This document shows, piece by piece, positions 1-32,000 of a stretch of 32,000 nt of DNA. The DNA lies in contig CAYRPF010000004.1 in NCBI GenBank assembly GCA_964426185.1, positions 53,464 through 85,463 on the forward strand, in the 5' to 3' direction. The stretch comes from an uncultured archaeon (GTDB lineage: Archaea; Asgardarchaeota; Lokiarchaeia; Sigyniarchaeales; Promethearchaeaceae). Within the stretch, counting starts at the first letter, position 1, and each line of letters opens with the position of its first letter. The notes beneath the pieces are model-generated. The model was not told the DNA's origin. It saw only the letters and a list, made by a program, of their open reading frames with translations, and ran no database searches. The position numbers and the translations under genes are program-made.

Positions 1-2
1 AT

Positions 3-3000
3 AATGATAATGCTCTAAAAAAGGCTGAATCTCCTGCAATCCGCTCTTTGAAGAGCCAATCAAGTATATTGAATTCATTTGATAACATAACTCATCGTTA
101 TATTTTTATCTATTCTAATATGCTTAGTGAGACTGAAAATAGTTCTCTCTTTACGTTCTTTTCTTCAAAAGGCGGAATTATTGAACAACAAACATGGGAA
201 AATATTCCTGGATTTGCAGGAAGAATTAATAATTCTGAAAACAATTTGGGTGCTTTTATATCTGCATTTCCCCCGTTAGAAATATTTGAAGATCCCCTTG
301 TTGAAACTCAAATGAATACTGTCCAAGATCAAATTAATTTCAGACCAGAAATAGCAATGTGGAATAATTACAGCCTCAGAGGTACAAAAAACGCATCTAT
401 TGCAATTATTGATACTGGAGTGGATTACAGTCATTCATTTTTTAATTACTCATATGGCTATGAAGATTTTAATCAAACAATAATAGGATGGACTGATCTC
501 CTTTCTGATGAAAAGTTACCTAATGATAGAAATGGTCACGGAACTGCAATGAGTTCTATTATCGCAGGAAATGACAATCTTTCAGCTATTTCAAATCACA
601 GTGGAAATTCCTTCTATCTGACAAAGAATATTGCCATTGATCATTCCGACTACTTCTATCCCCACTATCTTTCAGAAAAATGGTATGATGTAAAATTAGG
701 GTCTTTTGAGATGGATGAAAATGCCTTAGATTTATTGCAAATCACGGCTAATTTATCCATCCAAAGTAATATGCAAGACTATCGATTACAATTATATCGT
801 AATGGGAATATAATAAATGAGACTTCCCTAAATCCCTTTGAACTTACATGGGATACTTCTGGAATTTTTGACTCCTCGAAAAAACCTGGTATTTACGATA
901 TTGTATTTTCTTATTATAAAAATCTAGAACAGACTCCACGTTTTACCCTCCAAATGCAAGTTCAATTTACTCCAAAAGGATATCCTCATTTACATTCAGA
1001 ATACAGCGGAATAGCTCCCGATTCTCGAATCACAATGATCCGAGCATTAAATGATACCGGTAAAGGGTATTTATCTGATTTAATTTCAGGTTTGGAAGAA
1101 GTATTAATGAATATCTCTTCAAACCACATTATTACTCTGTTGATTTCGGTTGCATCGTTTGATATTCCCCAATCGTTACAAAACTACATAGAAATATTGA
1201 TTGATGAACTCATAAATCAAGGATGTATGGTTATATTTGCCGCAGGAAATAGCGGTGTAGGGGATAAATTAAATAACTTAGCCGTCAGCAAAAAAGCATT
1301 AATTGTAGGGGCTGTAAACGATCAAGATCAATTAACAGATTACAGTGCTCAAAGTTCTTTATCCGACGATGTTAGATCCCTTGATTTATTAGCTCCAGGC
1401 GGAAGTAAGTGGTCAAATTCTCAAATGATAATAACCGCGGACTCAAATATGGGAGATCTCTTTAATAATACTTCGGATTTAATCCGAAATGATCTGACTG
1501 CAATGACTGGAACTTCAATATCTGCAGCAATTTTAGCCGGAGTCTATAATTTGGTGGTAGATTATCTTGGAGGGTGGAAATTTTGGAAATCCGGCGTAAA
1601 TATTACCGAAGAAGCTTTGAAGATAAAAAATTATCTCTTACTAACTGCTTCTGAAACTAATTTACCAAGGGAAGATAACCCATTTACACCGTTTGATGAA
1701 TCTTCTAATAGTCCAACTTTGGATCGTGGAGAAAACGATCCATATGAAGGTTACGGGCGAATTAACCCAGAAGCCGTATTAAATATGTTAAATAATTCAT
1801 TAGAATTGAACCATACATACCAGTTAGATTTGGCCGCTTCTGATAGTAACCCATTTCAAAGGCATGTTTTTGCTTTGAACATAACGTTAGTTAAAGATCA
1901 ATTGTATATTTTTAATTTAACAAATAATGAAGGTTTTTTCTCGAATTTTGATGTAGATTTATATTTATACGATAAACAAGGCACTCGAGATGGATATCCC
2001 ATTTTACTCGCTTCTGCTACTAACGCTGGAACAACAGATGAAACTTTATACTTTACAAATGTTAATGCTACTGATACTTTTTATTTGGTGGTAAAAGCGG
2101 TTTCAGGTACGGGTTCATGTGATCTCACCGTATACCCGAAATTTCAATACAGTAATCCAACATTAAATAACCATGAAATAACTGTTCAATCAGATTTGGG
2201 ATACAATGATACTCTTGATATCTACCAGTTTGAAATAAATTACACCCAGTCTGAAAACATCCCTGCCACCAACATCATTTTAGTTTTTCCCTCAATAAAC
2301 CAGAATTACTCCTTAACACAAGCTCAAATCCTTGATCTAAATTATGAAAATGGAGCAATCTATCAAATTAATGTCCACTTTGAAAATCCTGGAAATTTTA
2401 GTTATTATTTTATAGCTCGAACTGGCTCGTTATTTGTGAATTACTTACATAATACTTCTATTTCCATCTTAGTTAACCCTATTCATCATTTTGCTGGAAC
2501 AAATTTTTCCACTGAACAAGGTTTAATAGAATCATTTTGGGATGCAGAATTCGAAGATACAAAAATTTGGCGGAATAACTATCCTACAACAGTTTCCGTG
2601 GGGTGGCATCCTCTTACTGTTTCACAAAATCTAGAGCCTCGATGGAAAAACGAGTCAGAAGATTCTTGGAAATCATGGTATTTTGGTTATGCGCTATCTG
2701 AAAATTCTTCATATTATCCCTTAGTACAAGATTTTTCTCCGTTGTATACTTACGAAAATACCACAGGAATATTCACACTTGATTCTCCTATTGTGTGGTT
2801 AGAAAATATTACTTTCCCCAATTTTTCACCAATACTAGAATTAGGCTCTCGGATTAGTATAAACCAAGGAGATACTCTTCGTTTAGAAATTAATGTAAAT
2901 CGTTCAGATTGGGTAACTTTAGATTATTGGACTTATGAGCAATATGATTGGACATTGAGCAAATATAATTTGTCGAATTACGTAAACAATTACGTTCAAG

Positions 3001-4883
3001 TACGACTACGGATGGAAGTTGATTCTTCACAGTGGATATTAAAGAAAGGGATCTTTGTAGATTATTTTTCGGTTGGATGGAAGAATATAACAAATTCCCA
3101 TCAGCCTGTATTAGCTCCTGCATTCTCTACCGATAATCAAGAAATACCGCTTTCTAAATCAAAAAATGAAACAAAATGGGGGGATATTGAATTCAATATC
3201 GGATATTGGGATGCAGATGGGGATTTTCCTGTTGAAATTTTTTTGGAAATAGATAATTACAATCATTCTTTATATAATGTTGATGGAATTTGGAAAACTG
3301 GAGCATATAATCATTCAATAGACTTACAAATAAGATATTCTTGCAATATTCCATTAATTGCCCTTGAAAATTATAGTTTTAGATTTCTTGCATCTGATGG
3401 AAAATACAATGTTTCTACTCCATGGTTTAATATAGATTTATCAAACCAATATGAAATTTTGCCTTTTCCAGTAGTTAACCTATTATCCTCTGCAAATTTT
3501 ATGCGATGGGGATTCCCTCATAATCTATCAACATCAGAATGGGATTCTCCCTCTTCTGGATGGCATCAAGTCCAAACTTTAAAATCTTTAAATTTATCTC
3601 AAGAATGGTATTGTGGTATTGGAGATTACGCGGGTTACTCACATAATTTTGATGCACGATTATATTCACCAATAATTCATATAAATGCTAGTCATGAAGC
3701 ATTTCTTTATCTTTCTCACCGATTAAGGTTTGATAGCGAAGGCAACGAGGGTAATGACTTTGCCGAAATTCTCATCTCCGATGATTATGGAGACTCTTGG
3801 CATTCTCTTCAGCTATTTGAAAAGGAAACCCCTGGAATTAATTTTACAGAAATTGCAGTTGAGCTTTCTGAATATAATGAAAAAGACATTATTCTACAAT
3901 TTCTTTTTCATTCTGATAATTCTGGAGAACAAATACAGAATTCTGGCTGGAAAATAAAAGAATTATCCATAAACATCAATACAACGAAAGATTATAATCC
4001 ACCTCAGATTATCTTCTCAAATATTAAGGATGGTGAAACTATCCAAGGTGTTCTTAACATAACTATCTATATTCAAGATGATTCCGCCATCGATAAATTC
4101 AGAACAGAGATGTGGGTTGATAATCATCAAATTGATGTTCAATTAGATTCAAACCAAACTATCTCGTTAGAAATTGATACACGACCATATAAAAATGGAT
4201 ATTCCTTGGAAATCATCATTGTTGTTTACGATATTGAAGGAAATCGTCAATTTGAGAAAATTCATTTAATCGTAGACAATCCTCCTTCTACCATTTCTTT
4301 AATAATTTATAGCTTATTTGGGGTTCTGGGTTTAATTTTATTAGGAATTTACAGTTATAAACAATATATAAAACATAAATTAATTAAAGAAGGTAAGTAT
4401 GTACGTCAACCAACTTGGATTGAACGTATCCAACAGGCGAAATTTGAAACCAATAAAACTAGAGAAGAAGCTTTGATGATATTAGATCAGCTGGATTTAG
4501 AATGGGAAAAAATGCAGCCGATGAGACTCTTTTGTAAAAAATGCCATCGAATGTATATTTCACCTGAATTTGAAATTTTCTGTCCTCATTGTAAAGAGTC
4601 GACTTTGTATGTGGCAAAATATTGTCCAGTATGCAAGAAATGGAATTATTTCGATGAAGATACTATAACAACACAGTGTAAGAAATGCCATTTGACCTTG
4701 GTAAAGGACTTCAATAAAGCTAAAGCTCACATTATAGAATTTCAAAAAAAGAATATTTCCATGGTATTAATTTCGGAAGAAGATAAGCAAGCCCTTCAAA
4801 ATATAATAGAGCAGCTTTCACTTGATGAATTAATCCATTTATATGAAGAAATTAAAGATAAGAAATTGGAGAATGATTCTTGA
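3..4883 (+). CDS. Giant membrane-anchored S8 (subtilisin-family) serine peptidase with PPC, Ig-like and MAM-like beta domains, one C-terminal TM helix and a cytoplasmic double zinc ribbon; 5' end probably outside the window
   Basis: Catalytic motifs IAIIDTGVD (Asp, nt 411), NGHGTAMSSIIAG (His, nt 537), AAGNSG (oxyanion Asn) and MTGTSISAA (Ser, nt 1515). PPC-like FDVDLYLYD...YLVVKAVSG. TM ISLIIYSLFGVLGLILLGIY. Four CxxC pairs in the tail. The frame is open from the window edge to the called TTG at 48, and no signal peptide follows that TTG. Confidence 0.92.
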   Translation, partial: NDNALKKAESPAIRSLKSQSSILNSFDNITHRYIFIYSNMLSETENSSLFTFFSSKGGIIEQQTWENIPGFAGRINNSENNLGAFISAFPPLEIFEDPLVETQMNTVQDQINFRPEIAMWNNYSLRGTKNASIAIIDTGVDYSHSFFNYSYGYEDFNQTIIGWTDLLSDEKLPNDRNGHGTAMSSIIAGNDNLSAISNHSGNSFYLTKNIAIDHSDYFYPHYLSEKWYDVKLGSFEMDENALDLLQITANLSIQSNMQDYRLQLYRNGNIINETSLNPFELTWDTSGIFDSSKKPGIYDIVFSYYKNLEQTPRFTLQMQVQFTPKGYPHLHSEYSGIAPDSRITMIRALNDTGKGYLSDLISGLEEVLMNISSNHIITLLISVASFDIPQSLQNYIEILIDELINQGCMVIFAAGNSGVGDKLNNLAVSKKALIVGAVNDQDQLTDYSAQSSLSDDVRSLDLLAPGGSKWSNSQMIITADSNMGDLFNNTSDLIRNDLTAMTGTSISAAILAGVYNLVVDYLGGWKFWKSGVNITEEALKIKNYLLLTASETNLPREDNPFTPFDESSNSPTLDRGENDPYEGYGRINPEAVLNMLNNSLELNHTYQLDLAASDSNPFQRHVFALNITLVKDQLYIFNLTNNEGFFSNFDVDLYLYDKQGTRDGYPILLASATNAGTTDETLYFTNVNATDTFYLVVKAVSGTGSCDLTVYPKFQYSNPTLNNHEITVQSDLGYNDTLDIYQFEINYTQSENIPATNIILVFPSINQNYSLTQAQILDLNYENGAIYQINVHFENPGNFSYYFIARTGSLFVNYLHNTSISILVNPIHHFAGTNFSTEQGLIESFWDAEFEDTKIWRNNYPTTVSVGWHPLTVSQNLEPRWKNESEDSWKSWYFGYALSENSSYYPLVQDFSPLYTYENTTGIFTLDSPIVWLENITFPNFSPILELGSRISINQGDTLRLEINVNRSDWVTLDYWTYEQYDWTLSKYNLSNYVNNYVQVRLRMEVDSSQWILKKGIFVDYFSVGWKNITNSHQPVLAPAFSTDNQEIPLSKSKNETKWGDIEFNIGYWDADGDFPVEIFLEIDNYNHSLYNVDGIWKTGAYNHSIDLQIRYSCNIPLIALENYSFRFLASDGKYNVSTPWFNIDLSNQYEILPFPVVNLLSSANFMRWGFPHNLSTSEWDSPSSGWHQVQTLKSLNLSQEWYCGIGDYAGYSHNFDARLYSPIIHINASHEAFLYLSHRLRFDSEGNEGNDFAEILISDDYGDSWHSLQLFEKETPGINFTEIAVELSEYNEKDIILQFLFHSDNSGEQIQNSGWKIKELSININTTKDYNPPQIIFSNIKDGETIQGVLNITIYIQDDSAIDKFRTEMWVDNHQIDVQLDSNQTISLEIDTRPYKNGYSLEIIIVVYDIEGNRQFEKIHLIVDNPPSTISLIIYSLFGVLGLILLGIYSYKQYIKHKLIKEGKYVRQPTWIERIQQAKFETNKTREEALMILDQLDLEWEKMQPMRLFCKKCHRMYISPEFEIFCPHCKESTLYVAKYCPVCKKWNYFDEDTITTQCKKCHLTLVKDFNKAKAHIIEFQKKNISMVLISEEDKQALQNIIEQLSLDELIHLYEEIKDKKLENDS

Positions 4884-7813
4884 TGAAGTTAATTCAATAT
4901 ACCCTTAACGATCTTAAGCGACAACGTGTAAAAACTATATTTGCAATTGCGGGTGTTTTTGTTAGCATTTTTTTACTTACAGTTGTTGGCTCTTTGTCTG
5001 ATTCTCTGAGTTTCTCTTACTTAGATCAAGCAACAAGTGAATCTGGCTCTGCAGATATTGCAATTACAAAAATTACCACGCAAGATTATAATTATGATCC
5101 ATATTTCTCTGAAAATGTAATTCTTGAAAAGCTCGCTACTGGAATTCCCGAAATTGAAGCTTTTTTTCCTCGCATATGGAATATTATGCGAGTCGAAAAA
5201 TTTGATGAAGAAATTAACTTAAATGTCAGAAAATCCATAATCGGATATGGAATTAACACCACAGTAGAACAAGAAAGCGGAGAAATGGGTAATTTATGGC
5301 TTTGTGAAAACAATCCTTCATATACGCGGACGGAAGAAGTATTTGAAGGACCAATTCGCGATGGAAGTGTTTTACTAACTCGTGGTGCGGCAAAATTGTA
5401 TCATGCCAAAGAAGGTGATGAAATTACCGTAACATTTGGTAGTGAAACGCGTACTTATATAATTCAAGCAATAGTTGAGCAGGAATTGCGATTTTCTCGT
5501 TTAGAATCCACTTTGATCATATTTGAACTTCCTGCAGCTCAGGATTTAATGAATCAAATTGGTAAAATAAATTCAATTCAAGCAATTCTAAAGAATCCTG
5601 AAAATTTCTACGATACTCGTAATATCGCTGCAAGTTTGAGTAAAATCCGCTTAGTTGCGGAACAAGTTCAAGTTCAAATGGGTTTTGAATATCAAGTTTC
5701 TTTACCAAAAATGGAGCAAGTGGAAAATATTGAGCAGCAATCCACTATGATGACTATCACTTTCTATTTTATTACTGCGTTTTCAATGTTAATAACTGGG
5801 ATTTTAATTAATTCGATTTTGATGACTTCAGTTGAAGAACGCATTCGTGAATTTGGAATTTTGCAAGTTGTGGGAGGAAAACGGAAATTTACTTTTAAAA
5901 TGGTTCTTCTTTCGGGTTTTATAATTGCCTTTACTGGAACGTTTCTGGGTACATTTCTCGCAGCATTTACTGCGCCACCAATTTTAAACTGGATGTTCGA
6001 ATACTTTAATTTATGGGTCATTCCAATCAATTTTCTAATACTTCCTCAAACTATTATTCGATCTTTACTTATCGGTGTGATTATTACCAGTGGAATTTCT
6101 ATTTTTCCCGCATTTAGAGCCAGTCGTTTAGTAATTGCAGATGCAATAGATCCGGCTCGTCGTAATGACCTTGGTGAAAAATACCGAATTAAGAAAGAGG
6201 GATCAGCCAATTTAAAACTTATTGGAATTGGTTTTGGCATTGCATTGGCTGGCATTTTTATCTTTTTGGTTGTGCCTCGATTACTTTCAGGTTCGGGAGG
6301 CATCAATCTAACTAACTACGTGTTCATGATTGTTTTGCTATTAATCTTAATTGGATTGGTGCTGGCTACAATAGGATTTGTGCCAGTTCTAGAAAAACTT
6401 ATTGGATTGCTTTTCAAGCCTTTTATATCTCGCTATTATCCGATTTATCGCATCAACTTGGTTAGATACCGTCGACGTAATACTGGTAATATTTTAATGT
6501 TTGCGCTGACATTTGCATTCATCTTTTTTATATCTTCAATTTTAGAAATGAATACTGCAAACAATTCGGTTTTTTTTGAATTCCAATATGGAGCTGATTT
6601 GGTCATGTCAAATACCGGCACACTTGAAGCGGATAATGCCATGGATATGGGACTTTTCTATGAACTTGAAGAATTACCGGGTATTCGAAGTGCTGCACCC
6701 TTATTATCCAATAGTCCCATTGATTTTGCAAAAATCACTTCCGCAATATTTAATGTTGGAGAAGAAGGGGTGGATGATATACTGAGTTTCAGTGAAATTT
6801 TCGGAAGTATTCCCAAATTAACCACCTACGCTGGAGATCTCGGTGATTATCATAATTATTACTGTAATATTTTTGGAATTGATGATAATTTTTACGATAC
6901 CGTTGACAGAGATATGTTATTATGGGATGAAGGGGGAAATAATGAATTAATCAATGAAGTTATTCAATCTTCAAAAAAATGTATCATTGGAAAGAGTTTA
7001 GCTGATGGATTAGGGATTAGCACATTGCCTGCCCAAATTAAAATTTCTGTATTCGATCCTCAGCAAAATGATGATGATCCCGATAAAGGTAATATTACCG
7101 TTTTTGAAGTTATTGGTATATCAAAGGGAATACCTGGAATTTGGAATTTCCGTTCAAGTGAAGCTAATTTAAATATGGCTCCAGGAATATTACTAAACAC
7201 AGAAGATTACTGTGAAATCATGAACTGGGGTGATCCTACTTCAGAAGATACAATTATTGATAAGGTTTTAATTAATGTGGTAGATAATGATTATGAAAGC
7301 GTAAAAGACATTCAAAACTATGTAAAAAACTATTTTTCGGAAAATTACAAATTTATATTGGATGAACCTGAATCACTAATTCAGTTTATGGCGAGTGCTA
7401 ATAAAACTTCTAATATTGTCATGGAAGTGATACTCTTTTTCAGTATCTTAGTAAGTCTTTTTGGTCTGATTTCATCTATGTATTCTACTATTATAGAACG
7501 GATGTTTGAAATCGGGATTTTACGCGCTATGGGTATGAAGCCATATGAAGTAAGATTAATGCTGATGGCTGAAGCAGTGACTGTAATGATTTCTTCTGGA
7601 TCATTGGGAGCAATTATTGGATGGTTTATTGCCTATCTTTTACAAACAAATGTGGCATTGCTCACTGAATTACCAGTAGTTACCACAATCAATATAGGAA
7701 CCTTAATCTCTACTTTTGCAGTTTCAATAGGAATCAGCATAATCGGAATGTATTTTATTACTCGAAAAGTTCATAAAATGAAGATTATGGAAGTATTACG
7801 ACAAACATTTTAG
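4883..7813 (+). CDS. ABC transporter permease, FtsX/MacB family, two fused repeats
   Basis: Two FtsX signatures (SVEERIREFGILQVVG and TIIERMFEIGILRAMG), two large extracytoplasmic domains and about 8 TM helices. ATG at 4883 overlaps the upstream TGA (TGATG). Confidence 0.92.
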   Translation: MKLIQYTLNDLKRQRVKTIFAIAGVFVSIFLLTVVGSLSDSLSFSYLDQATSESGSADIAITKITTQDYNYDPYFSENVILEKLATGIPEIEAFFPRIWNIMRVEKFDEEINLNVRKSIIGYGINTTVEQESGEMGNLWLCENNPSYTRTEEVFEGPIRDGSVLLTRGAAKLYHAKEGDEITVTFGSETRTYIIQAIVEQELRFSRLESTLIIFELPAAQDLMNQIGKINSIQAILKNPENFYDTRNIAASLSKIRLVAEQVQVQMGFEYQVSLPKMEQVENIEQQSTMMTITFYFITAFSMLITGILINSILMTSVEERIREFGILQVVGGKRKFTFKMVLLSGFIIAFTGTFLGTFLAAFTAPPILNWMFEYFNLWVIPINFLILPQTIIRSLLIGVIITSGISIFPAFRASRLVIADAIDPARRNDLGEKYRIKKEGSANLKLIGIGFGIALAGIFIFLVVPRLLSGSGGINLTNYVFMIVLLLILIGLVLATIGFVPVLEKLIGLLFKPFISRYYPIYRINLVRYRRRNTGNILMFALTFAFIFFISSILEMNTANNSVFFEFQYGADLVMSNTGTLEADNAMDMGLFYELEELPGIRSAAPLLSNSPIDFAKITSAIFNVGEEGVDDILSFSEIFGSIPKLTTYAGDLGDYHNYYCNIFGIDDNFYDTVDRDMLLWDEGGNNELINEVIQSSKKCIIGKSLADGLGISTLPAQIKISVFDPQQNDDDPDKGNITVFEVIGISKGIPGIWNFRSSEANLNMAPGILLNTEDYCEIMNWGDPTSEDTIIDKVLINVVDNDYESVKDIQNYVKNYFSENYKFILDEPESLIQFMASANKTSNIVMEVILFFSILVSLFGLISSMYSTIIERMFEIGILRAMGMKPYEVRLMLMAEAVTVMISSGSLGAIIGWFIAYLLQTNVALLTELPVVTTINIGTLISTFAVSIGISIIGMYFITRKVHKMKIMEVLRQTF

Positions 7814-7827
7814 CTTTGTTTTGTAAT

Positions 7828-8718
7828 TTAATTTTCTTCTTCTAAATCAAAATCTTCATCATCTTCTTCAAATTCTTTGATATTTTCATTATCTTTCTTC
7901 CGTCGCCGAAAAAGATGATGCTTTGGCTTGTAGAGATTACGAGAATCAAGAGGGTTGGCAACCAATATCTTTTGCTCCATTATTGAATATCTTAAGAATA
8001 GGTGATTTTTCCAAATTACTTCAAGAGATTGATCGAAGGGATCTAATAAAGCATACGAATAACGAAATTCAGAATGATTTTTGCCTCCAATTCGAATTAA
8101 TTTATCTATACATACAATCAGTCCGCACGAGGTTTTCATAAAATTCGAGTAATGAAAGTGACCAAAAATCATAAGAGATGGGCATAATTGGTCATAATAT
8201 TTTCGAACCATAGGTGATCCTGTTTTTGAGAGTTTTTGATGTGTTTTAAAATGAAGAGTATCATCTAATAGTCCATAAGGAGGACGGTGAGACAAAATGA
8301 TATCAAAACCATCATCACGGGAAAATTCTGGATGTTTCGGATTAGTATCGTCTTCTTCTCCCTGGTATTGATAATCAATGGGGAGAACTTTCCAATCATT
8401 TAGGTAAAATGGTTGCTGATCTTTCATCAAATACATTTTTGGAAAATTCCACCAATTATCGGGTTGAGTTAAATCTTCATTACCCCGAAGATGATAAAGT
8501 GGAAAAGGAAATTTCTCAAAATAAGTTAAATCGTTCCATTCGTTTTTTACCTGGGTTTTTAAGTTAGGATCAAAATTACGACCAGACCAAAAATCACCTA
8601 AATGAACTGCAAAGTCAATATTTTCCTTTTTATCTACCTGGTAGAAAAAATCTGTCATTTCTGGAATTTTTGCATGTACGTCACTAATTATCAATATTTT
8701 TCCAAGTTTCTTTTCCAT
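7828..8718 (-). CDS. Calcineurin-like metallophosphoesterase
   Basis: Motifs ISDVH, HLGD, RGNED, LSHRPP and FGHFH. Confidence 0.9.
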   Translation of the reverse strand: MEKKLGKILIISDVHAKIPEMTDFFYQVDKKENIDFAVHLGDFWSGRNFDPNLKTQVKNEWNDLTYFEKFPFPLYHLRGNEDLTQPDNWWNFPKMYLMKDQQPFYLNDWKVLPIDYQYQGEEDDTNPKHPEFSRDDGFDIILSHRPPYGLLDDTLHFKTHQKLSKTGSPMVRKYYDQLCPSLMIFGHFHYSNFMKTSCGLIVCIDKLIRIGGKNHSEFRYSYALLDPFDQSLEVIWKNHLFLRYSIMEQKILVANPLDSRNLYKPKHHLFRRRKKDNENIKEFEEDDEDFDLEEEN

Positions 8719-8831
8719 AAATTGTTACACCGTAAGAGAAATCTCATAACAATATTGATCGATTTCGCTAAGCTTATACAAATAAAGAAAAGCTGATCCT
8801 AAATAAGGGCTTGGGAAATTGCAATTTTGCC

Positions 8832-9518
8832 TTATAAATAGGGGAGATAAATCTGCACCCACAAAATGGAATCAAAAACACCATGAGCCACTATAGCTGT
8901 TACTAAATCTCCTTTTTGAATTAACACAATACCCCCCAGAATTAAACCGAAAACGAAATAATAGGACCAAAATGTCACAAAAGTCATCCATGGGACTATC
9001 CCCGGAAATACGTGATAAATCATAAATAATGCACTACTCACTACAATGGCCCAGAAACGAGACTTATGTCCAATCTCTTTCATAATTACGCCGCGATAGA
9101 GAAATTCTTCAGATAATGAAACTGTAACGAACATTAAAATTATACCAATAACAATAATTGTCCAAATTAAGAAAGGGTTGGGCGGTGGCGGTGGTGGAAT
9201 TGTATTTACCGAACCGGCTACTGCATTGTGATAAAATTCTTCTCCTTTCCATTGAATTATCAATTTTCTGATTGAAGATGCCATTAAATTTCCAAGGAAG
9301 TAAAATCCAACTCCTAAAAGCACTCCGAGAGAAATATCCAATAATCGCAATTTCCGTGGCCGGTTGAGTCGTTCATTGGGAATAATTCGATGGCGAAATT
9401 CGTATTTCAAATCTTTTTTTTGCATCTTAAAAATTACCAGTGGTATCAAGATAAAAAATAATTCTCCAATGCAAAAAAGGAAATAGAACATTATAGTTTG
9501 CGCAAGATCCAAACCCAT
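8832..9518 (-). CDS. CPBP (Rce1/Abi, type II CAAX-like) intramembrane glutamic endopeptidase
   Basis: EEFLYRG, FMIYH and AHGVFD motifs in a multi-TM protein. Confidence 0.9.
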   Translation of the reverse strand: MGLDLAQTIMFYFLFCIGELFFILIPLVIFKMQKKDLKYEFRHRIIPNERLNRPRKLRLLDISLGVLLGVGFYFLGNLMASSIRKLIIQWKGEEFYHNAVAGSVNTIPPPPPPNPFLIWTIIVIGIILMFVTVSLSEEFLYRGVIMKEIGHKSRFWAIVVSSALFMIYHVFPGIVPWMTFVTFWSYYFVFGLILGGIVLIQKGDLVTAIVAHGVFDSILWVQIYLPYL

Positions 9519-9542
9519 TATTATTATATGAGGAACAATGGA

Positions 9543-10547
9543 TTAAAAAGATACGGGATGTAAAAATTGCTGTTGGACACGATGAAGGATTTCTTTTCGA
9601 GAGGAGAATCCTCGGGGACCAGGTTGTTCAATTAAAAAAGACGATGCAGCCGAAGCAAGTGTTGCACAACGCATTAAATGCTTTTTGGCCAAATTCGATT
9701 CTGGCGACTTTGTTGATTTTACTAATTCTGTCAACAAAACTGCCATAAAACAATCTCCTGCTCCTGTTTCATCTACACAGCTATTAGGGTGAAAAGCACT
9801 GAGAGAAATATGTGAACTATCTGGATGATAATACAAGAAACCTTGCGCTCCCATTGTAGTAAAAACGTGTATGCCTAAACTTCCTAATTTTTTCGTGGCA
9901 GATGGAATTGATGATTCATTTGTTAGATAAAGGGCTTCATCCCCGCTGGCTTTGAGGATAAAACGATTTCCCAATAAGTGAAAAATAGGAGAGAATTCTT
10001 TCCATACATGATTACAGTCTTTTGAAATTAATAATCCATCTTCATCAAAATCACGAATAATTCCTTGAACATCTAAACCAATTATTGTATTTTGTAATAA
10101 TTTATGTTCTGCAATTTGATGTAGCGTTTTAGATGAAATTTCTCCTGCTATCGGCGTGAAATGAATTGATTTTGCCGAAAATAAGAAATCTGGAATATCT
10201 GATATAGTAATTTGAGGGGCTTTTTGTTTTAGCCGTAATCGTCGCACGGCCCCATCATAATATAACTCGTAGGTTGTAGTCTTTGCGTTTTTATCAACAA
10301 TCACCCCGGAGGTATCGATTTTTTTTTTATGGAAGGGTGTTAAATGAGCTGGATCAAAGTCATTTCCTATTTTAGAAACAATTGCAATATTTGCACTGGA
10401 ATCAAAGTTGGCTGCCGCTAAACTCCCATATGTAACTCCACCTCCCAAAGTACGCGGCTGATTTTCATTATGGGAATTAGATCGGTCATGGAAAATATAA
10501 TCATACGCAAAATGACCAATCAATCCTAAGTCGAAAGTTTTCGGCAT
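9543..10547 (-). CDS. PfkB/ribokinase-family carbohydrate kinase
   Basis: GHFAYD, LGGGVTY, LDVQG and the C-terminal signature DETGAGDCF. Confidence 0.9.
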   Translation of the reverse strand: MPKTFDLGLIGHFAYDYIFHDRSNSHNENQPRTLGGGVTYGSLAAANFDSSANIAIVSKIGNDFDPAHLTPFHKKKIDTSGVIVDKNAKTTTYELYYDGAVRRLRLKQKAPQITISDIPDFLFSAKSIHFTPIAGEISSKTLHQIAEHKLLQNTIIGLDVQGIIRDFDEDGLLISKDCNHVWKEFSPIFHLLGNRFILKASGDEALYLTNESSIPSATKKLGSLGIHVFTTMGAQGFLYYHPDSSHISLSAFHPNSCVDETGAGDCFMAVLLTELVKSTKSPESNLAKKHLMRCATLASAASSFLIEQPGPRGFSSRKEILHRVQQQFLHPVSF

Positions 10548-10639
10548 GTTACAATATTAAGAAGTGGGTATAAACATTAAAATTATTCATCTCCATACGT
10601 TACACACGAAATTTAAAATTAAGAATTAGTGAAAAAACT

Positions 10640-11569
10640 ATGGTGTTAATTAGAAATCCTGCTGCTGCAGGGCAATTCTATGCCCGATTTAAGCCTGAAT
10701 TAATAAAATCAATTGAAAAATGTTTTAACGATTCTGAATTTGGCCCTGGAGCCCCTTTAATCATTGGCAATGCTCCTGCTGATCAACCGCGTCAAGTTCT
10801 TGGAGCTATATGTCCTCATGCAGGTTATATTTACAGTGGACCTGCTGCTGCTTATTCGTATCAATCGATTTTTAAAGAAAGAGTTCCCGATACAGTAATT
10901 ATCTTAGGTACGCAGCATACTGGATATTATCAAGTTGCTACCATGATTTCGGGAATTTGGAAAACCCCATTAGGACAAGTCAAAGTGGATGAGGATGTTG
11001 CTAAAACTCTCGTTCAAGATAATTCACCGATAATTCCGGATGATGCTGCTTTCAATGGATTTCCCCATGGACGGGAACATAATATTGAAGTTCAAATTCC
11101 GTTTATTCAATACGCTACACTTCAAGCCAAGAAATCCATTCAAATTGTCCCTCTTAAAATAGGTTCTATGGATGCATCTCTTCTAGAAAAGGTAGCTATA
11201 AAAATTGCTGAAGTAATTCAATCTTCTTCAACCAAAGATATCGCAATCATTGCATCATCGGATATGACACATTATCAGCCTAGAAATCCGTATTCACCCA
11301 AAAAGGAAATTGAGTTAAACCAATACGAACGAGATAAGAAAGTGATTTCGGCCTTTGAAAGTTTTAACTGGAGGGATACTTTTAGCAATGCAAAAAAAAC
11401 CACAGTTTGTGGACCTCAAACTATAGCAACGCTCATGATTACTGCTGAAAAATTGGGTTATGGGCATCCACATGCATTAAAATATTATACTAGTTTCCAA
11501 AAAATGGGTGAACAAGTTCCATGTGATTACAGTGTTGGCTATTTTGCTGGCGCCATTTCAAACACTTAA
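10640..11569 (+). CDS. amrB: MEMO1-family protein (AmmeMemoRadiSam protein B)
   Basis: RNPAAAGQFY, PHAGYIYSG, EHNIEVQIPF, ASSDMTHY, TVCG and SVGY motifs. Confidence 0.92.
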   Translation: MVLIRNPAAAGQFYARFKPELIKSIEKCFNDSEFGPGAPLIIGNAPADQPRQVLGAICPHAGYIYSGPAAAYSYQSIFKERVPDTVIILGTQHTGYYQVATMISGIWKTPLGQVKVDEDVAKTLVQDNSPIIPDDAAFNGFPHGREHNIEVQIPFIQYATLQAKKSIQIVPLKIGSMDASLLEKVAIKIAEVIQSSSTKDIAIIASSDMTHYQPRNPYSPKKEIELNQYERDKKVISAFESFNWRDTFSNAKKTTVCGPQTIATLMITAEKLGYGHPHALKYYTSFQKMGEQVPCDYSVGYFAGAISNT

Positions 11570-11582
11570 AAGATAATATGTC

Positions 11583-12374
11583 TCATTTGGGGGGAAGAGT
11601 ATAGTAGTGTAATTTATTTTTTTGCCAATCTCGAATAATTAACTTGCATACTTCATCTTCATTCACCACACCCCCAGCTTTCAACCTCCCATATCTTTTC
11701 CCTATTTTTTCAATAATTTCTGATAATTCATCTTCGGGTTCTAATTGTATTTTGTATGTTTGTTCAAATTGTTCACGCTTAATTAGGGTGTAAATTGCCT
11801 CAACCACGGCGAGAGGGTCTTCTAATTTATCAACTACCATACAAGATTTAATGGCCATTTCTTTCTCGTTTGTTTCATCGATAGGTATTACTCCAGGAGT
11901 GTCGATTAAATACATCTTGTTGGTTAGTTTGATTTTTTGGATAACTCGAGTAAATCCCGCCTTATTGGAAACTCCCGCTTTTTTGGTTCCCCTTGTGAGA
12001 GCTTCAATTAATGATGATTTACCCGTGTTCGGATATCCCACAATAAGTATATTTGTATTGGAACGAATGACCGTTTTTCGTAAAAATTTTTCAAGTTCCA
12101 GAATTCCTCTATTATAGCGTGCGCTAACTGCAAAAATTTTGTATCCTTTGGACTTGAAATATCTTTTCCAATCTTGTATTACAGGATTGGGTATGATATC
12201 AGATTTGTTCAAAATAAGATATATATTGATTTCAGGTCGGTGAGATTTTACAAATTCTTCAATGGTATTATTATGAGTACCTAAAGGATTACGCGCATCG
12301 AGAACTTCCAAAATAATATCTGTTTCTTGAATTACGGTATTAAAAATATCTTTCCAATGTTTTTCTGTTCTCAT
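11583..12374 (-). CDS. Circularly permuted ribosome-biogenesis GTPase (YlqF/RbgA - Nog2/Nug1 family)
   Basis: DAR motif, then G4 NKSD, G5 SA, G1 GYPNTGKSS, G2 GFT and G3 DTPG in permuted order. GGAG RBS upstream. Confidence 0.93.
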   Translation of the reverse strand: MRTEKHWKDIFNTVIQETDIILEVLDARNPLGTHNNTIEEFVKSHRPEINIYLILNKSDIIPNPVIQDWKRYFKSKGYKIFAVSARYNRGILELEKFLRKTVIRSNTNILIVGYPNTGKSSLIEALTRGTKKAGVSNKAGFTRVIQKIKLTNKMYLIDTPGVIPIDETNEKEMAIKSCMVVDKLEDPLAVVEAIYTLIKREQFEQTYKIQLEPEDELSEIIEKIGKRYGRLKAGGVVNEDEVCKLIIRDWQKNKLHYYTLPPK

Positions 12375-12413
12375 CGTGTATATTCTCCTATGGTTATTCT
12401 TTATATATTCAAT

Positions 12414-13049
12414 TTAGTGATTTACCAAGCGAAATCTGCTTCGTTTATACTTATTTCGATAACGTAGTTCTAAAAATTCAAACAAATGATAACCCATTGT
12501 CAGTATGTAGCCAAAAATGAAGTACCAATATTCTGGTGTGAGTAGAAAAAGTAATAATAGCGTCAAGACACCAATGATTATTTCTGCTAATTGACAACCT
12601 CTATTATAAAAATATCTTTTGACGAAAAACCATTTGTGGTCTACTTCTTTTTTCATCAATTCAGGAACTCTATCATATTCATCCTTTGTTAATAATAAAC
12701 GGGGTCCAACTATTCGTCCATTAAAAAAGAAATTTGTGCCCCAATCAAATAAATCTACAAATACATGAAGAAACAATACGATTCCACAACAAATAATCCA
12801 AATTTTTCCAAAAATAAGTCCAACAATGAGAATTATTAACGATAAGTAAAGAGAATGGGTAAAAAACATTCGGTGGTTCTTTTGGGTAGATTTTAGTAAA
12901 TATAAAATATCGAAATCTGGAAGCACTGAAAAGAATGTGATTAATCCGTATTGCCACCAAGTCAATGGCATAAATATTGTCATTAACGAAGCGAAAATTA
13001 TTCCAAAGCCATAATGAAAGGAAAGATGCATTAATGTAAAAAAGCTCAT
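12414..13049 (-). CDS. Membrane-bound metal-dependent hydrolase (YdjM-like); start may be the ATG at 13031
   Basis: N-terminal His, SVLPDFD, HRMFFTHS and LHVFVD motifs plus several TM helices. Confidence 0.8.
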   Translation of the reverse strand: MSFFTLMHLSFHYGFGIIFASLMTIFMPLTWWQYGLITFFSVLPDFDILYLLKSTQKNHRMFFTHSLYLSLIILIVGLIFGKIWIICCGIVLFLHVFVDLFDWGTNFFFNGRIVGPRLLLTKDEYDRVPELMKKEVDHKWFFVKRYFYNRGCQLAEIIIGVLTLLLLFLLTPEYWYFIFGYILTMGYHLFEFLELRYRNKYKRSRFRLVNH

Positions 13050-13082
13050 TAAGGTAAATAAATTTAGTATTTTGAAATTTTA

Positions 13083-14252
13083 ATGAACTTCGATGATTTT
13101 ATTCAATCAATTCAATTGGAGAGCGAGACTCGAATCAAGAAGCTTCTACATTTTTCCAAACAGGTGTGGGGAAATCGTAAATATCTGCCTATTGAGATTC
13201 AAAACAAATGCCTAGACGTTTGGGATGAATTGGCGAGTAATATGGACTGCAATATTGTTCCATTGATTTCGATAGATGAAGACAGCCCAATTTCCAATCT
13301 TATCTTTGGATCTGGTAGTTTTTCCACTGGAAAATTCCAGATTGAACAATATTTAAAAATTCAACAATTGATTCCCAATCCACCAGTTCAATTGCAAGGG
13401 ATTGTAAGCAATAAATCCGAAGGTCATAAATGTAAAGCAGAAACACTCCAAAGGCAATATAATATCCCTTTAGTTCTATTGGATTTTATTGATTGGTATC
13501 ATGAATTTATTGATAAAACTGAGCCAAATCCCATTCGGGCAACCCGTTATTGGTATCCTACTGATTCAGAAGATATTCCTTCTTTAGCAGAGTTAGCTAG
13601 AAGGTTTAAGATTCGTCAGAACGAATATCATTCAGTGTTAGGCGAGAAAATTGCTTCTACTTTTTCACATCCTACAGAAATTGTAAGTGCGCGTGGTTAT
13701 AACTTTCAATTTTGTAGTAATATCTTTCCACACCAGCAAAATCATCTCCCTGCCATAAATGATACTCATCCTGGAGATCTTACCTATTTAGATCCTAAGA
13801 CTCATGAGAAATTATATGCGGGCTGGCAAGCAGGAGCGGTTCAGAAAATGATTGATGATAATCTGCATCAAATTTTTCACGGTAGTCTTATTGAAGTCGG
13901 TTACATGGACTCATTTAATCAAATCTCTGAAGTTGACACAGGTGCAATATTAGCATTGGGTGAAGGTGTGAAAATTCCCGCTGAAAGTAGTTTTACTGCA
14001 GAACAGATTCAATCAGCCATGAAAATTATTGACGATTATTTCTACTGTTCATTTGAGCCCACTGGATTATTATTATTTTGGGGAATAACAGATAAGCCAG
14101 TCCCTGTGGTCTATCAAGATCTTAAAGGAAACCCTGCTATTGTAAAGCAACATGCAGTAGTTGTAGGAGATAAATTTCATAGCGGTATTAATGCATGGGG
14201 TAAAAATATTGACGAAGATTTAGACGAATTAGCCCGTTTTCTCAAATTTTGA
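13083..14252 (+). CDS. Divergent PurN-fold (10-formyl-THF-type) formyltransferase
   Basis: Motifs colinear with GAR transformylase: IFGSGSFST (~LISGxGSN), IVSNK, NIPLV, SARGY (~LAGY), NDTHPGDL (~NIHPSLL), LYAG and EVDTGAIL (~LDxGPII). Confidence 0.65.
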   Translation: MNFDDFIQSIQLESETRIKKLLHFSKQVWGNRKYLPIEIQNKCLDVWDELASNMDCNIVPLISIDEDSPISNLIFGSGSFSTGKFQIEQYLKIQQLIPNPPVQLQGIVSNKSEGHKCKAETLQRQYNIPLVLLDFIDWYHEFIDKTEPNPIRATRYWYPTDSEDIPSLAELARRFKIRQNEYHSVLGEKIASTFSHPTEIVSARGYNFQFCSNIFPHQQNHLPAINDTHPGDLTYLDPKTHEKLYAGWQAGAVQKMIDDNLHQIFHGSLIEVGYMDSFNQISEVDTGAILALGEGVKIPAESSFTAEQIQSAMKIIDDYFYCSFEPTGLLLFWGITDKPVPVVYQDLKGNPAIVKQHAVVVGDKFHSGINAWGKNIDEDLDELARFLKF

Positions 14253-14270
14253 AAATTTTTCATTTTTGAC

Positions 14271-15137
14271 TTAATTCAAATCCATTATTTCTATCTTATT
14301 ATTATCTAAACGTTCCCGCACGCGTTCTTGTCGAATAGAATTCGGAAATTCTAAATCAACTGTTTGGGTAAGTTCTCCTGCTTGGTTTCCCATTTCCCAT
14401 AATTTAAGATGGACAGGGCTTGCTTTGCCTTTATAAAAAGTCAAAATTTTACTTCGACCTATAAATTTTCTTCCAAAAGCTTCATAAACGGAATTACAAG
14501 AAGCAATTGGTATTCGATATTCTAAAGCACGAGCTTGTAAATAGATTTTCCAATTATTTATTCCATCTTCTCGAATTAACGTAGGGGAAAATATCATTTC
14601 TGCCCCATGAGATACCGCTTGAGATAATAAATAGGAAGAAATGTGGAGATCAAAACAAATCAAAATACTGAACTTAAAATTTAGCTGTTTATCATGAAAA
14701 ATAACTAAGTTTTTACCCGGTGAAGCCAATTTTTTTTCAATTCCATAAAGATGGATCTTATTTTGAGAAAATTTTTCATTCCCTTCTGCGTCAAAATAGT
14801 AGCAATTAATAATTGCATTTTGATCAGATGGATTTTTTTCCCAAATGCCTCCCGAAATTATCGGAGTATGGAATTTTCTTGCCCAAGCTTGCACTAAGTG
14901 ATACTGTTCACCTTGCTTGGGCTGAAAAATGTTTTCACGCTCATTTTTTAATTTTATTGACCCATCTGAATTAATCAATAGTGGAAAATCAATATGATAC
15001 CATCTTTCAGGTAAGCAAATTATATCTGGTTTTTTTAGAACTGCCTGTTTGATCAAATTTGATATTTGATTTTGATTTTTCTCGTTATTATAAGTGATCT
15101 GGGGCTGAATTAAAGCAATTTTAATCTGCTTTGCCAT
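14271..15137 (-). CDS. Carbon-nitrogen hydrolase (nitrilase/amidase family)
   Basis: Glu-Lys-Cys triad motifs CLPE, NKIHL and ICFD, plus QARALE and GRSKI. ATG at 15137 preferred over GTG at 15146. Confidence 0.92.
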   Translation of the reverse strand: MAKQIKIALIQPQITYNNEKNQNQISNLIKQAVLKKPDIICLPERWYHIDFPLLINSDGSIKLKNERENIFQPKQGEQYHLVQAWARKFHTPIISGGIWEKNPSDQNAIINCYYFDAEGNEKFSQNKIHLYGIEKKLASPGKNLVIFHDKQLNFKFSILICFDLHISSYLLSQAVSHGAEMIFSPTLIREDGINNWKIYLQARALEYRIPIASCNSVYEAFGRKFIGRSKILTFYKGKASPVHLKLWEMGNQAGELTQTVDLEFPNSIRQERVRERLDNNKIEIMDLN

Positions 15138-15142
15138 TATTC

Positions 15143-15775
15143 TCACGGTTTAAACCATTTGAAGGAGAAATAAGTTTTGTTAGTAGGATTAGCTAAAATA
15201 AATCGTTTCTTAACGCTGGTGGCTAATCGTGCGCTGCGAACAACATCTATCGAAGATATTTTTGTGAATGGTGATAAAACTTGAATACAGAAAGAAGAAT
15301 GATCAATTCCTGGTCCTTGTCGATAAACGATAAAATCTGCCCCGAATTTTTGTCCTGGGCGCGGTATATAATGTTTTTCACGTAAATCTTCATAAATTAT
15401 ATAACGTTCTTCAAAATGTGGATAATTATCTTTACAAAAAGAATAAAATTCATAGAGAGTCCATGCTTTTTTAGAATCTTCTTCAAAAGAATGAAGAGTA
15501 ATTAATTTCTGTTTAAGTAAATAATATGTTTCTAAAGAAGATAATTCCAAAGGTCTTTGAAATGGTTCAATCTTCGGTTTTCGAATTCCAACCGGAATTC
15601 CAAAATATCGTCCAAATCCATACAGAAGATATCCATGAATGTGATTGAAAATCAAGATTTTTTTCCCAATTAATTGTGCTACAATTGGTTCTGATGGAAA
15701 AATGCCCTCTTTTAATTGTTTTTCTTGTTCGATACTTAGTGGGCTTTCTACATCAGGATACGATAATGGGCTCAT
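15143..15775 (-). CDS. endA: tRNA splicing endonuclease, catalytic subunit
   Basis: LELSSLETYYL, RPGQKFGADFIVY (Tyr), GPGIDHS (His) and ARLATSVKK (Lys). Confidence 0.93.
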   Translation of the reverse strand: MSPLSYPDVESPLSIEQEKQLKEGIFPSEPIVAQLIGKKILIFNHIHGYLLYGFGRYFGIPVGIRKPKIEPFQRPLELSSLETYYLLKQKLITLHSFEEDSKKAWTLYEFYSFCKDNYPHFEERYIIYEDLREKHYIPRPGQKFGADFIVYRQGPGIDHSSFCIQVLSPFTKISSIDVVRSARLATSVKKRFILANPTNKTYFSFKWFKP

Positions 15776-15816
15776 TAGGTATTTTTAATTAATCATAAAC
15801 CAAAAATTTTGTGAAT

Positions 15817-16233
15817 TTAAAAATTTAGTTTGAATCCACAATTAAAACAAGTTTTTGCCCGCATTGGGTTATCAAATCCACATTTTGGGCATTTTACAAT
15901 CAAATTCGGTTGATATTCCACATTGAAGCGAATTTCTTTTTCAATTTTTAATTCTAATTTTTTCTGTTTTTTAGCTTGTATATTTACCGTGAATTTATTT
16001 AATCGCCTAGCAACAATTTGAGGATTAAACATGCATGGAAGTAGGAAAAGTAAAATTGCTTCAATTGAAACTAACCATCGAGTCGTATTAGTTGCTGTTC
16101 CATTTGAAAATTTCTGAATATCACGTACGATTAAGGTTAATAAAGAAATGGTGGTGATTAATGATAAAATGGGTGAAATTACTCTTAAGAAAGTTTTTTT
16201 AGATCTTGATTTTTCAGGTAATTTTTGTGCGAT
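15817..16233 (-). CDS. Small 2-TM membrane protein with C-terminal zinc ribbon; probable ATC start (the ORF track calls only 15817..16032)
   Basis: The frame stays open up to a TAG at 16285-16287. The upstream part encodes two hydrophobic helices. RBS GAGGAGAGG lies 6 nt before ATC at 16233. C-terminus is CPKC-x10-CFNC. Confidence 0.7.
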   Translation of the reverse strand: MAQKLPEKSRSKKTFLRVISPILSLITTISLLTLIVRDIQKFSNGTATNTTRWLVSIEAILLFLLPCMFNPQIVARRLNKFTVNIQAKKQKKLELKIEKEIRFNVEYQPNLIVKCPKCGFDNPMRAKTCFNCGFKLNF

Positions 16234-16234
16234 A

Positions 16235-16248
16235 TTCTTCCTCTCCTC
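16235..16248 (-). promoter_or_regulatory. Ribosome-binding site (GAGGAGAGGAAGAA) for the 2-TM zinc-ribbon gene
   Basis: Purine-rich SD-like motif; the same 13-mer precedes the TTG start at 25515. Confidence 0.55.
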
Positions 16249-16336
16249 TAAATTTATTGTTCTTTTAAGAAAATATATTCTTTTCTAAAAGAAAGAATTT
16301 GAAAATAGATAGTGGCAAAAAACAATTAGCAAAAAT

Positions 16337-18448
16337 TTATTTAAATTCGAATTCAATTGTACTGAATTTATTTTCAATATCGATATATTCATAAGGAATA
16401 CCATTGCCTTCATAAAATTTACCGAAAAATTCGTAAAAAGTTAAACGAAGGGCATGAATTCCTGCAAGTACTGATTCTAGGATGATAACGAATAGATTCC
16501 CAAAAATTAGGATAATTATAATTCCTATTTCTGATTCAAACAGTTCAACCATCGAAGTAATAACTAACATCAATCCAATATGTGCCATTGCTAAAGCTAA
16601 TAATCGAGTATAACTCGCCACATTAGATAACATGCTTAAATAAGTCTCTGAGACATCTACTGCTTGTTCTCCGATTAAACCCGATACACTTTCATGTTTT
16701 AGATAGGATATACCTAGTAGTTTCCCTATGGGCTTTCCTATAAGTAATGGTATCGTGGGAATGACAACAAGCAAAACTGGATAGGGAATTGCCGAATTAG
16801 GGGAAAACCATTGCCCAATGTTGAATCCATATGTGAAAATGACATAAGCACCTCCCCACAACATCAATATCTTCCAAAAGGGATTGACAAATGCTAGGAA
16901 GATCTTGCGATTTTGAATATCATTCAACATTTGAATGAAGAGACCTAAACTTAGGTGGATCACTCCAATTATAAGAGATGCTTTCAAAATTTTGGTAACA
17001 TCATCAATTGGATTAGCAAATAGTGGTTTAATAATTTCATCGTTTCCAAAAAAAGCACCATATAAGAACCCTGCCCCCATTGCAGCAATACCTAACCATA
17101 ATAGCAAAAATCCGCCATCGTACATATTACTTTCTTTATTTTTTCTATTAATTAGAATTAAAATTAATCCCAATGCGAACAAAATCAAACCGTGACCAAC
17201 ATCACCAAACATTAATCCGAACAAAATAGGATAAGTTAACGCTACTATTGGAGTAGGATCTATTTCTCTGTAGTTAGTTACACCATAAAGTTGAGTTAAT
17301 AGTCGAAATGGTTTAAAAATTTTTGGAGTTTTAACTAAAGAGGGGATATTTTCTTCCATTACGACTTCTTCTCCAAAACGGGAAAAATCATATTCTTCAT
17401 CTTGAGTCCCTACCACCTTAGGAGTTACTCTTTTTTCTGGTTTTGTTCGAGAAATAGGTAGCACATATATCCTGATTTGAGAATGGAACCTCTTATCAAA
17501 TTCAGATAAAATTTCATCTTGACGGTTAGTGGGGATATATCCATTTAGTCTGACAATATCTCCCCGATAAGTTTCTCTAAATTGTTCCTCTAAAAAGTTA
17601 TATTTTCGACAATTTTTCAAGATTTCAAGAAAACCCCGAAATTTAACTACGTCTTGTTCAAATTTAGATATGGCTACAATTGATTTCTGATATTGTTCTT
17701 CAGTATTTCGGATTTCTTCTTCAATTAAATGCAAATCTAATCCATCTGAATTGAAATAATCTTGGTAATTATCGATTTCTTTTGCGATTTGACTAATTGA
17801 GTTTATGTTATCTTCATGACTTTTATGATAAATCAAAAAGAAAGCCGTATACTCTGAGTTGATTTCTTTAAATTCAAATATTAATGGAATTTCTTCATGT
17901 TCTAAGGCTATTTCAAACTCATTAAAATCATTGTGGCCCAAATAGCATAGCTTAAAGTTCAATTGCTCAAACCAACTGAAGCAAATTTTTTTGGCCTTAT
18001 AATCCTCCGTAATCCATTTAAGAATTTCTTTTTGAACCTTCAAGTTTTCATTCAATCTTAAATATTTATCCCGGTTATTAATATATCCCTTCAATAAATG
18101 GATATTGTGAGTTACGTCTTCATATAATTGATCTACTACATCTTTGACTTCAGAGGCCTTATATTTAAGACGTTTATCCTTTTCTGGAGGGGGAACTTGA
18201 TCTGGATCAATACCCATTTTTTGAAAATAGAATACAAGCATTTCTTCAATTTCCACCAATTTTTGTTCCATTTCTTCTATATCAGTATGAATGGGTTTTA
18301 CTCTCCTTAGTTGATGTGGAATATTTGTTTGGGGTTGTTTAAATTCTTGAATGTGAATTTTATATTTTGGAACTAAATTCAATAATGCAGGTATTTTACT
18401 CTTATGAATTGCAATTTTCAATAAACTCATTTTTTCTGGAGTTAGCAT
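16337..18448 (-). CDS. atpI: A/V-type ATPase subunit I (a)
   Basis: REIDPT, FGLMFGDVGHG, SNVASYTRLLAL (essential Arg) and HALRLTFYEFFGKFY. GAGGTG RBS. Confidence 0.95.
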   Translation of the reverse strand: MLTPEKMSLLKIAIHKSKIPALLNLVPKYKIHIQEFKQPQTNIPHQLRRVKPIHTDIEEMEQKLVEIEEMLVFYFQKMGIDPDQVPPPEKDKRLKYKASEVKDVVDQLYEDVTHNIHLLKGYINNRDKYLRLNENLKVQKEILKWITEDYKAKKICFSWFEQLNFKLCYLGHNDFNEFEIALEHEEIPLIFEFKEINSEYTAFFLIYHKSHEDNINSISQIAKEIDNYQDYFNSDGLDLHLIEEEIRNTEEQYQKSIVAISKFEQDVVKFRGFLEILKNCRKYNFLEEQFRETYRGDIVRLNGYIPTNRQDEILSEFDKRFHSQIRIYVLPISRTKPEKRVTPKVVGTQDEEYDFSRFGEEVVMEENIPSLVKTPKIFKPFRLLTQLYGVTNYREIDPTPIVALTYPILFGLMFGDVGHGLILFALGLILILINRKNKESNMYDGGFLLLWLGIAAMGAGFLYGAFFGNDEIIKPLFANPIDDVTKILKASLIIGVIHLSLGLFIQMLNDIQNRKIFLAFVNPFWKILMLWGGAYVIFTYGFNIGQWFSPNSAIPYPVLLVVIPTIPLLIGKPIGKLLGISYLKHESVSGLIGEQAVDVSETYLSMLSNVASYTRLLALAMAHIGLMLVITSMVELFESEIGIIIILIFGNLFVIILESVLAGIHALRLTFYEFFGKFYEGNGIPYEYIDIENKFSTIEFEFK

Positions 18449-18468
18449 AGTTTTTCACCTCGATTTTT

Positions 18469-19107
18469 TTAAGTTTCTTTTATTTCTAAAAATTCTTTGA
18501 TTTTCTTCAATCGTATAAATTCTTCTCGTTCATTATCCGAAAGAATTTCTTCTATTGCTCTAATATCATTTTCTAATTTTGGAATAACGAGATCTTCGAG
18601 TGCATCAATGCGACGATTGATTTTTTTATAATTTTCAGAGATTCTATATATAGCCTTATCTAATCTTCCCAATTTTATCAAAGTATTCAAACATGTTTGA
18701 AGTTTTTTTATAAGAATATCAATGTGAAGTGCAGTATCATAAAATGAATAGGGGGGGAGATATTTTTGCGATTTTTCCAGTTCTAGTTGAGGTAAATCAA
18801 TCCCACCTTTGTGAACATACGTAATTTTTATTTTAGGGTCAAGTTTGGATTGATTATAAAGCGAGATTCGCTCAACTTTTTCTTTTCCAATAAATTGATA
18901 TGTTTCTTTAAGCAGTTCCATATTGGCTAAGAGTTGTTCCCTCATTTCTTCGCGAACTTTAAAGTAATAAACTGCGGTTTTAGTAAGTATTTCATGAAGT
19001 TGCTCTCGTTTAATTTCTAACAAAGATTCCCCTCGTTGAGAAAAATCATGTTTTTTCTTTAAACGAGTCAGTTCTGGCTTGGTAGGTTTAACTTTTTGAA
19101 AGGACAT
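18469..19107 (-). CDS. atpD: A/V-type ATPase subunit D
   Basis: KPTKPEL, LLEIKREQL, NRRIDALE and EREEFIRLKKIK. Confidence 0.93.
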   Translation of the reverse strand: MSFQKVKPTKPELTRLKKKHDFSQRGESLLEIKREQLHEILTKTAVYYFKVREEMREQLLANMELLKETYQFIGKEKVERISLYNQSKLDPKIKITYVHKGGIDLPQLELEKSQKYLPPYSFYDTALHIDILIKKLQTCLNTLIKLGRLDKAIYRISENYKKINRRIDALEDLVIPKLENDIRAIEEILSDNEREEFIRLKKIKEFLEIKET

Positions 19108-19127
19108 TGGTTTTCTCTTCTAATTCA

Positions 19128-20519
19128 TTAATATAAAGATTTAATATCAAAATTTTCGATATAGTATTTTTCAATGAATTCCTGTTTAACACGAATCAAT
19201 TCTGATTTATTCATTATTGAAAGTAATTTCCATGCTAAATAAAAGGTTTTTTCAAACGATCGTTCAGTATCACCTTGGTTGATGAAAATTTGTTCGAATA
19301 GATTTGCAAAGGTCAAGTATTGTTTGTCTATTTCAGATAAACTTTCAGTTCCAATAATCGATTCCAATTCGCGTATTTCCAATGCTTTAGAATAGCAAGC
19401 ATATAATTGTGAACTAACATCTCCATGATCTTCTCGTGTATTATCTTTTCCAATTGCATCTTTCATTAATCGTGAAAGAGATGATAGAGGATATATTGGT
19501 GGAAAAAGATTTTGTTGATGATAATTTCTGCTTAGAACAATTTGCCCTTCTGTGATATATCCTGTTAAGTCTGGAATTGGATGAGTGATATCATCATTTG
19601 GCATAGAAATCACCGGAATTTGAGTGATTGATCCTTTCTTTCCTTTTATTCGTCCTGCCCGTTCGTATATACTGGCAAAATCGGAATACATGTATCCCGG
19701 AAATCCTTTTCTAGCAGGAATTTCACCCTTTACATTTGAAACTTCACGTAAAGCTTCTGCATAATTTGTGATGTCAGATAATACCACTAAAACATGCATA
19801 TCACGCTGAAAGGCAAGAAATTCTGCCGTTGTAAGGGCTACTCTGGGAATTAACAAACGTTCGATAGTTGGATCGCTGGCAAGGTTAATAAAGGAAATAA
19901 CTTTGGTAGAACCACGTTCTTCAAATTTCTTTTGAAAAAATAAGGCTTGCTCAGAGAGAAGTCCTATTCCGCAGAAAATAACTACGAACGGATCGTTTGT
20001 TCGAACTTTTGCGTTGTTAACAATTTGAGCCACTAATCGATTGTGAGGCATTCCCTGTCCGCTAAAAATAGGGAGTTTCTGACCCCTAACTAATGTGTTA
20101 AGACAATCAAAAGATGATATTCCTGTTTGTATTACATCTTTAGGATAATCTCTGGTTACTGGATTCATAGGTTCTCCATTAATATCTAACAGCATTTCTG
20201 GTAAAATTGGATCTCCACCATCAATTGGCTCTCCGATTCCATTAAATCTTCTGCCCATCATTTCCCGAGAAACACCAACTTTAAACACTTCATCCAAAAA
20301 TGTGATAGAAGTAGTACCCAATGTTAGACCGAAGCTTCCTTCTACAACTTGGATAACTACTACATCACGAGAAGCGGTTAGGACTTGTCCTGTCCGAATT
20401 TCTCCATCTTTTGTTTTTATCTTAACCACACTCCCATTTTTAATGTTATGATTAGGGAGTGGTTTCATATAAACCAAAGGGTCCATGATTGATGAGATAT
20501 TTGCATAACTTATTGACAT
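19128..20519 (-). CDS. atpB: A/V-type ATPase subunit B
   Basis: GQKLPIFSG, PGYMYSDFASIYERAG, HPIPDLTGYITEGQI and SLSRLM (Arg finger). ATG at 20519 preferred. Confidence 0.97.
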   Translation of the reverse strand: MSISYANISSIMDPLVYMKPLPNHNIKNGSVVKIKTKDGEIRTGQVLTASRDVVVIQVVEGSFGLTLGTTSITFLDEVFKVGVSREMMGRRFNGIGEPIDGGDPILPEMLLDINGEPMNPVTRDYPKDVIQTGISSFDCLNTLVRGQKLPIFSGQGMPHNRLVAQIVNNAKVRTNDPFVVIFCGIGLLSEQALFFQKKFEERGSTKVISFINLASDPTIERLLIPRVALTTAEFLAFQRDMHVLVVLSDITNYAEALREVSNVKGEIPARKGFPGYMYSDFASIYERAGRIKGKKGSITQIPVISMPNDDITHPIPDLTGYITEGQIVLSRNYHQQNLFPPIYPLSSLSRLMKDAIGKDNTREDHGDVSSQLYACYSKALEIRELESIIGTESLSEIDKQYLTFANLFEQIFINQGDTERSFEKTFYLAWKLLSIMNKSELIRVKQEFIEKYYIENFDIKSLY

Positions 20520-20524
20520 AATGA

Positions 20525-22315
20525 TCAACTTCGGTAATTTGTTTCTAATTCTTTAAATTCGCGATCCATTTCTTCATCTATTAATGTTAATTTTTCCACT
20601 TCATTTGAATGTACATCCAAACGAGCTCGCCGTAATTTGTTGATGGAAGTCATCTCTCGAAATCGAAAAATTGGAACTCCTTTCTTAATTAATTTCAAAC
20701 TATGATTATAAAATTTCAAATATAATAAAGCTAAACGCATGGTTTTTTGCGGAGAACTATACATATCGTTATCATTGAAACTATTTTGAATTAAATAACC
20801 ATCTTTGATTGCACTGGCCATAAACAAGACTAATTGTTGATTTGGAGGTAAATTTTCTGTTCCAATTAACTTTGCGACACTTTCCAGCTGATCTGCTTGA
20901 GATAAAATTTTATTCACTGTTCCTCGAGCTTCTTGCCAACCCTTTTCAATATTCTGCTCCCAGTATTCTTCCAAATTGTCATATAACGAATATGAATCGG
21001 TCCAATTTACTGCTGGGTAGTGGCGCGCATAGGCTAATCTTGCATCTAAAGCCCAGAAAGCTTTTACAAATCTCTTGGTATTAGTGGTTACTGGTTCGGA
21101 AAAGTCACCACCAGGAGGGGAAACTGAACCTACGATTGTAATTGATCCCAATCGTTCACCTTTTCCGAGAACTTGAACAAATCCTGCTCTTTCATAGAAG
21201 TTACTAAGCCGAGTTGCCAGATAAGCTGGATATCCTCCTTCTGTTGGCATTTCTTCTAAACGACCTGATAATTCCCGCAATGCTTCGGCCCATCGACTGG
21301 TACTGTCTGCGAGTAAGAGCACATTCATCCCCATATCTCTCCAATATTCTGCCATTGTAATTCCTGCAAAAATTGAAGCTTCACGGGCAGAAACGGGCAT
21401 ATTAGATGTATTTGCAATCATAATCGTCCGATCCATAAGTGGACGGTGATTTTTAGGATCTTCTAAATTCGGAAAAGAATTAAGTAAATCTGCCATTTCA
21501 TTACCTCGTTCTCCACAACCAATATAAACAATTAAATCTGCATCTGCAAATTTTGCTAAGCTGTGTTGAACTACGGTTTTTCCAGTTCCAAAACCACCTG
21601 GAACGGCCACTACACCGCCTTGAGCGACTGGAAATAATAAATCAAATACTCTTGCACCAGTTATAAGGGGCTTTTTTGGGATAAAACGTTTCTTATATGG
21701 TCTTGGTGTTCGTATTGGCCAACGTGTTAATAACTGGAATTTTTCAATGGATTTGTCAGGTAATTCTAGGGAATAAGCAAAATCTTCTAATCTTAACTTC
21801 CCAGATTTTATTTCAACAATTTTTCCCGATTTACCAGGAAGTACCATAATTTTATGAATCATTGAAAGTTCTGGAACGGTTCCAACGATATCACCCTCAG
21901 AAACAAAATCACCTGGTGAAACTACAGGCGTAAATTCCCACAATTTCTTTCGATCAAGAGCAGGGACACGTAAACCACGTGCGATGAAATCTCCACTGAT
22001 TAAGGCGATTTGCTCTAGTGGTCGTTGGATTCCATCATAGATCATCGTAAGCATTCCAGGACCTAATTCCATGGAAAGAGGATATCGATAATTTTCTACA
22101 GTTGAATTTAATTCTAATCCAGATGTTTCTTCATAGCATTGAATAATCGCAATTTTATTCACAATTTTGATGATTTCTCCGAGCAAATTCAGCTGGGGAC
22201 TAATATTAACCATATCACCAACTGATTGGTCTCGAAAACCTTCGACTTTTATGACCGAGCCGTTGATTTCAATAACTTTACCTAGTACTGGCAGGTTTGA
22301 AGTATTATAACTCAT
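20525..22315 (-). CDS. atpA: A/V-type ATPase catalytic subunit A
   Basis: Walker A GGFGTGKT, GCGERGNEM, ANTSNMPV, DSTSRWAEALRE and SPPGGDFSEPVT. ATG at 22315 (MSYNTS) preferred over the longer call that overlaps atpE. Confidence 0.97.
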   Translation of the reverse strand: MSYNTSNLPVLGKVIEINGSVIKVEGFRDQSVGDMVNISPQLNLLGEIIKIVNKIAIIQCYEETSGLELNSTVENYRYPLSMELGPGMLTMIYDGIQRPLEQIALISGDFIARGLRVPALDRKKLWEFTPVVSPGDFVSEGDIVGTVPELSMIHKIMVLPGKSGKIVEIKSGKLRLEDFAYSLELPDKSIEKFQLLTRWPIRTPRPYKKRFIPKKPLITGARVFDLLFPVAQGGVVAVPGGFGTGKTVVQHSLAKFADADLIVYIGCGERGNEMADLLNSFPNLEDPKNHRPLMDRTIMIANTSNMPVSAREASIFAGITMAEYWRDMGMNVLLLADSTSRWAEALRELSGRLEEMPTEGGYPAYLATRLSNFYERAGFVQVLGKGERLGSITIVGSVSPPGGDFSEPVTTNTKRFVKAFWALDARLAYARHYPAVNWTDSYSLYDNLEEYWEQNIEKGWQEARGTVNKILSQADQLESVAKLIGTENLPPNQQLVLFMASAIKDGYLIQNSFNDNDMYSSPQKTMRLALLYLKFYNHSLKLIKKGVPIFRFREMTSINKLRRARLDVHSNEVEKLTLIDEEMDREFKELETNYRS

Positions 22316-22991
22316 AACGTTTCGCCTTTCCGTGTTTTTCTTTATCAATTTCCATGGCATTTCGCACATTTACTTCAAATATGGGGAAAATTTTCATAAA
22401 TCGAATTTCAATTTTTTGATAATATTTCTCTACCAACGCGTTAAACGTGTAATCAATAACAAACCTTCCGCTTTTGGAAACAATTTTAAATCCAATACCT
22501 GTATCGATGGGTTCTTTAGAGATTTCAAAAAATTCTTTTTTTTCCATTAGTTTTTCTAAGAAATCGAATTTTTGAGCATATTCTAAATCTTCTTTATTAA
22601 ATTGAATAATCACTGGTTCGTTAATTAAGGGAGCTATACTTTGCATTCGTTCGATCAAGAAATACATATATAAGTCTTGCCGATCTCGAATTCTTTTTCT
22701 TATTTCTAACTGAAGAAGTTTTAAGAAGTCTTTGATACATTTGGTCTTTTTTTCAGCAATTGCTTGATTAATTACCGTAATTTTATCACTCTCAACCTTA
22801 TTTAACTCAAATTCTTTTTTCGTTATAGATTCAAGCTCAAGTTTTAATGTATCTTGATTAATCTTTTGCTGAAATTCTTCTTCTATTTCTTTAATTTGTT
22901 GTTCTGCCTTTTTACGGATAATATTTCTTTCTTTTTCGGCAATTCGTACTATTTCATAGCTTAAATCTTTAAAATCTTCCCGCAATGACAT
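22305..22991 (-). CDS. atpE: A/V-type ATPase subunit E (peripheral stalk)
   Basis: N-terminal coiled coil; C-terminal IDTGIGFKIVSKSGRFVIDYTF (~GGxxxxxxDGxxxxDNT); operon position. Confidence 0.85.
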   Translation of the reverse strand: MSLREDFKDLSYEIVRIAEKERNIIRKKAEQQIKEIEEEFQQKINQDTLKLELESITKKEFELNKVESDKITVINQAIAEKKTKCIKDFLKLLQLEIRKRIRDRQDLYMYFLIERMQSIAPLINEPVIIQFNKEDLEYAQKFDFLEKLMEKKEFFEISKEPIDTGIGFKIVSKSGRFVIDYTFNALVEKYYQKIEIRFMKIFPIFEVNVRNAMEIDKEKHGKAKRYEL

Positions 22992-22996
22992 AATAT

Positions 22997-23311
22997 TTAC
23001 ACGTCCGTTAATGTTAAACCTAAATATTTTGTAATAAAATCTTTAAAATATCTTCCTTCTAAAGGTGCCCGAATATCGGGTATTTCTACAATGATTGGAT
23101 ATTTTTGTCCTTTAATGTTTTTGAAGTAATTTTTAAATCGTAATAGGTATTTTTCATTCATTAGAATCATATCGATGCTCTTGTTTGCCAAAATTTCTTC
23201 AAATTTAGACTTAAATGCTTGAAAATCGATCTCTGGTAAAATAAAGCCTTGAATTCCAATTAAACCAAACATGATATTTGTGTCTTCATCGGCAATACAA
23301 ATAATATTCAT
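22997..23311 (-). CDS. atpF: A/V-type ATPase subunit F
   Basis: IADEDTNIMFGLIGI, YPIIVEIPD and the ITKYLG tail. Confidence 0.92.
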   Translation of the reverse strand: MNIICIADEDTNIMFGLIGIQGFILPEIDFQAFKSKFEEILANKSIDMILMNEKYLLRFKNYFKNIKGQKYPIIVEIPDIRAPLEGRYFKDFITKYLGLTLTDV

Positions 23312-23314
23312 ACA

Positions 23315-23869
23315 TTATTCTCCCATTTGATCTTTATCTAAGCAAAGATAGTTTAAACCCATTATTTTCAACGCTTCTTCAGTCAACTTTGGTTTATTTA
23401 TTTTATATAGCATATCAATTTGTGACATAATCATATTTTCTTGAATTTGTAAGGCTTTCAGTGCTTTATTTATTTCTTCTTCTAATTCGTGAATATCTCG
23501 GTTGATTTCTCTTTGTTTATTTTTAATAGCTTTGTTGTATTTTTGTGTCCAAATTTTCTTTGCTTTTTCTACTTCGTTATCCCATTTCTTTTTTGCGCTA
23601 TTAATGAGAAAACGATATTCTTCTTCCAATTTCCTGACTTCAATAAAAAGGTCTTCTTTTTTATTGGTAAATTTCCGTTCACGTAATTCTTTGCATAGTT
23701 CAGGAGAAATATTTTGACATAGATATTTTTCCCGATCAGCATCAAATTCAGATAAACAAGGATCAATTTTCACTGAACTTATTTTTTTGATATTTTCGAA
23801 TTGATTTTTCTTGTTTTTTTCAGAATTTTCAAGTTCTTCTTGTTCTGTTCCTTTTTTAGTCAAAGCCAT
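23315..23869 (-). CDS. Coiled-coil protein, probable ATPase subunit H/G with an N-terminal extension
   Basis: Charged helical K/E-rich protein; the only unassigned gene in an otherwise complete operon; GAGGT RBS. Confidence 0.55.
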   Translation of the reverse strand: MALTKKGTEQEELENSEKNKKNQFENIKKISSVKIDPCLSEFDADREKYLCQNISPELCKELRERKFTNKKEDLFIEVRKLEEEYRFLINSAKKKWDNEVEKAKKIWTQKYNKAIKNKQREINRDIHELEEEINKALKALQIQENMIMSQIDMLYKINKPKLTEEALKIMGLNYLCLDKDQMGE

Positions 23870-23893
23870 TTAAACCTCTCCTATTTTTTAATT

Positions 23894-24937
23894 TTAATAT
23901 TTTTCCTGTATTAATGCGATTTGTACTGCCCGGGCTATAATCTCTTTAATTTCAGTTTCTTTGTACAATATGATTTGAAATATTAAGGCGATAGATTTTA
24001 AAGGTATTTCTGCCATAATGCTTCTTTGAAAACGGGACAGAAAAATATCTAAAAATACTGCCGATAAATTTTGCCAAACTTGTGGGTTTGGATTTTTTAG
24101 AAAAGGGATGAAATTATATAATTTTAGATGTTTTTTCAAAACCAACGATAGTTTTTTTAAGAAATCATCAAAATTATTGGCTGAAAGAAGTAAGTTTATG
24201 CTCTTTGCATTTAACAAAGATCCTTGAAAAAGTAAATAATCTGTAATTTCTTCTTTCGCAATTCCATTAAAATACGCACGATATAACAAGTTGAAATTAT
24301 AGAAATCGATCTGAGATCGAACAAACTGATCTATAAAATCTCTCTCATCTTTCTTAAAATAACTGCTCTGCTCTAAAATATTAGTAAAATAAAATTTGTC
24401 CAAATCTTGTTCTAAATGAAAAATCTCCCCACTTTTTTCAATATGATCTAATCCACGATTGATAATGGCTTTATAAGGGGTACATTCGCAAGCAGTTCGA
24501 ATTTCGGTAAAATTTTTCGCTTTAAGAAGATTTAACATAAATTCTTCCCGTTCCAAAATTACGGGAGGTTTTTCATAAATATGCTCTTTTTTCTCTTCAA
24601 TACTTAATCCTTCAATTACTCCGTGAATTGCAATTTTAATATTCCAAATTTCATAACGAACCATCAATGTTCTTAAAAAAGATTGGATGGAAAAAGGAGC
24701 AGAAACTAATATTTTTTCTTCAATATCGATGTAAGTTTTCCATAAATTTCGCTCAAATTGACTAATTGTTAATCCTTCGGGCCGAAATAGTGGAAAAAAA
24801 TGTTTGATATAATTTCCAAGAGATTCTAAATCTCGGAATGAAAGAATTTTTTTCCTATCTTGTGGGCTCATTAATAAGGATTTTAGCACCGCTAATTTAA
24901 TAAACACATATCCGTAATCGTCAACAGTAGCGCGCAT
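23894..24937 (-). CDS. atpC: A/V-type ATPase subunit C (d/AC39)
   Basis: YGYVFIKLAVLKSLL, RYEIWNIK, TPY, LEQDLDKFYF, QIDFYN and KETEIKEI; 347 aa. Confidence 0.88.
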   Translation of the reverse strand: MRATVDDYGYVFIKLAVLKSLLMSPQDRKKILSFRDLESLGNYIKHFFPLFRPEGLTISQFERNLWKTYIDIEEKILVSAPFSIQSFLRTLMVRYEIWNIKIAIHGVIEGLSIEEKKEHIYEKPPVILEREEFMLNLLKAKNFTEIRTACECTPYKAIINRGLDHIEKSGEIFHLEQDLDKFYFTNILEQSSYFKKDERDFIDQFVRSQIDFYNFNLLYRAYFNGIAKEEITDYLLFQGSLLNAKSINLLLSANNFDDFLKKLSLVLKKHLKLYNFIPFLKNPNPQVWQNLSAVFLDIFLSRFQRSIMAEIPLKSIALIFQIILYKETEIKEIIARAVQIALIQEKY

Positions 24938-24991
24938 GGAAATCTCGACATTTTTTACTATTTTATTAATATATTTTTTAATTATAAGATA

Positions 24992-25005
24992 AGAAAATAA
25001 AAAAA
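24992..25005 (-). terminator. Possible oligo-T terminator/attenuator directly after atpK
   Basis: The minus strand reads TAG-ATTG-TTTTTTATTTTCTT. Archaeal intrinsic terminators are T-tracts, but the background here is AT-rich. Confidence 0.35.
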
Positions 25006-25009
25006 CAAT

Positions 25010-25399
25010 CTACAATGTAAAGGTAGGGATTTTCGTCCACAACAAAATTGCTACAATTAACCCGTAAACAGCCAAAGCTTCTCCCAAGGCAACTACCAGA
25101 AAAGCTTTAAAGAATCCTTCAGGTTGTTCTGCCAACATGGAGATCGCTGCTGTTCCAGTTGTTTTTATTGCAATTCCTGCTCCAAGAACTGATAATCCCA
25201 CTGCTAAGCTTGATCCAATTGCAAGACCTAAAGCAACCAAGCTTGTATCAAAAGTAGCTGTTGTTGTATCGCCTTGGGCTAATACAGATACTGTGTTAAT
25301 TGAGAACACCAAACTGAGTAATAATACTATTTGAAAACTAAATAGTAAAAGATAGAATTTGTTTTTAGCACGCGTTATTATACACCTTCGTTTATTCAA
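25010..25399 (-). CDS. atpK: A/V-type ATPase proteolipid subunit K (c), single hairpin with signal-peptide-like leader; start uncertain (TTG 25399 or ATA 25378/25381)
   Basis: AVGLSVLGAGIAI...AEQPE...VALGEALAVYGLIVAI with the conserved carboxylate. Confidence 0.93.
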   Translation of the reverse strand: MNKRRCIITRAKNKFYLLLFSFQIVLLLSLVFSINTVSVLAQGDTTTATFDTSLVALGLAIGSSLAVGLSVLGAGIAIKTTGTAAISMLAEQPEGFFKAFLVVALGEALAVYGLIVAILLWTKIPTFTL

Positions 25400-25406
25400 A
25401 GCGTAT

Positions 25407-25414
25407 TATATAAA
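25407..25414 (-). promoter_or_regulatory. Candidate TATA box of the ATPase operon
   Basis: TTTATATA on the minus strand in the divergent intergenic region just upstream of atpK. Confidence 0.4.
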
Positions 25415-25514
25415 AAATAACTTTTCCTTTGGTTTAAATCTTTCCTTTAAATGCAAAAATATTTAAGTTCGAATTGAAGTATAATAACTGCTTTAAAATA
25501 AGGAGAGGAAGAAA

Positions 25515-25892
25515 TTGACTTCAGATTTTTTAAAAAAGCTTAAATTGAAATTCTTTTCAGTTTTTGCCAATCACAAAAAATCCGAATTAGAAGATCCCTT
25601 GGAATTTCCTATTCAGCAAGAAACCTTTTTGGAAGAATTACGTAAGTTTCAAAAGCAGTGTTTTATTCTGGAGAATTCCTTTACTTCTTACAGTTCTCTC
25701 TCTCATGATATGGAAAATTTGGGACAATATCACTCTATCCTAAAACAGTTTAAAAGAATAATTAAACGACGCATGAGGGAAATACGAAAGGTAATGAAAA
25801 GATATCGCTCTTTCCTATCAAGTCAATCACCCTTTTATCACAATTATTTTCCCGCCCTTTATTTTTCAAATAGTAAAGGAAAAGAATTGTAG
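25515..25892 (+). CDS. Hypothetical helical protein
   Basis: 125-aa ORF filling the gap, TTG start after AGGAGAGG; no family recognised. Confidence 0.6.
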   Translation: MTSDFLKKLKLKFFSVFANHKKSELEDPLEFPIQQETFLEELRKFQKQCFILENSFTSYSSLSHDMENLGQYHSILKQFKRIIKRRMREIRKVMKRYRSFLSSQSPFYHNYFPALYFSNSKGKEL

Positions 25893-25900
25893 AATAAAGG

Positions 25901-26539
25901 TTAATGTGTGGATAAGATAATTCGCACCGAATCCGCTACACTGGCACAGTGATCGCAGGCTTCTTCAATATGTTTCGCTACACTTAAGAATTGCATGATA
26001 TATCGCAAGGGAATATCCATACGATTATATAAATGACCATGTAGATCACGGTAGAGTTCATCGACTTTTTCTTCTACTTCATCTATGGCATTACAATAAT
26101 TCGGGGCTTTAGAAAGGTCGTCACCCAAAATCTTCATCAAATCACGTAGCCGTTCACCCATTTCTACGAAAGCCGAAATCAAAGCTTGGAATTTAGGAAT
26201 CATAGAATCATCTTTCTTTGGGACATATTTAATATTCCCCAATCTGACTGATGCACCTGCTTGATTTCCCATTACATCCGCCATTTTCATAACTAATCTG
26301 AAAAAATCCGAACGATATATACTAACTGCTTGTGCGATGATCTCTAAATTTTTTCGTCTAAGTTTATTTGCTTCTTTTTCGAAATTTCTAATTTTTGCGA
26401 TACTGTCGTGGATTTTTTCTCGATCTGCAAAGAAAGAATTAATGCATAAACCCATTTCTTTAAATGTTTGGCTGATATATTTGCTCTGGGTTTCTAAATT
26501 GGTGAAAACAATTCGTTCCATTTGATCCATTTTTTTCAC
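25901..26539 (-). CDS. DUF47 / PhoU-like helical-bundle regulator
   Basis: FEKEANKLRR, RSDFFRLV, VEEKVDELYR and HIEEACDHC..VAD repeats. Confidence 0.85.
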   Translation of the reverse strand: MKKMDQMERIVFTNLETQSKYISQTFKEMGLCINSFFADREKIHDSIAKIRNFEKEANKLRRKNLEIIAQAVSIYRSDFFRLVMKMADVMGNQAGASVRLGNIKYVPKKDDSMIPKFQALISAFVEMGERLRDLMKILGDDLSKAPNYCNAIDEVEEKVDELYRDLHGHLYNRMDIPLRYIMQFLSVAKHIEEACDHCASVADSVRIILSTH

Positions 26540-26613
26540 TGCTTAAATTATCATAAGCTTTCCCTAAAAAAATATCGTTTTATTTTTACTATGTTAAATT
26601 ACAAAAAAATATG

Positions 26614-27492
26614 CTAAATCCTTGAATTCAGCAGCCAGTTAAAGAAAACAGTCAAAACACCTGTGAAAATAGCAGCAAAAACCATTTGCAAGCCAAATTT
26701 CAGAATACTTTCTCGGCTCAGTTTGGCTAAGAATGATCCCAATAAGAATAATACGATGATAGATAGACAAAAAGATACAATATATTGCAATAATGTTGCA
26801 GGTTGAGTAGGATTTCCAAATAAGAATGGTAATACTACAATAATAACCCCTGCAAAGGGGGAGAAACCATCAACAAATGCCGCAATCTTTCCTGCAAATT
26901 CTTGTGCTTCTTCAAAAATGGTTTTTGATTCTTTATTTGAATTTTTCTTCTTTTTTTGGGGTAATTTTTCCAATTTATTGGATTTTTCTGTTATATTTTT
27001 AGATACAAAATCCAAATCCAATTTTATAGGTTTTTTCAACCATTTCTGACGGGGGGTTTTTTTGCTGATGGAAAATGAAGATATTTTTTCAAATCTTCCA
27101 AGAGCCAATTCGATATCATGTTCGGAATACTTGGGTTCATTACTATCATTATTTTGTTCATTACCCTCCGCGTCAATTAAGCCCAATACCTGCTTCATCT
27201 GAATCACGTTAAGAGAACGTTCTGCAGATTCGGCTAAATGACTACCCGTCAATCCTGAAATTCCGATAGCAATAGCTGTAGTTAACCCACTAAAAAATAG
27301 ATATCCGCTTGTCTGCAAGCTTGAATTAGCAATAAAAAATGCAAAACCAGCCAAAACAATACCCAATGCTGTTAAAATTCCGTCAAAAAAGTTCATGACA
27401 AAATAGCGTCTAATTATGGGGCCTGCTTCTGAGATTTCCCATAATACTTTCCAATGTTCTATCCGTTTTTTCGGTTTAGTTTTTTTCGACAT
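26614..27492 (-). CDS. VIT1/CCC1-family metal transporter (archaeal type) with a large cytoplasmic insertion
   Basis: RRYFVMNFFDGIL, GISGLTGSHLAESAER, VDGFSPF and LFLLGSFLAKLS; 5 TM helices. Confidence 0.85.
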   Translation of the reverse strand: MSKKTKPKKRIEHWKVLWEISEAGPIIRRYFVMNFFDGILTALGIVLAGFAFFIANSSLQTSGYLFFSGLTTAIAIGISGLTGSHLAESAERSLNVIQMKQVLGLIDAEGNEQNNDSNEPKYSEHDIELALGRFEKISSFSISKKTPRQKWLKKPIKLDLDFVSKNITEKSNKLEKLPQKKKKNSNKESKTIFEEAQEFAGKIAAFVDGFSPFAGVIIVVLPFLFGNPTQPATLLQYIVSFCLSIIVLFLLGSFLAKLSRESILKFGLQMVFAAIFTGVLTVFFNWLLNSRI

Positions 27493-27568
27493 TTCTGTGT
27501 CAAATGTTTATAGAGTGCTTACTAATTTATAATATTTGAAGCGTTAATAATTAATTTAACGCTGCTTT

Positions 27569-27997
27569 TTAAGTAAATTTAACATGGGAAGTATGCATCT
27601 GCATATCCTCTGTATTATTGATTTTAAAGTCGTACCAATCTTCTAAAGTGGAATAAATAGGTATTTCATACGATTTATCCTTTTGTTCCAGCTTTATCTT
27701 GCCTAGATAAATGGATTTTCCTCGAGCACCTTGGATATCTAAGTTTTTAATAATTTGGCCAATTTTTGAAATCACTTTCGGATCTTTGATAAACATAAAA
27801 TTAGGTTTTTCATAATTTTTAGAATTTCGAGCATGTTGACGGAGGTTTTTTGGAACGGCAATTTCGGGGTCAATTTCAAACTCGAATGAGGGTAATCCTC
27901 CGAGAGAATATATCCAAATTGCTTTCACGTTTTTGTAATCGTGCCATTTGGGGATTTTCCAATTAAATCGAGTTAATGAGATTTTCGTCCGAGGCAT
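27569..27997 (-). CDS. Hypothetical protein
   Basis: 142-aa ORF with a GAGGTG RBS; no family recognised. Confidence 0.7.
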   Translation of the reverse strand: MPRTKISLTRFNWKIPKWHDYKNVKAIWIYSLGGLPSFEFEIDPEIAVPKNLRQHARNSKNYEKPNFMFIKDPKVISKIGQIIKNLDIQGARGKSIYLGKIKLEQKDKSYEIPIYSTLEDWYDFKINNTEDMQMHTSHVKFT

Positions 27998-28139
27998 ATC
28001 ATTATCAACACCTCACTTTACAAAAATCTTTTTTATGATAAAAAAAATTTTAATTAAAATTCCAGATCTAGAATAAAATTTAGCAGATATTCGTTCTACA
28101 AAAATTTTATTCATCAGCTAATTTAATATCACGAAAAAA

Positions 28140-29447
28140 ATGAAAATTAGTTATATCGGATCTGGATATGTTGGTCAAGTAAATGCAGTTGGTTCTGCAT
28201 ATTACGGTCATGATGTAATTCTGATGGATGTTGAAGTAGAAAAAGTGAACTCCATCAATAAAGGAATCCCCACGATTTTTGAAGTTCATTTGGAAGATAA
28301 CATGAAGGAATTAGTTCTTGAAAAGAAAAAATTGAGAGCTACCTTGGATTTGGTGGAAGCTGTAAATCAGACGGAAATTTCTGTAATTTGCGTGGGCACT
28401 CCCGACAAAGGTGGCATGATTGACCTTTCTTATATTCAAGAAGTAGCCAGCAGTATCGGGAAAGTCTTAAAGACAAAATCCAATTACCATGTAGTGGTGG
28501 TTAAATCAACCGTAGTTCCTGGAACCACTTTGAAGTTAGTCAAACCCCTTCTGGAAGAATATTCCGGTAAGAAAGCAGGAGTAGACTTTGGACTTGCTAT
28601 GAATCCAGAATTTTTGAGGGAAGGTGTAGCGTGGTACGATAGTATCCAACCAGACAGCATTGTAATTGGTAGCGAAGATGAAAAGACCAAGAAGATAATA
28701 AGAGAGATGTATTCTTGGGCACCTGAGGAAAAATTCACCTACGTTGGCATCAATGCGGCTGAAGCAATAAAATATGCCAAAAATTCCTTTTTAGCCATGA
28801 AAATTACTTTTGCAAATGAATGGGCGAATTTCTGCGATAAAGTGGGTATAGATGCTCGAGAAGTCTTAGAAGCCATCGGTGCAGATAAACGAATTAGTCC
28901 CATGTTCCTTAGAAATGGACCTGGTTATGGAGGTAGCTGCTTTCCGAAAGATGTGAATGCTATTGTTCATGCTGGGCATGTTAATCATGCTCCTTTTGGA
29001 ATCTTGGAAGAAGTTGTTCAAATTAACCACAACCAATACTTAAAGATGATAGATTTGGCGGAAAAGGTGGTCGGTCCTTTACGTCGCAAGAAAGTAGGTG
29101 TGTTAGGCTTATCTTTCAAACCATTTACAGACGACACTCGTGAATCTCCTGCTCTGCGATTGATTTCCTTTCTAATCTCTCGTGGCTGTGAGATTAAAGC
29201 CTACTGTCCTCAAGGAATGCAAATGGCTAAAAAATGGTTTGAAGCCCACCGAATCACCGAGATTGATTATAAAAACGATGCAAAAGGTTGCACCGAAGAA
29301 GTGGATGTGATTATGGTTCCGACTGATTGGCCTGAATTTAAAGAAATTATTGCAGCAACCCGCATACCAACGATCATTGGCCATCGTTCACTAATGGATC
29401 CAGCAGAATTTCCTCATGTTTATGCTTTAGGTTATCCCAAACCATAA
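28140..29447 (+). CDS. ugd: UDP-glucose/GDP-mannose dehydrogenase family protein
   Basis: GSGYVG, ICVGTP, VKSTV, NPEFLREG, GYGGSCFPKD (catalytic Cys) and GLSFKP.TDD.RESP. Confidence 0.95.
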   Translation: MKISYIGSGYVGQVNAVGSAYYGHDVILMDVEVEKVNSINKGIPTIFEVHLEDNMKELVLEKKKLRATLDLVEAVNQTEISVICVGTPDKGGMIDLSYIQEVASSIGKVLKTKSNYHVVVVKSTVVPGTTLKLVKPLLEEYSGKKAGVDFGLAMNPEFLREGVAWYDSIQPDSIVIGSEDEKTKKIIREMYSWAPEEKFTYVGINAAEAIKYAKNSFLAMKITFANEWANFCDKVGIDAREVLEAIGADKRISPMFLRNGPGYGGSCFPKDVNAIVHAGHVNHAPFGILEEVVQINHNQYLKMIDLAEKVVGPLRRKKVGVLGLSFKPFTDDTRESPALRLISFLISRGCEIKAYCPQGMQMAKKWFEAHRITEIDYKNDAKGCTEEVDVIMVPTDWPEFKEIIAATRIPTIIGHRSLMDPAEFPHVYALGYPKP

Positions 29448-29471
29448 CAATACAATTCGGAGTAAATCATA

Positions 29472-29999
29472 ATGACACCAGTTCCATTGAAAATTCACCA
29501 ACGACATATGCTAAAAACGAAGGATATCAAAAAATTATTGAGATCTCTTCAAGATCAATTGAAACTTTCTGAGGAAGCTGTAAAAAAAATTGTGTCTGCA
29601 AAGGATAGGGTAGAATGGATGAAACTCGATGGAAACCAAGAACTTTATGCCATCGATGGTGTTTTAACTTTTTGGGTGAAAGAAGGGACTTTTATCCCTT
29701 TACTTAGTTATTTAATGAAGCATTCTCTTCCCTATCCTCGAGTGAAGGTTGATCCAGGTGCGGTTAAGTTTGTTTCAAATGGCGCGGATGTGATGCGACC
29801 AGGTGTCACCGAAATTGATGCGGGAATTTCACCCGGTGATATTTTGTTGGTAGAAGATCCCCAACATGGACGAATCCTTGCAGTGGGAGAAGCACTATAT
29901 TCCAGCGAACAAATGGAAGCTATGGAAAAGGGAAAAATTATCAAATGTGTTCATTCCTTAACCGATTCTATCTGGACATTTTCTAAATCCTTTAAATAG
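29472..29999 (+). CDS. Pre-PUA/PUA RNA-binding protein (archaeal MCT-1/Tma20-like)
   Basis: VDPGAVKFVSNGADVMRPG, LAVG and KGKIIKCVH...D.IW. Confidence 0.9.
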   Translation: MTPVPLKIHQRHMLKTKDIKKLLRSLQDQLKLSEEAVKKIVSAKDRVEWMKLDGNQELYAIDGVLTFWVKEGTFIPLLSYLMKHSLPYPRVKVDPGAVKFVSNGADVMRPGVTEIDAGISPGDILLVEDPQHGRILAVGEALYSSEQMEAMEKGKIIKCVHSLTDSIWTFSKSFK

Positions 30000-30066
30000 T
30001 ATTTTATTATTGCATATTTAAAGGAGAATTATGCACTCTATTAAATTTTTAAAAAAATTTTAGCCT

Positions 30067-30083
30067 GAGGGGTAGTGCCCCTC
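30067..30083. other. GC-rich inverted repeat (hairpin) upstream of the methyltransferase
   Basis: GAGGGG-TAGTG-CCCCTC, a perfect 6-bp stem in very AT-rich surroundings. Confidence 0.55.
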
Positions 30084-30104
30084 TTTAGAGATTAGTGAAA
30101 ATCT

Positions 30105-31946
30105 ATGATCATAAATAATCACTCAATATATAGCCAATTACTTGATAAGATTAATTATTCTAATGATATTAATATATTAAACAAGTATTTTAATCAAGAA
30201 TATGGGTTCATTTCTTTTTTTTCAAGTCCAAAAAAAGTTCAAGATTTCAAAACATTTTTAAAAAAAAATCTTGATAATCAAAAGAGTATAGAGTTTGATT
30301 ACCAAGATTTAGGTGATTTTCAGACACCTTTTGAATTTTCAGTTGATGTGTGTAATTTTCTTTCTAAAATAACTGAAAAATCCGAAGTATTGATTGAACC
30401 AACTTGTGGAAAAGGAAATTTTGTTTTGGCAGCTCTTAAAACAATTCCATCAATTAAATATATATATTGTGTTGAAATTCAATCAAAATATGAGTGGATT
30501 TTCAAAATAAGGTTAATACTTTTTTTAAAAACTCACAGAAAAAAAGTACAAATCGAGTTTCATAATGAAAATATTTTCACTCATGAGTTTTCTCCTAAAT
30601 TCCTTGATATGATGAAGGAAAAAGATTGTATTATATTAGGTAACCCCCCATGGGTGACTAATACCGAATTAGAAAAGCTTGGTTCTAAAAATTTACCAAA
30701 AAAATCGAATTTTAAAAAATTCAAAGGAATCGATTCAATTACAGGAAAAAGTAATTTTGATATTGCTGAATATATTATTTATCATCTTATTTCTAAATTT
30801 GATAAATATAATGGATATATTTGTATGTTATGTAAAAATATCGTTATCAGAAATATAATTAAAGAAAATCCTAAACTAGATTTAAATATTGGAGAAATTA
30901 CACAATTAAATTTCGATTCAAAAAAAATATTTAATATTAATGCAAATGCTTCAGTTTTTATTGCCAAATTGAATAGTCCTCCTGAATATACCTGTGTTTC
31001 CACTAATTTCCATAACTCTTCCCATCGTTATGAATTCGGTTGGTATCATAAAAAATTCGTTTCAGATATTGCAAAATATAAAGAAACAGAAAAATTCGAT
31101 GGTAATTTTTCTTATGAGTGGCGTCAAGGTATAAAGCATGATTTGTCAAGAATAATGGTTCTTAAAAAACACGACGATAAAGGAGAATATATTAACGGTA
31201 ATAAAGAAAAAATCTCTTTAGAAGAAGATTTAATTTTTCCCTATTTAAAATCTTCAGATTTAAAGAAAATGATTGTGAATAAATCAAGATTTTTTACAAT
31301 AATTACTCAAAAAAAAGTAGGAGAAGATACAAAATATATCAAAGAGAAATTTCCTAAGACATGGAATTATTTGAATCAAAATGTTGAATTATTTAGAAGG
31401 AGAAAATCTTCGATATATCGAAATAAACCAGATTTTTCGATTTTTGGTATTGGAAAATATTCTTTTGCAAAATTTAAGATAGGTGTTTCTGGTCTATACA
31501 AAAAGTTAAATTTCGCCTTAATATGTCCTATTGGAAATAAACCAGTTATGCTTGATGATACTTGCTATTTGGTACCATTTGGAAAGAAAAAAGATGCTAT
31601 AATTACTTGGACTTATCTAAATTGTAAGGAAGTATCTCAATTCATGGAATCAATTACTTTTCAAGATACAAAAAGACCGTATACGAAAGATGTTTTAATG
31701 AGAATATATCTACATTCAATTGTAAAGAATATTGAATTATCAAAAATTTTAGATTTCTATAAAAAAGAATTATTTAATTTGACAAATTATGAACTTAAAT
31801 TAGAAGATTTTAAGACTTATAGAAAAAATTTAGATCCTTCTAATGTAATTGAAGTTGATAAAGATAAGAAAGTATCGAAAAATAACATAATATTTACAAC
31901 AAACGCTATAAAAAAGAAAAAAATAACAGATTATTTTGGATCTTAA
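30105..31946 (+). CDS. Amino-DNA methyltransferase, gamma class (probably N6-adenine, R-M type)
   Basis: Motif X GDFQTP, motif I IEPTCGKGNF and motif IV GNPPW in gamma order, followed by a TRD-like C-terminal half. Confidence 0.9.
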   Translation: MIINNHSIYSQLLDKINYSNDINILNKYFNQEYGFISFFSSPKKVQDFKTFLKKNLDNQKSIEFDYQDLGDFQTPFEFSVDVCNFLSKITEKSEVLIEPTCGKGNFVLAALKTIPSIKYIYCVEIQSKYEWIFKIRLILFLKTHRKKVQIEFHNENIFTHEFSPKFLDMMKEKDCIILGNPPWVTNTELEKLGSKNLPKKSNFKKFKGIDSITGKSNFDIAEYIIYHLISKFDKYNGYICMLCKNIVIRNIIKENPKLDLNIGEITQLNFDSKKIFNINANASVFIAKLNSPPEYTCVSTNFHNSSHRYEFGWYHKKFVSDIAKYKETEKFDGNFSYEWRQGIKHDLSRIMVLKKHDDKGEYINGNKEKISLEEDLIFPYLKSSDLKKMIVNKSRFFTIITQKKVGEDTKYIKEKFPKTWNYLNQNVELFRRRKSSIYRNKPDFSIFGIGKYSFAKFKIGVSGLYKKLNFALICPIGNKPVMLDDTCYLVPFGKKKDAIITWTYLNCKEVSQFMESITFQDTKRPYTKDVLMRIYLHSIVKNIELSKILDFYKKELFNLTNYELKLEDFKTYRKNLDPSNVIEVDKDKKVSKNNIIFTTNAIKKKKITDYFGS

Positions 31947-32000
31947 CCAGTAAGAATACTTGATTAAATACGTTAAAAATATAATATGAGAAGGAAAATA

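Follow-up and report, generated by a model that had tools for sequence, protein, structure and literature searches.

A PIP-box-like tail on a mobile NspV-family DNA methyltransferase of a Lokiarchaeial archaeon: a candidate tether to the sliding clamp

Introduction

The ability of prokaryotic methylases to keep pace with the replication fork is usually ascribed to diffusion. Clamp motifs that differ with the domain of the host are known for the repair nuclease NucS/EndoMS, which carries a PIP box in archaea and a beta-clamp motif in Actinobacteria. Archaeal PCNA clients present a short C-terminal motif with a hydrophobic residue at position 4 and aromatic residues at positions 7 and 8 (PMC4929162), and an adenine methyltransferase of P. 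abyssi has been co-purified with NucS and PCNA, an association that does not amount to direct binding (PMC4929162). In eukaryotes, binding of PCNA improves DNMT1 function some 2-fold without being a strict requirement (PMC1934996). In a literature search of incomplete coverage, no report of R-M methylases with clamp motifs came to light. Here we analyse a methyltransferase gene at the end of a stretch of 32,000 nucleotides from an uncultured Lokiarchaeial archaeon (the window), the product of which ends in a PIP-box-like motif.

Results

The methyltransferase and its family

The final open reading frame of the window encodes a product of 613 aa, with the following features.

30105..31946, forward strand: gene for an NspV-family gamma-class N6-adenine DNA methyltransferase, now an orphan
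30396..30416, forward strand: SAM-binding motif I, aa 98-104, with E98, P99, G102 and G104 invariant in alignment A1
30642..30653, forward strand: catalytic motif IV, NPPW, aa 180-183, intact and invariant in alignment A1

Searches of Pfam and NCBIfam returned no family above cut-off, and PADLOC matched the protein to MTase_II (E 7e-117). Its AlphaFold2 model (mean pLDDT 86) is folded up to about aa 576, the closest folds are those of M.BseCI, CamA and M.TaqI, and the order of motif I, NPPW motif IV and a C-terminal TRD is the gamma m6A layout. Homologues sit downstream of an R.NspV-type endonuclease gene, which they overlap at 64/72 bacterial loci, and identity to the NspV-annotated homologues of Nostoc is ~37%. 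The 613-aa product is best explained as the methylating component of a Type II R-M system of NspV type. The recognition site of NspV is TTCGAA, and by family membership this is probably the target of the window enzyme as well; TTCGAA is only mildly under-represented in the host genome (ratio 0.86, 13th lowest among 64 palindromes). At the opposite end of the window (3-7813), the gene for a 1600-aa subtilase-family protein overlaps that for a 977-aa FtsX/MacB-type permease.

The C-terminal tail

Two further features lie beyond the folded part of the protein.

31836..31910, forward strand: disordered Lys-rich linker, aa 578-602
31914..31937, forward strand: PIP-box-like motif KKKITDYF, aa 604-611, with K replacing Q

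The preliminary description had read nt 31914-31937 as KKKITDYF near the end of the protein, and the translation agrees, with only GS and the stop codon following the motif. In the AlphaFold2 model, pLDDT falls below 50 at aa 582-606 and a short helix is predicted at 607-611. The linker, described there as Lys-rich and ~35 aa long, is indeed basic (eight K/R within aa 578-606), but is slightly shorter than proposed, as the low-pLDDT stretch limits predicted disorder to about 25-29 aa. When set against the canonical Qxxhxxaa, the tail lacks Q1, which is replaced by K604 as had been noted, and fits at hydrophobic position 4 (I607) and at aromatic positions 7 and 8 (Y610, F611).

Of 2511 host ORFs, 2.35% have the bare core [ILM]xx[FY][FY] within their final 12 aa, so that this core is weak evidence when taken alone; the tighter [ILM][TSDE][DESK][FY][FY] is found in the same position in 7/2511 (0.28%). 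When 2481 host C-termini were ranked by their resemblance to five PCNA clients of the host (Fen1, PolD, PolB, a Y-family polymerase and NreA), KKKITDYF came third, behind Fen1 and PolD, both of which belong to the training set. The C-terminus of the host Y-family polymerase, QKKITEYL, is near-identical to KKKITDYF, and position 1 of the PIP motif of host PolB is likewise without Q. By the host's own standard, then, the tail may be called PIP-like. The exact motif is known from two natural sequences only. An identical tail is present on one JGI metagenome contig, possibly from the same source data. A metagenome scan recovered only the host's own contig, and the C-terminal 114 aa of the methyltransferase, used as a query, returned three proteins only. 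Among the other N6/N4 methylase-like ORFs of the host, no clear terminal PIP was seen. Separately, a deoxynucleoside/thymidylate kinase-family protein of the host (L180; C24:2918-3742, reverse strand) ends in a Q-type PIP-like motif.

Modelled docking on host PCNA

A structure model of the tail with host PCNA, proposed as a check in the preliminary description, placed the tail in the PIP pocket. With aa 578-613 and the one PCNA that the host has (C15, L134:1084-1869, reverse strand), ESMFold2 gave a score of 0.73, against 0.01 for the best of 3 controls; the score mark applied is reached by 51/78 solved complexes and by 2/108 mismatches, and in these runs contact agreement was at least 59% and partner pLDDT at least 51. 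Modelled contacts fall at PCNA residues 41-48, 229-230 and 246-254; those of I607 and Y610 are at 41-48, 229-230 and 246-251, which make up the usual PIP pocket. Since many PIP-PCNA complexes have been solved, the score of 0.73 shows likeness to them rather than binding; on this model, the tail probably docks on host PCNA.

Close relatives

In the relative P0003, which is 68% identical, the Lys run and ITDYF are both kept, the codons for I and T differing by synonymous substitutions, whereas the linker has almost no identity to that of the window enzyme and cannot be aligned with it. Retention of ITDYF beside a fully diverged linker points to selection. It was also considered that the motif might derive from the insertion-sequence end downstream; this was rejected, as the stop codon marks the start of the repeat and the motif of P0003 occurs with no such repeat.

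A second relative shows the opposite outcome. The copy in FW102 (Ca. Harpocratesius repetitus, the closest named genome and of the same genus) is 99% identical over 1782 bp and 98% identical in protein, and has lost the PIP tail via a 35-bp duplication (L002:9718-11785). A long-read error as the source of this truncation was rejected, as the same joint is present in short-read contigs of two runs. The sister P0004 and the P. syntrophicum and L. ossiferum copies have no PIP tail. The host itself has a second NspV-family methylase (C144:615-2431, L022), 39% identical and cut by the contig end, the full-length database representative of which, P0136, has no PIP tail. The tail is evidently dispensable; among orthologues it is kept in P0003 and lost in FW102 and P0004, with PIP-like variants in other branches, and it does not look like a conserved archaeal feature.

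FW102 also contains a TGT-fold (DpdA-like) gene with a PIP-like end (L198:583-2652, reverse strand), adjoining a DUF6884 gene and an IS110 remnant; it is possible that the DpdA-like and DUF6884 pair forms a clamp-linked DNA base-exchange module.

Tails across the family

The strict beta-clamp motif, as defined elsewhere (PMC11139829), stands at the C-terminus of 47/72 bacterial homologues from GTDB genomes (64/72 with a relaxed motif) and of 0/61 Asgard homologues. PIP-like ends are present in 3/61 GTDB Asgard copies, against a host background of 3.7% (p 0.40), and no PIP enrichment was found when all 61 Asgard copies were tested; most of them, whole families included, stop directly after the last helix. 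The earlier expectation that bacterial homologues would carry beta-clamp motifs and archaeal ones a PIP motif was thus borne out for bacteria and failed for conservation in archaea. The beta-clamp ends of bacterial NspV-type methylases in complete R-M pairs are the strongest signal of this study.

A reciprocal pattern emerges when the comparison is confined to tails that extend at least 10 aa past the last helix. In the bacterial clade, 67/102 such tails hold a beta-clamp motif (1.8 in shuffles) and 4 a PIP core (4.2 in shuffles). In the remaining, Lokiarchaeia-rich tails, a beta-clamp motif occurs once and PIP cores in 17/46 (3.0 in shuffles; 0/2000 shuffles reach 17), a contrast that the shuffle comparison overstates, because the 17 rows are related, represent ~8 lineages and include several without verified taxonomy. 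The relaxed PIP core could also be an amphipathic helix, which weighs against reading these ends as clamp tails. In a tree built without the tails, the window enzyme falls inside a clade composed mostly of Lokiarchaeia (SH-aLRT 99). PIP-like tails appear in several separate branches, scattered among tail-less rows; the tree is unrooted and does not separate gain from loss of tails. Among archaeal MAGs outside Asgard, 5/401 searched have a homologue, with tails that are beta-clamp-type or absent, and one of these (L072) nests among Brocadia/Nitrospirae sequences, so that mis-binning or recent transfer is likely. From these comparisons, tethering to the clamp looks characteristic of the family, with the motif adapted anew to the clamp of each host, rather than a one-off DNMT1-like gain. 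The tail, which the preliminary description took to have been acquired by an R-M-type enzyme, is better read as an archaeal form of the clamp tail present in bacterial relatives.

Mobility of the locus

The methyltransferase gene is enclosed by remnants of other elements.

30051..30092, reverse strand: 42-bp terminus of an IS110-family element, on the side that follows the transposase, with 11 copies in the host
30090..30118, forward strand: last codons and stop of a lost R.NspV-type endonuclease gene, overlapping the methyltransferase start
31946..32000, reverse strand: opposite terminus of this IS110-family element, ~70 bp and running past the end of the window and contig, with ~14 copies in the host

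The endonuclease remnant, which matches the 3' end of an NspV fragment in FW102, amounts to nine codons in the window and to about 98 codons, without its beginning, in FW102, and a stub persists in P0003 too. A search of the 92%-complete host genome with a purpose-built alignment profile of R.NspV gave no match, leaving the methyltransferase without a complete Type II R-M system there. Across 400 Asgard genomes the same profile found the FW102 fragment only, and the methylase is present in 61/400, so that the Asgard members are mostly orphans. In three Asgard families (f16, f18, f1), the methylase occurs in 19/22, 11/12 and 11/13 genomes, respectively; these near-persistent orphan methylases are mostly tail-less, and no cognate endonuclease was found for them.

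The methylase gene is AT-rich (GC 0.24 vs about 0.33), and its flanking genes are 72-77% identical between host and FW102, against 99% for the gene itself; the two copies lie ~50 kb apart within otherwise syntenic regions. Both repeats also bound an IS110 element of FW102 with DEDD_Tnp_IS110 and Transposase_20 ORFs, which places the methylase where the IS110 interior would be. The outer ends flank the methylase in native orientation, as expected of a non-autonomous IS110 derivative. This IS110-flanked arrangement is known in one copy only, the FW102 methylase being without such ends, and an Rfam search of the repeat gave no match. Orphan methylases regarded as persistent are present in at least 75% of a taxon and vertically inherited (PMC10609329). 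The window copy departs from vertical inheritance at a fixed locus, given its 99% cross-species identity, its different site and its IS110 ends. On this evidence the gene is what is left of an R-M system that moved recently, now flanked by IS110 ends, and not a vertically kept epigenetic writer.

Many short, internally deleted IS110 copies (~220-400 bp) are found in both Harpocratesius species, where they cause many contig breaks; examples of the IS110 family lie at C30:31349-31754 in the host and at L199:568-2819. On the JGI contig, a NifB/NifX-like cofactor gene (L003:1929-2318) follows the IS end and, as a query, has no match in the host. Either the host or the JGI assembly may have been joined through the IS repeat.

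Discussion

Taken as a whole, these results allow a model to be proposed for the window enzyme. KKKITDYF would bind the PIP pocket of host PCNA via I607, Y610 and F611, and the absence of Q would be offset by electrostatic contacts of the tail lysines. PCNA clamps left on newly replicated DNA would then concentrate the enzyme at hemimethylated sites, and recruitment of this kind could speed re-methylation and bias methylation towards self DNA over incoming DNA. The tether would be an accessory efficiency device and not an essential one; the modest and non-essential contribution of PCNA to DNMT1 fits a tail that can be dispensed with. Many family members end in a floppy tail with a host-matched motif, of beta-clamp type in bacteria and PIP-like in several Lokiarchaeia branches. 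We hold with moderate confidence that an accessory PCNA tether that speeds re-methylation of new DNA is the best explanation of the tail, with binding taken from the docking model and with function and target those that we infer. A broader proposal, which we advance tentatively and would not yet rely upon, is that R-M methyltransferases of this widespread family use the sliding clamp in Bacteria and Archaea alike, that the beta-clamp motif was repeatedly lost or replaced by a PCNA motif after transfer into Lokiarchaeia, and that the tether serves as a self/non-self device, analogous to DNMT1-PCNA, which directs methylation to DNA replicated by the host rather than to incoming DNA.

The alternative that survives best, although we consider it unlikely, is that in this copy the tail does not function as a clamp ligand, being instead a relic, a fortuitous match or an unspecialised basic or amphipathic end, possibly one that makes non-specific DNA contact, packs as a helix or acts as a degradation tag, with sites found by diffusion. 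Most Asgard copies persist without a tail, FW102 has lost its own, and the bare core recurs at 2.35% of host C-termini; further, DnmA of B. subtilis needs nothing more than binding to its substrate to arrive at the replisome region (PMC9973331). However, a motif without function would not readily be kept beside a fully diverged linker or rank third among 2481 C-termini, nor does this alternative sit well with the strongly conserved clamp motif of bacterial members at the same place or with the placement of the tail in the canonical pocket of the model.

An improbable reading is that the enzyme has been domesticated in the manner of DNMT1, as an orphan methylase that Asgard archaea keep vertically, that PCNA couples to the fork and that propagates a pattern of regulatory methylation. 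The orphan state of Asgard members and the high occupancy in families f16, f18 and f1 are in keeping with it. However, those persistent families are mostly tail-less, the window copy is AT-rich and mobile, with an endonuclease stub and IS110 ends, and gamma-class R-M methylases generally also act on unmethylated sites. A role of PCNA binding away from the chromosomal fork, in which the enzyme re-marks repair patches or newly entered mobile-element DNA and so aids R-M establishment, appears very improbable, as hemimethylated sites arise far more from replication than from repair, even if the repair proteins NucS and NreA also use PCNA through C-terminal PIP motifs (PMC4929162) and the gene was recently mobile.

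The tether model has consequences that can be pursued with simple means. With a clamp motif that is conserved in most of the bacterial members sampled and gives way to a PIP-like one in archaeal members, small peptides would be enough to test direct recruitment by the clamp, on the bacterial side in E. coli, and the tail-less FW102 allele, 98% identical in protein, is a ready natural control. If the model is true, replication-coupled DNA marking would exist in Asgard archaea, by analogy with DNMT1 and not by homology; if the broader proposal is also true, clamp tethering would be an unrecognised self/non-self device, and a DNMT1-PCNA analogue would be present in the lineage nearest eukaryotes.

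When compared with described systems, the window enzyme shares with M.NspV-family methyltransferases the motif order X-I-IV(NPPW)-TRD and the fold, but is without an endonuclease and has a ~60-aa N-terminal extension and a clamp-motif tail. Its setting resembles that of cargo-carrying IS110 elements, in which passenger DNA lies between IS110 ends (bioRxiv 10.64898/2026.08.14.744561); however, the window element is without the transposase or the long non-coding end, and retains only ~42 + ~70 bp. With the archaeal C-terminal PIP clients (Fen1, PolB, PolD, NucS, NreA) it has in common a motif that ends a disordered tail, although the window motif has K and not Q at position 1, belongs to a mobile methylase rather than a conserved replication or repair enzyme, and has its binding modelled. 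In common with DNMT1 it is a DNA methyltransferase with a PIP-box tether to PCNA, in this case a modelled one; DNMT1, however, methylates cytosine at C5, prefers hemimethylated DNA and has its PIP at the N-terminus, whereas the window enzyme is of the m6A R-M type, and as the tether is not homologous and the enzyme class differs, the likeness is at most an analogy. The nearest parallel in pattern is NucS/EndoMS, where the C-terminal clamp motif within one family likewise follows the domain to which the host belongs; NucS, however, is a repair nuclease with shown binding, whereas the archaeal motif of the methylase is patchy and its binding modelled. To these systems the present locus adds a within-family reciprocity of beta-clamp and PIP-like motifs, together with a natural tail-less allele.
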